Positions 1 through 64,000 of a stretch of 64,000 bases of DNA are shown here, in pieces. The translations under genes and the position numbers were made by a program. Position 1 is the first letter of the stretch, and every line of letters starts with the position of its first letter. The stretch lies in the IMG/VR virus record IMGVR_UViG_3300045988_107471. One strand, written 5' to 3'. The DNA comes from a virus. The notes under the pieces are model-generated. The model ran no database searches. It was not told the origin of the DNA and saw only the letters and a list, made by a program, of their open reading frames with translations.

Positions 1-119
1 AAGACCTACAGTGCTTTAAAACAGCATAATGTGAGTTTATTCTACAAAATTCAATAGGTTGAGAGTTGAAAACTATATTCTATAGATTAGTGGTAATCGG
101 AATGTTTAACAATTAAAAC

Positions 120-389
120 ATGAACAACATGAACGTATATGATTTTGCACCCGATTTAGATTTGAGTAAAGAAGTAGAAGGTTCTATTTTTGGGGTAAGA
201 GGAATAGAAGGTAGTGATAGTATAGTATATGCTAAGGTAGTTAGCTGTGCAGAAGTTAAGGATTACAGTTGTGATAGGTGTATTTTTTATGATTGTTATA
301 AGGATAAATGTTTGTTATCGCGTAGTGATAGTTGTGTAGATGGAGACTGGCTTTGTAGGTACGAACAGGCTGCCATAGAGGGGGAGTAG
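120..389 (+). CDS. hypothetical small Cys-rich protein (89 aa)
   Basis: ATG-initiated ORF preceded by the AACAATTAAAAC motif; multiple Cys; no antisense alternative of comparable quality. Confidence 0.6.
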   Translation: MNNMNVYDFAPDLDLSKEVEGSIFGVRGIEGSDSIVYAKVVSCAEVKDYSCDRCIFYDCYKDKCLLSRSDSCVDGDWLCRYEQAAIEGE

Positions 390-492
390 GCGGCGCCTTG
401 GGCTAAGGCCTGCGGTTGTAGGTAGGGCGTAGGTCGGAGCAGAGCCTGGACAGTTTATTGTGGAACGTAAAAAAGAAGGAGGAGATAGCGAT

Positions 493-573
493 ATGAAAAA
501 GGCATTTAAGATATTTTCTATTATGTTTGTCATAGAAATAGTGCTGATAGCTATTTTAGATGCTATGGCGTAA
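493..573 (+). CDS. tiny hydrophobic peptide (26 aa, MKKAFKIFSIMFVIEIVLIAILDAMA)
   Basis: ATG 8 nt downstream of strong SD GAAGGAGGAG; single predicted TM helix; too short for the ORF track. Confidence 0.3.
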   Translation: MKKAFKIFSIMFVIEIVLIAILDAMA

Positions 574-697
574 GTGAGAAAAATTTCTTCATTAATTTTC
601 TTATGCTTTAGACAGAATGCTCCCGTCTGCGAAGATCGGAGCATTTGCTTTATGGGATTCATGGTGCAGCAAGTCGGTTCGATTCCGGCGATCTCAC
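574..697. ncRNA. tRNA-like element A (T-arm GTCGG-TTCGATT-CCGGC, terminal pairing GTGAGA/ATCTCAC)
   Basis: Canonical T-loop TTCGATT with a 5-bp stem. The 5' end GTGAGA pairs with 3' TCTCAC. About 124 nt is too long for a standard tRNA. The overlapping GTG-start ORF extension (574-726) is probably non-coding, since the real ATG at 727 has its own SD. Confidence 0.35.
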
Positions 698-726
698 ACA
701 ACATTAAAAACAAAGGAGGAAAGAAA

Positions 727-1074
727 ATGAAAGATGGTATCACATTACACCCAGAGCACGGATTGAATCCGTCTATAGAAGTCTGCATGATATGTGGTGC
801 AGAGATGGGCATTGCTTTATTAGGGAATAATATCAAAGGTCAGGCGCCGCATCATATATGCACGGGCGGAGTATGTGACAATTGCAAAAAGATAATAGAT
901 GACGGAGGCTGTTTTATTATCGAAGTCGAGGATGGATCAGATCAAAAGAATCCGTATCGTACAGGGAGATATTGTGCGATAAAGAAAGAGGTGGCAAAGA
1001 AGATATTTGGACAGGAGCATAATATTGTGTACATGGAAAAGTCTGCATACAGTCAAATAATACCACAAAAATAA
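727..1074 (+). CDS. Cys-rich putative zinc-binding protein (115 aa)
   Basis: ATG at 727 preceded by SD AAAGGAGGA; CxxC...CxxC pairs (CMICG, CDNCKK). Confidence 0.6.
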   Translation: MKDGITLHPEHGLNPSIEVCMICGAEMGIALLGNNIKGQAPHHICTGGVCDNCKKIIDDGGCFIIEVEDGSDQKNPYRTGRYCAIKKEVAKKIFGQEHNIVYMEKSAYSQIIPQK

Positions 1075-1082
1075 AGAAAGAT

Positions 1083-1397
1083 ATGTTTACAAAAGAAGAG
1101 CGATTATTCATATGGAAAAAGGTATATGAGATGATTGATAGGTTAGAGGATGGGGAATACATATGTGTTGCGTTAAGAAATGTAGTGTTTATGTATTTCA
1201 AAACACATAAAAATATCTATGAGTTTCGTTCAGACGAAATGGTGAGAATATATTTCCCGGAATTGGAGGAGAAGATAAGTATGGCCACAGAACCAGAGGA
1301 AACAAGAAAGTTTTATGGGTGGTTTGGTTGTATTAGTCCAGAAACGAAGGAGGTAAGGCTGAATATTGTGAAAGATATTATAAAAGAATTAGAATAG
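1083..1397 (+). CDS. hypothetical protein (104 aa)
   Basis: ATG ORF packed 9 nt after the previous stop. Confidence 0.6.
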   Translation: MFTKEERLFIWKKVYEMIDRLEDGEYICVALRNVVFMYFKTHKNIYEFRSDEMVRIYFPELEEKISMATEPEETRKFYGWFGCISPETKEVRLNIVKDIIKELE

Positions 1398-1456
1398 TAT
1401 TTTTGTTAATCTATTTTATTCATCAAATTAAGTTTTGGGTTTTGGCATGTCGGTTC

Positions 1457-1552
1457 GTGAGGATAGGCATGCCTATTTCTGCATCATAGAGGGGATGACG
1501 CGGCGTGCCGGTGCGTATGTGCCGGTCCTGGTTCGATTCTGGGCATCTCACA
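1457..1552. ncRNA. tRNA-like element B (T-loop CCTGG-TTCGATT-CTGGG, tail ATCTCACA)
   Basis: Same T-loop and ATCTCACA(A)ACAATAAAACAAA tail as element A. The 5' end GTGAGG pairs with 3' ATCTCAC (6/7, one G-U). About 96 nt, GC-rich relative to surroundings. Confidence 0.35.
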
Positions 1553-1572
1553 AACAATAAAACAAAAAAGTT

Positions 1573-1806
1573 ATGAGAATATATAAGAATGATATTATAA
1601 AGGCGTCAGCAATAAGCACCGGAGCCGACAGAGGCGTGTTGCTGTGTTCAATAACAGATTCAGGCTTTACGTCTATAGCGGGCGTAATATCGGCTGTTAA
1701 GGATAGGTTACCAAACGAAGATCACAAGAAGATGGTTTTTGAAATCTTGAATGATACGAAAAAAGAGTACGGAAGATATAATAATTGCGGAACAAAAGTA
1801 TTGTAA
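1573..1806 (+). CDS. hypothetical protein (77 aa)
   Basis: ATG ORF. Confidence 0.55.
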   Translation: MRIYKNDIIKASAISTGADRGVLLCSITDSGFTSIAGVISAVKDRLPNEDHKKMVFEILNDTKKEYGRYNNCGTKVL

Positions 1807-1925
1807 TAAAGAGTAGAAAACAATATGTTTATGTAATATTAGTTTTTTCATTTTTATTGAAAGGAGCGCCGGCCTGTGAAGGTATGCGCTCTTTGTATTT
1901 GTATAATGCATAAAACAATAATAAT

Positions 1926-2180
1926 ATGACAGAGAATAGTATAGACGTAAATATCGTACCTGTAAAGAATGGTATGAAACGTGTTGTGGTATCATATTAC
2001 CATTATTCACGCAAGGAGAAAGATCGCATGAGTTCCCAAACGGATTACGTTTGGGAAACAAAGAATGAAGAAATGTTTAAATACTTTGAGGCCAGGAGGA
2101 CAAAAGTATTTTATAGTCAGATTCGTGCCATGTGTAGATTCTATGGCAAGAAAAATGTACGTAAATACAAAAAGCTATGA
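1926..2180 (+). CDS. hypothetical basic protein (84 aa)
   Basis: ATG ORF; stop overlaps the next start (ATGA). Confidence 0.55.
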   Translation: MTENSIDVNIVPVKNGMKRVVVSYYHYSRKEKDRMSSQTDYVWETKNEEMFKYFEARRTKVFYSQIRAMCRFYGKKNVRKYKKL

Positions 2181-2986
2181 TATTAAAAACGACAACCAAC
2201 GAGTTTTGTTTCATCAGCGTAAGTTTCTATGAAACAATAGCAGATCCTCGATATTTCTTTGAACAAGATTATGAAGAGATGCCGGAATATGAGGAAGAAT
2301 CGGATTTTGATTTTGATTCTTATTGCAATAAGTTTATTCCTTTTGTACAGGAATGGGCGAATGAGGTAAGTGAACGCCTTTACGGATATGGCGTGAATAA
2401 CATAAAGGTAACATCGGTCGGACATCCGAGAGAATATAATTATGGTACTGATTGGATGAACGTAGAGGTAGAGTTTTGTGATGAATGGAGGCAAAAGATG
2501 TTATCTAACATTGGTAAGATTATCAATGATGATAAATGCAAGAAGTATGCGGAGGCTAATTATAGGTCGGTATCAGGATACATCTTTTTAGGGCCTGAAG
2601 ATTTAAAGGAATTTGAAAAGGAAATAATAGAAAGAAAGTCGGATTCTGGATATGATGTAACAGTATTATTAAATATGTATCTAACTTTGGCTTTTGTAAA
2701 AGAATTTGGATTTAAAGCCGGAGAAGCGTGGAGTGAAATAACAGTACATGCTTACGAATGTTTATCATATTCTGATTTTGCAACAACAGAGATGCTTATA
2801 CCGGAAGGTTCAGAGCATTTATTCAAAGACATTTACACGGCAAAGGCCGACGAATTATATCATCATGTCCTGGATAAATTCGGATGGGCGTGGCGTGATC
2901 CGAAATATAAATCAGAAACAGAATTATGTTCGATGTTAAAATGGGCAAAAGAAAAAGGCTTGACCATTGAAGAGTTAAGTATTTAA
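2177..2986 (+). CDS. hypothetical acidic protein (269 aa)
   Basis: Long ATG ORF with start/stop overlap to the upstream gene. Confidence 0.7.
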   Translation: MILKTTTNEFCFISVSFYETIADPRYFFEQDYEEMPEYEEESDFDFDSYCNKFIPFVQEWANEVSERLYGYGVNNIKVTSVGHPREYNYGTDWMNVEVEFCDEWRQKMLSNIGKIINDDKCKKYAEANYRSVSGYIFLGPEDLKEFEKEIIERKSDSGYDVTVLLNMYLTLAFVKEFGFKAGEAWSEITVHAYECLSYSDFATTEMLIPEGSEHLFKDIYTAKADELYHHVLDKFGWAWRDPKYKSETELCSMLKWAKEKGLTIEELSI

Positions 2987-3049
2987 TTGTTAAACATAAG
3001 GCAGTAGTGGTGCGTGAGTATAGGTGCTGCCGTTAAATTATTTTATAAT

Positions 3050-3298
3050 ATGAAAAAAGAAGAGATTCAAACTATTTTATACACAATCAAAGAAGGAGAT
3101 AGTATTAAGATTAAAGTACAAGACAAAAGTGAAGAAATAAGACTGCGAGACCATGTAAGAAGAACGCAGAAATACGGATACAGGTTTTGTTTGTCTCATT
3201 TGCATGATGGAATTTTCTATCTGGAGAAGTTGGAAGAGGGAGATAAAGATAAATACTATAGAGTAATAAACAGAGGAGATGGAAAGACCGGAGTATAA
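3050..3298 (+). CDS. hypothetical protein (about 82 aa)
   Basis: Internal ATG with A-rich leader; the track ORF begins at 3014. Confidence 0.5.
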   Translation: MKKEEIQTILYTIKEGDSIKIKVQDKSEEIRLRDHVRRTQKYGYRFCLSHLHDGIFYLEKLEEGDKDKYYRVINRGDGKTGV

Positions 3299-3522
3299 TA
3301 AGCTACGCAAAATGGCTAAGACTACTCCAGGTCTGATAGTGGACGAGGCGCAAAACATGATGCGTGTATCGCTGTATGATAATGGGGAACTTAAGAAGGT
3401 GGTAGTAGTAATGAAATGTGATTCTTTTTTACAGTCAAAAAGTAACATAGAAAAGATAATGTTATTATCATCTTCTATAGAAGATAGAAAAAACAAAGAA
3501 AAAAATAAAACAAAATCAGAAA

Positions 3523-3906
3523 ATGAACAGAATAACAAAAATAAGAGAAGAAATAGGAGGAAAACAGGTTGATTTGACCTTTTACGGGCGCTTTTGCGGC
3601 CTTATCGAAGGTGATAGAAAGATAATACTAAGGGCGATAAAAAACGGTCGCAAGAAGGGCGTAATAGGAGCCATTCAGCCTGGGAGACATGATAGAATTT
3701 GGACCACATGGTCTGTCGCTTTTGAGGATCTGAAGGTAGGGGATACGGTAGAGTTCAGTACATCTGGGAAATACAATCCAGGTTTTCATTCTACAGAAAA
3801 GTATGTAGGGTGTGTAGAATGGATAAAAGGATCGGAATGTGCGATAAAAACCGGTAAGGGGATGGCAGTAGTATTAATTAAACACGTAGAAAGGGTGGTA
3901 AAATGA
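3523..3906 (+). CDS. hypothetical protein (127 aa)
   Basis: ATG ORF after an A-rich leader; overlapping ORF 3279..3572 is mostly Lys-rich translation of the A-rich leader and is doubtful. Confidence 0.55.
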   Translation: MNRITKIREEIGGKQVDLTFYGRFCGLIEGDRKIILRAIKNGRKKGVIGAIQPGRHDRIWTTWSVAFEDLKVGDTVEFSTSGKYNPGFHSTEKYVGCVEWIKGSECAIKTGKGMAVVLIKHVERVVK

Positions 3907-4187
3907 TAGATTTAAGGATGTTTATAGACCTATTTCAGGAGATTGAGGTAGAGAACTTGTTTAAAGCGTTAGATTTATGTATGGAATATGCAAGATTAGA
4001 TTTACATGTGTTTAATGTAGGAGCTTATGTAACATGTTCATACAGTAATGATCTTGAATCGCTTTCACAGGCAGAAGGTTGTAATGTGAATATGATAATA
4101 GAGGTGCCCTACTTGTTTGAAGCATTTATGGAATACGCTTCACCGGAACTGAAAGCTTATTATGATGAACTAACAAAAGAAGTATGA
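3903..4187 (+). CDS. hypothetical protein (94 aa)
   Basis: ATGA-overlapped ORF. Confidence 0.55.
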   Translation: MIDLRMFIDLFQEIEVENLFKALDLCMEYARLDLHVFNVGAYVTCSYSNDLESLSQAEGCNVNMIIEVPYLFEAFMEYASPELKAYYDELTKEV

Positions 4188-4273
4188 AAGAGGAAGTAAA
4201 ACGGATAAAGAAGTTGGTAGGCATAGATCATAACAGATGGTAGCAACCTTGTACATGTGATAAATGCAAGAAC

Positions 4274-4657
4274 ATGTGTAAGGTTCCTTGTATTGGTACG
4301 CCAAAAGACATAGAGGCTATCATAGATGCCGGATACGCTGACAGGTTAAAAGAAACAATGTGGATGGTAGGGTATCTTGCAGTGAAAGAAAAACCAATAG
4401 CGATGATCCAGCCGACAGAGAAAGACGGGTGGTGCGCATTCCGCCGGCCGGACGGTCTCTGCGAGCTGCATGACCGTGGACTAAAGCCGACCGAAGGGGT
4501 TCTGGCTTCTTGTAAGGTGGTTGAAGAAGACAATGTTCCAACATACGAAACATCCGTACTTAGAGCAGTAGCTCATGAGTGGGTTAAAGTGGAGAACTTT
4601 GGAGATGTAATGAGGGTCGTTTTTAAATTTTTGCATGAAAATGAACGTAGAAAATGA
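4274..4657 (+). CDS. hypothetical protein (127 aa)
   Basis: ATG ORF; contains a GC-rich codon block. Confidence 0.55.
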   Translation: MCKVPCIGTPKDIEAIIDAGYADRLKETMWMVGYLAVKEKPIAMIQPTEKDGWCAFRRPDGLCELHDRGLKPTEGVLASCKVVEEDNVPTYETSVLRAVAHEWVKVENFGDVMRVVFKFLHENERRK

Positions 4658-5045
4658 ATTAGATAAAGTAGTTAAGATCCTAAAAGAAAAAGGATTTGTG
4701 GTATATAGAAAGGGAGGAAAGGAACCGGGTGTATTTTACGCCAAAGAAGGTGATAAACGAATAGGATTCGTTTATCCCAACAACGGATATATATACGACA
4801 GGATAAAAATGTGGTCTTTTTCAAGGGTGTATAAACCACATAAGAAAACCGGGTCTTCGTGTTTAATGTGTGTCAGCGACGAATTTACTATAGAGAATGC
4901 GGTTAAGAACATAGAGGATAGACTGTGGGTAAATTATATAAAAGACGGTAACAGAAAACGACCAGAAGAATATAAAAATATAAGAGAATTTGTTGGTAGC
5001 TTCACTAAATTCTACAGCTCTGTAGAATTAGTTGAGGTTAAGTAG
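4635..5045 (+). CDS. hypothetical protein (136 aa)
   Basis: ATG ORF. Confidence 0.6.
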   Translation: MKMNVENELDKVVKILKEKGFVVYRKGGKEPGVFYAKEGDKRIGFVYPNNGYIYDRIKMWSFSRVYKPHKKTGSSCLMCVSDEFTIENAVKNIEDRLWVNYIKDGNRKRPEEYKNIREFVGSFTKFYSSVELVEVK

Positions 5046-5067
5046 TTTTCCATGTAAGTTAGTTGCC

Positions 5068-5102
5068 GGCACTGGTCTGTGAAGATAGGTGTCGTTTTTT
5101 TT
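5068..5102 (+). terminator. rho-independent terminator (6-bp stem incl. G-U, 16-nt loop, T7 tract)
   Basis: CGGCAC...GTGTCG followed by TTTTTTT immediately after the 4635..5045 stop. Confidence 0.5.
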
Positions 5103-5119
5103 AAGAAAGGAGGATAAAG

Positions 5120-5371
5120 ATGGAGAAAAGAGACAAGGAGATGCCTTACGAGGTAGTCATACAGGAAAGAAAAAGAGTGGATTTATACGGTAACGTAGTG
5201 TATTATATCTACTGGTTTGATAAATATGGGAACGATATTACAAACGAATGGAAATTCTGGAGCAAGGGTCCGAAAAAGAAATACGATAGAGTTAATCGTT
5301 ATCTAACGGATAGTTGGTTGAAGGAATACTGTGGGAATAACAATTTAAAGATAAGTAGAATAAAGGAATGA
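5120..5371 (+). CDS. hypothetical protein (83 aa)
   Basis: ATG with SD AAAGGAGGA. Confidence 0.6.
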   Translation: MEKRDKEMPYEVVIQERKRVDLYGNVVYYIYWFDKYGNDITNEWKFWSKGPKKKYDRVNRYLTDSWLKEYCGNNNLKISRIKE

Positions 5372-5883
5372 AAACGATAAAAGTAGATAAAGTGATATTA
5401 TATTACATGGATCGGGTAGACCCTGACGGGAACTTATACCGGTTCTATATGTATAAAGGAATGGCATCTGAAATAGAATACTTTTGCACGAAAGAGGCAG
5501 GTAATATGACCATACCAATCGGAGAAGGAAAGTATGTCAAGATCGTACCAAAAGAAATAGAGAGAATACCGGTAAGGGGATATAGGAAGCTTGCTGGAAT
5601 ATGGAATTGTGAAACATGTAACGGAAAGGGATGGTATAGGATTTTTAATTATTTCAAATACAAGCCGACCCTATGTTATTTTAAAAAAGCGGGACATGAT
5701 GAAAATGGGAACACAAGATACGAAATATCATTATTTAATGCCACTATGAATGTGACAAGGTATTTTAATCTGTGGAGAATGAAGCCAGGAAAGCATGCTA
5801 TGATAACAAACGAGTGTGGCGCCTTGGATATTATAAAAGAAAAATTTGACAACATAAATATAGTGGAATATGGATCTAAATAA
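5368..5883 (+). CDS. hypothetical protein (171 aa)
   Basis: ATGA overlap; CETCNGKGW Cys pair. Confidence 0.65.
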   Translation: MKTIKVDKVILYYMDRVDPDGNLYRFYMYKGMASEIEYFCTKEAGNMTIPIGEGKYVKIVPKEIERIPVRGYRKLAGIWNCETCNGKGWYRIFNYFKYKPTLCYFKKAGHDENGNTRYEISLFNATMNVTRYFNLWRMKPGKHAMITNECGALDIIKEKFDNINIVEYGSK

Positions 5884-6229
5884 ATTGTATAAAGAAATAG
5901 AAGAAGCAGAGGTCAGTCTGAATGCAAAAAGATTAAAGTACATCAAAGAAGCATTAGCAGAAAACAATGGAATTATAAAGCTAAAATTCAAAGAGTTTAA
6001 AGAAACTAATGATGCGTTTGACTTTGATGATCAGTTTCCGGTGATAATAGAAATTAATGGGATTCCTATGTTTTTAACGGAGGTGTATGTCAAAAAAAAC
6101 GATTTTCGTATAGTTCTGCTGGATTATGATGATATGACTTTAGGTGATTATGATAATACAGGGGAAAATGAACAGGTTGCTTATTTTATTAACTATTGTT
6201 TAAATCAAGACAAAGATGGGAAAGAGTAG
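5870..6229 (+). CDS. hypothetical acidic protein (119 aa)
   Basis: ATG ORF. Confidence 0.6.
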   Translation: MDLNKLYKEIEEAEVSLNAKRLKYIKEALAENNGIIKLKFKEFKETNDAFDFDDQFPVIIEINGIPMFLTEVYVKKNDFRIVLLDYDDMTLGDYDNTGENEQVAYFINYCLNQDKDGKE

Positions 6230-6404
6230 AAAAGATTATGAGAAGTTTCTTAACTCAATATCTCCAAATAGAGACGATGAGGCATGGATCATTGGAGGAA
6301 AGAACAGGTATTGCGGTAGAGAGAATTATGGCACTATGATCAAAAGGTATGATCCTATTGGTTTTAATGTAGGGTACAGAGAGTGGGCAGAACAGCCAGA
6401 GTAA
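6216..6404 (+). CDS. hypothetical protein (62 aa)
   Basis: ATG ORF followed by a GC-rich hairpin (CCTGGCT/GGCCAGG at 6433-6456). Confidence 0.5.
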   Translation: MGKSRKDYEKFLNSISPNRDDEAWIIGGKNRYCGRENYGTMIKRYDPIGFNVGYREWAEQPE

Positions 6405-6506
6405 GGTGGCGCCTGCCCTGCCATGAGGTCGGCCTGGCTGTCTGTGGCCAGGACCGTATATTAGTCAGATAGTGAACGACGAAAACAATACAAATGTTTG
6501 TTAATT

Positions 6507-6977
6507 ATGAGAGTAGAAGATTTAACGAAGTTTGAAGGAGAATGCCCTAACATAGTCGTATTTGGTACATATATGGATATTAGGGTTCCATTAACGAAGA
6601 AATGGAAGAAAATTATTAACGAGAGAGGAGATAAGCCAAACACGTATCATAACTGTTTGATTAGTTATATCTCAGAGCAGATCGCGTTGTCCGGATTCAA
6701 CATGAAAAGCATTGGGAACTTGTTAATAAAGGGAATAGTTTTCAATCAAAACGATTACTATAAGTATAACGACGTAGGAGGATTCCCGGCGACTATCAAC
6801 AATTTGGGATATTGGGATAAAAACAGGGTAGAGCTAAATGAAGATTTTCACACTGTTAGGCTATTTAATACAGTAAGTGTATATGGATTGATGTTTGGAC
6901 CCATAAAACAAAATAATTTCATTACGCTGGAAAACGATATAATGCAGATTAATATTGGCAGCATAACTTATATCTAA
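6507..6977 (+). CDS. hypothetical protein (about 156 aa)
   Basis: First ATG of the track ORF, which starts at TTG 6498. Confidence 0.6.
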   Translation: MRVEDLTKFEGECPNIVVFGTYMDIRVPLTKKWKKIINERGDKPNTYHNCLISYISEQIALSGFNMKSIGNLLIKGIVFNQNDYYKYNDVGGFPATINNLGYWDKNRVELNEDFHTVRLFNTVSVYGLMFGPIKQNNFITLENDIMQINIGSITYI

Positions 6978-6991
6978 AGAGATAAATTAAC

Positions 6992-7597
6992 ATGAAAACG
7001 AAGATAGAAAACCTAAGTTTTATAGTCCTGATATCTTTCCAGTTTGGTATAGGAACAGATAAGACATATTCATCCGAAGCTATATCAGATTTGAAAAAGG
7101 GTAAATACTTCATAGATAAATGTTCAAGTAGAGACGTAATACCTTTAGAAGAAAGTGATAATGGGTGCGTAGAACATAATTATGTAGGGCGTATAAATTT
7201 AGAGGGACTAAATAAACTGTTATGGAATTGGATTTATCCAGACAGCATAACCAATACAGGTGGAAGTCTGACTCTTCAGTATGGATTATGCGAAGCCATC
7301 ATGTTTGAAGGAACAATAAAACAAAAACATGGCGTAGATACGAGTCTTACCATATATAAGATGAACAAAGCTATAACAGGGAAGAGTGATACGTATCCGT
7401 TGCCATACAGATGTCAGATAGCAGAAGGAATGGCGGGGTATTGCACGTATAGTGTATGTGTGACTCCTGTAGAGGAAACGAATGGAGAATATGAATTATG
7501 TGAAGAGGTTTTTGATTTCTTTGAATCAATACAAAAACACCCATGTTGCGATTGGGAACAAGATTTTGAAGAGTTCTTTTACAACGATAATGATTAG
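6992..7597 (+). CDS. hypothetical secreted/Cys-rich protein (201 aa)
   Basis: N-terminal hydrophobic segment (LSFIVLISFQFGIG); many Cys. Confidence 0.6.
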   Translation: MKTKIENLSFIVLISFQFGIGTDKTYSSEAISDLKKGKYFIDKCSSRDVIPLEESDNGCVEHNYVGRINLEGLNKLLWNWIYPDSITNTGGSLTLQYGLCEAIMFEGTIKQKHGVDTSLTIYKMNKAITGKSDTYPLPYRCQIAEGMAGYCTYSVCVTPVEETNGEYELCEEVFDFFESIQKHPCCDWEQDFEEFFYNDND

Positions 7598-7600
7598 GAT

Positions 7601-7915
7601 ATGACATTCAAAGAATTTATGAAAGAAGTAGGCTATGATCTGATGACTACCTTTTGGGAAGATTTCAGCATAGCTGATAAGTATGGAGTGCCTGGAATCA
7701 AGGATACCTATAAACGAGCGTTTAATGAATGGAAAGGTAATTATAAATTCTTCACAGAATTGGTGATTGTGTTGAATCATAAAATCTGGCAGCATTATGA
7801 AGGTGATCGAGAACTGGCTGCATTGTATGACCGGTTGTGGCGGGAGGCTGACGAGTATGCCATGAACAACTTTAAGGGAGAAGAGCTTGATTATTATTAC
7901 AGAGTAACAGATTAG
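7601..7915 (+). CDS. hypothetical protein (104 aa)
   Basis: ATG ORF. Confidence 0.6.
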   Translation: MTFKEFMKEVGYDLMTTFWEDFSIADKYGVPGIKDTYKRAFNEWKGNYKFFTELVIVLNHKIWQHYEGDRELAALYDRLWREADEYAMNNFKGEELDYYYRVTD

Positions 7916-7918
7916 AAA

Positions 7919-8377
7919 GTGATTATGAAAAATACGATAGTAACAGGTAGCCTAATTGTATTCAGTGACGGATTTGTTTGGAAAAGATTGTCCAACGAAA
8001 AAGCCTACAAGATATGGGTGTCGGCAGAAAATGAAGATTTTGAGTTATACAAGGTGAGGGTAGATGATGAGTCCGAGTCATTGATAGAAAGTTTGGAAGA
8101 TTTACAGGATGCCTTTAAACAGGGTCATTATGTATGTATAGAAGTAGGTAAGCTGCCATATAGCATAGATTTGAATTATTTACGAAATCTGCAAGAGCTA
8201 TCGGCGGAAGCCGTGGAGTATCTACCAGGACTAAAAGAATGTAGCAGGGAAGAGGCATTTAACATCATTCGAGAGTGGGCTAAAGAGTTTACAGAGAAAT
8301 ATGGGAATTGTGATTTTGATGGATCATACTATGATGAAATAGATGAATTTATTGATAAAAAGTTAAGAACTATTTAA
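7919..8377 (+). CDS. hypothetical protein (152 aa)
   Basis: ATG ORF. Confidence 0.6.
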   Translation: MIMKNTIVTGSLIVFSDGFVWKRLSNEKAYKIWVSAENEDFELYKVRVDDESESLIESLEDLQDAFKQGHYVCIEVGKLPYSIDLNYLRNLQELSAEAVEYLPGLKECSREEAFNIIREWAKEFTEKYGNCDFDGSYYDEIDEFIDKKLRTI

Positions 8378-8388
8378 AATATAAAGAC

Positions 8389-9198
8389 ATGGAAGACAAC
8401 CTTATTACAACAAAAGAAGTAGGCGATTATCGCATTAAAGTGTATTATTGCCGTGATTCAGAATGCCCTATAACTAATTGGGGTTTGTTTGGGTCATTCT
8501 TCTTTGAATACTCTGATACGCATCGATTGCATGATGAATGCAATTGGAAAATTTTCTTCTACGATAACAAGCATAATCTTAGAGATGTTATTGATGCTAT
8601 TGTAATGAAGCATATAGAACAGAAAGACATTGTAAAATATTTAAAGAAAGGGGAAGCGAATGGGATCTCATTCACATACAACAGAGGTGGCAATGTATGG
8701 GAGTTGAAGCATAAGACAAGTCCATATATAGGTCAAGAGTTTTTTCCAAGTGATTTGAAGGACTTTGATTACAGAGGAGAATTAATAGAGGATCTGGATG
8801 ACGAAGATTTGTTAGATATCATATCCAAATACGGAAAAGATGTGTTGGCCATAGAGTGGTCAACAAAGGGTTATAGCCAAGGTGATTATATAAAAGGGAT
8901 AGCATACGCCACAAAAGAAAAATATGATAATGAAGTCTGCGACAAAGAAGGAGATTGGAGAGAAGATTGTGTCAAAATTATAGATAATGAAGTAAAGTCC
9001 ATAGGTATGTGGATGTGGGGAGATGTAAAAGGGTACGTTCTTGAAAAGAAGGTAGCATTTACCAAGAAATACAAAGACGAATCAAGGGAGGATGAAGATT
9101 GTGAAGAATGGGAAGAGGTTGATTCTTGCTGGGGATGTTACGAGGAGACAGATGAATTGATAAAGGAAGTCATGATAGAGAATGGCTTAGAAGAATAG
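8389..9198 (+). CDS. hypothetical acidic protein (269 aa)
   Basis: ATG ORF. Confidence 0.65.
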   Translation: MEDNLITTKEVGDYRIKVYYCRDSECPITNWGLFGSFFFEYSDTHRLHDECNWKIFFYDNKHNLRDVIDAIVMKHIEQKDIVKYLKKGEANGISFTYNRGGNVWELKHKTSPYIGQEFFPSDLKDFDYRGELIEDLDDEDLLDIISKYGKDVLAIEWSTKGYSQGDYIKGIAYATKEKYDNEVCDKEGDWREDCVKIIDNEVKSIGMWMWGDVKGYVLEKKVAFTKKYKDESREDEDCEEWEEVDSCWGCYEETDELIKEVMIENGLEE

Positions 9199-9214
9199 GT
9201 TATAATGGCTGATA

Positions 9215-9757
9215 GTGACGGACGCCACAGGAGACAGGTGGGTAAAGTGCGAAGAGCTCCGGTTCAGGGGAGACGGGGCCTGCTTTGCGTGGCGTAAGGC
9301 TACAGTAGATGAAATTGTTGAACATTTTAAAAAACAGATAATTATGGGATATATATGTACAAGATGTGGTGGAACAAATGTTGCCTGTGAAGCTATAGTA
9401 AATCCGAATACCGGAAAAATAATAGATTATTTTGATGGATCTTTCATGCATGCTATTTGCGCGGATTGTGAAAACGAGGTGATAATATCCGACATTGAAG
9501 AAGTCAAACATGAAATTGATTTAAGGTTTCATGAATTTATAGAAAGAACAAGGAAGGAGCCTGAATACGTAGAATGTCAGATTGCATGGAAAGAGACAGG
9601 AGATGATGAAAGAGTGACAATAAAACTATCGCTGAGTATCAATGATGATGACAATGATAATGTTTTTTATTATTGCAATGGGATAGAATCGTTTAAGCAA
9701 CTTGCTGAATACGGAATGGGAGAATTTATCGTAACATTTTGTTGGAGTTTCTTTTAA
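9215..9757 (+). CDS. zinc-ribbon protein (CTRCGG...CADCEN); true start uncertain (GTG 9215 or ATG 9344)
   Basis: Track ORF starts at GTG. The first 130 nt is a GC-rich block that may be non-coding. Confidence 0.5.
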   Translation: MTDATGDRWVKCEELRFRGDGACFAWRKATVDEIVEHFKKQIIMGYICTRCGGTNVACEAIVNPNTGKIIDYFDGSFMHAICADCENEVIISDIEEVKHEIDLRFHEFIERTRKEPEYVECQIAWKETGDDERVTIKLSLSINDDDNDNVFYYCNGIESFKQLAEYGMGEFIVTFCWSFF

Positions 9758-9769
9758 ATAACATGCCTT

Positions 9770-10162
9770 ATGAAAACACAAGAAGAATATGCCCGTGAGA
9801 TTGACGAGATCGTTCTAAGGGATGTAGAAAGTTGCCAGAGCGACTGGTTTAGTATTGATAAAGAGATATTTATGCGGCCAGAGAATAAGAACAAGACATT
9901 CATCTTAGGGACCCGGAAGACCGGATGTGATTTAATAATACTGGGTGGCACTAATTGTGATGAAGGTAGTATGGATTGGCTTTTTGGGAGTCTTGGCAAT
10001 GAAAATTTCTATATATGTCAGCCGTTATCTTTCTATAAATCACAGCGAGAAATTAAGAAAGTGAATCCGCTGTACGCTTTTAAGTTAGCTACTGCTTATT
10101 TCAGGGGACAGGGCATGGTCCCTGTATTTGAAGATAGTAATTGTAAATTAATGAAGCTATGA
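9770..10162 (+). CDS. hypothetical protein (130 aa)
   Basis: ATG ORF. Confidence 0.6.
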   Translation: MKTQEEYAREIDEIVLRDVESCQSDWFSIDKEIFMRPENKNKTFILGTRKTGCDLIILGGTNCDEGSMDWLFGSLGNENFYICQPLSFYKSQREIKKVNPLYAFKLATAYFRGQGMVPVFEDSNCKLMKL

Positions 10163-10395
10163 GTATAAAGGTAACAAGATACAGGCTTCCAGTTTATTGG
10201 GCTCGTGCTCTGATAAATGGTGATTATACAGGTTTGTCAGATAATGAAGAACGAGAAATAAGGAATTTCTTGGAACGAGTAAAAGAAGATCCCGTAGATG
10301 TAGACTGGAAAACAGAAGGTTTTTATTGGTACAATAACGCTAATAATACACCGGGAGAATGTGCAGATTTTATTTTTTACAAGCGTAATGATTAA
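10159..10395 (+). CDS. hypothetical protein (78 aa)
   Basis: ATGA overlap. Confidence 0.55.
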   Translation: MSIKVTRYRLPVYWARALINGDYTGLSDNEEREIRNFLERVKEDPVDVDWKTEGFYWYNNANNTPGECADFIFYKRND

Positions 10396-10406
10396 ACTAA
10401 AATAAT

Positions 10407-11240
10407 ATGGAAACTGCAAACAAACTAATTTATTCAAGTACAAAATTCTTTACAGAAAACAAAGAAGAATACAGAATAACAGTCACAATATCTTTAGATG
10501 ATGATTGTCATAACAATATGTGTGACTGGAGCGTAACGGCTGATATTAGACAGAAAGATCAACAAGGAACGTATGTAGAGTATATGGGAGGTTGCTGCCA
10601 CGATGAAGTTGCAAAACATTTTCCGGAATTGGCGAAATTCATATCGTTGCATCTTTGTAACCATTATGGTGCTCCTATGTATCCGGTGGAAAATGGCATA
10701 TATCACGTTAGAAGAAGTGGTATGTCTGTGGCAATGGAGTATTTGCGTATATCAGAACAAGAATGCGTAGAATTATATAAAGCCTCTGAGGATAAGATGT
10801 ATTTCAAGTATCTGCTTTTCAATCTGGGGATTGTGGATAGATGGAAACGTGAATCAGACGAGCTTCTTGTTGAACTTGAAGACCTGTGTGGCAAGAAATG
10901 GGTAAATCCATATACACCGGAAAAGGAAAGGTTTACTTTGACATTAATGGACGAGGAACGTTTGCTTATTGAAGAGCGCATTAAAGCCGGGTATTATTCT
11001 GCGGAAAATATCGAAAAACGCCGGGAAGAGGCTCATAAGGCAAAGATGGTGGAAAAGCGTGCCAAGATTTGTGAGCAATATGACAAAGAAATCAGACAAG
11101 CAGAAGTTGAAAAGAAGATAATGCTCTGTGTGTTTGATTATGGGTTATCTACTGATAACGCCATATATTATCCTCACACGAACACTTTGTCTTTCAACTG
11201 GAACGGTTATGGAGAAAAAAATCACACAGGAAGAGTTTGA
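10407..11240 (+). CDS. hypothetical protein (277 aa), Cys/His-rich N-terminus, coiled-coil C-terminus
   Basis: ATG ORF. Confidence 0.65.
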   Translation: METANKLIYSSTKFFTENKEEYRITVTISLDDDCHNNMCDWSVTADIRQKDQQGTYVEYMGGCCHDEVAKHFPELAKFISLHLCNHYGAPMYPVENGIYHVRRSGMSVAMEYLRISEQECVELYKASEDKMYFKYLLFNLGIVDRWKRESDELLVELEDLCGKKWVNPYTPEKERFTLTLMDEERLLIEERIKAGYYSAENIEKRREEAHKAKMVEKRAKICEQYDKEIRQAEVEKKIMLCVFDYGLSTDNAIYYPHTNTLSFNWNGYGEKNHTGRV

Positions 11241-11290
11241 TGATTTTGTAAACAACGTAGACCGCTCTCAGTTACCGGAAGGAATCAAGT

Positions 11291-11605
11291 TTGAACTTAA
11301 ATAAAATACAGGATATGGAAAGATTGAATTTTGAAACATTGTTTCGTATCGTAAGATGGGATTACAACCGTTGCTTTAAGGATGAGTCGTTGGACAAAGA
11401 TTTGTTCATGGAAAAATACGGGAAAGTTATGGGGGAACATTATTACAACAAGTTTGTCCATGAGTTTAACGGGAATATCCTGAAGATGATTGGTTACTTC
11501 AGAGGTTCCGAAAAAGAAGGGCAAGTGTTCTGCGATATGATAACCGAATGTATTGAAAAATATGAACAAAGAGGATTATATAGTAGAGGTAAGTTAAACA
11601 ATTAA
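11291..11605 (+). CDS. hypothetical protein (104 aa)
   Basis: ATG ORF. Confidence 0.6.
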   Translation: MNLNKIQDMERLNFETLFRIVRWDYNRCFKDESLDKDLFMEKYGKVMGEHYYNKFVHEFNGNILKMIGYFRGSEKEGQVFCDMITECIEKYEQRGLYSRGKLNN

Positions 11606-11617
11606 AAAGATACTTAT

Positions 11618-12682
11618 ATGAACAATTCAATGGTCGCTCACTTGTGGGCAAACGAAAAGCAAGAATCGGCAAATGGTAGTAACTTCTATTTTGAAGGAGA
11701 AAGTATTTACTCCTATGGAAGACATTTTGAGGTCGGAAGAATCGTGCGAAACAAGCGTGGAGAAAAGGCGTATTTGATTAATGATACATATTATTCTTCT
11801 ACTACAAGCAAGCATCAATATTATGTTCGTGAAGCAATACCAACTGGCTCAAAGGTATTCTATGTTGAATGTAATATATCATATTGTATCGGCAACATGC
11901 TCTTTGTTACCAATATGTTGGAATCCATTAAAGATGCTATTGAAAAATACAAAAAAGCAAGAGCCGAATTGTCCTATCGAGATATTTGGGGAACGTTTAA
12001 AAATCTGATGGATTATATTGAGTTTTTCGATATGGGGACTCCCAAGAGTCTTCTTAAAAAGAGCGCAAACGAATGGATTGGAATTAATCATGAATTATCA
12101 TATAAATCAGATAAGATTAAACGTGAACATGCCCGTGAATTGAAACGTATTTTCCAGATATTGTTGAATCATCAAGCACTGGAAGTCCTTGGAACCGTTA
12201 ATGTGATTGTAGATGAAGTTTGTGGTGAAGGAACTTGGTTGAAATATTGGGAAAGAGTTGAAAGACATAGAGTAAATATAGAAACAAAACAGGAAAAAAA
12301 GCGTAGGGCAAGGGAAGAAGAATTAGACAAATTTCGTAAGGATTTTTATGAAAGATTAGAAAAATGGAAGTCAGGAGAACTTAATTTCTTACATTCATAT
12401 TATTTTATTGATATTGCTGACGTAAATGCTTGGATGCGTATAAAAGAAGGAATTATTGAAACAAGCAAACAAATAAGAATTGGGATAGAAGAAGCCAGAA
12501 GGATGTGGCAGGTGGTGTCGCTGTTGCACCGGGGAGGCCAGTTCCGGCATGGCCTGGTAGAGGATGTGAATGGCAATAAGTGGAGCATAAACCGGTATGA
12601 AAACGATATACTGACAGCCGGGTGTCATCGTATTGCGTATAGCGAGATGGAAAGTATTGCAAAACAACTGGGATGGGTGTAA
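11618..12682 (+). CDS. hypothetical protein (354 aa)
   Basis: ATG 9 nt after the AACAATTAAAAAG motif. Confidence 0.65.
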   Translation: MNNSMVAHLWANEKQESANGSNFYFEGESIYSYGRHFEVGRIVRNKRGEKAYLINDTYYSSTTSKHQYYVREAIPTGSKVFYVECNISYCIGNMLFVTNMLESIKDAIEKYKKARAELSYRDIWGTFKNLMDYIEFFDMGTPKSLLKKSANEWIGINHELSYKSDKIKREHARELKRIFQILLNHQALEVLGTVNVIVDEVCGEGTWLKYWERVERHRVNIETKQEKKRRAREEELDKFRKDFYERLEKWKSGELNFLHSYYFIDIADVNAWMRIKEGIIETSKQIRIGIEEARRMWQVVSLLHRGGQFRHGLVEDVNGNKWSINRYENDILTAGCHRIAYSEMESIAKQLGWV

Positions 12683-12722
12683 GTAGCTCATCCTGTTTTA
12701 TAACAATTAAAAACGAAAAGAT

Positions 12723-13460
12723 ATGAAAAATTCAATTATTGTTCCGTTTGATTTAAATACGGCGAGAAAAATTAAAAGTGGAGAAATAGAAGGTTCGGTA
12801 TTAATTGATAATATTGAGATAGAATTTGTATATGAGTCGAAAGACTGCGCCGGTCCTTATAATTTACTTTTTGTAAGAAAAGAAGGATATGGGATAAGTG
12901 CTATATATGCTAACACAGGAGGTTGTACTATTGGCGGCACCACTCTGGAATTGAAAGTAGAGGCTGGGGCGTATTTCAAGAAAGGAGATGTATTAACAAG
13001 CACTAATGGATATCAATTCATATATGATGGAATTATTACCAAAGGGGTAATGGGATGTATATGCGGAATGGCAACATTTGGAGATATTGGGTTTGATTGC
13101 AAATTATGGACTGATGTGTATGACGAATATAAAAAACGGCATGTAAGAAAGGCTATAGAAGAAGAGAAGAAATTTTTAGCAGAAAAGATTATAAAAGTCG
13201 AAGACAGTAGAAAAATAGATATAATAAAACGATATTTAAGTGAATATGAGTATCTATTAGATGAGATGCCGAAACACGACTTCAAACCATTTGAACGAGT
13301 GCTGGTGAGAAGAACTAACCAAGAGAGGTGGAAATTGCATCTATTTTCCAGAGAATCAGGAGGCGATAATAATTACGAATGCTTAGGAGGGGTAGGATTT
13401 AGTCAGTGTATCCCATACGAAGGGCACAAACATCTTTTAGGAACTAATAAAAACAAATAA
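12723..13460 (+). CDS. hypothetical protein, tandem paralog A (245 aa)
   Basis: Shares N-terminal (IVPFDLNTARKI...G) and C-terminal (DFKPFERVLV...YECL.GV.F..CIP.EG...LLG) blocks with 13465..14394. Confidence 0.7.
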   Translation: MKNSIIVPFDLNTARKIKSGEIEGSVLIDNIEIEFVYESKDCAGPYNLLFVRKEGYGISAIYANTGGCTIGGTTLELKVEAGAYFKKGDVLTSTNGYQFIYDGIITKGVMGCICGMATFGDIGFDCKLWTDVYDEYKKRHVRKAIEEEKKFLAEKIIKVEDSRKIDIIKRYLSEYEYLLDEMPKHDFKPFERVLVRRTNQERWKLHLFSRESGGDNNYECLGGVGFSQCIPYEGHKHLLGTNKNK

Positions 13461-13464
13461 GATT

Positions 13465-14394
13465 ATGGAACATAAAATGGTAACAATACCGTTTGATTTA
13501 GAAACGGCGAAGAGAATAAGAGAAGGGAAAATATCAGGTCGGATTGTGACAGAGAAAGGACGAAATAGGGCAGAAATCGTATATGAAGATAATTTGTCAA
13601 ATTGTCCGTTATTGGTTGTAATTCACTCTATTTCTGTATCGGCAGATTGGTTTTCTGCTACAGGAAAAGCACTTAGCAGCGAAAATCGCCTCCTTCTTGA
13701 AGTTCCAGAATATATTACATTTAAAGATGGAGAGGTGTTAAGCAACGAAGATGGTGATTATATTTTTATCTTAAATACTAATGGGAAATATTTAACATCT
13801 ATATATGCAAGTTTTTCAATAAAAAGAGGGCTTACTATATCGGATACTATTGCTGCAAACGGAAACAATATAGAACGTTATAGACTTGCAACAGATTCGG
13901 AAAAACAGAGGATGATTAACCTATTAAAGATAAGCAATAATCCAAAGGCTAAGGAGTATCTGAAACGTTTCTTCGGAATTGAAGAAAAGCCGAAATATGA
14001 TTTTAAGCCGTTTGACAAAGTGTTAGTAAAATATTATGAAGATGACAATTGGGAGGGCAATTTATTCATAAGAACAATTACAGACGATCAGGATGGGGAG
14101 ACTAAATATGAATGTTTGAATGGGGTGGTGTTTGTTCATTGTATTCCTTTTGAGGGTAACGAGTGTCTTTTGGGAATTACTGAAAATCCAGAAAAAAAAA
14201 TGAAAACGGTGAAATTATCCGATTTTTCTCCTTATGACAGGAACAAAGGAGGAATACAAGAATTGCATCATAAAATTGAGTCCAAAATACTTCAGTATTG
14301 GGGCGAAGATAGTGGTATTCTGATCGGCATCACTCCGATATATAAGAGACGTTTGTGGAGTAAAGAAGTAAATGTTATAAATGATAAACAATAA
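13465..14394 (+). CDS. hypothetical protein, tandem paralog B (309 aa)
   Basis: Paralogous to 12723..13460 (TIPFDLETAKRI...; DFKPFDKVLV...YECLNGVVFVHCIPFEGNECLLG). Confidence 0.7.
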   Translation: MEHKMVTIPFDLETAKRIREGKISGRIVTEKGRNRAEIVYEDNLSNCPLLVVIHSISVSADWFSATGKALSSENRLLLEVPEYITFKDGEVLSNEDGDYIFILNTNGKYLTSIYASFSIKRGLTISDTIAANGNNIERYRLATDSEKQRMINLLKISNNPKAKEYLKRFFGIEEKPKYDFKPFDKVLVKYYEDDNWEGNLFIRTITDDQDGETKYECLNGVVFVHCIPFEGNECLLGITENPEKKMKTVKLSDFSPYDRNKGGIQELHHKIESKILQYWGEDSGILIGITPIYKRRLWSKEVNVINDKQ

Positions 14395-14396
14395 AT

Positions 14397-14645
14397 ATGA
14401 AAACAAGAACATACGAAGGGGTGCAGCACGGAGACTGGGTAAGATGTGTCTTATGTGGAGCACAAATGCTTCTTCCATGTGGAGCTGACAAATGCCCGGA
14501 ATGTAGCAGTGAAGGTACTTTAACGTGGGTAGATGAAGATAAGCAAGAAATGGATGCTAAACATCTGGATTGTCTTGTTCCAATACGCAAATTGGAGTTA
14601 CAAGAATATCTGTCCCCAGAAATTTTGAAAATGGAACATATATGA
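14397..14645 (+). CDS. zinc-ribbon protein (82 aa; CVLCG...CPEC)
   Basis: ATG ORF with two CxxC pairs. Confidence 0.55.
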   Translation: MKTRTYEGVQHGDWVRCVLCGAQMLLPCGADKCPECSSEGTLTWVDEDKQEMDAKHLDCLVPIRKLELQEYLSPEILKMEHI

Positions 14646-14715
14646 AAATAGAATACATACAAAATGTAAATGCAGTGCAGTCACTATCAGATTTGATAAT
14701 GGAGCTTCGAATAGC

Positions 14716-14940
14716 ATGTTTTGGGAAACATTTGAAAAATTGGATTTGGATGCTGGTGATGCCACATGGCTTCACCAGTCCTGCTGCTGCGACCACTGCG
14801 TCAACCATTTGGGGATCGACTTATGCGAGTGCGGGTCCGGCGCAAGAGTTGGCGAATGTGAATGTGGCTCTAACCGACCACATGATATATTAGGAATCAA
14901 ATACGATTCATTTGGAACAATATTGAAAAACTTTGGGTGA
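14716..14940 (+). CDS. Cys-rich small protein (74 aa; CCCDHC...CECGSG...CECGS); frame choice uncertain
   Basis: One of two overlapping ORFs across a GC-rich island. The alternative frame (14642..14893) is Ala/Thr-rich low complexity. Confidence 0.35.
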   Translation: MFWETFEKLDLDAGDATWLHQSCCCDHCVNHLGIDLCECGSGARVGECECGSNRPHDILGIKYDSFGTILKNFG

Positions 14941-15416
14941 TGAACATGGTAAGTAAATACACCGCTCTATTAGGACAAAAGAAACTGAAAGAATCATTTG
15001 TGAAAGACTTGGAACTTGCATTATCAAGGGATGGTCTTATTATGAAGCCTGGGAAGCTCAATTTTATAAGTTATTCAGAACTGAAGGATTGGAGCGTTAG
15101 AGAATTGATCGGGGAAGATCTGAAGTCAGAAGACCGAGCTTTAATAAACAAAGTGTATCACATGTTATTCGAGATACATAGCGACTTTGAATCAGTTATA
15201 AGAATGCTATATAGCTTTCGTAACGGACTTAAATCGGGGATAAAAGTGGCGGATCCAGAGGATAATTATAAATGGACTAATAAAGATGGAAATGAAAAAT
15301 ATTCTACCAAAAATCTACCAAAGGCGCATTTTAGATGGGATTGGAGAAGATATACCTTGTCAAAGGAATCTGTTGATAAAATAACGGAGTTTGTAGACAC
15401 TATATTAAAATCATAA
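14937..15416 (+). CDS. hypothetical protein (159 aa)
   Basis: ATGA overlap. Confidence 0.6.
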   Translation: MMNMVSKYTALLGQKKLKESFVKDLELALSRDGLIMKPGKLNFISYSELKDWSVRELIGEDLKSEDRALINKVYHMLFEIHSDFESVIRMLYSFRNGLKSGIKVADPEDNYKWTNKDGNEKYSTKNLPKAHFRWDWRRYTLSKESVDKITEFVDTILKS

Positions 15417-15420
15417 AAAT

Positions 15421-15675
15421 ATGTATGAGAATATTTTAAGTAACATGTTGGGATGTCAGACATATTGTATATCAGACAGTCCTTCGAATAGATACTGTCT
15501 TATTGGACCTATTGAGTGCAATGAGAAGTTGATAGAAGTGTTTAAGAAGGGGATAACAGTAAAACTCAAATACGTGGAAAAACGGGTCCTGGATACATTT
15601 ACGGACAACGGAATCGACCTGAGCAATTACACTCACTGTATTATTGTGAAGCGGAATTTTTATCTCGCTTGGTAA
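15421..15675 (+). CDS. hypothetical protein (84 aa)
   Basis: ATG ORF. Confidence 0.5.
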   Translation: MYENILSNMLGCQTYCISDSPSNRYCLIGPIECNEKLIEVFKKGITVKLKYVEKRVLDTFTDNGIDLSNYTHCIIVKRNFYLAW

Positions 15676-15732
15676 CAGCAAAATATAAACGATATGAATA
15701 ATTTTATAAGGTATATAATCACATAGAATATT

Positions 15733-16569
15733 ATGAGAGCAAGTAAAGAATACAAGGCGGTAAGGAACTACATACTAAATGAACTTCACCTTACCAAAGA
15801 AGATATAATCAAAAACATAGAACCATTATTGGAAAAACTTGTAAAACAGTGTATGAATAATACATATGGGAATAACAATCAAATAGAGTATTGGATCAGA
15901 TGTATGGTTAATGACGAACTTAAACAAAGAGATTTTGATTTTGTAAGAAGAATATGTAAGGAGGTTATAAAAGATCATGTGTTGAATGAGTTGAACATAA
16001 TTGTAAGTCCCAAAAATGAAAGATGCGTATGTGAAAATAGAGTACCATCAAGAAAAGATGGTTTGTATCTAATCTACGGAAACGGACACGCAGAGCCGTT
16101 TACCGGCGATAACCCCAAAGATTGTGTACGATACATCGGATTAAAGCACAAAGACGTATCGTTTGCTATCTCGCTGACGGAGCATGATAGAGTACAATTG
16201 CTTGACGATGATAGCCGTAAAGAATCCGGAAGTGAGACATATTACGAACGTGAATGTGATGCGCTGTTTGACATTAATGGACGCGGCAATACGGAACGCC
16301 TTGTAGTCAGAAATCCAAAATTGAGAAATCTGCTGGAAGATGACGAGTATATACCATCTCTTGGTCAATTAAATTTAATGGCTCATCATATGGACGAACT
16401 AAACAAAGCATTCGCTTATGTTTCGGCATCTCCCCTCTCCTCGGCGTGGTATTGGTCCAGTATCGAGTACAGCCAGGACATCGCATGGGGCATGCTCCTC
16501 TCCAATGGCTACACGGGCAAAGGCGGCAAGCACATTAGTTACAGGTTTCGGGCGGTAATTGATTTTTAA
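15733..16569 (+). CDS. hypothetical protein (278 aa)
   Basis: ATG ORF; GC-rich 3' codon block. Confidence 0.65.
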   Translation: MRASKEYKAVRNYILNELHLTKEDIIKNIEPLLEKLVKQCMNNTYGNNNQIEYWIRCMVNDELKQRDFDFVRRICKEVIKDHVLNELNIIVSPKNERCVCENRVPSRKDGLYLIYGNGHAEPFTGDNPKDCVRYIGLKHKDVSFAISLTEHDRVQLLDDDSRKESGSETYYERECDALFDINGRGNTERLVVRNPKLRNLLEDDEYIPSLGQLNLMAHHMDELNKAFAYVSASPLSSAWYWSSIEYSQDIAWGMLLSNGYTGKGGKHISYRFRAVIDF

Positions 16570-16581
16570 AAAGGATTACAT

Positions 16582-17379
16582 ATGATAACATCAGTAAAAA
16601 TAAAAGACAACACAAAAACTCCATTTGAATATGTTTCTGACATAGAGGCGTTTGAAAATGGCAGAGAATTTATTTTCAAGCCAGGAGTGAATGTGATTAT
16701 AGGGAAAAACGGTAGTGGAAAATCAACTTTACTTAACATCATATCAATGTATGCGTTATGTGATAAGTCCATGTGCTCTGAAATGCCGGATGAGGCGCTG
16801 GATTTTCCACCTATATTTGATGATGATGACAAGGTTCTTGATGGGATTGATATATCATCCGATTATATAGGGAAAGTATTCCGTTTATTGCCGTCAACGG
16901 AGACAAATCGAGATAGTGTATTAAAAAACATCAGCAATTTCGATTTGTATGCGAATAGTATTCAAAAATCTTATGGGGAAAAAGTGGTGTTATCACTGGA
17001 ATCGCTTTTCAATTTAATGTTCAACCAAAAGGATTATGCGTTTCCAATGCAAGATCTTGCAGAATACAAGAAAAAATCAAATGCGTTTTGGATTAAAAGA
17101 ATTGACAACCTGTTGAAGTATTATAGAAGGAACTGCATAACATTAACAGAAAGCAGTTTTGAGTACACGGTTCTCATGGATGAGCCAGACAGGAACCTTG
17201 ACATTGACAACATAATGCAGATTCACAATGTATTGTCATTTCATAAACCACAAACACAAATTATAGCCATAATACACAATCCGGCATTGATTTACAAATT
17301 AAGTAAATTAGATTGTGTGAATTTCATAGAGATGACAGAAGGGTATCTTAATAAAACTTGTATATTTGTGTCTAATTAA
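16582..17379 (+). CDS. compact ABC-type/AAA_21-like P-loop ATPase (265 aa)
   Basis: Walker A VIIGKNGSGKSTLLNII and Walker B-like VLMDEPDRNLD; no fused nuclease domain. Confidence 0.65.
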   Translation: MITSVKIKDNTKTPFEYVSDIEAFENGREFIFKPGVNVIIGKNGSGKSTLLNIISMYALCDKSMCSEMPDEALDFPPIFDDDDKVLDGIDISSDYIGKVFRLLPSTETNRDSVLKNISNFDLYANSIQKSYGEKVVLSLESLFNLMFNQKDYAFPMQDLAEYKKKSNAFWIKRIDNLLKYYRRNCITLTESSFEYTVLMDEPDRNLDIDNIMQIHNVLSFHKPQTQIIAIIHNPALIYKLSKLDCVNFIEMTEGYLNKTCIFVSN

Positions 17380-17390
17380 TTAAAGGTGAG

Positions 17391-17705
17391 ATGAACTGGA
17401 AGAAATTCAAAGAGGAAAAACCTTCAGAGGGAGAAGAAGTGTTGGCTTATCACCCAAGTTGGATAGATGAAGATTTCAACCCAAGAGGTATAAGAATAGG
17501 GTTTTGGAATGGAGGAGACGATTTTAAATCGGCTCATTGGTGGGATTATCAAGATTGTTATATCACAATCTCTCATTGTGATTGTGATGATAATTCTCTT
17601 TTCAGTGATAGAATAAAAAACAGCATAGAGCCAGAGTTATGGATATCACTTGATGTTATTACAAATTACTTACCTGATATAAAACAAAATCACTTATCAC
17701 AATGA
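17391..17705 (+). CDS. hypothetical protein (104 aa)
   Basis: ATG ORF. Confidence 0.55.
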   Translation: MNWKKFKEEKPSEGEEVLAYHPSWIDEDFNPRGIRIGFWNGGDDFKSAHWWDYQDCYITISHCDCDDNSLFSDRIKNSIEPELWISLDVITNYLPDIKQNHLSQ

Positions 17706-18085
17706 GCTATTTTATATTAATGGGAAGAAGAATCCCCAAGCAAGCCATAACAGGCTTCAAATTTCAAAATGAAACAGATAACATTCGTCCTTTCTTGTCA
17801 ATCAGGATAAGGGGAAAGGACGAAATTATACCTTTCAAAGATAAAAAGGAGATACAGTCTGTAAAAGCGCATCTGTGTTCTATCTTTTCTGGGTTTGTAA
17901 AAATAGGTGACTGGTATCTCAAGATGTCGGAAGTTAAGGAGTATAAGCCGGTGACTGCCGAAGATATGAACCCCTACATCTTGTTTAAGACATCTAAGTT
18001 TGGAAATATAAAAGTTCGTTTCCCGAAAGATGAAGACATGGATGCCGAATTATTGGTGTTAGATCAACTTTTTGATGTAGAATAA
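17702..18085 (+). CDS. hypothetical protein (127 aa)
   Basis: ATGA overlap. Confidence 0.55.
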   Translation: MSYFILMGRRIPKQAITGFKFQNETDNIRPFLSIRIRGKDEIIPFKDKKEIQSVKAHLCSIFSGFVKIGDWYLKMSEVKEYKPVTAEDMNPYILFKTSKFGNIKVRFPKDEDMDAELLVLDQLFDVE

Positions 18086-18109
18086 ACTATTAATCATATT
18101 TTAAAAATC

Positions 18110-18361
18110 ATGACCTGGAAAGAATTGAAAGACAAAATATCCCTTATGACAGAAGAAGAGCAACAGCAAGAAGTTGCAGTTTGGGGAGAAAATATGAATC
18201 TAATGAAAGATTGTTCCTTGGAGAAAACAGACGAGGATTTGTACTATAATACTGAATGGGATTATACTTGTGAAGAGAGTGAATTGGAACCGGAAGACAA
18301 GAATGACCCTGATGTACATAAGGTATATGAAGCAGGAATGCATTATATTTATTCAAATTGA
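18110..18361 (+). CDS. hypothetical acidic protein (83 aa)
   Basis: ATG ORF. Confidence 0.5.
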   Translation: MTWKELKDKISLMTEEEQQQEVAVWGENMNLMKDCSLEKTDEDLYYNTEWDYTCEESELEPEDKNDPDVHKVYEAGMHYIYSN

Positions 18362-18379
18362 TTTAAAAAAGATCTGATT

Positions 18380-19126
18380 ATGGCAGCATTAACAACACTA
18401 AATATAACGGAAAAGAACGCTAATAACAGGTTGTCTGTAACTGTTAAAGTGAATGTCACCAAAGAAGGAGTGTTTACCACTACCTTGTCAAAAGAAGATG
18501 TGGATAAGATTCATTCTTATGGGATCGAATTACCTACAAACAGATTAGGCAACGAAGGATATTTCAATAGTATAACACTTTCTGATTTGGAAAGTCAAAT
18601 CAGGGAAGTTCTGAAGAGATGTTTAAGTTATAAAATAGTAGAAGAAGTGCCTGTTATTAAGTATCAACTGGAAACGAATTGCATGTTTTCCTATGACAAA
18701 AACGGAAATATTGTCCCTAACCCCTCTAAGGAATGGACAGGAAATGATGAGAATGGAAAATGGAGGGATGGAACTTCCCGTTTAGATGCCTTAAACACCC
18801 AACCTTTCGGTTTTAGTGTTTATGCAAAACCATTTCTAAAAAGAGTAATTGAATATGGAAATGGAGAGACAAAAGTAGAATACGATAGGTTAAATACAGA
18901 AAAAGAAACTTATGCGCACTGGCTGAATTGTGTAACGAGCATATCATACAATAGATATAAACCGGTAATGGAAGTGGAATGTAACGAATGTACCTCAAAA
19001 TTATTCGTTGATATGATCAAGTCTATTTGCAATATAAGTGAACAAGTCAAGAGTTTTATCAATCCAGAACAAATAAAAGCAATTGCGGAGTCAAATGAAC
19101 CGATTTTGCTTTTATCTAACAACTAA
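18380..19126 (+). CDS. hypothetical protein (248 aa); an in-frame open extension follows its TAA
   Basis: ATG ORF. Codons 19127..19395 remain open in the same frame with no ATG for about 45 codons. Confidence 0.65.
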   Translation: MAALTTLNITEKNANNRLSVTVKVNVTKEGVFTTTLSKEDVDKIHSYGIELPTNRLGNEGYFNSITLSDLESQIREVLKRCLSYKIVEEVPVIKYQLETNCMFSYDKNGNIVPNPSKEWTGNDENGKWRDGTSRLDALNTQPFGFSVYAKPFLKRVIEYGNGETKVEYDRLNTEKETYAHWLNCVTSISYNRYKPVMEVECNECTSKLFVDMIKSICNISEQVKSFINPEQIKAIAESNEPILLLSNN

Positions 19127-19417
19127 AGAGATATAAGTAAGTACGAAACAAGAGCCGGAATAGAATGCACAGAAGAAGAATGCAAGCTAATTGATTCATT
19201 TAAGAGGCTTGCCAAAAAATGGAAGAAAGATGGAAAACGATTATGGATATATTTAGCAAGCGGAACATTACATGTAATGATGCATGGAGATACAAACTAT
19301 AATCCTACACCGGAATTTACGCAATATGGAGGCAGCAACATTGAAAATAGTGTAACTATTATTGATGGCATATTAAATGATGGTGGAGATTGGTAATAAT
19401 ATAAAAAATATCGAATC

Positions 19418-19837
19418 ATGATAACGAAAGAACAAGTTAAAGAAATATTGACAAAAAATCCGGCAGGAATTACAAAAGAAGAGTTGAAATTTGTTTTTGG
19501 CATATTCTGCTTATCAATCAAAGAATATGAAAAATCAGAACATAATCTTTGGTTTGAAGTACATTTCGAACGCATATACATCGCTCAAATTCGATATGGT
19601 ATAAAAGGTGGGATGTCTTTTAGTAACGAATATGTAAATATGGGAGATGGATGTCATGGAGTAACAATGGGAACAGTGAATAATACAGCCGATCTATTAA
19701 AAATATTCATCAATATGTTTTACGACAATTTATTGAAACAAGCCAACTATGCTCCTTTATATAACGAAGAGACATCTCAATTCGAATCCCTTGAACAAGC
19801 TCAAGAATATTTGGAATATGTTCAATCTATACTGTAA
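19418..19837 (+). CDS. hypothetical protein (139 aa)
   Basis: ATG ORF. Confidence 0.6.
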   Translation: MITKEQVKEILTKNPAGITKEELKFVFGIFCLSIKEYEKSEHNLWFEVHFERIYIAQIRYGIKGGMSFSNEYVNMGDGCHGVTMGTVNNTADLLKIFINMFYDNLLKQANYAPLYNEETSQFESLEQAQEYLEYVQSIL

Positions 19838-19850
19838 AATTTAAAAAGAT

Positions 19851-20189
19851 ATGAATATACTTGATTTACCATTAAAAGCCATTTGGTACAATATGATAGA
19901 ATCTGGCAAGAAAAAGGAGGAGTATCGGGAACATAACAGTTATTGGGCCAAAAGATTTTATGCTTGCTACGATAAAAACACGGATTGCAAAATCTATATT
20001 CCAGAAAAGTGCAAGTATTGTTGCAAACCATCCCTTAAATATTATGATGCTGTCCGTTTTCGTTACGGATATACAAAACGAACCATGTTATTTAAATTGA
20101 ATGGCATTTCTATTGGCAAAGGTCACTCGGAATGGGGTGCACCGGATAATGAAGTTTTTATTTTAAAATTAGGGAATCGGATTAATTAA
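19851..20189 (+). CDS. possible ASCH/PUA-like domain protein (112 aa)
   Basis: N-terminus LPLKAIWYNMIESGKKKEEYRE resembles the ASCH beta-barrel signature; weak. Confidence 0.45.
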   Translation: MNILDLPLKAIWYNMIESGKKKEEYREHNSYWAKRFYACYDKNTDCKIYIPEKCKYCCKPSLKYYDAVRFRYGYTKRTMLFKLNGISIGKGHSEWGAPDNEVFILKLGNRIN

Positions 20190-20256
20190 TAACACAAAAA
20201 GTAATAATGATGCTGTCCTAACTAATTCTCAGGATAGCTCCAAACTAAAAAAAGAA

Positions 20257-20586
20257 ATGAAACGAGAAGATATTGAAAAAGCAGCAAAAGATTATTCCAT
20301 AGGTAAAACACATTTTCGGCGAAACGTTCTTAAAGAAGTGGATGCAGACGATTATGTTCTACGCAAGGATAATTGCTGTGAAGGCTTCATGGCGGGTGCA
20401 GAATGGCGCATTAACAGCGTGTGGTACGATGCAAGAGAAAAGCCAGACAAAGGGAAGCTGCTCATTGTGGAGGATATTGACGGTGCTTATGATTTGGTCT
20501 ATTCAACCAAGAGCAAGCCATGGGAAGAACTTTCGGAAAAGAATCATTATATGCGCTGGGCATATGTTGAAGATTTGATACCTTAA
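20257..20586 (+). CDS. hypothetical protein (109 aa)
   Basis: ATG ORF. Confidence 0.55.
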   Translation: MKREDIEKAAKDYSIGKTHFRRNVLKEVDADDYVLRKDNCCEGFMAGAEWRINSVWYDAREKPDKGKLLIVEDIDGAYDLVYSTKSKPWEELSEKNHYMRWAYVEDLIP

Positions 20587-20602
20587 AAACAAGATAAACA
20601 AT

Positions 20603-21013
20603 ATGGAAAGCGAAAAGAAGAAAATATGTTCCAAATGCGGCTGCGAAGATGGGTCGAGGCAAAATAATATACATAGCATGAATCCCGAACATTTTTGCAA
20701 ATGCCCTATACGGTCTATTATGGAACGAGATGGAGTTTGCTATTCTTGTGCGTTTTGGATCAGACTATATGAAGAGAATAAGAATAATCCCAATTGGTTG
20801 ATTATAGATGGAGAATCATGGATAGCTAATCCGTTTGTTCCCAATACAAACAACAAAACACGAAGATTCATGGGTATGGGAGGAAGAATGATGGAGGCTA
20901 TTTCAAATGATGGGAGAAAAATCATTTCCAATGATTGGTGGCATCAAGGGAAAATCCCAGAAGAATTTAAGGATTTAATACCTGATAATGCCAAATGGGT
21001 AAAAATGAGTTAA
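20603..21013 (+). CDS. zinc-ribbon 'DGESW' family protein, dispersed paralog 1 (136 aa)
   Basis: Aligns with 41585..42073: C.KCG...C.IRSIME.DG.CY.C.FW..Y......W..IDGESW...P.V.N....G.GGR.M...G....N.W.QG....FKDL.PDNA.W. Confidence 0.65.
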   Translation: MESEKKKICSKCGCEDGSRQNNIHSMNPEHFCKCPIRSIMERDGVCYSCAFWIRLYEENKNNPNWLIIDGESWIANPFVPNTNNKTRRFMGMGGRMMEAISNDGRKIISNDWWHQGKIPEEFKDLIPDNAKWVKMS

Positions 21014-21032
21014 GAAGAAAATATGAAAGGTT

Positions 21033-21236
21033 ATGACCGACAGAGAACTTCTTGAAGAAAACAATAAGATGTTAAAGGAAATTCTAAGTTTTGTGAGAAA
21101 AGTTGATTCTGCTGAATACAGGGATCATCAAGACTTTATGGAATTTCTCAGAAATGTGGCGGCCGATATATGGGTAGAATATACGGAGCCTGAACAAAGA
21201 AGTAAGTTGTTTAATTTAATAAATAAAGAAAAATGA
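21033..21236 (+). CDS. hypothetical protein (67 aa)
   Basis: ATG ORF. Confidence 0.45.
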   Translation: MTDRELLEENNKMLKEILSFVRKVDSAEYRDHQDFMEFLRNVAADIWVEYTEPEQRSKLFNLINKEK

Positions 21237-21901
21237 AAACAGTTTTTGATTTAAGCAGAGATGAGATTGTGGCATTGACAGACGAAGACATAAGTCTGTA
21301 TATAGACAAAGAGCTTGCTAATAAAGGTATTCCAATTGAAGCTAAAAACTGGAATATAAAGAACAAAAAAGAAGTCGTGTATCCAAGAACTGGAGTTCCG
21401 GTATTTATGTTAAAAGATATCGGCATCGGTTTTAGAACCATAGAAGGTGCAACTGAGGTGGCTAATTTGCTTGTCAAGTATAATGCATTTAAAACAGAAT
21501 CGAGATATCTGGCAGGATCGTATGAACAGTTTTGGATCATGAAGGAGGGTGTTTGCCCGGCTGTTAAAGGAGAAACAGGATATAGCAAGGAAGAGTTTGA
21601 TAAGATAGATAAGAAAAATAAAAACCCTGAATTGACAAGTATAAATACCTTCAATGACACCGTGAAAAAAGCCAATGAAATTAAAGACAGGGTGTTGAAA
21701 TGCGTGTACAACATAAAACAAGAGCGTTCATATAACAATGACCTGGTTGGTATCTTTGAAAGGTATAAAGATATAGCAGACGGTGATATGGAGGTAGCTA
21801 TGAATTTTATTAAGGAAGCCTATCCATTCAATGAAGAAACAGAGTCGTTTATCAGAAAAAAGTTTGACATGCCTATACCGGACGAATCAAAAGAGCAGTA
21901 A
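21233..21901 (+). CDS. hypothetical protein (222 aa)
   Basis: ATGA overlap. Confidence 0.65.
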   Translation: MKTVFDLSRDEIVALTDEDISLYIDKELANKGIPIEAKNWNIKNKKEVVYPRTGVPVFMLKDIGIGFRTIEGATEVANLLVKYNAFKTESRYLAGSYEQFWIMKEGVCPAVKGETGYSKEEFDKIDKKNKNPELTSINTFNDTVKKANEIKDRVLKCVYNIKQERSYNNDLVGIFERYKDIADGDMEVAMNFIKEAYPFNEETESFIRKKFDMPIPDESKEQ

Positions 21902-21920
21902 TTAAGCTAAATTAAATCAT

Positions 21921-21956
21921 TTTGAATCTTTTTTATTATCAAAAGACATATCTTTG
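21921..21956 (+). promoter_or_regulatory. candidate Bacteroidetes-type promoter (-33 TTTG ... -7 TATCTTTG)
   Basis: TTTG at 21921-21924 and TAnnTTTG at 21949-21956, about 20 nt upstream of the ATG at 21976; spacer slightly long (24 nt). Confidence 0.3.
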
Positions 21957-21975
21957 CCCAAAAAAAACAAACATA

Positions 21976-22230
21976 ATGGAAGAAAAAGAGATAAAAGAAG
22001 CTATGATTGAAGCCCTGACGCACTTAGAGGGGTGTAAGTATTTCGTGGCTACGATAGTAAATGAAGAGGAAAGAAGATTTGATATGAGCCAAAGAATGTC
22101 ACAGCATCAATTGGCGTTAGTTATAAAAGGTATCTTATCTAATAATGAGATGATGATGATGGACGTTTTGCAGTGGTGTTCTGAAAGATTTAAAAATAGT
22201 ATAGAGAAAGGAAAGAAATCAACTAATTAA
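21976..22230 (+). CDS. hypothetical protein (about 84 aa)
   Basis: ATG MEEKEIKEAM; the track ORF starts earlier at a non-ATG. Confidence 0.55.
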   Translation: MEEKEIKEAMIEALTHLEGCKYFVATIVNEEERRFDMSQRMSQHQLALVIKGILSNNEMMMMDVLQWCSERFKNSIEKGKKSTN

Positions 22231-22241
22231 ATATTAATACA

Positions 22242-22712
22242 ATGAATCGCTGGTTTGAAATTACGGTAAAAGCCGAGATTGATAATATCGAGAACGGCAA
22301 AAAAAAGAAAATAACTGAAAAGTATTTGGTGGATGCCTTGTCTTATACAGAGGCAGAATCAAGATCGTCGGAGATCTTTAAGGATTTGTACAATTCTTTC
22401 GAGGTTGTAAAAATTAACCCTATTAAAGTGTCAGAAATCTTTTTCAACGGAGAAGCTGAGTACTGGTATAAGTGCAAGGTGAATTACATTACACTGAATG
22501 AAAAGAAAGGTAAAGAAAAGAAAACGCCATGCTATATGTATGTCCAAGCCGGCAATCCTAAAGACGCCGAAGCTGTGTTGACTAAAGGTATGCAGGGTAC
22601 GTTGGGAGACTGGAATTGCGAGTCTATTGCTGAAACAAAGATCATTGAAGTGTTTAAATACGATCTGCAAAAAGGTGTAGAAAAATTGGGAGAAAAGAAA
22701 ACTGATGAGTGA
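22242..22712 (+). CDS. DUF4494-like (Bacteroidetes-associated) protein (156 aa)
   Basis: MNRWFEITVKAE...KYLVDALSYTEAE...WYKCKVNYITLNEKKGKEKK pattern recalled for DUF4494. Confidence 0.5.
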   Translation: MNRWFEITVKAEIDNIENGKKKKITEKYLVDALSYTEAESRSSEIFKDLYNSFEVVKINPIKVSEIFFNGEAEYWYKCKVNYITLNEKKGKEKKTPCYMYVQAGNPKDAEAVLTKGMQGTLGDWNCESIAETKIIEVFKYDLQKGVEKLGEKKTDE

Positions 22713-22935
22713 TGTTGTTTCCCGTGTAGCACTTGCGACGGCAATTGTATTATTGGTAGTAGCAGGTGCTACTTTGCTGATAGTGATTAAGACCGAAGAA
22801 GTACCGAGATGGTTAATGAACTTACCATATACGTTATCTTTAACGGCAGTATCCTTTTCAATTATATCACTTGTATTGAAATATAGAGAGTGGAAAAGAA
22901 ATTGTACGTCTGCGAAAGATGCGGACGAAAAGTGA
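22705..22935 (+). CDS. small membrane protein (76 aa, 2 TM)
   Basis: Two hydrophobic helices (ATAIVLLVVAGATLLIVI; LSLTAVSFSIISLVL). Confidence 0.5.
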   Translation: MSDVVSRVALATAIVLLVVAGATLLIVIKTEEVPRWLMNLPYTLSLTAVSFSIISLVLKYREWKRNCTSAKDADEK

Positions 22936-23408
22936 TGATAAGAAGTCATGGCTTATGCCAGGCTTGCAGGAGTAAAGAGTTGACTCCGAAGAAAAAAGAC
23001 AGAATTACATCCATTAAAAACAGCAGCAAGAATAAAAAGTTAGAGAACCCGGATTTATCCGGGTTTTTTCGTCTTATGCTGGAAGAGTTAAATAATAGTC
23101 GGATGTCTATGACCGGTAAGGCTATTCATTTTCCTACAGTATGTAACGTCTGTCACATACTTCCGAAAAGGATATATAAGTCGGTTGCTACTTGCAGGGA
23201 TAATATAGTTTTCCTTCATGAATCGGAGCATACGGTATTCGACATGTATCTTGACCGGATGGAATTTGATAAACTTGAAACAGAATTTCCTTTTGTGTGG
23301 AAGTATGCGGTAAAGAAGGTACTGGATATGGAAAGCAGAGGAATGATCAAGGAAAGAGGTAGGTTGATTATTGAAATAATTGATAGGTATGATAGAAGAA
23401 AAGATTAA
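22890..23408 (+). CDS. zinc-ribbon protein (172 aa; CERCG...CQAC; possible NinG/HNH-like C-terminal half)
   Basis: CxxC pairs; VCNVCHILPKR...FLHESEH. Confidence 0.5.
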   Translation: MEKKLYVCERCGRKVMIRSHGLCQACRSKELTPKKKDRITSIKNSSKNKKLENPDLSGFFRLMLEELNNSRMSMTGKAIHFPTVCNVCHILPKRIYKSVATCRDNIVFLHESEHTVFDMYLDRMEFDKLETEFPFVWKYAVKKVLDMESRGMIKERGRLIIEIIDRYDRRKD

Positions 23409-24708
23409 AATATTAATAGATTTAGGGTTTGTACCTATGGTGGAAGGAGAAGGAAATACGTTGTTTAGAATGAACGACGTTGTGATGTCAGTATCAGATC
23501 CTAACCAAACACCAGAGCAGTTGAAGAAGGAGGTTATGTCTTTAATAAAGAACAGAGACATAGCAGAAAGAGGCGGACAGGTTCCAGTAGTTGAAGAGCC
23601 GGCGCCTGAGCCAGAGCCGGTCCAGAAGGAGGAACCGGAAGCTCAGGCGGAGGAAGCCGCTCCTAACCCTGGAGAAGAAGATTCGAATCCGTTTACAGAA
23701 AATCAGGAAACATTAGAGCCGTTTTATATCTGTGATGAGTTAAAGAAGATTGAGACCCCCAAATTCGTAAGATTGACATTAGACGATAATCGTTTTTATG
23801 TAAGAAAGATGGATGATGGGACGGCTAAGATATATGCTTCGGTAACAACTTTAATCAAAGATGGGTATGTAGATGATAAGACAGCACTTCAGGAATGGAA
23901 GCAAGAGATAAAGATGCTTGGTCGCAATCCAGAAGAGGTAGCGCAGTATGAAGCCGATAAGGGAACGATCATGCACTACTTATACGGATTGTACCTAACA
24001 GGTAGAGATATGGTCTTAAATCGAAGCTTTGTGGTTAAGACAGTGCAAGAAGGCAAGCTGAAGATATCTAAGAAAAATCTTGATCGGTTCTTTAATAGCA
24101 TAGATGATCTTGACGATATGATTGTCAGGGTCATGAAGTTTGCCAAATTCTGTTCTGATTACAAGGTGAAACCGATGATGATAGAAAGAATCCTTTCTTT
24201 AGAGGATTACCTTGTAGCAACACCTATTGATGCGATGGTTAAAATGACATTCAAATACAAAGAAGAAGGTTATTTTGGAGCCGTGTATCAAAGGGCTACC
24301 GGACAGTTCAAAAAAGGTGATCCGAAGAAGGAAGTAAGAGAAGTGGAAAAAGAAGAAGTGGTCATTCTTGACTTTAAATCGGGAGGAATATGGGAATCAT
24401 ATGCATTCCAATTGGAAGCTGAAAGAAGAATGGTTAAAGCATGGTATGGCATTGATGCACGTATTATGAACTTTTCTCCAAAAAGCACGAGCAGTAAAGG
24501 ATATACGCTGAAAGAATGGACAGAAGACAGTGTAGCACTTGAAAAGGCGGACTGTGTGTTCCAACAAGGTATGTTGAATCACCTTAGAAAAGATAAGAAG
24601 TTTAAAGTGAGAAAAGGAGTGCTGAATATCAATAAGCCGTACAATGAAGAGGATCATATTGTCGTATATGATATTGCTGAGGAAATGTCTAAAAGATTCG
24701 TAATATGA
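23380..24708 (+). CDS. hypothetical protein with acidic Pro/Glu-rich linker; possible PD-(D/E)xK (YqaJ-like) nuclease domain (442 aa)
   Basis: Long ORF; weak motifs ATPIDAM ... VVILDFKSG. Confidence 0.6.
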   Translation: MIGMIEEKIKILIDLGFVPMVEGEGNTLFRMNDVVMSVSDPNQTPEQLKKEVMSLIKNRDIAERGGQVPVVEEPAPEPEPVQKEEPEAQAEEAAPNPGEEDSNPFTENQETLEPFYICDELKKIETPKFVRLTLDDNRFYVRKMDDGTAKIYASVTTLIKDGYVDDKTALQEWKQEIKMLGRNPEEVAQYEADKGTIMHYLYGLYLTGRDMVLNRSFVVKTVQEGKLKISKKNLDRFFNSIDDLDDMIVRVMKFAKFCSDYKVKPMMIERILSLEDYLVATPIDAMVKMTFKYKEEGYFGAVYQRATGQFKKGDPKKEVREVEKEEVVILDFKSGGIWESYAFQLEAERRMVKAWYGIDARIMNFSPKSTSSKGYTLKEWTEDSVALEKADCVFQQGMLNHLRKDKKFKVRKGVLNINKPYNEEDHIVVYDIAEEMSKRFVI

Positions 24709-24938
24709 GTGATATTGTTATTCCTAAAGGAGATTATGTGGAAATCGTAAAACCGATATGTATCAATCCTTTTGGTAATTGTTTTATTAACATCAAAAGG
24801 GGTTCAAGATTAAGATTATCGAAAGATTTGAAAATAGGGGATAAGTATGCAATATGCATACTCACATCTTACGAGAAATATGGCAAGACTGTTAATGTGA
24901 CAATGCCTATACTGGTTAGAAACACAAGAATAGTATGA
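24705..24938 (+). CDS. small protein homologous to the N-terminal domain of 37702..38445 (77 aa)
   Basis: IVIPKGDYVEI...KDLKIGDKYA vs IIIPKGTNVVI...KDIKKGDKEA. Confidence 0.5.
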   Translation: MSDIVIPKGDYVEIVKPICINPFGNCFINIKRGSRLRLSKDLKIGDKYAICILTSYEKYGKTVNVTMPILVRNTRIV

Positions 24939-25285
24939 AAAGAAAAATTAGAAGAACCGGGGAGATAATAGACGTAATCACCTTCAGTGGTTCAACTATA
25001 AGAAGCGACTATGACCAAATACAATTCTATGACAGCAACGGAAGTGTGATAAATGAGAGTTTAAATTATTATCTCGATACCCTTCCTGTGGATGATGAGA
25101 ACAAAGATGTAGACTGGGAACAACGTAGATTCGATCTTGTTAAGGCTTATTCTATTGAGTTCATTAAAATGCAAGATAGAAAAGGAGAAATAGATTGCGG
25201 AGTATATATACCAGATGTGGTGTCATGGTCTATAACTATAGCGGATAGAATCATAGAAGCAATGAGAGGAGTTAAAAATGCTTGA
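24935..25285 (+). CDS. hypothetical protein (116 aa)
   Basis: ATGA overlap. Confidence 0.55.
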   Translation: MKRKIRRTGEIIDVITFSGSTIRSDYDQIQFYDSNGSVINESLNYYLDTLPVDDENKDVDWEQRRFDLVKAYSIEFIKMQDRKGEIDCGVYIPDVVSWSITIADRIIEAMRGVKNA

Positions 25286-26291
25286 TTTCAGAAGATACGA
25301 AAACGTACCCCGGTTTCAACTTGACCGCAGGCCCGGAAGGAGCCGGCTGAAGCTAACCTGCCCGGCTTGCGGAAAAAGCCGGTGCCTCACTCCTTATATT
25401 GATGTGGCAACAGGTCAGGTTGTTGGCAACGAGTTCGGAAGATGCGATCATGAACGGACTTGCGGTTACGATAAACGACCTACTGGTAAGGATGTAGGTG
25501 ACAAAGATCTTTGGATTTCGGGAAACAAGTGTATAAGAGCTTATCGTCCTCCTGTAAATCCCGACGTTGTAAATTACATACCTTTTAGCGAGTTTGAGAG
25601 GACTGTGGTTCCAGACGACAGAAACACCGTATTTAGATTTTTATCGTCTCTATGGGGAAAAGAAAGGGTATCTGATGTATTCAGGAGGTATCATGTCGGA
25701 ACAATGGACTTATGGGGATGGAAAGGGTGTTGTATATTCTGGCAGATAGACAAAGATTTTGTATGTAGAACCGGCAAGATCATGGACTTTTATATAAAGA
25801 CCGACAGCCAGGGGAATGAGATTGATGTAAAAAGAGTGAAGGAAAAAGACGGTGACAATGAGCGACCTCATGTCATGTTTTATCACTCGTTGCATGCAAG
25901 AGACTTCTTGTTTAGACAATGCCTGTTCGGAGAGCATCTTTTAAGCCAGTATCCGGATAAGGTAGTTAATTTGGTGGAGTCAGAGAAGACGGCTATTATA
26001 TGCGCCGTGAATAAACCGGATGAGTTATTTGTAGCTACCGGTGGGTTGCAGAACTTAAGACCGGAAGTGATAGATGTTTTAAAAGATAGAAAGACTGTAG
26101 CTTTTCCGGACAAAGGACAAGCATTTGACACATGGAGTAAAAAGATAGATGGGATGATGATGAAGTCAAGGATAAAAGTATCGGACTATCTTCAGAGTGT
26201 TGAGAATGTAGGGGACGGAGATGATGTGGCAGATTTGATAATTAATAACAAAGTAAAAGAGAAATATTATGAGCCTGGACGTTTATATTAA
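25278..26291 (+). CDS. putative DNA primase-like protein (zinc-ribbon N-terminus, Toprim-like C-terminus; 337 aa)
   Basis: CPACG...C..H..C zinc motif; LVESEKTAIICA ... VATGG ... VAFPDKGQAF resembles Toprim E / DxD-G blocks. Confidence 0.5.
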   Translation: MLDFRRYENVPRFQLDRRPGRSRLKLTCPACGKSRCLTPYIDVATGQVVGNEFGRCDHERTCGYDKRPTGKDVGDKDLWISGNKCIRAYRPPVNPDVVNYIPFSEFERTVVPDDRNTVFRFLSSLWGKERVSDVFRRYHVGTMDLWGWKGCCIFWQIDKDFVCRTGKIMDFYIKTDSQGNEIDVKRVKEKDGDNERPHVMFYHSLHARDFLFRQCLFGEHLLSQYPDKVVNLVESEKTAIICAVNKPDELFVATGGLQNLRPEVIDVLKDRKTVAFPDKGQAFDTWSKKIDGMMMKSRIKVSDYLQSVENVGDGDDVADLIINNKVKEKYYEPGRLY

Positions 26292-26622
26292 GAGCAAGAA
26301 GAAAGAAGAGGATCGTAAATGGGTTGCAAACATCACCCACAACATGAACAAGATGGCACAAAAAATATTCGTATCAGAAAACAAAGAAACACTATACGAT
26401 TATGTTTGGAGACCGGAAGAATTGGGCAGGGAAATAGATACTAAGGAGATGGTGAAGATACTCACAAAAGGTATATATATTATGATCTCCAAGAGAAAGA
26501 GTCTTTTGAGATACGAACCAGAAAACGGATGGGGGTCTTATGATTCATTTCTTAAGTTTCTTATCGAATACAAAGAGGCATGTGAAGATAATCCAGGGTG
26601 TGTAATTGAAGCAAGCAGATAA
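26269..26622 (+). CDS. hypothetical protein (117 aa)
   Basis: ATG ORF. Confidence 0.55.
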   Translation: MSLDVYIKSKKKEEDRKWVANITHNMNKMAQKIFVSENKETLYDYVWRPEELGREIDTKEMVKILTKGIYIMISKRKSLLRYEPENGWGSYDSFLKFLIEYKEACEDNPGCVIEASR

Positions 26623-26881
26623 TATGGAAAATTACAAAAACACTTTAAATGAGGTAGTGGTGATCGAATCGTCACCAGAAACGTATTTTGTTTACGCTAT
26701 TCGTAATGCTATTCGTATCTCTAAATGTGCATATCCGACAGCCAAGAAAGTAATTTTCAAAAGAGAGGACGTAGAGGTAGAGATTTCGGAAATGGAAACT
26801 GAAAGCAGTTTGTATGAAAAGTTTAAAGAAAAACAAAAGAATAGGGTATGGAACTTAATGAGCGCCAACAACGGGTTTTAA
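26606..26881 (+). CDS. hypothetical protein (91 aa)
   Basis: ATG ORF; 3' end overlaps the next ORF by 34 nt. Confidence 0.45.
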   Translation: MKQADNMENYKNTLNEVVVIESSPETYFVYAIRNAIRISKCAYPTAKKVIFKREDVEVEISEMETESSLYEKFKEKQKNRVWNLMSANNGF

Positions 26882-27414
26882 GAGGCGAAATTTGTCCTTA
26901 TTGCGGAAAAGAAACCGAGCTGGTCAATGCCGATAAAATATATAACAGAAAAGGATTAGGGATGGTTATGATGTGTAAACCATGCAATGCTTATGTCGGT
27001 GTTCATGAATCAGGGCCGAATAAGGGGAAAGCTAAAGGCCGGCTTGCGGGGCCATCACTGAGGTCTCTTAAGATAAGAGTCCATGCCGAACTTGACAGAC
27101 TATGGTCTACGCCGGAGGAACGGGAAAGGATGTATAAAGATTTATCTGAATTTCTCTCTATACCGGAAGAGTACACACATATAGGTATGTTCGGAGAGAA
27201 GACGATGGGGAAAATCTTTCAGTTCTGTCATGTAAACAAAGAGCGATCAGGTTCGAGAATAGAATGGCATAAGCCTGGAGATAAGTGCCCTAACAAAAAC
27301 AATCAAATAGTGTCAGGCAGTAGCGCATGCAGAGGATGTCCTGAGTATCTTCATGATGAGAAAGACGGGTATGTCTGGTGTGATCCCGACATGAGCTACG
27401 GTAGGTTGAAATAG
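26848..27414 (+). CDS. zinc-finger protein (188 aa)
   Basis: CPYCG...CKPC and C-terminal CRGC. Confidence 0.55.
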   Translation: MELNERQQRVLRGEICPYCGKETELVNADKIYNRKGLGMVMMCKPCNAYVGVHESGPNKGKAKGRLAGPSLRSLKIRVHAELDRLWSTPEERERMYKDLSEFLSIPEEYTHIGMFGEKTMGKIFQFCHVNKERSGSRIEWHKPGDKCPNKNNQIVSGSSACRGCPEYLHDEKDGYVWCDPDMSYGRLK

Positions 27415-27466
27415 GGCGCGAATTGCCTATCTTTGTGCTATTATTAATCAAAAAAAATATAAGCAC

Positions 27467-27745
27467 ATGGGCAGATCAACAGAGTACTACAGGACTCATC
27501 CCGAAGCCAGGAAGAAAAAGGCTAAAAAGGACAAGGAGATAAATGCCAGACCGGAACAGAAAGCCAAACGCCGAGAGCTTGGTCGTAAAAACTACGAAAC
27601 GGACAAGAAGAAGGGCAAGGGCTGGAGGAAAGGCAAGGATTGTTCTCATACCAAGAACGGTCTTAGGTATAAATCAGTAAAAGCTAATAGGGGATCCAAA
27701 TCGGATACAAAAGGTGACAAAAATGCACGAGGAGATAGCAAATAA
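27467..27745 (+). CDS. highly basic Lys/Arg-rich small protein (92 aa)
   Basis: ATG ORF; composition suggests nucleic-acid binding. Confidence 0.45.
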   Translation: MGRSTEYYRTHPEARKKKAKKDKEINARPEQKAKRRELGRKNYETDKKKGKGWRKGKDCSHTKNGLRYKSVKANRGSKSDTKGDKNARGDSK

Positions 27746-28847
27746 GATAGATATAAGAAGGATATTCAAGACCTCTAAACAGGTTATGGAGGAGGCGTAT
27801 GAGAATATCTTGAAATACAGGCGGGGAGAGCTTATCCCCGCTAAAACCGGATACGATTATATTGATGAGGCTTTGCTTGGAGGTATTTTCCCTCAGCATG
27901 CTATTGCCATAGGAGCTCGGCCATCTGTGGGTAAATCGTATGTGGCCCAAAAGATATTGGAAAATGTGATGAATCCGATGATCAACCCGCAAGCAGAAGA
28001 TTATTTTCTTGTCAATTGCGAGTTCGAAATGAATCCTCAAGATCTTCTTCTTCGCAGAATGAGCCAGGATATGAAAAAACGGGCTCCTGAAATATTAAGA
28101 AGGCAAGATTCTAATACAGTAGAAGAGATGAGGATGTTTGAAATCCTTCAAGGTGAAATTAGAAATAATATAATATACATCGATGCTCCGTGTACGGTAA
28201 AAGAGTTTGAGGCGGCTGTGTATCATATAGCTACCAAACACAAAGACAAACGTCTTATAATATTTAAAGTCGATCATATTGCTTTGATAAAAAGAATGGG
28301 ATTAGATCCTAAGTCGGCTATAGATGATTTGGTGGCGGTTATGAACGAGGCTAAATTAGTATATAAAAACATATTTTTCCTCATCATATCCCAATTCAAC
28401 AGAGAGATAGAAGGAAGGATAAAAAGCCCTCAAGAGCAGCCTCCCCGTCTTTCTGACTTTTATCAGTCTGATACGCTGGGGCAACTATGTACGTTAATGA
28501 TAGGTTTGCATAATCCTCGCAGATACGGGCTGGACAAGTATATGATATTTGGGAAAGACTGGTATCAGACTCTTGACCGGTTTAAAACTGAAAACAAAAC
28601 ATCATTCAGGACAGCCGGACTGGTGTTTCATCATATACTGAAGGTAAGGCAAGTTAGTATGGAAGAGCTTACTAATACAATCCACCCAGAGATCCTGCCG
28701 GGGCATGGATGGATGTACGGGGAGGGAGGGACGAAGTTCGTGAACCCCAACCAGCCGCCGACGCCGCCCAAGCTCTATACTGTGGAAGACGTTACGAACA
28801 ATCAAGATCAAGAACAAGAGGTAAAGGAAGAACAGTCAGTATATTAA
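27714..28847 (+). CDS. DnaB-like replicative helicase (RecA-like core; 377 aa)
   Basis: GYDYIDEALLGGIFPQHAIAIGARPSVGKSYVAQKI matches the DnaB H1/Walker A block; downstream DHIALI (Walker B-like). Confidence 0.7.
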   Translation: MTKMHEEIANKIDIRRIFKTSKQVMEEAYENILKYRRGELIPAKTGYDYIDEALLGGIFPQHAIAIGARPSVGKSYVAQKILENVMNPMINPQAEDYFLVNCEFEMNPQDLLLRRMSQDMKKRAPEILRRQDSNTVEEMRMFEILQGEIRNNIIYIDAPCTVKEFEAAVYHIATKHKDKRLIIFKVDHIALIKRMGLDPKSAIDDLVAVMNEAKLVYKNIFFLIISQFNREIEGRIKSPQEQPPRLSDFYQSDTLGQLCTLMIGLHNPRRYGLDKYMIFGKDWYQTLDRFKTENKTSFRTAGLVFHHILKVRQVSMEELTNTIHPEILPGHGWMYGEGGTKFVNPNQPPTPPKLYTVEDVTNNQDQEQEVKEEQSVY

Positions 28848-28861
28848 AAAAAAAGAAACGT

Positions 28862-29464
28862 ATGAGACTTACCGTAGAAGAAAACGAATACCTGATAAGT
28901 AAGTTCCTTTTGGTTCTTACTGAGTTCGCAGGGGATGAAAGAGAGATGTTTTTAATCAACTCCATACATGATAAAGCAGTAGCGGATATGAATTATCGTC
29001 TTCCGTCTTTAATAAGCAGAGAACGCAAAAGACGAGTCATTGAGCTTCTTAAAGAAGGGACCAGAATAATCAAAGACTTTTCTGGTTATGCAGGTGATAT
29101 GGGTATGATTAACGAATACGATCGTCTAAAGAAAGAAATAGGTACCGTCCAAGACCAGCTTGGTGACGTAGAAGGTCAACTTCGGGCAGCAGGAGAAGTT
29201 ATTAAAAAAGAACTTGATATGATTGCTGACCGGATCAAAGAAGACCTTCTCGACCGAGAGCTGGCTAAAAGTAATGCCGAGGCTGAAAGAAAAGCCAAAG
29301 TGGATCCGAGATACGAAGTAGCTTTAGGTGATTACAAGGAGATGCTGGAAGTGATTTTTACAACCAGAAACAAGTATTCTACGGTAGATTCTGTACATGA
29401 CGATCTTCGACAGTCGGTATCTACCGGTAGAAATTCGATTATCAAAGAAGGGTACAACAGTTAA
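28862..29464 (+). CDS. hypothetical coiled-coil protein (about 200 aa)
   Basis: ATG MRLTVEEN after the helicase stop; the track ORF 28709.. is an out-of-frame extension into the helicase gene. Confidence 0.55.
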   Translation: MRLTVEENEYLISKFLLVLTEFAGDEREMFLINSIHDKAVADMNYRLPSLISRERKRRVIELLKEGTRIIKDFSGYAGDMGMINEYDRLKKEIGTVQDQLGDVEGQLRAAGEVIKKELDMIADRIKEDLLDRELAKSNAEAERKAKVDPRYEVALGDYKEMLEVIFTTRNKYSTVDSVHDDLRQSVSTGRNSIIKEGYNS

Positions 29465-29479
29465 AAACAAGGAGGAAAT

Positions 29480-29686
29480 ATGGAAAAGAAGGAATTTAAA
29501 GTAGGAGAAGTGTTTGATGCCGGACTTGTGAGATTAAAATGTGTGGAACCTACGGCGCCAAATGCAGGATGTGAAGGATGTATATTCAATTACTTTACAT
29601 GCGGGGCAGTGGATGTGATTGCAGGTCCGTGTAGTCACGCGGAGAGGGAGGATAATAGAGATGTTATTTTCATTAAAGCTGATTAG
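29480..29686 (+). CDS. small Cys-rich protein (68 aa)
   Basis: ATG with SD CAAGGAGGAAAT. Confidence 0.5.
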   Translation: MEKKEFKVGEVFDAGLVRLKCVEPTAPNAGCEGCIFNYFTCGAVDVIAGPCSHAEREDNRDVIFIKAD

Positions 29687-29688
29687 GA

Positions 29689-30402
29689 ATGTACATCAAT
29701 TTCAGACAACTTACAGCATCAGACATGACTCCTAATGATCTCGCTAATCTTCTTGCCATAAGACAGAAGGATGCGGTTATGATCGAAGCCATACCGGAAG
29801 AAGACGCTGGAAGATATATAGAGCTTGGCCTGGTTGAGAAATTAAAATCAGGCGTGATGAGATTAACCAACAAAGGAACGTCTTTTGTGAATTATATAGA
29901 GACACCGGAAATGACGGACGAGGTTCTGGAAACGTTGAAGATTATGATAGGAATGTACGAATCATATTCAAAAGACATAGGTGTCAGCAGAAAAGAAGCG
30001 GAATCCAGATTGTGTTGGTTTATGGGTAATACTTCATTTAAGAAAGAGGTCATACTTCAAGTAACGGAATCTTATATAGCAGAGTCAGGAGATTACACAA
30101 TGAGCTTATGTAACTTCATATGGAAACCGCCTTCTCAGGCTTTTTCAGTCCATATGAACCTTAAAAACTCAAAGCTCTTTGACCTAATAGCTGAAAAATT
30201 TAAGATCGCTACCGAGCCTTATTTGGAGCCTAAGAAGAATAAGGAAATGGATTGGTTGTTTGCCGTATCTAAATTGCCTACGCCGCCGGCTAAAGGCAAT
30301 CCGGATTATTTGTTTACCGGAAGTTCGGAAACAGACAAAGAGAGGTTGAAAAACATAAAAACGTATTTATTTAACAAAATTAGAAAGCAATGGAAAAAGT
30401 AA
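29689..30402 (+). CDS. hypothetical protein (237 aa)
   Basis: ATG ORF; 3' end overlaps the ACP start. Confidence 0.6.
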   Translation: MYINFRQLTASDMTPNDLANLLAIRQKDAVMIEAIPEEDAGRYIELGLVEKLKSGVMRLTNKGTSFVNYIETPEMTDEVLETLKIMIGMYESYSKDIGVSRKEAESRLCWFMGNTSFKKEVILQVTESYIAESGDYTMSLCNFIWKPPSQAFSVHMNLKNSKLFDLIAEKFKIATEPYLEPKKNKEMDWLFAVSKLPTPPAKGNPDYLFTGSSETDKERLKNIKTYLFNKIRKQWKK

Positions 30403-30641
30403 GAATTAGAAAGATAATAGAGGATATAATTATTACTCAGTTTCTTAATTCGGAAATGGATATAGTTCATGAAGAAGATGTGTCGTTTAAAGAACTTGGA
30501 TTAGATTCTATTGATCGAATTGAGCTTGATGCGATGGTGGAACAAAAATTCAATATCGTTATTATTGATTATGATACAGAATCCATCAAAGATATGACTG
30601 ATCTTGTTTACAAAATAATAACAGAAGGATATGGGAAATGA
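30390..30641 (+). CDS. acyl carrier protein (PP-binding; 83 aa)
   Basis: FKELGLDSIDRIELDAMVEQKFNIVI aligns with the AcpP core [20 protein letters not shown] with Ser in DSI/DSL; four-helix length and spacing. Confidence 0.75.
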   Translation: MEKVRIRKIIEDIIITQFLNSEMDIVHEEDVSFKELGLDSIDRIELDAMVEQKFNIVIIDYDTESIKDMTDLVYKIITEGYGK

Positions 30642-31125
30642 TATAATTTTATGCATGGCTTTAATAGCGTCATTTGCTTTTGTTATACAGTTTTTATTGT
30701 CGATATTAGGATCTGATCTGGATACGGATATTGACATTGATAACGCTTCTGATTTAAGCATGTCTTTGTCGGACATCATATCATTCAAAGGCATAACACA
30801 TTTTATTCTTGGATATAGCTGGACTACGTACTTTTCGGGTTCCCATTTAGTAGGGATCGTAATAGGGTCGTTTTTCTTTATCGTTTTGTTTTACGTATAT
30901 AAGTTACTTCTTAAGTTAAAGCAAGAAATGGTGTACGAATGTCCGGAAGATTTAAATGGCAGAGAGGTGGAGATAGTATTTAGATCAGGGAAGAATCATT
31001 ATATGGTAAATATTTCGAAAAATGGAAGACAGGAGCAAATGAGAGTAAGATGTTTGTCTGGAAAAACTTACAAAAACGGTGACAAGGTGAATATAAAATA
31101 CGAAGAAGGAGAACTAAGTATCTAA
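30631..31125 (+). CDS. NfeD-like membrane protein (2 TM + C-terminal OB-fold; 164 aa)
   Basis: N-terminal TM helices; C-terminal GREVEIVF...G...V.IKYEEGELSI beta-barrel pattern; directly upstream of the flotillin gene as in yuaF-yuaG/yqiJ-yqiK. Confidence 0.65.
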   Translation: MGNDIILCMALIASFAFVIQFLLSILGSDLDTDIDIDNASDLSMSLSDIISFKGITHFILGYSWTTYFSGSHLVGIVIGSFFFIVLFYVYKLLLKLKQEMVYECPEDLNGREVEIVFRSGKNHYMVNISKNGRQEQMRVRCLSGKTYKNGDKVNIKYEEGELSI

Positions 31126-31157
31126 TTTTTTTTATCAACAATTAAATTTTAAAAGTT

Positions 31158-32858
31158 ATGACAACAATCATGTACGTGTCAGCTATCTTAGCTGTAGTGA
31201 TTATTTTGACAATCATCGGAGTCTTATCAAGGTATCGTAGATGTAAGCCTAATCAGGTCTTGGTCGTTTATGGTAAGACAGGTGGGGAAAAGAAATCGGC
31301 GAAATTATATCATGGTGGAGCGGCATTTGTCTTGCCTATTATTCAAAGCTATGATGTTTTGTCAATGGAGCCTATGCAAATAGATTGCAAGCTTACCGGT
31401 GCTTTGTCATCTCAGAATATTAGAGTAGATGTTCCTACGACTATTACAGTAGCTATCAGTACAAATCCAGAGATCATGCAAAATGCGGCAGAAAGACTTT
31501 TGGGAATGGATACCGAATCTACTGAAAATCTTATTACGGACATCGTTTACGGTCAGATGCGTTTGATTATTGCTGAAATGACAATCGAAAAACTTAATTC
31601 TGACAGGGATGAGTTTTTGGATAAGGCAAGAAAGAACATTGATAACGAGCTTAACAAGTTAGGTCTTTACCTCCTGAACATCAACATCAGTGACATTAGA
31701 GACGAAGCCGGTTATATTATGAACCTTGGTAAGGAGGCTGAAAGTAGGGCTCTGAACGAAGCACAGGCTAATATCGAAGAACAGGAGAAGCTGGGGGCTA
31801 TTAAGATTGCTGTACAGCAGAAGGAGAAAGAAACGGCTGTGGCTAATACCAAAAAAGAACAAGAGATTCAAATTGCTTGTACTGAAAAAGAAAAGGAAAC
31901 AATAGTAGCTGAAACGAAGAAAGAAAAAGAAATAGCTTTGGCTTTAACCGATAAAGAAAAACAGATTGGTGTAGCTCAAGCAGATAGAGATAGGGCTGCG
32001 GTTATCGCAAAAACTTTAACCGACAAGGAATCGGCGATCGTAAGATCTAAGGCAGAACTTGAAGTAAATAAAGCCGAGGCTGAAAGGATGGAAGAAGTCG
32101 GAAAGAACAAGGCTGAAGCTGACAAGGAAGCAGCTATAGCAATACAAAACTCTGAAGCTCAGATTAAGAAGGCTGAGGCTGAGAAAAATGCGTCTATAGG
32201 ATACAACAATGCCCAGAAGGAGGTTGCTGTGTCAGTATCAGAATTGCAGATTATCAAAGCTCAATCAGAAAAGAAGGCCGGAGAAGAAAAAGTTAAATCG
32301 GAAGCGGCTGTAAAAACAGCAAAAGAGCTTGCAGACAAAGAAGTGGAAGAAGCTAAGGCTAAGAAAGTTCAGGCTGCGCTTAAGGCTGAAAAGATTGTGC
32401 CGGCTGAAACCCAGAAGGAAGAGGCTATCTTGCAAGCTGATGCCGAGGCCGAGAAGATCAAACGCCGGGCTGAGGCTGAGGCATCAGCACATTTGGCAAA
32501 AGCTGAGGCAGAGGCAAAAGCTATTCAGATGAAGCTGGAGGCAGAAGCCGAAGGTAAGAAAAAGTCGTTAATGGCAGAAGCCGACGGATTTAAGGCTATG
32601 GTGGAAGCAGCAGAATCCAATCCTCAGATCGCCATCCAGTACAAGATGGTTAATCAGTGGAAAGAAATTGCTGGAGAACAGGTTAAAGCATTTGAGCACA
32701 TTAATCTCGGAAATATCACGGTATTTGACGGCGGTCAGAACAGTACCGGTAATTTCCTTAACAATGTTGTCAAGACCGTCGCTCCGGCATTGGGAGTCAT
32801 TGATCAGCTTCCGATTGCAGATACTTTAAAGAAATTAAAAGGAGATGACAAAAAATAA
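31158..32858 (+). CDS. flotillin-like SPFH/band-7 protein (566 aa)
   Basis: N-terminal TM, SPFH block (NQVLVVYGK...AAFVLPIIQSYDVLSMEPMQIDC...), long EA/EAK-rich coiled-coil repeats, C-terminal flotillin tail. Confidence 0.8.
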   Translation: MTTIMYVSAILAVVIILTIIGVLSRYRRCKPNQVLVVYGKTGGEKKSAKLYHGGAAFVLPIIQSYDVLSMEPMQIDCKLTGALSSQNIRVDVPTTITVAISTNPEIMQNAAERLLGMDTESTENLITDIVYGQMRLIIAEMTIEKLNSDRDEFLDKARKNIDNELNKLGLYLLNINISDIRDEAGYIMNLGKEAESRALNEAQANIEEQEKLGAIKIAVQQKEKETAVANTKKEQEIQIACTEKEKETIVAETKKEKEIALALTDKEKQIGVAQADRDRAAVIAKTLTDKESAIVRSKAELEVNKAEAERMEEVGKNKAEADKEAAIAIQNSEAQIKKAEAEKNASIGYNNAQKEVAVSVSELQIIKAQSEKKAGEEKVKSEAAVKTAKELADKEVEEAKAKKVQAALKAEKIVPAETQKEEAILQADAEAEKIKRRAEAEASAHLAKAEAEAKAIQMKLEAEAEGKKKSLMAEADGFKAMVEAAESNPQIAIQYKMVNQWKEIAGEQVKAFEHINLGNITVFDGGQNSTGNFLNNVVKTVAPALGVIDQLPIADTLKKLKGDDKK

Positions 32859-32865
32859 ATACAAT

Positions 32866-32887
32866 GGCCCAAGGTTACACTTGGGCC
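32866..32887 (+). terminator. stable hairpin (8-bp GGCCCAAG/CTTGGGCC, 6-nt loop) 8 nt after the flotillin stop
   Basis: Perfect inverted repeat; weak U-tract. Confidence 0.4.
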
Positions 32888-33075
32888 TAATTGAAGAAAT
32901 AAAAGCAGCATTCATAGATTTCCTGCCTGCGGGAACAGTGATTTTAAGTGCTTTACTAATTACGATATTTTTAACATGGATTTTGGACAAGATTTAGAAC
33001 CAGAAGAACTGACCAAGCATTATGATCAGTGTTATGGAATTGATTTTGAAACAGAAGAAGAGGAGGATGAAGAGT

Positions 33076-33381
33076 ATGACCGATGAGGAATTTGCATTAG
33101 ATAATAAGAAAAAGGTTGTTGTAAGAAAAAGAATATCTTATTTAAACAAAGGGGATAAAGTGTGGATCGTGTCTTCCGACGGGTATCTGCTACACACGGA
33201 TGTAGTTAGAGCCGAACGCGGACGGTCTTATGTGGATATAGATGGGATTCTGTATTGGAAGCGAGGATTAGATGGCAAGCATCGTAATCGTAATAACTAC
33301 ATGCAGTTTGCCATGACACCAGAAGACGGTAAGAAGTATGTCGTATATTACCCGGAAGGATTTAAAGACAATGACTTATGA
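33076..33381 (+). CDS. hypothetical protein (about 101 aa)
   Basis: ATG MTDEEFALDNKK with SD GAGGAGGATGAAGAGT; the track ORF starts earlier at 33022. Confidence 0.5.
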   Translation: MTDEEFALDNKKKVVVRKRISYLNKGDKVWIVSSDGYLLHTDVVRAERGRSYVDIDGILYWKRGLDGKHRNRNNYMQFAMTPEDGKKYVVYYPEGFKDNDL

Positions 33382-34397
33382 TGGTCCCGGAAACGCATTT
33401 GCTATATAAGGAGTTTAATGGCGTGAAACGTCTTGCCATATCTTATTCCCAGATAGATACGTTTCTTACTTGTCCAATGAAATGGTATAAGACTTACGTG
33501 GAGGGCAAAAGGTCTACGGAAAAACAAGAAGCTACGTCTTATGGTACGGTTATTCATAAGACACTGGAATACTTCTTCAAGAACGGAAGACAGCCTTCTG
33601 GCAAAGACCTGGGGGAAGCTATAAGTTACTATGCTTACCAAGAAGACATACCTTGGCAATCACCGGAAAATATGATGATAGCCATGAAGCAATCTGGAGA
33701 GCTTCTTGCTTGGATTGTGGATCTGTTCAAAAAAGACGGCAATAGGTTTATGATAGCTGATAGTGATCTTAATCCCTGCGAGAAACTTATCAGACACGGC
33801 GCTATAGTTGGAGTCGAAGAAGATTTTGTGCTGCCGTACCGTCTTCCTAAGCCTGTTAACATAAATGGAGTAATTCATACTCATGTGTACATAGTAGGAT
33901 CGGTAGACCTTCATCTGGCTATAAAAAGCAAGAACGTAGTTCACCATTATGTCATAGATTGGAAATCAGGTAATAAGGTTTTTGATTCTAAGAAGTTGGA
34001 AACGAATTTACAGCATCCTATATATTCGTTTTACATCTATAGAAAATATGGTGGAGTTCTGCCAGATATGAACATCTATTTCTTTACCAGAACCAGGCAG
34101 TACCAAAAGGTTAAAGTAGATGAAGAACGTAAAACAAAATCTATAGAAATGCTAAATGACACTTTATCTAAAATGTATGATTTTGAAGATAATAGTGTAA
34201 AATCATTTCAAGCGTACATCCAGGGAGCAGAAGGAGCCAGGTATAGCAAGCGGCGTGCCACCCTAAGCCAGCCTGTTTCGCAAAACAAGCTACCCTGCCC
34301 GTCAGCACTGTGTTATTATTGTGACTTTGGATTACATAACAAAAACGAATGCCCTTTCTCTTCGAATTGGGATCCGTCTAAAAAGATAAAACGATGA
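33378..34397 (+). CDS. Cas4/RecB-like PD-(D/E)xK exonuclease with Fe-S cluster cysteines (339 aa)
   Basis: N-terminal Cys (CPMKWYK) plus C-terminal C-x5-C-x2-C...C (CPSALCYYC...ECPF); core DLHLAIKSK...VIDWKSG (D..K / D-x-K). Confidence 0.65.
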   Translation: MMVPETHLLYKEFNGVKRLAISYSQIDTFLTCPMKWYKTYVEGKRSTEKQEATSYGTVIHKTLEYFFKNGRQPSGKDLGEAISYYAYQEDIPWQSPENMMIAMKQSGELLAWIVDLFKKDGNRFMIADSDLNPCEKLIRHGAIVGVEEDFVLPYRLPKPVNINGVIHTHVYIVGSVDLHLAIKSKNVVHHYVIDWKSGNKVFDSKKLETNLQHPIYSFYIYRKYGGVLPDMNIYFFTRTRQYQKVKVDEERKTKSIEMLNDTLSKMYDFEDNSVKSFQAYIQGAEGARYSKRRATLSQPVSQNKLPCPSALCYYCDFGLHNKNECPFSSNWDPSKKIKR

Positions 34398-34564
34398 AAT
34401 ACGATGATGTTCAAAAGTTAAGAACAAAATACCGGCAAGATCCGGAAGTTATAAACTTGACATACATGAGAGACGTTGCTGTACGATGCGGGAATTTCAA
34501 GAAAGCGTTTGAGCTTCAGGAGAAGCTGGAGGATATATGGTTCAACTATTTAAAAGGAGTGTAA
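34394..34564 (+). CDS. small protein (56 aa, MKYDDVQKLRTKYRQDPEV...)
   Basis: ATGA overlap with the upstream stop; ends TAATG overlapping the next start; below the ORF-track cutoff. Confidence 0.35.
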   Translation: MKYDDVQKLRTKYRQDPEVINLTYMRDVAVRCGNFKKAFELQEKLEDIWFNYLKGV

Positions 34565-34887
34565 TGAAAGAAGATCTAATATGTGGAGTAGCGATCCTTT
34601 TGTATTTAGTTTTATTATACTTACTCACGACAGCTTTCATAAAAACAGGTAGAGCAGTAGATCGTTATAAGATGAAGAAGAAAACTGACAAAATCAAAGT
34701 AGGTCAAAGATACGAACATAAGAACTACTTTGAGGATCCATTTGAAAGAGGCAAGCATGTGATTAAGATATTAGACATAAAAGAAGAGTACGCTCTATAT
34801 GAGTACGAAAAAAAACTATATATACGTTCTTCTGTGAGTCTTGAAGATATTGCTAAAAGATATGTTTTAATTACTGATATAAAATAA
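34564..34887 (+). CDS. membrane protein (about 107 aa)
   Basis: ATG MKEDLICGVAILLYLVLLYLL preceded by AAAAGGAGTG; TM helix. Confidence 0.5.
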   Translation: MKEDLICGVAILLYLVLLYLLTTAFIKTGRAVDRYKMKKKTDKIKVGQRYEHKNYFEDPFERGKHVIKILDIKEEYALYEYEKKLYIRSSVSLEDIAKRYVLITDIK

Positions 34888-34893
34888 GGGATT

Positions 34894-35280
34894 ATGGAAA
34901 AGAAAGTCACAATCAAAGAAGGGATGGATATTTTTTACAAAAATGCAGGGAAAGGTATATGGGTCTATATTGGACTTTTTGGAAATAAAGTGCTATCCAT
35001 TTTAAAAAACAAAGGTGTTATTGCATGCGAAAACGATGCTGAATATTGCGTGTTGATGGATGGAGAAGATCATTTCATAAGTATAGCAAAAGACATGAGT
35101 CACGACTATTGTTGTGAGTACGTTGTAGAAAGAGCAGAAGCCTACAGAGACTACCCCTCCAAAGGTGCTACATGCAGTGTATGCCTGTTTGAAGATAATG
35201 AGAATAAAGCAAGGGAGATGTTAAAAGAGGCGATAATAGAACTTTCAAAAAATAATATAATAGATTGTGATGGGCTTTGA
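34894..35280 (+). CDS. hypothetical protein (128 aa)
   Basis: ATG ORF. Confidence 0.55.
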   Translation: MEKKVTIKEGMDIFYKNAGKGIWVYIGLFGNKVLSILKNKGVIACENDAEYCVLMDGEDHFISIAKDMSHDYCCEYVVERAEAYRDYPSKGATCSVCLFEDNENKAREMLKEAIIELSKNNIIDCDGL

Positions 35281-36691
35281 ACTTAGACCTTACCAGAAAG
35301 AAGCAGTAGATGCCGGGCTTAAGTTTCTTACAGGAAGATCTAAAAAGCCTGGCATAATAGTAGCCCCATGCGGAGCGGGTAAGAGCCTTCTGATATCCAA
35401 GATAGCACATGAGATAAATAGACCAACGTTAGTATTGCAGCCATCAAAAGAAATTCTGGAGCAGAATTATGCTAAGGCTGTATCGTTTGGCTCCGAACCT
35501 ACTATATACTCTGCCTCATGTGGCGTAAAGGAATTATCGGCTATGACTTATGCTACACTTAAAAGCATAAAGAAAGACGTAGCAAGGTTGAAAGATACAG
35601 GGATAGATACCTTATTGATAGACGAATGTCATTCAGGATATTCTCCTGAAGAAGGTTCTGAATTTATGGAGTTTATGAGCGAGTTTCCCGAGGCGAAGGT
35701 GCTGGGCTTCACCGCCACTCCCTGCCGCCTCAGAGCCTACAGTTCCATGCTGGAAGGAAACTATAGCAAACTTAATATGCTGACAAAAGACGAGCATAAC
35801 TTCTTCAAGAAGTTAGTTCATGTAATACAAATACAAGAGCTAACTTCTCAAGGTTTTTGGTGTCCACTTAAGTACGAACGATGGTCATTTGATGAATCGG
35901 CTCTGATGTTAAACAGTACCGGAGCCGAATATACCAACGAATCTATTAAAGAAAGCATCGTACGAAATGGCTTAAACAACTCTATCTACAAGCGTCTTCT
36001 TCAGCTTATGAACGAGCGTAAAGCCATTTTGGTTTGTATGGATTCTATCGAATCATGTAATAGAATATCAGAGTTTATGAATGCCAAAATGGGAGCCATA
36101 ACAGGTGTCGTAACATCGCTAACAACCAAAAAGAAAAGAGAGCAAATCATATCAGATTTCAAAGAAGGTAAGTTGAAGGTGGTTTTTAATTATTCAACGC
36201 TTGCTACCGGATTTGATTTTCCTGAACTTGATTGTGTGATGTTTGGTCGACCGACTTTCTCATATTCAACGTATTACCAAATATTAGGCCGCGCCGTCCG
36301 CATCCATCCTGACAAGAAAGAGGCGCTGATTATTGATTGCTGCGACAACATGAGGCGTTTCGGTCGGATAGAAGACTTGACAATCGAGCAATTCCCTTCT
36401 AAGGGCTGGTGTATGTTTGCCGGAGATCAACTTCTGTCCAATATAAGGATGGGTGATATTATTACCAAAGACGAGATCCTTCGCCGGGCAGCCTCGCTTA
36501 AATCTGTGAATGGAGATGGTAGGAGAGAAGACGATCTTGACAGTATAATAATGTGGTTTGGAAAATATGAAGGAATTAGATTCAAGGACATACCGGTGTC
36601 GTATTTTAGGTTCTTGGCTGAGAATATGGCAGTAAAACCAGGAGATAGAAAAGAAAAGATTATCGAATATTATAATAGGATAAAGGCATGA
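35267..36691 (+). CDS. SF2 DEAD/DEAH-box (ResIII-type) DNA helicase (474 aa)
   Basis: Walker A APCGAGKSLL, motif II LLIDECH, motif III FTATPCR, helicase-C block FNYSTLATGFDFPELDCVMFGRPT...QILGRAVR. Confidence 0.8.
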   Translation: MMGFELRPYQKEAVDAGLKFLTGRSKKPGIIVAPCGAGKSLLISKIAHEINRPTLVLQPSKEILEQNYAKAVSFGSEPTIYSASCGVKELSAMTYATLKSIKKDVARLKDTGIDTLLIDECHSGYSPEEGSEFMEFMSEFPEAKVLGFTATPCRLRAYSSMLEGNYSKLNMLTKDEHNFFKKLVHVIQIQELTSQGFWCPLKYERWSFDESALMLNSTGAEYTNESIKESIVRNGLNNSIYKRLLQLMNERKAILVCMDSIESCNRISEFMNAKMGAITGVVTSLTTKKKREQIISDFKEGKLKVVFNYSTLATGFDFPELDCVMFGRPTFSYSTYYQILGRAVRIHPDKKEALIIDCCDNMRRFGRIEDLTIEQFPSKGWCMFAGDQLLSNIRMGDIITKDEILRRAASLKSVNGDGRREDDLDSIIMWFGKYEGIRFKDIPVSYFRFLAENMAVKPGDRKEKIIEYYNRIKA

Positions 36692-37044
36692 ACAACAAGA
36701 GAAGAAAAAAAATATCGGATGTTATTAACAATGTAAATAAGTATAAAACGGATTTTGAATACATCAAATCAAAGTTGTCAGAGTTAAAGCACAACATAAA
36801 TTCAGCCAAAGATGATGTTGATATGATTTTAGACGAAGAGACTGAGGCGAGAGATAATATACCTGAATCGTTACAAGACTCAGAAAGATATTGGGAATCA
36901 GATCAGGCTGTAACTTATATGGAGGAGGTGGTTGATGACATGGAAGGTATTATAAATGATTTAGATGATGTGATTTCAACCATAGATGGGAGCATTAAAA
37001 CTATAAATGGTTCTATTAAAGTAAATTTGGAAGGAATAATATAA
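36688..37044 (+). CDS. hypothetical acidic protein (118 aa)
   Basis: ATGA overlap. Confidence 0.55.
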   Translation: MNNKRRKKISDVINNVNKYKTDFEYIKSKLSELKHNINSAKDDVDMILDEETEARDNIPESLQDSERYWESDQAVTYMEEVVDDMEGIINDLDDVISTIDGSIKTINGSIKVNLEGII

Positions 37045-37350
37045 ATGGAAACAAATGAATTAAGGGAAATACTTAAATTGTATGGTCTTCAACATGATGT
37101 TGTTATCAACAAGAGTTCAAGAAGGTATTCTATTATCTTAGATAATAACATAATAGGAACCAATCACGACAAAGAGAGGGTGGTTGTGTTCCGTCCTATA
37201 CCGGAAGGGAAAAACACATTCTGCATGGAGCGAGATAGGTTCTACACGGAGTTTGAAGAAGCTTTTGATGACGATAAAGCCATAGAAGCCGTAAGACAAT
37301 ATTTTGAAAACAATAAAACAGAAAGTCATGAACGAAAACGAAGTATTTAG
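37045..37350 (+). CDS. hypothetical protein (101 aa)
   Basis: ATG ORF. Confidence 0.55.
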   Translation: METNELREILKLYGLQHDVVINKSSRRYSIILDNNIIGTNHDKERVVVFRPIPEGKNTFCMERDRFYTEFEEAFDDDKAIEAVRQYFENNKTESHERKRSI

Positions 37351-37669
37351 ATTAAAGGGCAGAATAGCTATATCCAACCTATCACGTGAGGACAAGGATA
37401 TGATAAATAGCATCCTTGATGGTGTCAACAAAAAGGATGAAGATGAAAAAGGATATGTCTATACCGTGAGAGTAAAACTAAACAACGGAAGTCTTGCACA
37501 TGCTACTTTATTTTTTAAAAGCAATACAGGCCCTACATTTGAAGACTTAAAGAAGGAGCTTGATGACATGGGAATTAAAGATGATGATTATAGCGATAGC
37601 GGCATAATTATCATTAACCGCATTGTTATGAGCGGAGAAGAATTTGATCGCTTTGTAAAAAAAGAGTGA
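37304..37669 (+). CDS. hypothetical protein (121 aa)
   Basis: ATG ORF overlapping the previous by 47 nt. Confidence 0.5.
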   Translation: MKTIKQKVMNENEVFRLKGRIAISNLSREDKDMINSILDGVNKKDEDEKGYVYTVRVKLNNGSLAHATLFFKSNTGPTFEDLKKELDDMGIKDDDYSDSGIIIINRIVMSGEEFDRFVKKE

Positions 37670-37701
37670 TGGACTATATTGATTAAAACAACGATAAAAC
37701 G

Positions 37702-38445
37702 ATGAAAAAAATGGACAATATTATTATCCCGAAGGGGACAAATGTGGTTATTAACAAAGATGTTTATGCTTATAAAACATTAGTAGCCAAAAAAGGGCTT
37801 AAGGTTGTGTGTGAAAAAGATATCAAAAAAGGAGATAAGGAGGCCACGCTGTCGTATGAAGGTCGTATGGAGATCGATATACCAGTTGATTATATACTAA
37901 AGAATGATGATGTCCTTTTCAAAGAAGGAGAATTGCTTTTTGTTAAAAAAGATTATTCTTTTAAAGATGATATTGTTCCTGGGGGAGCTATGGTCGAATT
38001 GGCAAAAGAGGTCTACAATGTAGATGTTATGGCTGTCATATACTACGAAGGGAAACAGTTTAGCATACCCTTGGATTTGTTAGAACCTGTTAGTTCAAAA
38101 AAAGACAATAATAAAAAAGAAGGGGAATCGGTGAAGAATGACATCATTGACGATAAACTACGATGGGATTTGCTTCCGATGGAAGAGATTGAAGACATTG
38201 TAAGAGTCTATCATGCCGGAGCCAAGAAATATGGATCTAATAATTGGCAGAATCTTGACAACGGATTTGAACGGTATCGAGCTGCAATGTTTCGACACCT
38301 GATGGAATACATGAAAGGAGAAAGAGTGGATTCCGATACAGGATGTTTTCATCTTGCACAATGTGCATGGAACTGCATAGCTATGCTGTGGTATGACAAG
38401 CATGGAAAAGGGTTGATACCATTAAATAAGGAGGAAAAGAAATGA
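37702..38445 (+). CDS. MazG-like all-alpha NTP pyrophosphohydrolase (dATP/dGTP diphosphohydrolase-type C-terminal domain) with N-terminal beta domain (247 aa)
   Basis: C-terminal LRWDLLPMEEIEDIVRVYHAGAKKYGSNNWQN...ERYRAAMFRHL resembles the phage MazG-like signature; N-terminal domain homologous to 24705..24938. Confidence 0.55.
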   Translation: MKKMDNIIIPKGTNVVINKDVYAYKTLVAKKGLKVVCEKDIKKGDKEATLSYEGRMEIDIPVDYILKNDDVLFKEGELLFVKKDYSFKDDIVPGGAMVELAKEVYNVDVMAVIYYEGKQFSIPLDLLEPVSSKKDNNKKEGESVKNDIIDDKLRWDLLPMEEIEDIVRVYHAGAKKYGSNNWQNLDNGFERYRAAMFRHLMEYMKGERVDSDTGCFHLAQCAWNCIAMLWYDKHGKGLIPLNKEEKK

Positions 38446-38750
38446 CAACAGAACAACTAAATTATTTATTAAGAAAAGAGCTTTATGCTATAAAAAACCA
38501 TAAAGACAATATTGATAGAATCAAAAAAGAATATTTTGATTCCAATTATGGGTTAAAAGAAGGAGATAAGATCCGTATTTTACACGAAGCAGGAGATGAA
38601 ATGATAGGCTTCTTGAAAAAAGTTGAAGTATGTGAAGACGGAGATCTGTACTTGACAATCCAAAAACAAAACGAAAAAGGTGACAGAGGCAGAAGAACAT
38701 GGAATATGTATCTATCATCAAAATCAATTAAAATTGAAAAATGTGTATAA
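38442..38750 (+). CDS. hypothetical protein (102 aa)
   Basis: ATG with SD TAAGGAGGAAAAG. Confidence 0.55.
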   Translation: MTTEQLNYLLRKELYAIKNHKDNIDRIKKEYFDSNYGLKEGDKIRILHEAGDEMIGFLKKVEVCEDGDLYLTIQKQNEKGDRGRRTWNMYLSSKSIKIEKCV

Positions 38751-38754
38751 TGCC

Positions 38755-39918
38755 ATGAGAGTGTTAAGTTTATTTGACGGAATGTCATGTGGTCAAATAG
38801 CGTTAAAAGAAATAGGGATCACACCTGAAGTATATTATGCATCAGAAATAGATAAGTTTGCTATTAAACAAACGCAATTAAATTTCCCTAATACGATACA
38901 AGTAGGAGATGTAAGGGATTTGAATGTAGAAGATCTTGGACACATAGATCTTATTTTAGCCGGCAGCCCATGTACGGATATGTCTTTTTCTGGAAAAAGA
39001 AAAGGGTTGTCTACCGTAGAAGGAATAGAAGTCAAATCACTTAATGAGTATCTTGAATTAAAAAAACAAGGATTTGAGTTTGCCGGTCAGTCTTACTTGT
39101 TCTGGGAGTTTATTCGTATTTTGAATGATGTAAGAAAAACTAATCCTGATGTGTTGTTTCTTCTTGAGAACGTTAAGATGGGAAAGAAATGGGAGCCGGT
39201 ATTCGATGATGCTATAGGGTGTAAGGGCAATCATATTAATTCAGCACTTGTTTCAGCTCAAGTCAGGAAACGTATTTATTGGACTAATATTCAAGACGGC
39301 ATTATTCCTCAACCTGAAGACGAAGGTTTGACCATAAGTGATATAGCTGAATATGAAGTAGATGAAAAATATTACTTATCTGAAAAAGTTTTAAACAATT
39401 TAGCTTTTCACTTGAAAAGAAATCACGACAAGGGAAATTGTTATGGAGCTAATATTAAAACAAAAGATGAGAAATCCAATAATGTTACTGTAAAGGGTAA
39501 ATACACGTACGATCTTATCTGTGTAGCAATGAGAGGCAGGAATCCAGAAAAACCTACATGTAGAGAATCTGGTCTTAAAACAGTTCAGATGATTGAATTT
39601 AAAAACGATGGAAAATCCAATTGTCTCACAACAGTTCAAAAAGATAATCTTATTTTCCAAATACCAAGAGTATTTCATGGAGATAAGGATCCAATATTAT
39701 CTTGTAATTCATATGATAGAAACAGTTTTATCATACAGAGAGCATTACAGGGCGATTTCAGAATAAGAAGATTAACCCCTACAGAGTGCTCCAGGTTACA
39801 GACTGTACCAGATTGGTATAAATGGGAATGCAGCGAAACCCAACAGTACAAGATGTTGGGAAACGGGTGGACTATTAAAGTGATTGAACATATACTTAAA
39901 AGAATAAAAGAATCATGA
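38755..39918 (+). CDS. DNA (cytosine-5)-methyltransferase (387 aa)
   Basis: Motif I LSLFDGMSCG, motif IV GSPCTDMSFSGK (PC catalytic Cys), motif VI LLENV, motif VIII SAQVRKRIYW, motif IX RRLTPTECSRLQTVPDWY, motif X LGNGW. Confidence 0.85.
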   Translation: MRVLSLFDGMSCGQIALKEIGITPEVYYASEIDKFAIKQTQLNFPNTIQVGDVRDLNVEDLGHIDLILAGSPCTDMSFSGKRKGLSTVEGIEVKSLNEYLELKKQGFEFAGQSYLFWEFIRILNDVRKTNPDVLFLLENVKMGKKWEPVFDDAIGCKGNHINSALVSAQVRKRIYWTNIQDGIIPQPEDEGLTISDIAEYEVDEKYYLSEKVLNNLAFHLKRNHDKGNCYGANIKTKDEKSNNVTVKGKYTYDLICVAMRGRNPEKPTCRESGLKTVQMIEFKNDGKSNCLTTVQKDNLIFQIPRVFHGDKDPILSCNSYDRNSFIIQRALQGDFRIRRLTPTECSRLQTVPDWYKWECSETQQYKMLGNGWTIKVIEHILKRIKES

Positions 39919-40445
39919 TTAGAGCAAGATTTTATATTAAAAAATCCGACTGCGGTAACGACTACCGTCCAGTCAAATGGCCTATAAAATATCCATATTG
40001 GTGTAGTGGTGAATCCGATGATTCATTCATACTTGTAGCGTATGCCGAAGACGAAGACAACATAAAAGAGCTGTGGCCGGAAGCATACGATATTAATGTC
40101 TTAGAAAAAGATACTGAGGTTAAATTCACATCAAGATTTCCTAAGCCGGGATGGTATGAATTGTACGAAAAGGAATTAGAAGAATGTGATAGGTTTATAT
40201 GGATTACAGATGCGTGCATGAGAGACGGTGTAATAAGAAAAGTAAAAGCTAAAATAGAAGAGTATGGTGGTCTTTTGTTAGCCGACATTCCTGATAGGAT
40301 CACTCCTTATGAAATAGGAAGGGATGCTTTTGAGAGCAAAGAAGAAGCTTTAAAACATGCAGAGAAACGGAGAACGTACCTGATCGAGTCTACTAAGAAA
40401 CAATTGAATGAACTTGAAAATCTAAAATTTAAATGCGATGATTAA
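39915..40445 (+). CDS. hypothetical protein (176 aa)
   Basis: ATGA overlap. Confidence 0.6.
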   Translation: MIRARFYIKKSDCGNDYRPVKWPIKYPYWCSGESDDSFILVAYAEDEDNIKELWPEAYDINVLEKDTEVKFTSRFPKPGWYELYEKELEECDRFIWITDACMRDGVIRKVKAKIEEYGGLLLADIPDRITPYEIGRDAFESKEEALKHAEKRRTYLIESTKKQLNELENLKFKCDD

Positions 40446-41151
40446 CTACGCGGCAAAAGCCAGAAAAGCTTATTTGATAAACAATTTCGATAAGATTCTT
40501 AACAGTCTTAACACGCTTCATTCAACGGTTGAGACCATGACATTATTTGTAAACGACCAGGCTTATAATTACATTCTTAAGCTAAAGGAAGTAATTAAAA
40601 CCAGTCCTATGTATAAGCACAATATCAAGCGTCTTTTAAATGACATGGACAAAGAGATAAAGAGATACAATGCTTCTATCTACTACATAAATAAAGAACG
40701 TAGTGAGGTTATAGCTGATATAACACAAGTTATGGAAGACTGTCTCATGCCATACATAGACAACCTGGCCGGCGCTATAAAGGCAGCCGTGTGGTCGAGG
40801 GGTGTGTCCGAGGAGCGGACGGAAGCGGCGGTACTGTCCCTAATCGTATCCTCCTTGGCCACGACATCAGGCAGACTTATCTCAGGTGGATATCAGATCA
40901 TGAAAGAAATGGGTGGTGGTCAAGGTGGTAATCCATTTACGTTTATGAGCATTGATAAAATAAGGCACTTGTCTACATCATTGTCTGATGCTATTACCGG
41001 TGGAGAAATAGCTCTTGAAGAAAAAGAAGCCAATGACATAACTAAGGCAATGGATGTTTTTATTGAGAAAATGTCTGATTCGGATATTGTTGATAAGGTA
41101 ATCAGCATAATCGAAGAGGCAGAACCTAAAAATAAGGAGGAACGATCGTGA
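40438..41151 (+). CDS. hypothetical protein (237 aa)
   Basis: ATG ORF. Confidence 0.6.
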   Translation: MINYAAKARKAYLINNFDKILNSLNTLHSTVETMTLFVNDQAYNYILKLKEVIKTSPMYKHNIKRLLNDMDKEIKRYNASIYYINKERSEVIADITQVMEDCLMPYIDNLAGAIKAAVWSRGVSEERTEAAVLSLIVSSLATTSGRLISGGYQIMKEMGGGQGGNPFTFMSIDKIRHLSTSLSDAITGGEIALEEKEANDITKAMDVFIEKMSDSDIVDKVISIIEEAEPKNKEERS

Positions 41152-41339
41152 ATTATTTGGATGGGTACGTGAAAGAAGTTCTTTCTGAGCCGTACTATGA
41201 TGATTACGGCTCTGGGATTTTTAGGTGGTGGGTGGAAGTGTCTTACGTTTGTGAAGGAATAGGAGCTGTCACTACCTTAATGTTTGATACGAGAGAAGAA
41301 GCGGAAGCTGTAAAACCAGGTTACAAATTTTTATGCTGA
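41148..41339 (+). CDS. hypothetical protein (63 aa)
   Basis: GTG/ATGA-overlapped ORF. Confidence 0.4.
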   Translation: MNYLDGYVKEVLSEPYYDDYGSGIFRWWVEVSYVCEGIGAVTTLMFDTREEAEAVKPGYKFLC

Positions 41340-41346
41340 AAATAAT

Positions 41347-41583
41347 ATGAGGTATTTTGTTTTATTGATGGCACTTGTGTTATCATCATGTTCGCATGAT
41401 GATAATCAGGTTAATGACGGATGGGTTATATATGATCTACGTCCTTTAGATGGTGGATGTATAATGTATTATGGTGAAGACGGAAGATTTTCAATGTTTA
41501 ACAGTAATAGATTTATAAAATTCGTTGGATACCAAGGGGAATATAATATCGGAGATTCTATTAAGATCGTAAAAGTTAAATAA
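41347..41583 (+). CDS. putative lipoprotein (78 aa)
   Basis: Signal peptide plus lipobox-like LVLSSC. Confidence 0.55.
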   Translation: MRYFVLLMALVLSSCSHDDNQVNDGWVIYDLRPLDGGCIMYYGEDGRFSMFNSNRFIKFVGYQGEYNIGDSIKIVKVK

Positions 41584-41584
41584 T

Positions 41585-42073
41585 ATGGAAAAGAATTTAA
41601 AACTCGTATGTCCAAAATGTGGCACCCCTCACCAGCCTCATTCTCCGCACACGATGGATGCAGATGGATTTGAAAGGTGTGAGATAAGAACTATCATGGA
41701 AGACAAGGGATGGTGCTACGAATGCTCTTTTTGGCAAAATATGTACGACAAGCACAAAGACGATCCTGGATGGATTAGGATAGACGGTGAAAGCTGGGTG
41801 CTTAAGCCTATGGTAGAAAACGTACCAAGAGGATGGAATAGCCTTGGATGCGGTGGAAGAAAAATGTATGTCAATATCGAAGGGAAGGGTATTGTTGCAT
41901 CAAACAATTGCTGGTGTCAGGGTGATGTTTCGGATGCATTTAAGGATCTGATGCCTGATAATGCTACTTGGGCTACGAAGGAGGAATTTGACAAAGCCCC
42001 TGTAGTAGGATATATTATAGAAGGTATTGGTTTAGTTTTCACAGATAGGGAAGGTCATGAAGTTGATGCTTAG
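41585..42073 (+). CDS. zinc-ribbon 'DGESW' family protein, dispersed paralog 2 (162 aa)
   Basis: Paralogous to 20603..21013 (see that entry). Confidence 0.65.
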   Translation: MEKNLKLVCPKCGTPHQPHSPHTMDADGFERCEIRTIMEDKGWCYECSFWQNMYDKHKDDPGWIRIDGESWVLKPMVENVPRGWNSLGCGGRKMYVNIEGKGIVASNNCWCQGDVSDAFKDLMPDNATWATKEEFDKAPVVGYIIEGIGLVFTDREGHEVDA

Positions 42074-42314
42074 GGACTTATTTCATATTCTTCTTAGAAT
42101 AGTTGAAAGGAAATCAACTAATGGGGAGGTAGAATATTGGTGCCAATATCAAAACATTTTTGGGAAATGGAAAAACGGAATAAAATACGATATGTTTGGC
42201 ATGGCGCGTTATGCTGTTTTTTATTCATTCGAAGATGCGTATGAATTTAATTATGGTAAGAACAAAGAAGAAAAGGTAAAGGTAGTGGACTCTTGTTACA
42301 AGAGAAGATGGTAA
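42057..42314 (+). CDS. hypothetical protein (85 aa)
   Basis: ATG ORF, last + strand gene. Confidence 0.5.
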   Translation: MKLMLRDLFHILLRIVERKSTNGEVEYWCQYQNIFGKWKNGIKYDMFGMARYAVFYSFEDAYEFNYGKNKEEKVKVVDSCYKRRW

Positions 42315-42321
42315 CTACAAT

Positions 42322-42358
42322 AATCCCCGGCCATACAATAGGTGTACGGTTGGGGATT
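42322..42358. terminator. bidirectional hairpin terminator at the convergent strand switch
   Basis: AATCCCCGGCC...GGTTGGGGATT (11-bp stem incl. G-U) followed by ATTATTG. Confidence 0.55.
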
Positions 42359-42428
42359 ATTGTAATATATGATTAATAACCGTCTTATCTTATACTAATA
42401 CATTTTATTACTATTTTTATATCTTTTA

Positions 42429-42878
42429 TTATAATTCCACATAGGTGTCAATAGGAACAAAGCTGCCAATTGTACTTATCTTATATATTGAATGAATAAG
42501 GTGAGTACTTGGGCTTAATTTCAGTTGAGGTACTTGATTGGACCCTTCTGTAATAAAGAAATAATAAAAAACGTCTCCAATCGTAAACTGTAATATAATA
42601 TCACCTGTTACCTGTCCTTCATTAAAGTAAGCCTGGATATATTGTTCAGAATTTGATATCGTACAACTTATAGGATTACCGCCCATCGTACATACCTTGC
42701 TATTATTAATTTCATCTAAAACATAGGAAGCCGCCATAGTTGCTCCATTAGATCGGTATCTACAACCAAGAATAGGTACAGGTTTTCGCCATGTGGTTGT
42801 AGGGGCCGAAATCGAACAAGCAAAAACAGGGATCTTGCCGCCGACAACTGTCTTAATATTTTCAAATCTTCTTCTCAT
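42429..42878 (-). CDS. 'MRRRF' family protein (149 aa)
   Basis: N-terminus MRRRFENIKTVVGG shared with 42883..43500 and 62793..63323. Confidence 0.6.
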   Translation of the reverse strand: MRRRFENIKTVVGGKIPVFACSISAPTTTWRKPVPILGCRYRSNGATMAASYVLDEINNSKVCTMGGNPISCTISNSEQYIQAYFNEGQVTGDIILQFTIGDVFYYFFITEGSNQVPQLKLSPSTHLIHSIYKISTIGSFVPIDTYVEL

Positions 42879-42882
42879 AATT

Positions 42883-43500
42883 TCATAAAATTAATTCAGT
42901 AAAAGGACGGACATAATGTGAACTATCCCTTGAACCTGTACTCAAATGATCTCCTTGGATGTTTATATCATAATACCACGAATAGGAAAATTTTGTATTT
43001 CGAGTGGATGTCCACATTCTATTACTCATTATCGTACCTCCTACCATTAAAAGGCATTCGTTTATTTCATTCGCATACAATGATATCAAAAAAAACTCTC
43101 CGGCGCCACCTACATATCCATTTTGACCATTTTTAAATAAATAGCTATTAGCTTTATTAAAAGCGTAATCTGTATTACTGGTATCATATTCAAGATACGC
43201 ATTCTGATTTTCACGCCCCCAATAATCCTTTTTAATAGTTCCCATATGAGAACTATCTTGTGCAAATATATTGTCTATTTCTCCATCCTTACCCCAACGA
43301 AATGTGCCAATATATTCGGTGGCTATAACAAAACACACTTTATCTACAAGAGCTATTCCATTGCATAGATCATTGGAATATCCTTTATTAGACCAATTTT
43401 CTTTTGTATATAATCCTCCATCTACATGTTGGATGTATATGCCTTTATTGATTATAAGCGAGGGATTTACCCCCATCCCTATTTGAAATCTTCGTCTCAT
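42883..43500 (-). CDS. 'MRRRF' family protein (about 205 aa)
   Basis: Start reassigned to the internal MRRRFQIGMGVN; Trp/Tyr/Gly/Asn-rich (lectin or fibre-like composition). Confidence 0.55.
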   Translation of the reverse strand: MRRRFQIGMGVNPSLIINKGIYIQHVDGGLYTKENWSNKGYSNDLCNGIALVDKVCFVIATEYIGTFRWGKDGEIDNIFAQDSSHMGTIKKDYWGRENQNAYLEYDTSNTDYAFNKANSYLFKNGQNGYVGGAGEFFLISLYANEINECLLMVGGTIMSNRMWTSTRNTKFSYSWYYDINIQGDHLSTGSRDSSHYVRPFTELIL

Positions 43501-43532
43501 GATTTTTGTTTGCAAGATAGCAATAATTGACA

Positions 43533-43577
43533 ACATAAAAGAAACCGGTTCTCTATCATCTCTGACTGAGAACCGGT
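43533..43577 (-). terminator. rho-independent terminator (10-bp stem ACCGGTTCTC/GAGAACCGGT + T-tract on - strand)
   Basis: Perfect 10-bp inverted repeat 140 nt downstream of the giant ORF stop, followed on the - strand by TTCTTTTATGTTG. Confidence 0.65.
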
Positions 43578-43714
43578 AAGAAAACAATTTCAGAAAAAAT
43601 TAAACCTACATAATCTTTCAAGTAAGAACAAAAAAACGTACAATCTACTCTTTGACGATGCTAATATAACATATTGGAATCATACAAAAACAATGCAAGT
43701 CCGATATTCTTCGT

Positions 43715-46700
43715 CTATTTGTAACTAACGTCATCGTCCCCTTCCGAATCAGGGGTAGCGCCGATGAAGAACATCATTGACTTGTTGTTTGTCTGCTGCC
43801 ACCAATTATAGGCGCGCGCTATGTCTTCCGGCGTCTTGATATTATACCATTGTTTGATAAACGTCTGTTTGGCGAGTTGCCTAAATAACTTAGACTCTCC
43901 TTTGTATGTGCCGGATGTTACTTTATCAAGTGAGTAATTCCTAAGATCGGTAAGATCCTTCAGCTTCCGTCCCATGACGAACGGATCGTTAATGATATCT
44001 ACCACGTTAAGCTCCATAATAAACGGCATCTGTGAAGCTATTTCATTTATGGTTCTAAATCCTACATAAGATCCGAATTGAGTAAGCCAGCTTTCCTCGT
44101 TTTCATCATCATCACGCCATCCGGCAAGAAGCATAGACACGGCCTGCATGATGAGGAACGTGCCGGCATAAACACTGAGGCGTTTAAGATTAGTCTTTTC
44201 CACCTCACCCATCTTATCTTTATTTTCGTTCCAGGCATCTATGATATTTTTCATACCAGGCTCGGAAGCTAAGCTAAATGTTTTAGCTATCATATTCTTT
44301 AACGTAATTGACAGCCCTTCCTCTTCTTGCATTGTCTGGAAATTGAATCCCCTTCTTTTCCACAGACGTTGAGCCGCCAGCACCAACCATCCTCGGTGGG
44401 CGGTCATGAACCTGGCTATCCAGTTGCGCGATGCGGCAGTTCGGTTTTCTTCATTCAAAGAACCGTTACATATCTGCGACAAGCTACGAACTTGATTTCT
44501 GGTTATAGCCATCTGGGTTTCAACTTCCTCAACAGTAACACCTGATCCGGGCTTTACAACCACCTTCCCATCCACGACATCTACCATACTCCATAAAGTA
44601 CGATCTTTTAATGCATTCCATTCTCTTTTTATGGTACTCTGTTCTTTATTACGTTCTTTTTCCATCTTGAAATCTTGGAACGTGTAGAACCGACCTTTGT
44701 AATAACGAACATTGTCCATAGTAGCAATCATAACCTGCGGATCAAGAGGGTAGTTCAGGATTTCCATAAAAGCATACATAGGCGAACGCATTAAGGTCCT
44801 GGCCACTCTATTGTATCCGGCACCATACATACGATTTCGGATATTGAATATCCCCATTCTCTCACCTATGACATATAATTTGCTTTTCCTATCTATGTCT
44901 CCGGTTTCTGCTATACAAGATGGAGCAAGGCGTGAAAATTCAGCCGATGCGTATTTAAGGGAGTCTTTGCTTATATACTGTCCTACGGCAGATTCCATGA
45001 TGAGGTTGATATGACCTGTTAAGGCGCCGGTAGCTGCCACAAACGGAGACAGTGCCAAGTTCATGACCGACATAAATCTTTCAACAGCCATCATAATTCT
45101 TGTAAGGTCTACCGTATATCCTCCGATGTTCACCGTAAGTTTTTTGGTGTTCATCCTAATGCCATAATAATGATCGTTGAAGAAGTCCCTGAACATCTGA
45201 TATGCTTGGGTTGCTTCAGCCTTTTTACCACCTTCAAATTGTTTATTCAGTAACATCTGCTCCAGTCCTTGAGCGAGCTCTATAGACTTCTGCTTTTCGT
45301 TGTATAACGATGACTGCATCATAAGCATAGAATAAGAGTAGCCAAAATCGTGAGATACATCATCTTGGTTCTCCAATTCATATATGTAGTATTTGGGTAT
45401 AGACCTAAGTCTGTCTTCCGGATCATATACTTCCCCTTGTCTGGTTTTACCGTATAAAGAATCGTCTACTCTGTCCAGGCACAGATCTGATACAAAATTA
45501 CGAACCGTATTTTTGAAGTTAATACCCAATCCTTCTATACGTTCTATATCTTGTTTTGATATCTGTGGAATAGCATACAGGTTCGGGCTCTGCTCTTTGT
45601 ATAGATCAAGTGATTGTCTTTTTATTTCCTTGAGTTTTTGAATCATATTCCACTGATCTACGTTTTTAGTAGCAACTTCATTACCGTCAGCATCATACTT
45701 GATACCAAAGTCATTGAAATACGATTCGTCACGATACAGGCTTTTCTTAGGCATGCGATGACCATACCCATGATCTTTTACATAATCAGGATTACGGCCG
45801 CTATTTTCGGCTTCAGATTCAGCCACCCATGCCCTTGCAGGGTCGAAAGAAAGGTACGATATGTCCATGCCATAATCTTGGGTGGATGTTCCGTTCTGTA
45901 CGTCTTTAACCATCTGCGCCACATCTATCTCACCTCGACCAATTTTGTCGATCATAGCCGCATATCCGGTAGGTGCCATGCGTTTATAGTATGAAAAGAC
46001 CTGGCTCCTGGCAAATTCATTAACAATAGCATTAGCCTCTTCTATACCTGATTCTCTTGTGTTATTTAAAAACAAGCTGGCCATTTTAGCATTGACGGCA
46101 TTCCTAAAATCTCTACCGTCTAATTCTTTGCTTATTCCAAGCTTTTCTGACAAGTAGTTGGTTTCAGATACGGTAAACAGATACCGGTTATCAGCAGCTT
46201 TGAATAACTTATCCCTTAAGGCTTGAATCCTTTTTGCTTTCTTCGCCGTAGTATGACGTTGTACGAACTTCCATTCCACTTCCTTGGAGTCAGCAAGAGC
46301 ATTTAAATAAGACTGATTTACTTCGTTTTCAGCCTTACTGCTTTTAGTAAGGTACTTATCAATATCTTCAAGACCCACCATCTTAGCATAATCTATTAAG
46401 ATAGCGTAATCGGCTTCAATAGCTTCAGATGCGGCCCTAAAAGCATCTCTTTCAGATGAGGTAAATGTCGCTTCATTAATTTCTCCGATATCAGCCACAT
46501 CGCGATTGTTTCCGATTATTTCCTTTATAATAGCCTTATTTTTTTCTATATCTTTTACAATCGAATCCACGTCAGTTGCATCTCTATCACTTGTCGTAGA
46601 ACTAATGATGTCTTGTGCCATTTTAAGATACGAAGCCTTGTTATTTGATTCGGTACGCGCCGATTGTTCTGATTCTACGTCATTCCAAAACCGATCGTTG

Positions 46701-49700
46701 AATGACAGGTGCCCCCCCAACATAAGTGTCTTCAGCGCAGCTTCTCCTCCTGACTCGTTCTGAATCGTTCTCAATTTTTGCAAAAACGATTCTGATATGA
46801 CATTAGTGACATTATTTGATTCCTTTCTCCAAACTTCATTTATAGCTTGTATTTCTTTGGCCATCTTAAGTTGGTCGCCGGTTTTTTCCACTCTCCTGGT
46901 TCCTACATATATGTATTCTGAAGCTGCTTCCTTACGTTGTTTACGAAGCAGTCCTTCTTCTTCGTAGTTACTACTCTTATAGTAAGCAACCTCATCAAAA
47001 TTACCATTGCTATCAATAAAAGGCTGCCTCAATATCCGCTTCTGCCGAGAAAGAGCATTAAGGTATTCTTTGGTTGTTTGAGAAACCGGATGCCCTAATT
47101 CTTCTTCGGCCTTTTTGTATATGGATTCCATTCTTGTGGCATAACTTTCACTAAATTCCAGTTCTGAATTTTCAGCATCCCACTTCTCCATCTGTTCTGT
47201 ATAAATCTTTTCCTGCTCGATGGTAAAAATATCGGTATTAACCCTATCGGACGACGGTTTAAATTTAGCGTTCTCGGTAACCGTATTTCCGTCCTTGTCA
47301 ACTACTTCTCTTTTAAATACGTAATTACGGTTATTGTCAACCACATCATTGATTTCTTCTTCTGATATCTCTATGTTCATGGCGGTCGCAAACGCTCGCA
47401 TCTGCGCCAGCTTCTTATTACGATCGTATTTAGCCATATCAAGGGCACTACGAAGGTAATTAGAAGTTTTGCCGTCTACTTTCTGAAGCAGTTTTTCAAA
47501 TTCAGATTTGTTAAAACCATGCTTTTTCGCATATGCCAGAAAATCGGATATAGCGGGCTGGGCATTCACCATCGCATTGTAATTGTCTTTGGCAATCATA
47601 GCTCCAAGAGCGTTGTTGAACGGGCTGGAAGAATGCTCTAATATACCGAACCACCTACTTATCCAAGAAACATCGTGTTGAACCTTATCAAAGAACTCTT
47701 TTACTCTCTTTACCTTATCTGCCGGCACATGAAGTTCGTTCATTAACTTGTCAAGCAACGTACTTTCATCAAGATCTTGTACTGATTTAATATCAGACTG
47801 AATACCGTTGATGTCGGCAATGACGGTATTGATCCTATTTGTATAATCCTGCTTTTCACGCTCATCAAATTCGGTACTTCTGTTACGGATATATCCTCGA
47901 AGATCGTTCATGATCGGAAGAACCTGATTGTTGATAATATCTACGTTCTTTCGATCATTGGTATTGAAATGAAGCTTACCGTCTTTGGTATCACCATGAA
48001 GGATAGTATTTACTACGTTGCTTAAGTATCTAACCTGAGCTTCGGCTGTGGAGATCATGCTGTTCATGGCGGCCGCCATCTCATTCTTGTCTATTTCGGT
48101 CTCTACCTTATTTATCTTATCTTCTATGGTCTTAAGCTGGGCAAGGGTCATAGACGTAGTTACAGCCCTATCAGAGCTTATCTGACGTAAGTCTCTTAAC
48201 GTTTTTCTCAATGCCCGGATCTTAGACTCAAGAAACTTGTTCTTGTTCATAGAAGAAAGGGAGTATAATGTAAAGTCATTATCCTTCAAAAGAGAAGTAT
48301 CAAATCCTTTATCTATGTCGGTAATAGCAAGATCACGAATATTTTTAATAACGTTATTCAAATCCTGTCTTTGGGTTGATAAAGCTGATTTAAGCCAGTT
48401 TACAATTCCAGAGAGAAGCTGCCGGACGCGCCCCAGGAAGGAGGTAGGCTCTACCGGCGCCTGTGCTGTTCCGGTCTGCATCTCCCTGGCGAGGATCTTT
48501 CCAAGAATTTCTCTCCTAACAGCATTATCAAGTTCAGAGCCTTCATATACCTTACCGTATGTATTATAATACTGACCTGCATACTGATTCCATTCTTCAG
48601 TGCCTTCTACATCTTGCAAAACAGATTCAACAGCATTCTGATCTCTGTACGCCTCTACGAGAAAGTGTGCTGTTTCTTCTACTAAGTCAGACAAAGTAGC
48701 ATCTTCACCGACTGCTATTACGTTATTGGCAATATCTGCCAATGCCTTAGCAGAAGGTTCGTGTCCGTATTTAGTTTGGTACTTCTCTATATAATCGGTC
48801 ATGCCAACGACACTAACGCCCAGCGTTTTCAGTATCTCAACAATAGAATTTCGTTGATTACGTTCCTCTTGGCTATAATCCGATACTATCTTAGCTTTAG
48901 TATCAGCATAAAGATCATTGTCTTCTAATATAAATGAAACTACAAGCGCATCAAAGTGATCGTATTTAGCATCCAATTCATTGTATCTTCCAGACTTAAG
49001 ATCGCTCTTTATCTGCTCCTTGCTAACTCTTTCTGTTCCTCCGGTGGCGAGTCTCATAGTTACCTTACTATTATCCAATGAATTTATGGTTATCATACCC
49101 TGGTCGTTCATGGAAACATCGGAACCAAAATGATTACGGAGCTCAGTGTAGGATAAGGCTGAATTGAAAAGTCTAATTTGTCCTGTATGTCCTTCTCCTG
49201 TAATATAATAGCTTCTTGTTTCCGGATCGAATATCTTGGATCCGGACAAAAGACCTTTCTTTATAAGGTAGTTAATTATACCGCCTTTTGTTGATAAAGA
49301 AGTAGAAGCAGAAGCGGTCATGACCGGTATAAAAGATTTGGGATTATTAAGAACATACCTTCCAGCTTTGTAAGTAATGTCTGCCACGCCATCCCAGGCA
49401 GATTCTTGAACGGTGCCTGATAAGAATCCTATTCTAATATCATTCCCGCCAGAGCGAAGAGCTTCTCCGTAATCTTCAAATAATTGATTACGATCGTTCA
49501 TGAAAAACAAACGAGGCTCTCCGGTCTGATACGTTACACCCACAGGATTAGAATCTGCCTCTGGTAGCTCTTCTGGGCTAAATATCTTAAGACCGTCTTT
49601 TATAACCATATAATTAACACCCTTATCCTGTACCATAGATACGGGAGTGAAGTCCGAAGATATAGCATCTTGTAAATACTGCCCGGCGTCTATTCCAGGT

Positions 49701-50137
49701 CCTTCCGGTACGGAAATACTTGACGGAACCATAGCATCCACCAACATAATATTATCACCCAGATCTTGGCTATAGAATCCGAAGCCTGATTCTTGAATCC
49801 CATAAGTTGCATCTGATTTTGATACAAGAACAGGATTACTCATCTTAGAAGCCTTATCCAGCACCCTTTCTCTATAAGCTTCCGGAATAAGATCGATGTT
49901 GGATTTCACCTTATTGTAGGCCTGTTTATTGATAGGCACTCTCTTTCTCCAGTCGCCAAAAGCCTTTAAGAACTTATTAGAAAATACGGTTTTAAAAACA
50001 GTAGTAGCCCGTTCCCTGTTCTCCATAAGAGGAATAGATGCTATTTTATCAAATAACATAGACCTGTCCCCTGATCTGGTAGAGACAGAAACAACTTTCT
50101 TTTTATTATCTCTTTTAATAATACACGCTGATGTCAT
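43715..50137 (-). CDS. giant protein (2140 aa), probable virion-associated/multidomain protein; function unknown
   Basis: Single uninterrupted 6.4-kb ORF bounded by terminators on both sides; no DxDGD RNAP motif found by eye. Confidence 0.9.
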   Translation of the reverse strand: MTSACIIKRDNKKKVVSVSTRSGDRSMLFDKIASIPLMENRERATTVFKTVFSNKFLKAFGDWRKRVPINKQAYNKVKSNIDLIPEAYRERVLDKASKMSNPVLVSKSDATYGIQESGFGFYSQDLGDNIMLVDAMVPSSISVPEGPGIDAGQYLQDAISSDFTPVSMVQDKGVNYMVIKDGLKIFSPEELPEADSNPVGVTYQTGEPRLFFMNDRNQLFEDYGEALRSGGNDIRIGFLSGTVQESAWDGVADITYKAGRYVLNNPKSFIPVMTASASTSLSTKGGIINYLIKKGLLSGSKIFDPETRSYYITGEGHTGQIRLFNSALSYTELRNHFGSDVSMNDQGMITINSLDNSKVTMRLATGGTERVSKEQIKSDLKSGRYNELDAKYDHFDALVVSFILEDNDLYADTKAKIVSDYSQEERNQRNSIVEILKTLGVSVVGMTDYIEKYQTKYGHEPSAKALADIANNVIAVGEDATLSDLVEETAHFLVEAYRDQNAVESVLQDVEGTEEWNQYAGQYYNTYGKVYEGSELDNAVRREILGKILAREMQTGTAQAPVEPTSFLGRVRQLLSGIVNWLKSALSTQRQDLNNVIKNIRDLAITDIDKGFDTSLLKDNDFTLYSLSSMNKNKFLESKIRALRKTLRDLRQISSDRAVTTSMTLAQLKTIEDKINKVETEIDKNEMAAAMNSMISTAEAQVRYLSNVVNTILHGDTKDGKLHFNTNDRKNVDIINNQVLPIMNDLRGYIRNRSTEFDEREKQDYTNRINTVIADINGIQSDIKSVQDLDESTLLDKLMNELHVPADKVKRVKEFFDKVQHDVSWISRWFGILEHSSSPFNNALGAMIAKDNYNAMVNAQPAISDFLAYAKKHGFNKSEFEKLLQKVDGKTSNYLRSALDMAKYDRNKKLAQMRAFATAMNIEISEEEINDVVDNNRNYVFKREVVDKDGNTVTENAKFKPSSDRVNTDIFTIEQEKIYTEQMEKWDAENSELEFSESYATRMESIYKKAEEELGHPVSQTTKEYLNALSRQKRILRQPFIDSNGNFDEVAYYKSSNYEEEGLLRKQRKEAASEYIYVGTRRVEKTGDQLKMAKEIQAINEVWRKESNNVTNVISESFLQKLRTIQNESGGEAALKTLMLGGHLSFNDRFWNDVESEQSARTESNNKASYLKMAQDIISSTTSDRDATDVDSIVKDIEKNKAIIKEIIGNNRDVADIGEINEATFTSSERDAFRAASEAIEADYAILIDYAKMVGLEDIDKYLTKSSKAENEVNQSYLNALADSKEVEWKFVQRHTTAKKAKRIQALRDKLFKAADNRYLFTVSETNYLSEKLGISKELDGRDFRNAVNAKMASLFLNNTRESGIEEANAIVNEFARSQVFSYYKRMAPTGYAAMIDKIGRGEIDVAQMVKDVQNGTSTQDYGMDISYLSFDPARAWVAESEAENSGRNPDYVKDHGYGHRMPKKSLYRDESYFNDFGIKYDADGNEVATKNVDQWNMIQKLKEIKRQSLDLYKEQSPNLYAIPQISKQDIERIEGLGINFKNTVRNFVSDLCLDRVDDSLYGKTRQGEVYDPEDRLRSIPKYYIYELENQDDVSHDFGYSYSMLMMQSSLYNEKQKSIELAQGLEQMLLNKQFEGGKKAEATQAYQMFRDFFNDHYYGIRMNTKKLTVNIGGYTVDLTRIMMAVERFMSVMNLALSPFVAATGALTGHINLIMESAVGQYISKDSLKYASAEFSRLAPSCIAETGDIDRKSKLYVIGERMGIFNIRNRMYGAGYNRVARTLMRSPMYAFMEILNYPLDPQVMIATMDNVRYYKGRFYTFQDFKMEKERNKEQSTIKREWNALKDRTLWSMVDVVDGKVVVKPGSGVTVEEVETQMAITRNQVRSLSQICNGSLNEENRTAASRNWIARFMTAHRGWLVLAAQRLWKRRGFNFQTMQEEEGLSITLKNMIAKTFSLASEPGMKNIIDAWNENKDKMGEVEKTNLKRLSVYAGTFLIMQAVSMLLAGWRDDDENEESWLTQFGSYVGFRTINEIASQMPFIMELNVVDIINDPFVMGRKLKDLTDLRNYSLDKVTSGTYKGESKLFRQLAKQTFIKQWYNIKTPEDIARAYNWWQQTNNKSMMFFIGATPDSEGDDDVSYK

Positions 50138-50185
50138 AGTAAAACATTTTTGTTATGAGACAAAGGTAGTTAAAAATCAAGCATA

Positions 50186-50227
50186 TCATAAAAAATAAAG
50201 CCATCTAACTTCTCAGTCTGATGGCTT
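50186..50227 (-). terminator. rho-independent terminator (AAGCCATC/GATGGCTT + T-tract on - strand)
   Basis: 8-bp stem, 14-nt loop, A-run on + strand = U-tract on - strand. Confidence 0.55.
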
Positions 50228-50278
50228 AAAAATAATATGAAAAAAATTATAATCTGACGAAAAATCGTCAATTTCAGC

Positions 50279-50602
50279 TTATATGTAATGCATGTACCCA
50301 TCTCGGTGTATAAACCTTCCCGATTCAAAGCGCTCAATATCTTCAGAGCAAATAGGGCCCGAATCCTCTCTCCTGGCTTCAAACCAAAGCCCCGGCTTAC
50401 GAAGTCGGCAAGTTATGATATAATTGAAGCAATTGTGCGTAAAATGGAAAACAGATCCTACAGGGAAATACCTATCAGCTTGAAATACGATTCTTTTTCG
50501 TTTAGTATCAAACGTGATATCTCCTACTATCTTAGCCACGTAATAGCTTCTGCCATTTAACGTTTCATCTGTTTGTGGTATCCAATAATAACCTCTTGCC
50601 AT
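50279..50602 (-). CDS. hypothetical protein (about 107 aa, MARGYYWIPQ...)
   Basis: Start moved to the internal ATG because the 5' part of the track ORF is a terminator hairpin. Confidence 0.5.
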   Translation of the reverse strand: MARGYYWIPQTDETLNGRSYYVAKIVGDITFDTKRKRIVFQADRYFPVGSVFHFTHNCFNYIITCRLRKPGLWFEARREDSGPICSEDIERFESGRFIHRDGYMHYI

Positions 50603-50610
50603 GCCACAAA

Positions 50611-50650
50611 TATATAAAAAAAGTCGGACAAGACACATGTCCGACTTTAT
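50611..50650 (-). terminator. rho-independent terminator (GTCGGACA/TGTCCGAC 8-bp stem, 7-nt loop, flanked by A7 and T-rich tracts)
   Basis: Perfect hairpin with U-tract on the - strand; lies only 9 nt upstream of the 50602 start. Confidence 0.6.
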
Positions 50651-50651
50651 A

Positions 50652-50822
50652 TTACTTTGATTCATTTTCAAACCGCTTTATAAGAGAAGCAATATCATCA
50701 CCACAAACAAACATCATTCGACGTTCTTCTTTTGGTTTATGAGACACTGGGATGGTTTTGTTTATCTTAATCTGATTCGCCAGACCTCTGCCTAAACGAA
50801 TATCAACTTTTTTACCTTTCAT
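50652..50822 (-). CDS. small basic protein (56 aa; MKGKKVDIRLGRGLANQIK...)
   Basis: ATG ORF filling the 140-nt gap; below the ORF-track cutoff. Confidence 0.25.
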   Translation of the reverse strand: MKGKKVDIRLGRGLANQIKINKTIPVSHKPKEERRMMFVCGDDIASLIKRFENESK

Positions 50823-51129
50823 GAATTATTTGTTTAAACAGACCAATTCCATCTATTATAATATGACCGCTTTGCATACGACCATTATTAGGATTATGTA
50901 GAAAATTGAAACCACTTTCTTTTTCCTGTCTTTCAAAAGAACTGATATCCTTTCCTCTACGGGCTCTTTCAAAAGCTTTCTTGAACAACTTGCCTCTAAA
51001 GGTCTTGACGAGGATCTTGGTAGCGTTATTGCCGGCTTTTACCATTGCTTTCCTTGCCTGATCCTCCGAGACAAAACTGCTTCGGAAAATATACGATGCT
51101 GCTGCTTGTATGTCCTGCTTGGTAATCAT
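50812..51129 (-). CDS. hypothetical protein (105 aa)
   Basis: ATG ORF. Confidence 0.55.
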   Translation of the reverse strand: MITKQDIQAAASYIFRSSFVSEDQARKAMVKAGNNATKILVKTFRGKLFKKAFERARRGKDISSFERQEKESGFNFLHNPNNGRMQSGHIIIDGIGLFKQIIHER

Positions 51130-51476
51130 ATGATAAACATTTCTTTCAGAATACTGATCTTTATTCCGTATATCAATTTCATCTCATCTCTATCATATAC
51201 GTCAAAAAAGGATTCACTGGGGTCTTTTGGATTTACGTTCAATTGAATTATGCAATTACCGGTATAAACCTTAATTCCGTAATTATCAGAGTATATATCC
51301 TGCATAGTCTCAAATGTCTCAATTAAATTTTCAACAAGTACTCTGTTAAATGAAAAAGATTCTTTACCATCACCTTTAAATGTGATATGATCTAAATCCC
51401 TGTTGTCAAATTCATACTTTAATTGATTGCCGTCCATCATATCATAAGATATTGACTTTCTGATTATAAATCCCAT
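51126..51476 (-). CDS. hypothetical protein (116 aa)
   Basis: ATGA overlap. Confidence 0.55.
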   Translation of the reverse strand: MGFIIRKSISYDMMDGNQLKYEFDNRDLDHITFKGDGKESFSFNRVLVENLIETFETMQDIYSDNYGIKVYTGNCIIQLNVNPKDPSESFFDVYDRDEMKLIYGIKISILKEMFII

Positions 51477-51493
51477 ATTGTTTTATTTTTTAG

Positions 51494-51799
51494 TTAATAC
51501 AAATCTTCTGAATACAACTGTTCTCTAATGGCACTCCTATCTACTACCATTTCCTGATTATTGTTTCTAACAAGTTCAGACGCTTCCTCTCTTGTTAAAA
51601 ACCGGTTCTTGCTTGTCAAAAATCCTTGAACACTGCGGTTTTTATGGGCTATACCGTATGCCGCAAGTTGAGATAGTATAGAGGGGTGTCTCAATCCACA
51701 GAACACGGTGCCGGATGGTATATTGGTGGGCTGATAGGGACGCTTCTTGCCGTCCTGCACCCAGATGGCAGCGCATATCACGATTTCTTTATTACACAT
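51494..51799 (-). CDS. hypothetical protein (101 aa)
   Basis: ATG ORF. Confidence 0.55.
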   Translation of the reverse strand: MCNKEIVICAAIWVQDGKKRPYQPTNIPSGTVFCGLRHPSILSQLAAYGIAHKNRSVQGFLTSKNRFLTREEASELVRNNNQEMVVDRSAIREQLYSEDLY

Positions 51800-51801
51800 G
51801 A

Positions 51802-52077
51802 CTATAAATTTAATATTCCGTTTTTACCAATATGTTTCTTTTCTTCTTCAGTAGGCCATTCTTTCTTGAACTTACTGTGCCACGTTCCAGGAACTACCAC
51901 CACTTCGCCTCCCTTACTATATTCAATAGCGGCACATTCAGAACAAAGAGGCTTGCCTTCATATCCCTTTAGCGACTTATCGTAAATACGATTCTTACAA
52001 GGTCTTATAAGAGCCCAGTAATATGATGTGGCTGTATTATCTATACAGCCACATTTTGAACATACAAACAAACTCAT
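51802..52077 (-). CDS. zinc-ribbon protein (91 aa; CSKCGC...CSEC)
   Basis: Two CxxC pairs. Confidence 0.55.
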   Translation of the reverse strand: MSLFVCSKCGCIDNTATSYYWALIRPCKNRIYDKSLKGYEGKPLCSECAAIEYSKGGEVVVVPGTWHSKFKKEWPTEEEKKHIGKNGILNL

Positions 52078-52964
52078 CCCGCAATCTCCCAGTCATTAGA
52101 CATAATATCATGTTCGGTTGGATTCCAATTTGATGCTACTTTTTGACCTGTATCTACCATCAATATATTTACGTCAGATTCTACAATAAACATACAGATA
52201 TACTTTTTACCCCAATCGATTCTTTTTATCTTACGACCTAATTTAAGCTGTTCTAAAGCCTGTTCGAATGTCATGCCACGACGAGGCAGTTTGAGATACT
52301 TTTCAAGTCTGTCGGCAGCTTCATTTGGTGTATGGCCATCGTATTCGAAAGCGGTTTCTCTTTCAGGAACATCAAACAAATCCCAGTATTTGCTTTCATA
52401 GTGATTAGATACCTGACCGGTAGGTAGGATCGCCATCACAATAAACCAATCATCAGAACCGAAGCATTTTTCTCCATCGCTGTGTCTCCTTGATTTGCAA
52501 ACTTCAACCTGTCCGCTTCTGGCTAATAGATTAAAGAAGGCGGCGTTATACAACATGCGGTACCGATACAATTCATTGAAAGTATGGTATCCATCAGAGA
52601 CTTCTCCCACGTCTACAGGCTTCTTGTTTTGAATACTACCCAAAATATTCTCTATATAGAGCTGTATTTTATACATACCCATTTCGGTGTGGCCGTATTT
52701 GTTCAAGATATTATTGACATCGTATTGTATATTAAAATCTTTTTCAAATTCTACTTCAGGATGATTAGGATAGTAGTAATCTACTGATGCTTCTAACACG
52801 GACTTTACGTGTTCCATTACCCTCGTAGCATCATCATGTTTAAAAAAATGCTTAATTCTTTCAACGAATTTAATATCTTCGTTGATTGCTGATTCGAACT
52901 CTTCTTTTGTCATCACTCTAATTACATCTTTTTTAAAATCGTCTAATCCCATGATTTGTTTCAA
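52074..52964 (-). CDS. two-domain protein with C-terminal Tad2-like (DUF2829) domain (296 aa)
   Basis: C-terminal MTFEQALEQLKLGRKIKRIDWGKKYIC...NWNPTEHDIMSNDWEI matches the DUF2829 pattern (FeeAl.alk.GkkvrR..W......DWeI). Confidence 0.6.
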   Translation of the reverse strand: MKQIMGLDDFKKDVIRVMTKEEFESAINEDIKFVERIKHFFKHDDATRVMEHVKSVLEASVDYYYPNHPEVEFEKDFNIQYDVNNILNKYGHTEMGMYKIQLYIENILGSIQNKKPVDVGEVSDGYHTFNELYRYRMLYNAAFFNLLARSGQVEVCKSRRHSDGEKCFGSDDWFIVMAILPTGQVSNHYESKYWDLFDVPERETAFEYDGHTPNEAADRLEKYLKLPRRGMTFEQALEQLKLGRKIKRIDWGKKYICMFIVESDVNILMVDTGQKVASNWNPTEHDIMSNDWEIAG

Positions 52965-53169
52965 ATTAATTGTTACTATACTTTCTTTATCCTACAATAC
53001 AAACCCAATAAGAACTCAGCAGAAAAACCATCCCATGCATTATTCTGCCAAATATCTACTTTGTTAATAAACCAAGACCATGTGGGACCCTCATATGAAG
53101 AATCAGATGATGATCCCAATCCGATTTTCTCCATTTCATTCGCCACATCAGATTGACATACTCCCATCG
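52965..53169 (-). ncRNA. candidate TnpB omega-RNA / IS right-end region
   Basis: 205-nt non-coding stretch immediately 3' of tnpB on the same strand, where IS200/605 omega-RNAs map; no scaffold confirmed. Confidence 0.3.
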
Positions 53170-54309
53170 CTAAAGCAAATGGGATTCTTGGATACAAACG
53201 CAAGAAACCCCGATATTACTATCGCTGGAATTACTCTTGCTCTCCAATTCGGAAATGCCCTTCCGAAGTATATTACGGGCTGCAAGAACATCACGGTCGT
53301 TAACCGCTCCGCACGCCGGGCATACCCACGTGCGGTCGCGTAACGACAGACCTTTATTAATGCAGCCGCATTCGCAAGTTTTGGAAGAAGGATACCATTT
53401 GTCAATCTTGTGTATTGTTACTCCATACTTTGAAGAAATATACATTAGTTTATCAATAAAAGAAGAATGACTAAGATCGGAAACTTTCTTTCCCCACAAA
53501 CGTTTCATTCCTTCAATGTTTAGATCTTCAATAAAAATATAATCATATTGTTTGCATAACTGGTGTGCTAATCCCCATTGAAAATCTGATCGAAGATCTT
53601 TTATTTTACGATACGCTTGTTGTAGTTCAAACAGTCTCCTTCTTCTATTGTTGGATCCTTTCTTTGTATTAGAAAACCGTTTGTTTAGTTTTCTAATCTT
53701 GTTTTGATATTGTTTGAAGAATAATGGAGACCCAATTTTGCTACCATCACTTTTAGTTAAATAAGTTTTCAGACCAAAATCCAATCCTATAGATGCACCA
53801 TCATGTGTCTTTCTATAAGAGTTTATAGGATTATGATCTGTAATAATTATCAGACTATATCGATGGCATGTTTCTCTAACTATTCTAATTTGTTTAACAT
53901 TACCTTCGTAGACTCTACTGTATGAGAATCTAAATCGTTTCTTTCCTTTATTGATTGTTAGACAATTACCATTCAGGGTAAACCCACCTTGTTTGAATAC
54001 AAAAGAATTAAATTTCTCCGGTGATTTAAACTTAGGTGGTCTCTTCGATTTTCTTTTAAAGAAACGATTATAAGATTCATCCAGTCGTTCAAGTATCTCT
54101 TGTGTTGTTTGAGAATGAAGCAAGTTTCTCCTAATCCTTTTGGCAAAATGCTTCTTCATTTTACCAACCGATATATATTTCCCAAATAGTTTGTAGTATC
54201 TACGTTGTAGAGCTAACGCATGATTCCATACAAAACAACATTCACGAAGCATCCTTTCCAGATACTTTGTTTTCTTTGAATGGTATATGTTGTATTTGTA
54301 TGAAATCAT
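53170..54309 (-). CDS. tnpB: IS200/IS605-family TnpB (OrfB) RNA-guided endonuclease (379 aa)
   Basis: RuvC-I IGLDFGLKTYLTKSDG, RuvC-II IFIEDLNIEGMKR, zinc finger CECGC...CPACG, RuvC-III RDVLAARNI. Confidence 0.85.
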   Translation of the reverse strand: MISYKYNIYHSKKTKYLERMLRECCFVWNHALALQRRYYKLFGKYISVGKMKKHFAKRIRRNLLHSQTTQEILERLDESYNRFFKRKSKRPPKFKSPEKFNSFVFKQGGFTLNGNCLTINKGKKRFRFSYSRVYEGNVKQIRIVRETCHRYSLIIITDHNPINSYRKTHDGASIGLDFGLKTYLTKSDGSKIGSPLFFKQYQNKIRKLNKRFSNTKKGSNNRRRRLFELQQAYRKIKDLRSDFQWGLAHQLCKQYDYIFIEDLNIEGMKRLWGKKVSDLSHSSFIDKLMYISSKYGVTIHKIDKWYPSSKTCECGCINKGLSLRDRTWVCPACGAVNDRDVLAARNILRKGISELESKSNSSDSNIGVSCVCIQESHLL

Positions 54310-54384
54310 TTTTTTATCTGTAATTTTGATTCAAAATTAATCAAACCAATTCATCCACCTACTAAAGTATGGTGGTTTTGCTGA

Positions 54385-54660
54385 TTAAATAATCATAAAA
54401 TCAGCTTCGTTAGCTTTACCTTCTATGAAGATAACGGTTTTGCTTCCAGGTCTATGATCGTCTAAGCTTGCCGGGATTCCTAATATCGTCCATCCTTTAA
54501 ACTCAGCTATCTTAAAACGCATGACATCAAACACCTTATAGAAATCATCACAATCTACAGATTCTATTACCTTAATATCCTCTTCTGTGAATTTACCTCG
54601 TATTGGAATAACGTGATGACCGGGGCAGCCATCGGTTCCGAAATATGCGATTCTAACCAC
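54385..54660 (-). CDS. hypothetical protein (91 aa)
   Basis: ATG ORF. Confidence 0.5.
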   Translation of the reverse strand: MVRIAYFGTDGCPGHHVIPIRGKFTEEDIKVIESVDCDDFYKVFDVMRFKIAEFKGWTILGIPASLDDHRPGSKTVIFIEGKANEADFMII

Positions 54661-54680
54661 GATATTTACAATATTTTAAT

Positions 54681-54896
54681 TTATTTTGCTAAAACATTCA
54701 TATAACATGGCACATCTACCACATCTCTTCTACGAAGTCCCTTATCAAAATAAGAAACTATATAAGTGTTTTTACCTTCATGATCAGGTCTTGGATCAAA
54801 GCATTCAAAAACGAATCTTGTTCTACCTTCAAGATGACCAAACATGAAAACAAATTCGCCACCGTATCTTTTATTAGCCAATTCTTCTACGGTCAT
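54681..54896 (-). CDS. hypothetical protein (71 aa)
   Basis: ATG ORF. Confidence 0.5.
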   Translation of the reverse strand: MTVEELANKRYGGEFVFMFGHLEGRTRFVFECFDPRPDHEGKNTYIVSYFDKGLRRRDVVDVPCYMNVLAK

Positions 54897-55120
54897 AATC
54901 TGTCCCCTCCTAATCCTGAATTGATGCTAACATACTTGACACGGACATCATTTCCACGTCCAAGCTGACCCCAGCCGGGCGATGGCGTTCCCTTAGCCGG
55001 AGCAGGGACAGCCCTAAGCCGAGACCAGTCCTGCTTTTGTCTCATGGCGTCAGCCTCTTTGTAATACCGGTTACACAGTTCTTGATCTTCGTAACCAACG
55101 TAATCTTCCTTATTTTCCAT
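54893..55120 (-). CDS. hypothetical protein (75 aa)
   Basis: ATGA overlap. Confidence 0.5.
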   Translation of the reverse strand: MENKEDYVGYEDQELCNRYYKEADAMRQKQDWSRLRAVPAPAKGTPSPGWGQLGRGNDVRVKYVSINSGLGGDRL

Positions 55121-55189
55121 ATAGAATAGTTTTTCAACAAATGTACGACATTCATTAATTAATTAGATTTAAAATAAAACAATATGAAT

Positions 55190-55226
55190 TAAAATAAAAA
55201 CCCGATACGTTAAAATCGCATCGGGC
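55190..55226 (-). terminator. rho-independent terminator (CCCGAT/ATCGGG stem + T-tract on - strand)
   Basis: 6-bp stem, 13-nt loop, A10 on + strand = U-tract on - strand, just downstream of the 55248 gene end. Confidence 0.6.
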
Positions 55227-55247
55227 CTGGTATTGAAAAAAATAGGT

Positions 55248-55430
55248 TCAGATCTTGGGTAAAGATTCGAGCCAATTTTTAACATCTTTATATTTAGGGT
55301 CTTTGTCTATTCTATCTCTCAGTTCATGCAATGCTGAGTCCATAACCGTATTCGGTACGCCAATCAACTCTCCTATTAAATACAATGGGGTTTTATTTGA
55401 TTTAGATTCGTGTGCCATATTCATGTCCAA
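55248..55430 (-). CDS. hypothetical protein (60 aa)
   Basis: ATG ORF. Confidence 0.45.
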   Translation of the reverse strand: MDMNMAHESKSNKTPLYLIGELIGVPNTVMDSALHELRDRIDKDPKYKDVKNWLESLPKI

Positions 55431-55591
55431 AAAAAAGTTATGTGAAACAAACCGGCCACGGGTATTCTATTGCCCGCCGACCGGTATAACATTTTTTTTA
55501 TTCCTTTTTTTCCAAACGGGAAAAACGGGAATGCGGGAATCATATTTTTTACTATGGCTCCCGCACCACCGGAAGGACCCGGATCTGGATC

Positions 55592-55885
55592 TCAGGTCAG
55601 ATCCTTCCAGTTTATTTTTTCGCCGAGGTAATCTTGCACGGCAAGCCATCTTATAAAGGCTACTCCTTCGGGAGCATCCGGATCATCCAAATACATTAAC
55701 GTAGCTTTCACCAACTCGTTCTCACATTTGAAGACCTTCGGAAAACCATCCGAATAGTACATTGCAAAGACATATTGGACATCGCCCCATGTCGCTTTAT
55801 CCGGCTTCTTCGCTCCGCACTTTTCAAAAATATCTTTTATTTCCGGCTGCTTCCAGATCCTCTTGGATCCATCGACGTTGACCAT
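55592..55885 (-). CDS. hypothetical protein (97 aa)
   Basis: ATG ORF. Confidence 0.55.
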   Translation of the reverse strand: MVNVDGSKRIWKQPEIKDIFEKCGAKKPDKATWGDVQYVFAMYYSDGFPKVFKCENELVKATLMYLDDPDAPEGVAFIRWLAVQDYLGEKINWKDLT

Positions 55886-55978
55886 CTTCTTTACCGCCTC
55901 ATCAGCAAGAGCATTAGAAAAATGGTAGCCGTAAGTATCTACATATTTCTGATAAGCTGGATCCTCTGCGTCTGCTCC

Positions 55979-56350
55979 TCAATAAGAACGACCTCTGCCA
56001 CGTCCGCGACCTCTACGCATCTGAGGTCCGTCACCGTAGTATCTGTCGTCTCCATAGTAATCGGTCGGGTAGGATTCGTAACCCATCCTCCGGTATTCCC
56101 GGTCCTCCATTTCATGACGACGTTCGCGCTCCTCAAGCCTTCTTTCCCTTTCTTCCAGCTCGTTTTCGCGTTCTTCCATTTCCTTCATCTTCTCATGCAT
56201 ACCGTAATGATCATAAGGAGGAAGGAACCCATGTCCGTACTCCATGTACGTTCCATCAGCACGCCGGCTTCTGCCTCTGCCTCGTCTGTCTTCTATCTCG
56301 TCATATCCAGGATATTCTCTGTGTCCTGAATTTAAATCATATACTATCAT
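55979..56350 (-). CDS. RG/RGG- and Tyr-rich low-complexity protein with central ER-rich coiled coil (123 aa)
   Basis: RRGRGRSRR ... EERENELEERERRLEERERR ... DYYGDDRYYGDGPQMRRGRGRGRGRSY. Confidence 0.55.
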   Translation of the reverse strand: MIVYDLNSGHREYPGYDEIEDRRGRGRSRRADGTYMEYGHGFLPPYDHYGMHEKMKEMEERENELEERERRLEERERRHEMEDREYRRMGYESYPTDYYGDDRYYGDGPQMRRGRGRGRGRSY

Positions 56351-56357
56351 ATTATAC

Positions 56358-56852
56358 TTATTTCAAACGTTCTACAATTAACTTCTTTAAATCTTCGAAT
56401 GAATCAGTAAGGTCATTCACCTTATTTTCTATACCAGCTATTTTACGATCCTGCTCTCTCGTTTGTTTGAATGCCGGATTGATGTCTTCTAATATAGATT
56501 CACAAGCCTCTATCTTGGCACGATGGGTATCTACGCTGTCTATTATGTCTTGACTGGTGCTTTTTATAGCATTCAGTTCGTTCATAATCGGATCTATGCT
56601 GGTAGATAATGTTATACCCATAGCCTTAGCCACATTCTGGGATTCCGGGACCGTATAGGTCTTGGTTTCGCCAGTGAGCTCTACCGTCAGATCCACCACG
56701 CGGGTCTGCATCGCCTGATACTGACCCGGCTGAGGAGGAAGATACCTGGGTTCGGATACGGCTACTACCTTTCCCAATTCGTATTTAGGTACTGTATTAG
56801 TATCAAGGGTATGTACCTGAAACCCTTTCTTCAAATCTGAAAACATGATCAA
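56358..56852 (-). CDS. hypothetical protein (164 aa)
   Basis: ATG ORF. Confidence 0.6.
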   Translation of the reverse strand: MIMFSDLKKGFQVHTLDTNTVPKYELGKVVAVSEPRYLPPQPGQYQAMQTRVVDLTVELTGETKTYTVPESQNVAKAMGITLSTSIDPIMNELNAIKSTSQDIIDSVDTHRAKIEACESILEDINPAFKQTREQDRKIAGIENKVNDLTDSFEDLKKLIVERLK

Positions 56853-56902
56853 AATATTATTTAGGTGAAAATAGGGTGATGATCTCCATCACCCTACTGA
56901 AA

Positions 56903-57316
56903 TCATTTACCTGCTTTAACTTCAGACGCCTGGGCTGCCGCTACTGGAACACAGCAATCCATTAATCTTAACACGCCACGAACTTTATTGAAGTACAGAA
57001 GGCGTTCTGTGCCATTTACCATAGCAGCACCCGTTACAGCTACGTTAATAGGGTTCACGACATTCACTCCCGTAACCGAGCAACAGGTGTCGGCTCCTAC
57101 TGTTGAAACTGTGCTGTTTGCCGGGACCGCAATCTGTACCGGTAGAGCACTTCCGGCTGTGGGGACTACTTGCCTTATCTTAAGAAGGATAAGACCCTCA
57201 CACGGAAGGGCGATCCAAGCCCGTGGGTTAATACCGAAGATTGTATTTGTCGTACTGACAATAACATTCTTCGTAACCATCTCATACAACGATCCTATTT
57301 TAGAAACACAAGCCAT
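56903..57316 (-). CDS. hypothetical Val/Ala/Thr-rich protein (137 aa)
   Basis: ATG with SD GAGAGGAGG. Confidence 0.55.
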   Translation of the reverse strand: MACVSKIGSLYEMVTKNVIVSTTNTIFGINPRAWIALPCEGLILLKIRQVVPTAGSALPVQIAVPANSTVSTVGADTCCSVTGVNVVNPINVAVTGAAMVNGTERLLYFNKVRGVLRLMDCCVPVAAAQASEVKAGK

Positions 57317-57339
57317 ATTAGCCTCCTCTCTTAATAAAA

Positions 57340-58347
57340 TCAGACAGCAGCGTTGTTATTGCAACATCCGTTGTTACATCCACATCCGTTATTGCAGTAA
57401 CCTCCTCCGAATACCTGTCCCCAAGAATAAGCCTGGTAAGGAGAACAAGAGGGGTAGGCTGGGACGGCCGTCGGGCGTAATTGACCAACGATATTCTGGG
57501 TTTGTTGCTGAGATAATGCCGAAGCTGTCAAAGCCGCTTTTTCTTCACGAAGTTGAGCAATAGTGTTCTGCATCTCCCTCATTTCCAACTGACAGAATTT
57601 GTCGTTGATCATAACGGTTTGAGCGTCAAGTTTCGCAGACAAGATATTGAATTGGCTTGTAGCTTGCTCACGATTGTTAGCCAGACCTTGGTTGAGACCG
57701 TTCTGCAAGATATTGGTTTGTTCCAACGTGCGAAGCTGGTTATCAAAACCTTGCTGAGTAATCATTCCCTGAGTCTGGCAAGTGCTTTGATTGATCAACG
57801 AACTCAGATTGCAGCAGCAAGAGCTGATTTGATTTCCTATTTCACAACCTTGTTGTTGAACTGCGTTGATAACAGCCTGAGAAGTCATACCTACCTGACC
57901 AGCTACTTTATCAATAGCACCCTGTACGTTGCAGATAGCGTTCTGAAGTTGAGTAGTAGAACAGTTCAAAGCAGAAGCGATCTGATCTATGGCACTACGA
58001 TTACCTTGAATTGCCTGCATCAAAAGTTCACGACCGTAATCGTTATTCAACTGAGCCGGCAAACCATTGGCGCAACAATCACCACCATTTCCAAAACCGT
58101 TACCGAAGCCGCGTCCACCCCACAGCCAGAACAAAACAATTATCCAGAGCCACCAACCGTTAGCCCCACCGAAACCGTCCTGGTTGTTACGACCGTTCAT
58201 CAAAGCCGCTACCAGATTCGGATCCATTTTATTACCACCTATCAAATTAGCAAACATGCCGGGAATCATTGAAAGAAGACCGTTAGTGGCTGCACCACCA
58301 CCGTTAGCCCCGGCTCCATCTAAAAGGACGATTTTATCACCACCCAT
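57340..58347 (-). CDS. Gly/Asn/Gln/Cys-rich membrane-anchored low-complexity protein (about 335 aa)
   Basis: Start at the internal ATG (MGGDK) preceded by TTTAACAATTAAATAC; TM WWLWIIVLFWLWG; Q/N-rich heptad-like repeats; C-terminal CNNGCGCNNGCCNNN. Confidence 0.6.
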   Translation of the reverse strand: MGGDKIVLLDGAGANGGGAATNGLLSMIPGMFANLIGGNKMDPNLVAALMNGRNNQDGFGGANGWWLWIIVLFWLWGGRGFGNGFGNGGDCCANGLPAQLNNDYGRELLMQAIQGNRSAIDQIASALNCSTTQLQNAICNVQGAIDKVAGQVGMTSQAVINAVQQQGCEIGNQISSCCCNLSSLINQSTCQTQGMITQQGFDNQLRTLEQTNILQNGLNQGLANNREQATSQFNILSAKLDAQTVMINDKFCQLEMREMQNTIAQLREEKAALTASALSQQQTQNIVGQLRPTAVPAYPSCSPYQAYSWGQVFGGGYCNNGCGCNNGCCNNNAAV

Positions 58348-58680
58348 AATTTTATAGTATTTAATTGTTAAACATACGTGCATGAAGCACGTAACAAAGA
58401 TCATGATTGCAGGGTGGAATACAGGTGTGTTTGTTTCCTATAGAAGAGAAGTATTTTCAGCAAAAACGGAAGTATAATACACAATAATTAATTTTCCCCC
58501 ATTTAAGGGGAAAACCTGATAATCATAAACTTTTGCCTTTCCCATTTTGGGTAAAGCACTGTAAAACAAACCAGGGCCCGCATCACTGCGAACCCTGATC
58601 TACACTAATCTAAACTAATACCATGAAAAACTTAAATCTAAAAACTAAAGAACACACAAATGTATGAAAATGTATGGTTT

Positions 58681-58878
58681 TCACAAAGAATCTGTATCCT
58701 GTTCTTTCGTGTGATTCAAGACATGGGATATAGTTCTGATACTTAATCCGGTTTGATTTCGTATCAGATTATAAATATAGGATTTTGAAACTACAGTTCT
58801 TAATTGACCTAAATCATTCATAATGTTTTTATACATAAGATGAATGCTGTTATTACGTTTGATGGTACTGATTCTCAT
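58681..58878 (-). CDS. hypothetical protein (65 aa)
   Basis: ATG ORF. Confidence 0.4.
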   Translation of the reverse strand: MRISTIKRNNSIHLMYKNIMNDLGQLRTVVSKSYIYNLIRNQTGLSIRTISHVLNHTKEQDTDSL

Positions 58879-59019
58879 TTCCTACCGTTATTAGTTACGT
58901 TCTGTTCTTACCTTCCCTATTTTCTATAATCCCTTCCTGAAACTAATATTGCAAACTTAATAAAAATAATTCATAAACAACGAAAATCTAACTTTTCTTG
59001 TATGTTATTGATATACGTG

Positions 59020-59058
59020 CATATATAAGAAAAGTGAGACTTTCACAAGCCTCACTTC
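59020..59058 (-). terminator. rho-independent terminator (AAGTGAG/CTCACTT stem + T-rich tract on - strand)
   Basis: 7-bp stem 45 nt downstream of the 59103 gene end. Confidence 0.5.
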
Positions 59059-59102
59059 CCAAATTATAACTATGAAAAAACTATATTATATATATACAAA
59101 AA

Positions 59103-61361
59103 TTATTTGCATTCTAATTTGTTAAGATCATCCAATTCAGACTTGCTTATGGTCATATCTTGCGTCAAGCCAGATCTGTTTTGGTATGGAGCGTAATCGG
59201 TTTCTACTGTCTTAGCCTTCTGGGTAGAATCGTATTTCACCTCCGATTCGGTCCCTGTCAGATTTTGGTAGATAGAGCCGGAACTACTTTCGCTTACTTT
59301 AGACCATATCTTATTACCTACTCTTATAAAATTATCATAAATACCTTCGGCTGTTATAACACCATCTTGCTCTACGATATTAGAGCCCGATTTTTCTTTT
59401 AACAGATACGGGTGCCTGGTGTAAAAATAGTGTTCAAAATCATTCTCGGCATACGAAGGGTCATACCTATCCAAATAAAACAATTTTGATAAAAAAGGGT
59501 CGGTGCTGGTCATGCTATAATCAAACAACATCAACCTGTCTTTTCCAGATAAAGATAATTCTATTGATTTCAAAATATCAGGATCATCAGAAATAAGACC
59601 CAAAGATGGACCAGATTTGAAGTCAAGATACTTATAGGCATTATCATATAATTTTGTTTTATGGAGTTTGTTGTCAAGGTAATATTGGTATAAATCGAAT
59701 AAGGATAATGGGTTTTCGCTATCTTGTTTTTTGTTCATGTACCGACTAAATTCCCGATCCACATCCGCGTAAGAAACATCAAGTACCGCCGGGTGCCCAA
59801 ACGCCATCCTGGTCATTATCATGTCCTCCGTGTTCTGAGAATCCATGAACGATCTGACGTATTTTTTAATGGAATCCATGAGCGTATTATTATCTACGTT
59901 CCGTACTTTCTCTTTATCCAAAACGCCGTTCTTAAAACAAGATTCAGGATATATTTTAGCAGGAAAGTGAGTTAGGTTGTGCTTGGCTAACACTGTTGAT
60001 ATTTGATACATCTCGTTAAGATCATCTTTGCTGATCCTTTGATATAGATTATCTCCTACCTTAAGCAATGAATGTTTCTCAAATGCTTCTACTGGGTCTA
60101 TATTGGATTCAGAATAAACGATATTCAAATTATCCATATACTCCGGCAATAATCCAAAATAATAGTCTGTACTATCACCAAGAACATCATCAATAGAAGA
60201 TGCCAACGTAGGAGCATAATTTACATCATTGTGCCTGGCCACATAAATATCAAGATCCAGCATCAAATTATCTATCTTATTCAAAGATTCTTCTGTGCCA
60301 TCATAAGTTTCCGATGTCCCTATTATATCTATGCCAAACCACGTACAAGCCTCTTCTATATCCCATATCATGCTTCTTAAATCGGATTCGGTGTCGGCAT
60401 TAACCCTATGTAAATAAGCTGATATACGAGCTCTTAGGAACTCTATTTTGCCGGAATTGTAATAAGAAAGATCTTGTAGCTTAGACAAAGATCTTCTCTT
60501 GCCTTCTACCATATCATCCCCTTCTATGTTTATTACCGGAATCTTATTCGTAGATGAAAACTCATCAAACATAGATTCGGCAAATTCTTTATCAGAAACG
60601 AATTTCTCAACCAGTTCAGGATATGAGTTTCTCAACGATTCAAAAGCAGATGAAAATTCAGAAAAATTTTTTATGCCGGCTACTGTTTTACGCATAGCAT
60701 AATAAAGCTCAGAAGGATTATATGGTACTTTTTTACCAAATTGGTTAAACACTCCCTCCTTGTAAACAATAGAACCATACTGATAGTCAACAGACATAAA
60801 ATAATTATCTTTTTCCCTATCATGTTCGTTATTGGAATAATCCAATAACTTCCTCATGGATGTCGAAACTTCATTAAGAACAGAAGGATCAGATAAGATT
60901 CTACTTATCTCTGTTTCATTATACAAGCCTGATCTTCTTAAATTCTGCTCATTCAGTATCAAACTACCATCTACATAAAAATCGAAGAGGATAGCATTAG
61001 ACAATGAAGACGCATTGAAAAAATAATGAGTAGACAAAAGGAAATCCCTTACATCCTTAATGTCCTGAGCCGTTAAAGGATCAGCAAAATAAGTCTGACG
61101 CTTCATATACGACAGCACGTCTTCTAAAAGAGGTTCGCCATTGGGATCGGTATTAAACATCTCCCCTGGAGCCGGGTTATTCCAATGACCGTAATACGAC
61201 AAAAAACCAGGAGTGTAAGCCTTAGCCCATACCTGAAGAGCCCGCTCACTGTTTCCTAATACCTTTAAAGCACTTTCGTAAAGAACGGAAGGCTCCCCGT
61301 TAGGAGCCTTAACCCGTTTTATTTCATTTTCCTTTTTTTCTATCTGACATTTGACACCCAT
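59103..61361 (-). CDS. large hypothetical protein (752 aa)
   Basis: Long ATG ORF; starts 66 nt downstream of the tnpB2 stop. Confidence 0.8.
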   Translation of the reverse strand: MGVKCQIEKKENEIKRVKAPNGEPSVLYESALKVLGNSERALQVWAKAYTPGFLSYYGHWNNPAPGEMFNTDPNGEPLLEDVLSYMKRQTYFADPLTAQDIKDVRDFLLSTHYFFNASSLSNAILFDFYVDGSLILNEQNLRRSGLYNETEISRILSDPSVLNEVSTSMRKLLDYSNNEHDREKDNYFMSVDYQYGSIVYKEGVFNQFGKKVPYNPSELYYAMRKTVAGIKNFSEFSSAFESLRNSYPELVEKFVSDKEFAESMFDEFSSTNKIPVINIEGDDMVEGKRRSLSKLQDLSYYNSGKIEFLRARISAYLHRVNADTESDLRSMIWDIEEACTWFGIDIIGTSETYDGTEESLNKIDNLMLDLDIYVARHNDVNYAPTLASSIDDVLGDSTDYYFGLLPEYMDNLNIVYSESNIDPVEAFEKHSLLKVGDNLYQRISKDDLNEMYQISTVLAKHNLTHFPAKIYPESCFKNGVLDKEKVRNVDNNTLMDSIKKYVRSFMDSQNTEDMIMTRMAFGHPAVLDVSYADVDREFSRYMNKKQDSENPLSLFDLYQYYLDNKLHKTKLYDNAYKYLDFKSGPSLGLISDDPDILKSIELSLSGKDRLMLFDYSMTSTDPFLSKLFYLDRYDPSYAENDFEHYFYTRHPYLLKEKSGSNIVEQDGVITAEGIYDNFIRVGNKIWSKVSESSSGSIYQNLTGTESEVKYDSTQKAKTVETDYAPYQNRSGLTQDMTISKSELDDLNKLECK

Positions 61362-61427
61362 GTTATGAAAAATATTAAATTCAATAAAATCTATTACATT
61401 TCTTTATAAGTTTCGGAATGTACCTTC

Positions 61428-62660
61428 TTAACAAAATACATTCGTAATCCTTACCGGGTTAAACAATAACCCTCTATCGATTATCCTACGAATTGATTCA
61501 CAAGAATCACCGACTACTTTTCTCATAATGTTTAATGCTCCATTTACATCGGCATTAATGAGCTTTCCTGTAGAGGATTGAAATAATCCTCGTTTTCTCC
61601 TTTTTCCTAAATAGTTTTCATGTTTTCCTATCTTCTCAAATGCAAGAGAATCACATTTTGAAGTATATGATTCTTCATTGATAACTATTTCAATACCAGC
61701 TAATTCACATTTGTATTCTAAGTAACTCACCAATCTCGCAAAAGGGATTTGTGTAAATTTCTGGTTATTCATTTTTCCCATATTCACATTTTGTTTCCAT
61801 CCCTTGTTATAGCCTACAACTAATTTTGTTATCTTGGAATCGATAAGTAAATCAACTATCTTTCTACTGATTTTATGAAAGACATCTTCTATGTACTGTT
61901 CTCTATCATAATATAATTTCTTTATTCGTTTCGTTATCCCTTTTATCTTTTGTAAATCTTTGATACTATTTAATTTAGCTAATGTCTTATTGAATAGCTT
62001 ATTGTATGATTTAACAAATTTACCACTAAATAGAACAGTAAAATCCTCACTGATAAGAGTTGCAAGATTATCAATCCCTAAATCGATTGAAGCAACTTTC
62101 TCTTCCATACCTTTAGACACTTCAATATCTTTTACCTCATAAATGATTTCTATTTTATATCCACATGATGATGGTTTTATTCTAATCTGTTTGAAATCTT
62201 TTATCAAATCAGAATACTTCTCATATTGAGGAATGGGTATTGAAATATCTTTTGATAGGATTATTTTCCCATCTTTTATTTTGCAACTCTGGCTCGTGTA
62301 ATACAAATTGAACTCAGAACCTCTCTTTTTGTAATTTGGAAGACCAGGTTTTTCCTTATACTTAGTTGGATGTTTTTTGTAATCTTGGACCGTTTTGTAA
62401 TAACTTTTAATGTTTTTATCAATAATACGAAGAACTTGTTGAGAACATTGCGCTTTTAATAATTTGTAATTGATATTCCCATCCAAGTTCTTAGTATTCT
62501 TCATGATAGTATCAAGTTCAAAATAAGATAACCACTTATCTTCTTTAGAAAGTGTTTCTCTGAAAATATATAACGCCTGATTGTACAAGTTATTGCTAAT
62601 CTTGCACAAAGATGATATATTTTCATTCTGACCTATGTTGAACTTATATACTAATCTCAT
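61428..62660 (-). CDS. tnpB: IS200/IS605-family TnpB-like protein lacking the canonical zinc finger (410 aa)
   Basis: RuvC-I ASIDLGIDNLATLISEDF, RuvC-II IEDV/ED block, C-terminal RuvC-III INADVNGALNIMRKV; only one Cys in the ZnF region. Confidence 0.75.
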   Translation of the reverse strand: MRLVYKFNIGQNENISSLCKISNNLYNQALYIFRETLSKEDKWLSYFELDTIMKNTKNLDGNINYKLLKAQCSQQVLRIIDKNIKSYYKTVQDYKKHPTKYKEKPGLPNYKKRGSEFNLYYTSQSCKIKDGKIILSKDISIPIPQYEKYSDLIKDFKQIRIKPSSCGYKIEIIYEVKDIEVSKGMEEKVASIDLGIDNLATLISEDFTVLFSGKFVKSYNKLFNKTLAKLNSIKDLQKIKGITKRIKKLYYDREQYIEDVFHKISRKIVDLLIDSKITKLVVGYNKGWKQNVNMGKMNNQKFTQIPFARLVSYLEYKCELAGIEIVINEESYTSKCDSLAFEKIGKHENYLGKRRKRGLFQSSTGKLINADVNGALNIMRKVVGDSCESIRRIIDRGLLFNPVRITNVFC

Positions 62661-62792
62661 GATTTTTAATACATTAAATGCTGTTTACAAATCATACATC
62701 TAAGATACGAATTACATTTGTATTACAGAATAGAATCTATTATTTTTAATGTTATTTTGCACCATAGTGATAAATATTTTAGGCAAAGTTAA

Positions 62793-63323
62793 TTATAAAA
62801 CCGACTTATACAATAACGGATCCCAAACTCCTTCTATATAAATCTCTGGAAAACTCAAACCACCATCACGAAGAGTAGTGACTTCCAAGCTGGGAATGTT
62901 GAAAACAGTGCAAACATCACCAAACTCACGGCTCAACTTAATAGCATTTCCGCTGTTATCAGCTTCATAATAACAATAACAATAATTTTCATTAATGTTT
63001 GGATCATATTCGTACCAATATGTTAGATCCTGTATATGATCTTCTATATTACCAATTTTGTTTTCACCTAATATAAAAATGCCATTATTGCTATGATTAT
63101 AAACCATAGATTCATAACCACCATGATTCCAATCACTATTAAACATTATATAACTTTCTTCGGAATCATAATCTTTTAATACAGGCCCTATATGTATATG
63201 AATTTTATTAAACTGACATACATAAGGTCTTTTTCCTCCAAGCCTTTTTATATCTTCATTAGATAACTTATTATAACATCCTCCCACAAAATTATCCGCA
63301 GCATTAAAAAATCTCCTTCTCAT
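62793..63323 (-). CDS. 'MRRRF' family protein (about 176 aa)
   Basis: MRRRFFNAADNFVGG N-terminus shared with the 42429 and 42883 genes; Asn/Tyr/Gly-rich. Confidence 0.55.
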   Translation of the reverse strand: MRRRFFNAADNFVGGCYNKLSNEDIKRLGGKRPYVCQFNKIHIHIGPVLKDYDSEESYIMFNSDWNHGGYESMVYNHSNNGIFILGENKIGNIEDHIQDLTYWYEYDPNINENYCYCYYEADNSGNAIKLSREFGDVCTVFNIPSLEVTTLRDGGLSFPEIYIEGVWDPLLYKSVL

Positions 63324-63325
63324 AC

Positions 63326-63964
63326 TCAACACTCCTTATTTAACTCATTTATCGAATCCGAATTATCAGAACCTTCTACAAGATTCTTATTCCTATCTAT
63401 CTCTTCCTGGCTCATGTTACTCATCATATTTTGTATTTTTCTACCAGATTGAGATAAAGAACGGATGAATGCGCTGGAACTTATCTTAACTCCAAGATCC
63501 GGTTTTGCTCTAAACGCTTCGCCGGTACTGATATTATACAAATCATAAACACCTGAGTTCATGTAGAATTTGTATATCCAGTTTCCACCAGCTTTTTTGT
63601 ACCCTAATTTGGTCAGCTCGACTACGCTCATACCAAATTTAATGCCATTACGACCCATTATCTTCTCTGGTATAGGTTCTACCTTAGCCGGAACAGATGT
63701 ATATGCTTCATCACCGCCGTACAGGAAATAAGGGGTTGTTACCCTTGATATGTGAATAAGCGGCTCTTCGGATATACGAGGTTCGTTTTTTGCAGTCTTA
63801 GATTCTTTCCTTGGATTGGATATCCTAATAAAAGGATCGTATGTTAAAAAGGTTAAGCCGTATTCTACTTTATAACCTGATACGCCGTTAAGATCCCTTA
63901 TAGCCTTAGTCGTATGCGAGTGGTTGATGGTGTCTATCCCGTACCTTGATTCCATATCGGTCAT
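63326..63964 (-). CDS. hypothetical protein (212 aa)
   Basis: ATG ORF; start near the window edge. Confidence 0.55.
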   Translation of the reverse strand: MTDMESRYGIDTINHSHTTKAIRDLNGVSGYKVEYGLTFLTYDPFIRISNPRKESKTAKNEPRISEEPLIHISRVTTPYFLYGGDEAYTSVPAKVEPIPEKIMGRNGIKFGMSVVELTKLGYKKAGGNWIYKFYMNSGVYDLYNISTGEAFRAKPDLGVKISSSAFIRSLSQSGRKIQNMMSNMSQEEIDRNKNLVEGSDNSDSINELNKEC

Positions 63965-64000
63965 AATGCTATTAACCTCATCTCCCTCTACATAAACCTC

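Follow-up and report, generated by a model that had tools for sequence, protein, structure and literature searches.

A gut phage related to crAssE-Sib keeps, within its replication block, an NfeD-flotillin gene pair that derives from the chromosome of Bacteroidales. Purifying selection acts on the pair as strongly as on the helicase and the exonuclease of the phage. Overall, the explanation that we consider probable is that the captured pair serves as an auxiliary membrane scaffold or holdase in infected cells, and that the acyl carrier protein (ACP) encoded directly in front of it is independent of it. The initial annotation of the window (the whole 64,000-nucleotide stretch of DNA analyzed here) had described three consecutive plus-strand genes as one ACP-NfeD-flotillin membrane module. 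All three were recovered as open reading frames (ORFs) and are listed with their neighbors in Table 1; their grouping into a single module did not hold.

Sequence comparison places the source of the window among the epsilon crAss-like phages of gut Bacteroidales, near crAssE-Sib (proposed genus Epsilonunovirus). The assumed phage origin is confirmed by 96% nucleotide identity to the complete crAssE-Sib genome (OR575929.1) across the region and by the presence of the module at 166 IMG/VR loci, on contigs of up to 155 kb. Ring and muzzle proteins of the crAss type are found in the whole-genome annotation of a relative, and the flotillin was found in thousands of metagenome sequences. Because only 70% of the window's first 25 kb was matched in crAssE-Sib, at 91% identity, we regard the two as different strains or species. 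The trio lies in the replication block, where a DnaB-type helicase is encoded upstream of it and a PD-(D/E)XK exonuclease, together with a helicase, downstream of it, in agreement with the placement first proposed.

The pair had also been called unusual for a phage, and crAssE-Sib was indeed the sole flotillin match with at least 60% identity among 50,697 deposited phage records. In OR575929.1 the three genes are labeled 'acyl carrier protein', 'transmembrane protein' and 'flotillin family protein', while Table S1 of the corresponding paper lists the ACP and flotillin labels with the middle gene as 'hypothetical', and its text never mentions them (Babkin et al., Viruses 2024, PMC11054128). New here are the reading of the middle gene as NfeD, the host origin of the pair and the position of the ACP outside the pair. 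The record of crAssE-Sib-type phages is corrected accordingly, with the 'hypothetical' or 'transmembrane' gene read as a probable NfeD, the pair as host-derived and the ACP as no part of a lipid module. Vibrio phage KIT04 (Demerecviridae) is a cultured phage with a flotillin gene as well, whose product is 29.7% identical in the SPFH half, but no NfeD is annotated upstream of it and the preceding gene encodes an 82-aa hypothetical protein. Since both the phage and its host are unrelated to those considered here, the KIT04 flotillin represents an independent acquisition.

Table 1. Features of the variable slot and its borders (positions refer to the window).
Feature	Position	Strand	Remarks
Winged-helix gene, 237 aa	29689..30402	+	Backbone gene, left edge of variable slot
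ACP, 83 aa	30390..30641	+	Divergent AcpP-like, acidic (20 D+E vs 10 K+R), Ser40 in LGLDSID
NfeD-like membrane protein, 164 aa	30631..31125	+	Fold and profile evidence
Flotillin, 566 aa	31158..32858	+	SPFH/Band_7 and flotillin C-terminal domain
Doubtful 50-aa ORF	32845..32997	+	Overlaps flotillin stop, contains hairpin, one C-terminal TM helix
8-bp GC-rich hairpin	32866..32887	.	8 nt past flotillin stop; no U-tract after it
Backbone gene, 119 aa	33022..33381	+	Right edge of variable slot

The description of the last gene of the trio as a flotillin with a transmembrane (TM) anchor, an SPFH domain and an EA-rich coiled coil proved accurate. Its product matched Band_7 (PF01145, 7.6e-26, 91.7 bits) and Flot (PF15975, 9.4e-10, 39.1 bits) of Pfam, both above the cut-offs. 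A single hydrophobic segment at the N-terminus (residues 1-28) provides the anchor and is followed by the SPFH/Band_7 domain (approximately 29-211), an Ala/Glu/Lys-rich coiled coil (approximately 212-449; 21% Ala, 17% Glu, 17% Lys, 61% A+E+K+Q and a single Pro) and the C-terminal domain (450-559). Among solved structures, human flotillin-2 and flotillin-1 gave the best matches (8.6e-23). A candidate assignment as the equivalog of Bacillus subtilis FloT was rejected, as the protein scored 146 bits with the NCBIfam model (NF058507), whose cut-off is 700; it is still a flotillin.

On fold and profile evidence only, the middle gene is probably a remote NfeD. The initial annotation had proposed an NfeD-like protein with two TM helices and an OB-fold, and the TM segments, the fold and the family profile agree with it, but a direct match of either the full protein or its C-terminal 65 aa to the Pfam NfeD model (PF01957) was absent even at E<=10. 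PF01957 was matched by 3 of the 85 members of the protein's family (best 6e-5), the top PDB match of the family profile was YuaF (2k14, E 0.0049), spanning the OB domain, and a BFVD relative with 34% identity carries the name NfeD-like. The protein begins with TM1 (approximately residues 1-30) and an acidic DxDxDxD loop (30-48), continues with helices (52-101) and ends in an OB-fold barrel (112-163); two segments are strongly hydrophobic, 1-30 and, within the helices, 67-96. The C-terminal five-stranded OB-fold is, as modeled, most similar to solved NfeD domains. The genomic context is likewise that of an NfeD, with a membrane N-terminus and a gap of 32 nt between the stop codon and the SPFH gene, and the same holds for 79 of 80 Bacteroidales loci.

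These bacterial loci point to the origin of the pair, which is derived from a core chromosomal NfeD-flotillin operon of Bacteroidales (Bacteroides, Parabacteroides, Phocaeicola and Prevotella). The same two genes occur there in the same order and with a short spacer (41-56 nt in the twelve loci listed), and the architecture is alike, a TM and OB protein of about 165 aa preceding a flotillin of about 550 aa. Compared with the chromosomal flotillins of 80 Bacteroidales species, the phage flotillin is 62-67% identical by tblastn and, along its entire length, 66-70% in a MAFFT alignment, and an NfeD-like homolog (29-42% identity) is found at 79 of the 80 flotillin loci. Homologs of the ACP, the 237-aa gene and the small downstream ORF were found at none of them. 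In two bacterial contigs examined, the operon is surrounded by housekeeping genes. The Bacteroidales and phage family is marked by the conserved acidic DxDxDxD loop that separates the TM helices and sets it apart from B. subtilis YuaF-FloT (YuaG), Escherichia coli YqiJ-YqiK and Staphylococcus aureus NfeD-FloA, all of which are only very remotely similar to the phage pair. The phage pair differs from the bacterial operon in its location in a replication block, in the ACP before it, and in its long separate branch; several bacterial genes examined are moreover followed by long hairpin and T-run terminators, whereas a short GC hairpin follows the phage pair.

In the flotillin tree, two phage lineages (that of the window and a second one) group together on this long branch, which shows that the pair was captured once, by an ancestor of at least these two lineages. 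Among the sampled bacterial flotillins, identity is mostly 82-99%, with Phocaeicola vulgatus (70-73%) as the outlier. As the phage flotillin reaches only 66-70% identity to any sampled host, the acquisition was not recent. The initial annotation had set a host-derived insertion flanked by IS ends against a conserved phage module. The host derivation is borne out by our comparison, but IS ends are absent and the pair is conserved in two phage lineages. An insertion borne by an IS element or transposon was rejected, since inverted and direct repeats in the flanks (28500-34500) were short and at chance level only and the block contains no transposase. TnpB genes do occur elsewhere in relatives.

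The pair is strongly maintained in the phages. All 80 IMG/VR loci of the window lineage carry the complete set, and gene order is unchanged in the second lineage, with synonymous sites that are saturated and a flotillin that, at 82% identity, is the best-conserved protein of the block between the two. Within the lineage, dN/dS is 0.038 for flotillin and 0.060 for NfeD, compared with 0.046 for DnaB and 0.052 for the exonuclease; purifying selection on the pair is thus as strong as on these replication enzymes. Intact ORFs are present at 75 of 79 loci for flotillin and 80 of 80 for NfeD. This selection analysis effectively refutes the notion that the pair is a neutral passenger, namely host DNA that was picked up recently and serves the phage in no way. 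That notion would fit a host-derived pair in a slot with different cargo among relatives, as well as the deletions seen in some variants, but it is hardly credible given dN/dS values equal to those of essential replication genes, retention in two lineages so far diverged, the intact ORFs and the distance to any sampled host. The variants are a minority of the metagenome sequences (P0146, P0148, P0150, P0027, P0032), in which the coiled coil is shortened by in-frame deletions or NfeD is joined to the C-terminus of flotillin; some genomes may do without flotillin, or the variants may have arisen in assembly.

As comparison with further relatives shows, epsilon crAss-like phages have a hot spot for cargo in the slot that extends from the winged-helix gene to the exonuclease. 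In phages L254 and L258, the 237-aa gene is followed by an ACP-like gene, a methylase and the backbone gene of about 100 aa, and further downstream by two radical-SAM genes before the exonuclease. Both ACP and flotillin are missing from L257 and L259. Homologs of the 119-aa gene (43-59% identity) lie directly before the PD-(D/E)XK exonuclease in L257, without ACP, NfeD or flotillin, and after the ACP-methylase insert in L254. The 237-aa gene has a predicted N-terminal MarR-like winged-helix DNA-binding fold and is translationally coupled to the ACP gene, whose start overlaps it by 13 nt. By its fold it is no ACP-modifying enzyme, and the gene lies outside the membrane pair.

The ACP itself is well supported. 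As first noted, it carries an attachment Ser in the motif LGLDSID; it scored 26.7 bits against the Pfam PP-binding model PF00550 (cut-off 20.8, E 7e-6) and matched 62 solved ACP chains at E<=0.01, with Ser40 aligning to the Ser of GADSLD in 3gzl (Plasmodium ACP) and 2fq0. All 80 related viral loci retain the Asp-Ser motif, and the attachment Ser is also kept in the second flotillin-bearing lineage. One of the 80 loci has an in-frame stop three codons past the motif. An assignment as the canonical AcpP ortholog of fatty acid synthesis was rejected, as scores stayed below every NCBIfam ACP equivalog cut-off (best 29.4 vs 71, and 29.0 vs 70.45 for TIGR00517), and we regard the protein as a divergent ACP. 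With the phage-encoded ACPs of PHROG 5934, which are classed as auxiliary, it shares a small acidic PP-binding protein and the DS(I/L)D motif, but it is a weak member (phrog_5934 'acyl carrier protein', 8.8e-8, 33 bits) and its positional homologs in sister phages lack the attachment Ser. No related ACP was found in the 50,697 deposited phage genomes apart from crAssE-Sib.

According to our analysis, the ACP appears to be an independent, fast-evolving resident of the slot and not part of the pair. It is older in the slot than the pair; NfeD and flotillin always occur together, and the ACP is also found without them (L254, L258). Its link to the pair consists only of adjacency and translational coupling. 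The initial annotation had the phage remodel or build a membrane platform with all three genes. On that reading, holo-ACP would supply acyl chains and the phage would build or remodel a lipid microdomain scaffolded by flotillin. This agrees with the ACP-NfeD-flotillin order and the overlap of the ACP stop and NfeD start (11 nt), kept in both flotillin-bearing lineages, and with the Ser retained in them; the Ser co-occurs with flotillin and is replaced by Asp without it, a contrast of only two lineages against two. We nevertheless consider the three-gene reading improbable. A homologous ACP (PF00550, 33.9 bits, attachment Ser changed to Asp) stands at the same position without the pair in L254 and L258, the bacterial source operon contains no ACP, L257 and L259 have neither, and the gene coupled upstream encodes a winged-helix protein. 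Constraint on the ACP is also much weaker, with a dN/dS of 0.28, compared with 0.04-0.06 for NfeD and flotillin, and 39% identity between the two phage lineages. An AcpS/PPTase or acyltransferase, for which the initial annotation had suggested looking elsewhere in the genome, did not emerge: the annotation of a 151-kb relative contains no gene for a PPTase, acyltransferase or acyl-ACP synthetase and no Fab gene, and a crude, low-sensitivity phmmer search with AcpS and Sfp queries found no PPTase. Any modification of the ACP would have to come from a host PPTase. A functional link may still exist, in view of the conserved stop/start overlap and of the Ser, which only the lineages with flotillin have kept.

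The operon was inserted into the slot of the replication block between the winged-helix gene (with the ACP) and the conserved gene of about 100 aa before the exonuclease. For the pair without the ACP, we posit the following course of events. It would be transcribed together with the replication genes. The flotillin would insert through its N-terminal anchor and, by means of the EA-rich coiled coil, form oligomers at the host inner membrane, on its cytoplasmic side. The phage NfeD would expose its OB-fold to the cytoplasm and bind the coiled coil with it, as in FloA-NfeD of S. aureus. The NfeD OB domain is reported to bind the flotillin coiled coil and to stabilize the oligomers, and the NfeD-flotillin complex to hold unfolded membrane proteins without ATP (PMC11222466). 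A phage-specified SPFH scaffold or holdase of this kind could stabilize or organize membrane proteins and support membrane integrity, as an auxiliary 'host-maintenance' module.

Identity between the phage and host proteins is uneven, about 40% for NfeD, 57% for the coiled coil and 80% for the SPFH domain. As divergence is much greater in NfeD and the coiled coil than in the SPFH domain, the phage pair may be orthogonal to that of the host; coiled coils are generally fast-evolving, which weakens this inference. A bolder proposal, which we hold tentatively and as unlikely in this full form, is that the phage builds its own host-orthogonal NfeD-flotillin cage, a virus-specific platform in the Bacteroides inner membrane that productive or persistent (carrier-state) infection would require. 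It could, for example, anchor replication or assembly or suppress cell death triggered by membrane stress, with the Ser-retaining ACP of the flotillin-bearing lineages cooperating. If true, a virus would here be seen for the first time to use a prokaryotic lipid-raft scaffold, and the study of bacterial flotillin function would gain a natural tool.

The same identities could also be read as a sign of interference, in which the phage pair co-assembles with or displaces the host flotillin complex, thereby disabling a host membrane function, such as membrane-stress or defense signaling, or blocking superinfection. An SPFH domain 80% identical to that of the host is close enough for mixed oligomers, SPFH hetero-oligomers are known (e.g., flotillin-1/2 in 9bq2), and with the operon already in nearly every sampled Bacteroidales genome an extra copy would be unneeded merely for supply. 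We regard interference as rather unlikely, because the phage's own NfeD and divergent coiled coil point to a self-contained pair, and none of the PADLOC defense models matched ACP, NfeD or flotillin at E<=0.1. Control of a host membrane protease such as FtsH by the SPFH pair, stabilizing a phage regulator or tuning a carrier or temperate lifestyle, is in our view very improbable. HflK/HflC gate FtsH and so set the lysis-lysogeny choice of phage lambda, where turnover of CII is FtsH-dependent. A comparable role would suit crAssE-Sib-type phages, which have genes for a repressor and for antirepressors and for which a temperate lifestyle is suspected (PMC11054128), but the phage protein is of the flotillin type and not of the HflK/C type, no protease partner is encoded nearby, and the proposal is pure analogy.

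The roles of bacterial flotillins and their NfeD partners are still debated, and here a very abundant human-gut phage lineage keeps a private copy of the pair, selected as strongly as its replication enzymes. This selection implies that the scaffold would confer a measurable benefit in the infection of Bacteroidales. Being compact and diverged from that of the host, the pair could be expressed in Bacteroides as a probe for flotillin function and specificity.

The perfect 8-bp hairpin noted after the last stop codon is real (GGCCCAAG-GTTACA-CTTGGGCC; dG -17.4 kcal/mol, z -3.6), and none of 200 shuffles folded equally well. It matched no Rfam family. A function as a canonical terminator was rejected, since no plus-strand T-run follows and the terminator scan lists the hairpin only as a minus-strand candidate. 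The 50-aa ORF around it is annotated as hypothetical in OR575929, has a dN/dS of 0.25, and at 27 of 80 related loci is shortened to at most 34 aa, with loss of the TM helix. The second lineage has a 52-aa counterpart with only 34% identity, and yet it keeps the hairpin at the same place with one compensatory change of a pair from A-T to G-C (GGCCCAGG/CCTGGGCC).

The three consecutive genes that the initial annotation had read as an acyl carrier protein (ACP), an NfeD-like membrane protein and a flotillin lie on the + strand just as it had reported. The genes are closely spaced: the first 13 nt of the ACP gene lie within the preceding gene, its last 11 nt are shared with the start of the middle gene, and the flotillin gene follows the middle gene after a gap of 32 nt. 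In the ACP, Ser40 of the LGLDSID motif is aligned to the phosphopantetheine-attachment serine of solved ACPs, as had been proposed. The protein is acidic (D+E 20, K+R 10) and scores far under all NCBIfam ACP equivalog cut-offs. The flotillin has a single hydrophobic anchor at its N-terminus, A+E+K+Q make up 61% of a 240-residue stretch, and its top solved relatives are human flotillin-2 and flotillin-1. Its metagenome variants range from ~408 to 659 aa by in-frame deletions or duplications within the EA-rich coiled coil. In a few contigs the N-terminus of NfeD is fused to the C-terminus of flotillin, the bulk of flotillin being deleted. These length variants and fusions (P0146, P0148, P0150, P0027 and P0032) may reflect genuine polymorphism, or else misassembly of the repetitive region.

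Table. Features of the cargo slot in the window and of corresponding loci in related phages.
Feature	Location	Strand	Size	Evidence or character
237-aa backbone gene, left edge	window 29689-30402	+	237 aa	no family match; N-terminus MarR-like winged-helix fold (AF2 pLDDT 87), C-terminal half helical
Cargo hot spot	window 30390-33381
ACP	window 30390-30641	+	83 aa	PF00550 PP-binding, 26.7 bits (cut-off 20.8); PHROG 5934 'acyl carrier protein'
NfeD-like protein	window 30631-31125	+	164 aa	profile and family evidence
NfeD acidic motif	window 30718-30774	+	residues 30-48	DLDTDIDID
Flotillin	window 31158-32858	+	566 aa	Pfam Band_7 (7.6e-26) and flotillin C-terminal domain (9.4e-10)
Small ORF	window 32845-32997		50 aa	C-terminal TM helix
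Hairpin	window 32866-32887		8 bp	GC-rich; dG -17.4 kcal/mol, z -3.6
119-aa backbone gene, right edge	window 33022-33381	+	119 aa
Hairpin, second lineage	L169 ~9714-9735			one compensatory base-pair change
ACP-like proteins	L254:6675-6938; L258:5675-5938		87 aa	PF00550, 33.9 bits
NAMPT and TnpB genes, second lineage	L169:16233-17707; L170:14880-17342; L169:15180-16034

The middle protein had no usable direct match in Pfam (PF01957 included), NCBIfam, PHROG or PADLOC, even at E<=10, and it was therefore approached through a representative library, structure prediction and fold searches instead of direct family scans. A profile built from a few close relatives recovered 433 proteins from the representative library. 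PF01957 (NfeD) was matched by 3 of 85 full-length family members, and the 85-member profile found its best solved match in Bacillus subtilis YuaF (E 0.0049, over the C-terminal domain). In BFVD, a viral protein 34% identical to the middle protein is named 'NfeD-like C-terminal domain-containing protein'. Based on this profile and family evidence and on its place directly upstream of an SPFH gene, we accept the middle gene as a remote short NfeD, so that the earlier reading stands by this route rather than by a direct domain match. The loop that follows TM1, between the first two helices, contains a strongly conserved acidic DxDxDxD motif common to the phage and Bacteroidales NfeD-like family (consensus GDxDxDxDxDG). 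The motif resembles a cation-binding loop; to our knowledge, it has not been described for YuaF-type NfeD.

Over this region the window shares 96% identity with GenBank OR575929 (phage crAssE-Sib), a 151-kb epsilon crAss-like phage of human gut origin for which the authors proposed the genus Epsilonunovirus (PMC11054128). Only 70% of the first 25 kb of the window is matched, at 91% identity, and the window thus represents a related strain or species. The trio is already publicly labelled in OR575929 as 'acyl carrier protein', 'transmembrane protein' and 'flotillin family protein'; two of these labels appear in Table S1 and none is taken up in the text (PMC11054128). The neighbours are replication genes, encoding a primase/helicase, a DnaB-type helicase, a PD-(D/E)XK exonuclease and a DEAD/ResIII helicase. 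At ~42000 of the window both GC skew and coding strand flip, with a cumulative skew peak near 42 kb, in agreement with the switch in crAssE-Sib from a leftward replication/early block to structural genes in the opposite orientation. Scanning the window for Rfam families and tRNAs gave no matches.

In order to examine the trio as a unit, homologs of the 237-aa gene (36-97% identity), which in epsilon crAss-like phages always follows the DnaB-type helicase block, were traced and their neighbourhoods read. The 237-aa gene itself was considered as an Sfp-size PPTase and ruled out by its winged-helix fold and the lack of an ACPS match; a genome-wide scan with AcpS and Sfp sequences, of low sensitivity and so no proof of absence, found no PPTase. 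The interval from the 237-aa gene to the exonuclease is a cargo hot spot (seen in the window, in L169 of a second flotillin-bearing lineage and in the related phage loci L254-L259), which, depending on the lineage, is near-empty or holds an ACP with NfeD-flotillin, an ACP(Asp) with a methylase and two radical-SAM genes, or unrelated small ORFs. In L257 (237-aa gene 63% identical) a ~100-aa homolog of the right-hand backbone gene and the exonuclease follow directly, and in L259 (44%) a 101-aa ORF without detectable similarity to that backbone gene, a 51-aa ORF and the exonuclease, both loci being devoid of ACP and flotillin. L255 (56%) contains an unrelated 105-aa ORF and then a 176-aa ORF, a distant relative of the backbone gene (30-33% identity), before the exonuclease. 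L254 and L258 (61% and 58%) encode a PP-binding protein, a DNA methylase, the backbone gene, a small ORF, two radical-SAM proteins and the exonuclease.

The PP-binding protein of L254 and L258 is homologous to the window ACP (31-37% identity, E 7e-8 to 2e-15). Its attachment serine is replaced by Asp (LGFDDLD, MGFDDLD), so that this ACP fold could not be modified, which suggests a non-carrier role in those phages. Since a homologous ACP occurs there without the pair, the ACP is a slot resident in its own right and NfeD-flotillin a separate two-gene cargo. This speaks against the initial annotation, which had treated all three genes as one membrane module, possibly serving lipid modification: two loci hold the ACP without the pair, and L257 and L259 hold neither. 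A link is hinted at solely by the co-occurrence of serine-bearing ACPs with flotillin, in two lineages versus two.

The pair has chromosomal counterparts in Bacteroidales. By tblastn, a gene of 80 species (from Bacteroides, Parabacteroides, Phocaeicola and Prevotella-group genera, among others) matches the full-length flotillin at 62-67% identity; when 18 of these were aligned with MAFFT, the figure was 66-70%. Of the 80 flotillin loci, 79 also encode a homolog of the phage NfeD (29-42% identical), which lies 41-56 nt upstream of flotillin in the twelve loci listed, whereas homologs of the ACP, the 237-aa gene and the small downstream ORF are found in none of the 80. Housekeeping genes lie beside the bacterial operon in both bacterial contigs examined. 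The sampled bacterial flotillins are mostly 82-99% identical among themselves (Phocaeicola vulgatus lower, 70-73%) and the phage flotillins form their own long branch apart from them, which points to a Bacteroidales source from which the pair was acquired once, long ago, before it diverged. Identity to the Bacteroides thetaiotaomicron flotillin is 80% in the SPFH domain, 76% in the C-terminal Flot domain, 57% in the coiled coil and 54% in the anchor, and the NfeD is ~40% identical to its counterpart. A host-derived insertion bounded by IS ends had been named as the contrary outcome; the pair is indeed host-derived, but no meaningful repeats flank the cassette.

Within the phages, the arrangement is maintained in two lineages. 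Of 166 loci in IMG/VR, the best 80 show at least 96% identity, lie on contigs of up to 155 kb and all have the full set. The second lineage is documented only from contigs of ENA and Logan, which reach 150 kb; a search of IMG/VR with its flotillin retrieved the window's own lineage only. Its gene order is the same as in the window's lineage: DnaB, 200-aa gene, 237-aa gene, ACP, NfeD, flotillin, ~52-aa ORF, small ORFs, exonuclease. A NAMPT/NAPRTase (nicotinamide phosphoribosyltransferase) gene lies a few kb downstream in this lineage, with a TnpB/IS605-OrfB gene beside it in some members. Synonymous sites are saturated between the lineages, and amino acid identity is 82% for flotillin, 78% for DnaB, exonuclease and helicase, 64% for NfeD, 39% for the ACP and 34% for the small ORF. 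Pooled dN/dS in the window's lineage is 0.038 for flotillin and 0.060 for NfeD, next to 0.046 for DnaB, 0.052 for the exonuclease, 0.28 for the ACP and 0.25 for the small ORF. These selection data exclude neutral cargo without a role for the phage. On this evidence the pair, although of host origin, counts as long domesticated and functional for the phage.

In Staphylococcus aureus, the NfeD OB domain binds the coiled coil of the flotillin FloA and stabilises its oligomers; without ATP, the two together hold unfolded membrane proteins (PMC11222466). By analogy, the phage pair, co-expressed with the replication genes, would probably form a scaffold or holdase of SPFH type at the cytoplasmic side of the host membrane and support membrane and membrane-protein homeostasis during infection. 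Lys-rich stretches follow TM2 of NfeD and the flotillin anchor; the acidic loop would face outward and both soluble domains the cytoplasm, a placement with which the positive-inside rule appears to agree. Alternatively, but less probably, the pair may interfere with the host's own flotillin or exert HflKC-like control of a membrane protease. NfeD and the coiled coil have diverged more strongly, which suggests, if only weakly, a self-contained phage pair.

Flotillin genes are rare in deposited phages (11 matches in 50,697 records), and among similar 'Bacteriophage sp.' records at least one turned out to be bacterial. MT836799.1 ('UNVERIFIED: Bacteriophage sp.'), a candidate second phage NfeD case, was rejected as it carries a 440-aa ORF, MurA-like as read from its translation, and an acetyltransferase-like ORF; it also has the bacterial NfeD-like gene and most likely represents bacterial DNA within a virome data set. 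Vibrio phage KIT04 encodes a flotillin, but no NfeD is annotated there. In the literature library searched, no paper on a phage NfeD-flotillin pair was found. We regard the pair as auxiliary phage genes derived from a host. While two of the three gene labels were already public, the NfeD identification, the analysis of host origin and selection, and the uncoupling of the ACP from the pair are new.

The hairpin noted after flotillin is real and sits inside the small downstream ORF. Of 80 related IMG/VR loci, 27 have this ORF cut to 34 aa or less, without its C-terminal TM helix. Probably it is either no real gene or one that can be dispensed with, and because of this shortening its status as a fourth module member is doubtful. 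The hairpin matches nothing in Rfam and has no T-run (U-tract) 3' of it on the + strand. Inheritance as a terminator from the bacterial operon was rejected: several bacterial genes examined have long hairpins with T-runs of unrelated sequence, and the 3' ends of the bacterial operons differ from one another. In the second lineage the hairpin is kept at the same position while the overlapping ORF is only 34% identical, so that the constraint seems to act on RNA or DNA structure and not on coding. The hairpin could be a U-less terminator of Bacteroidales type, a processing site or a 3' stabiliser.
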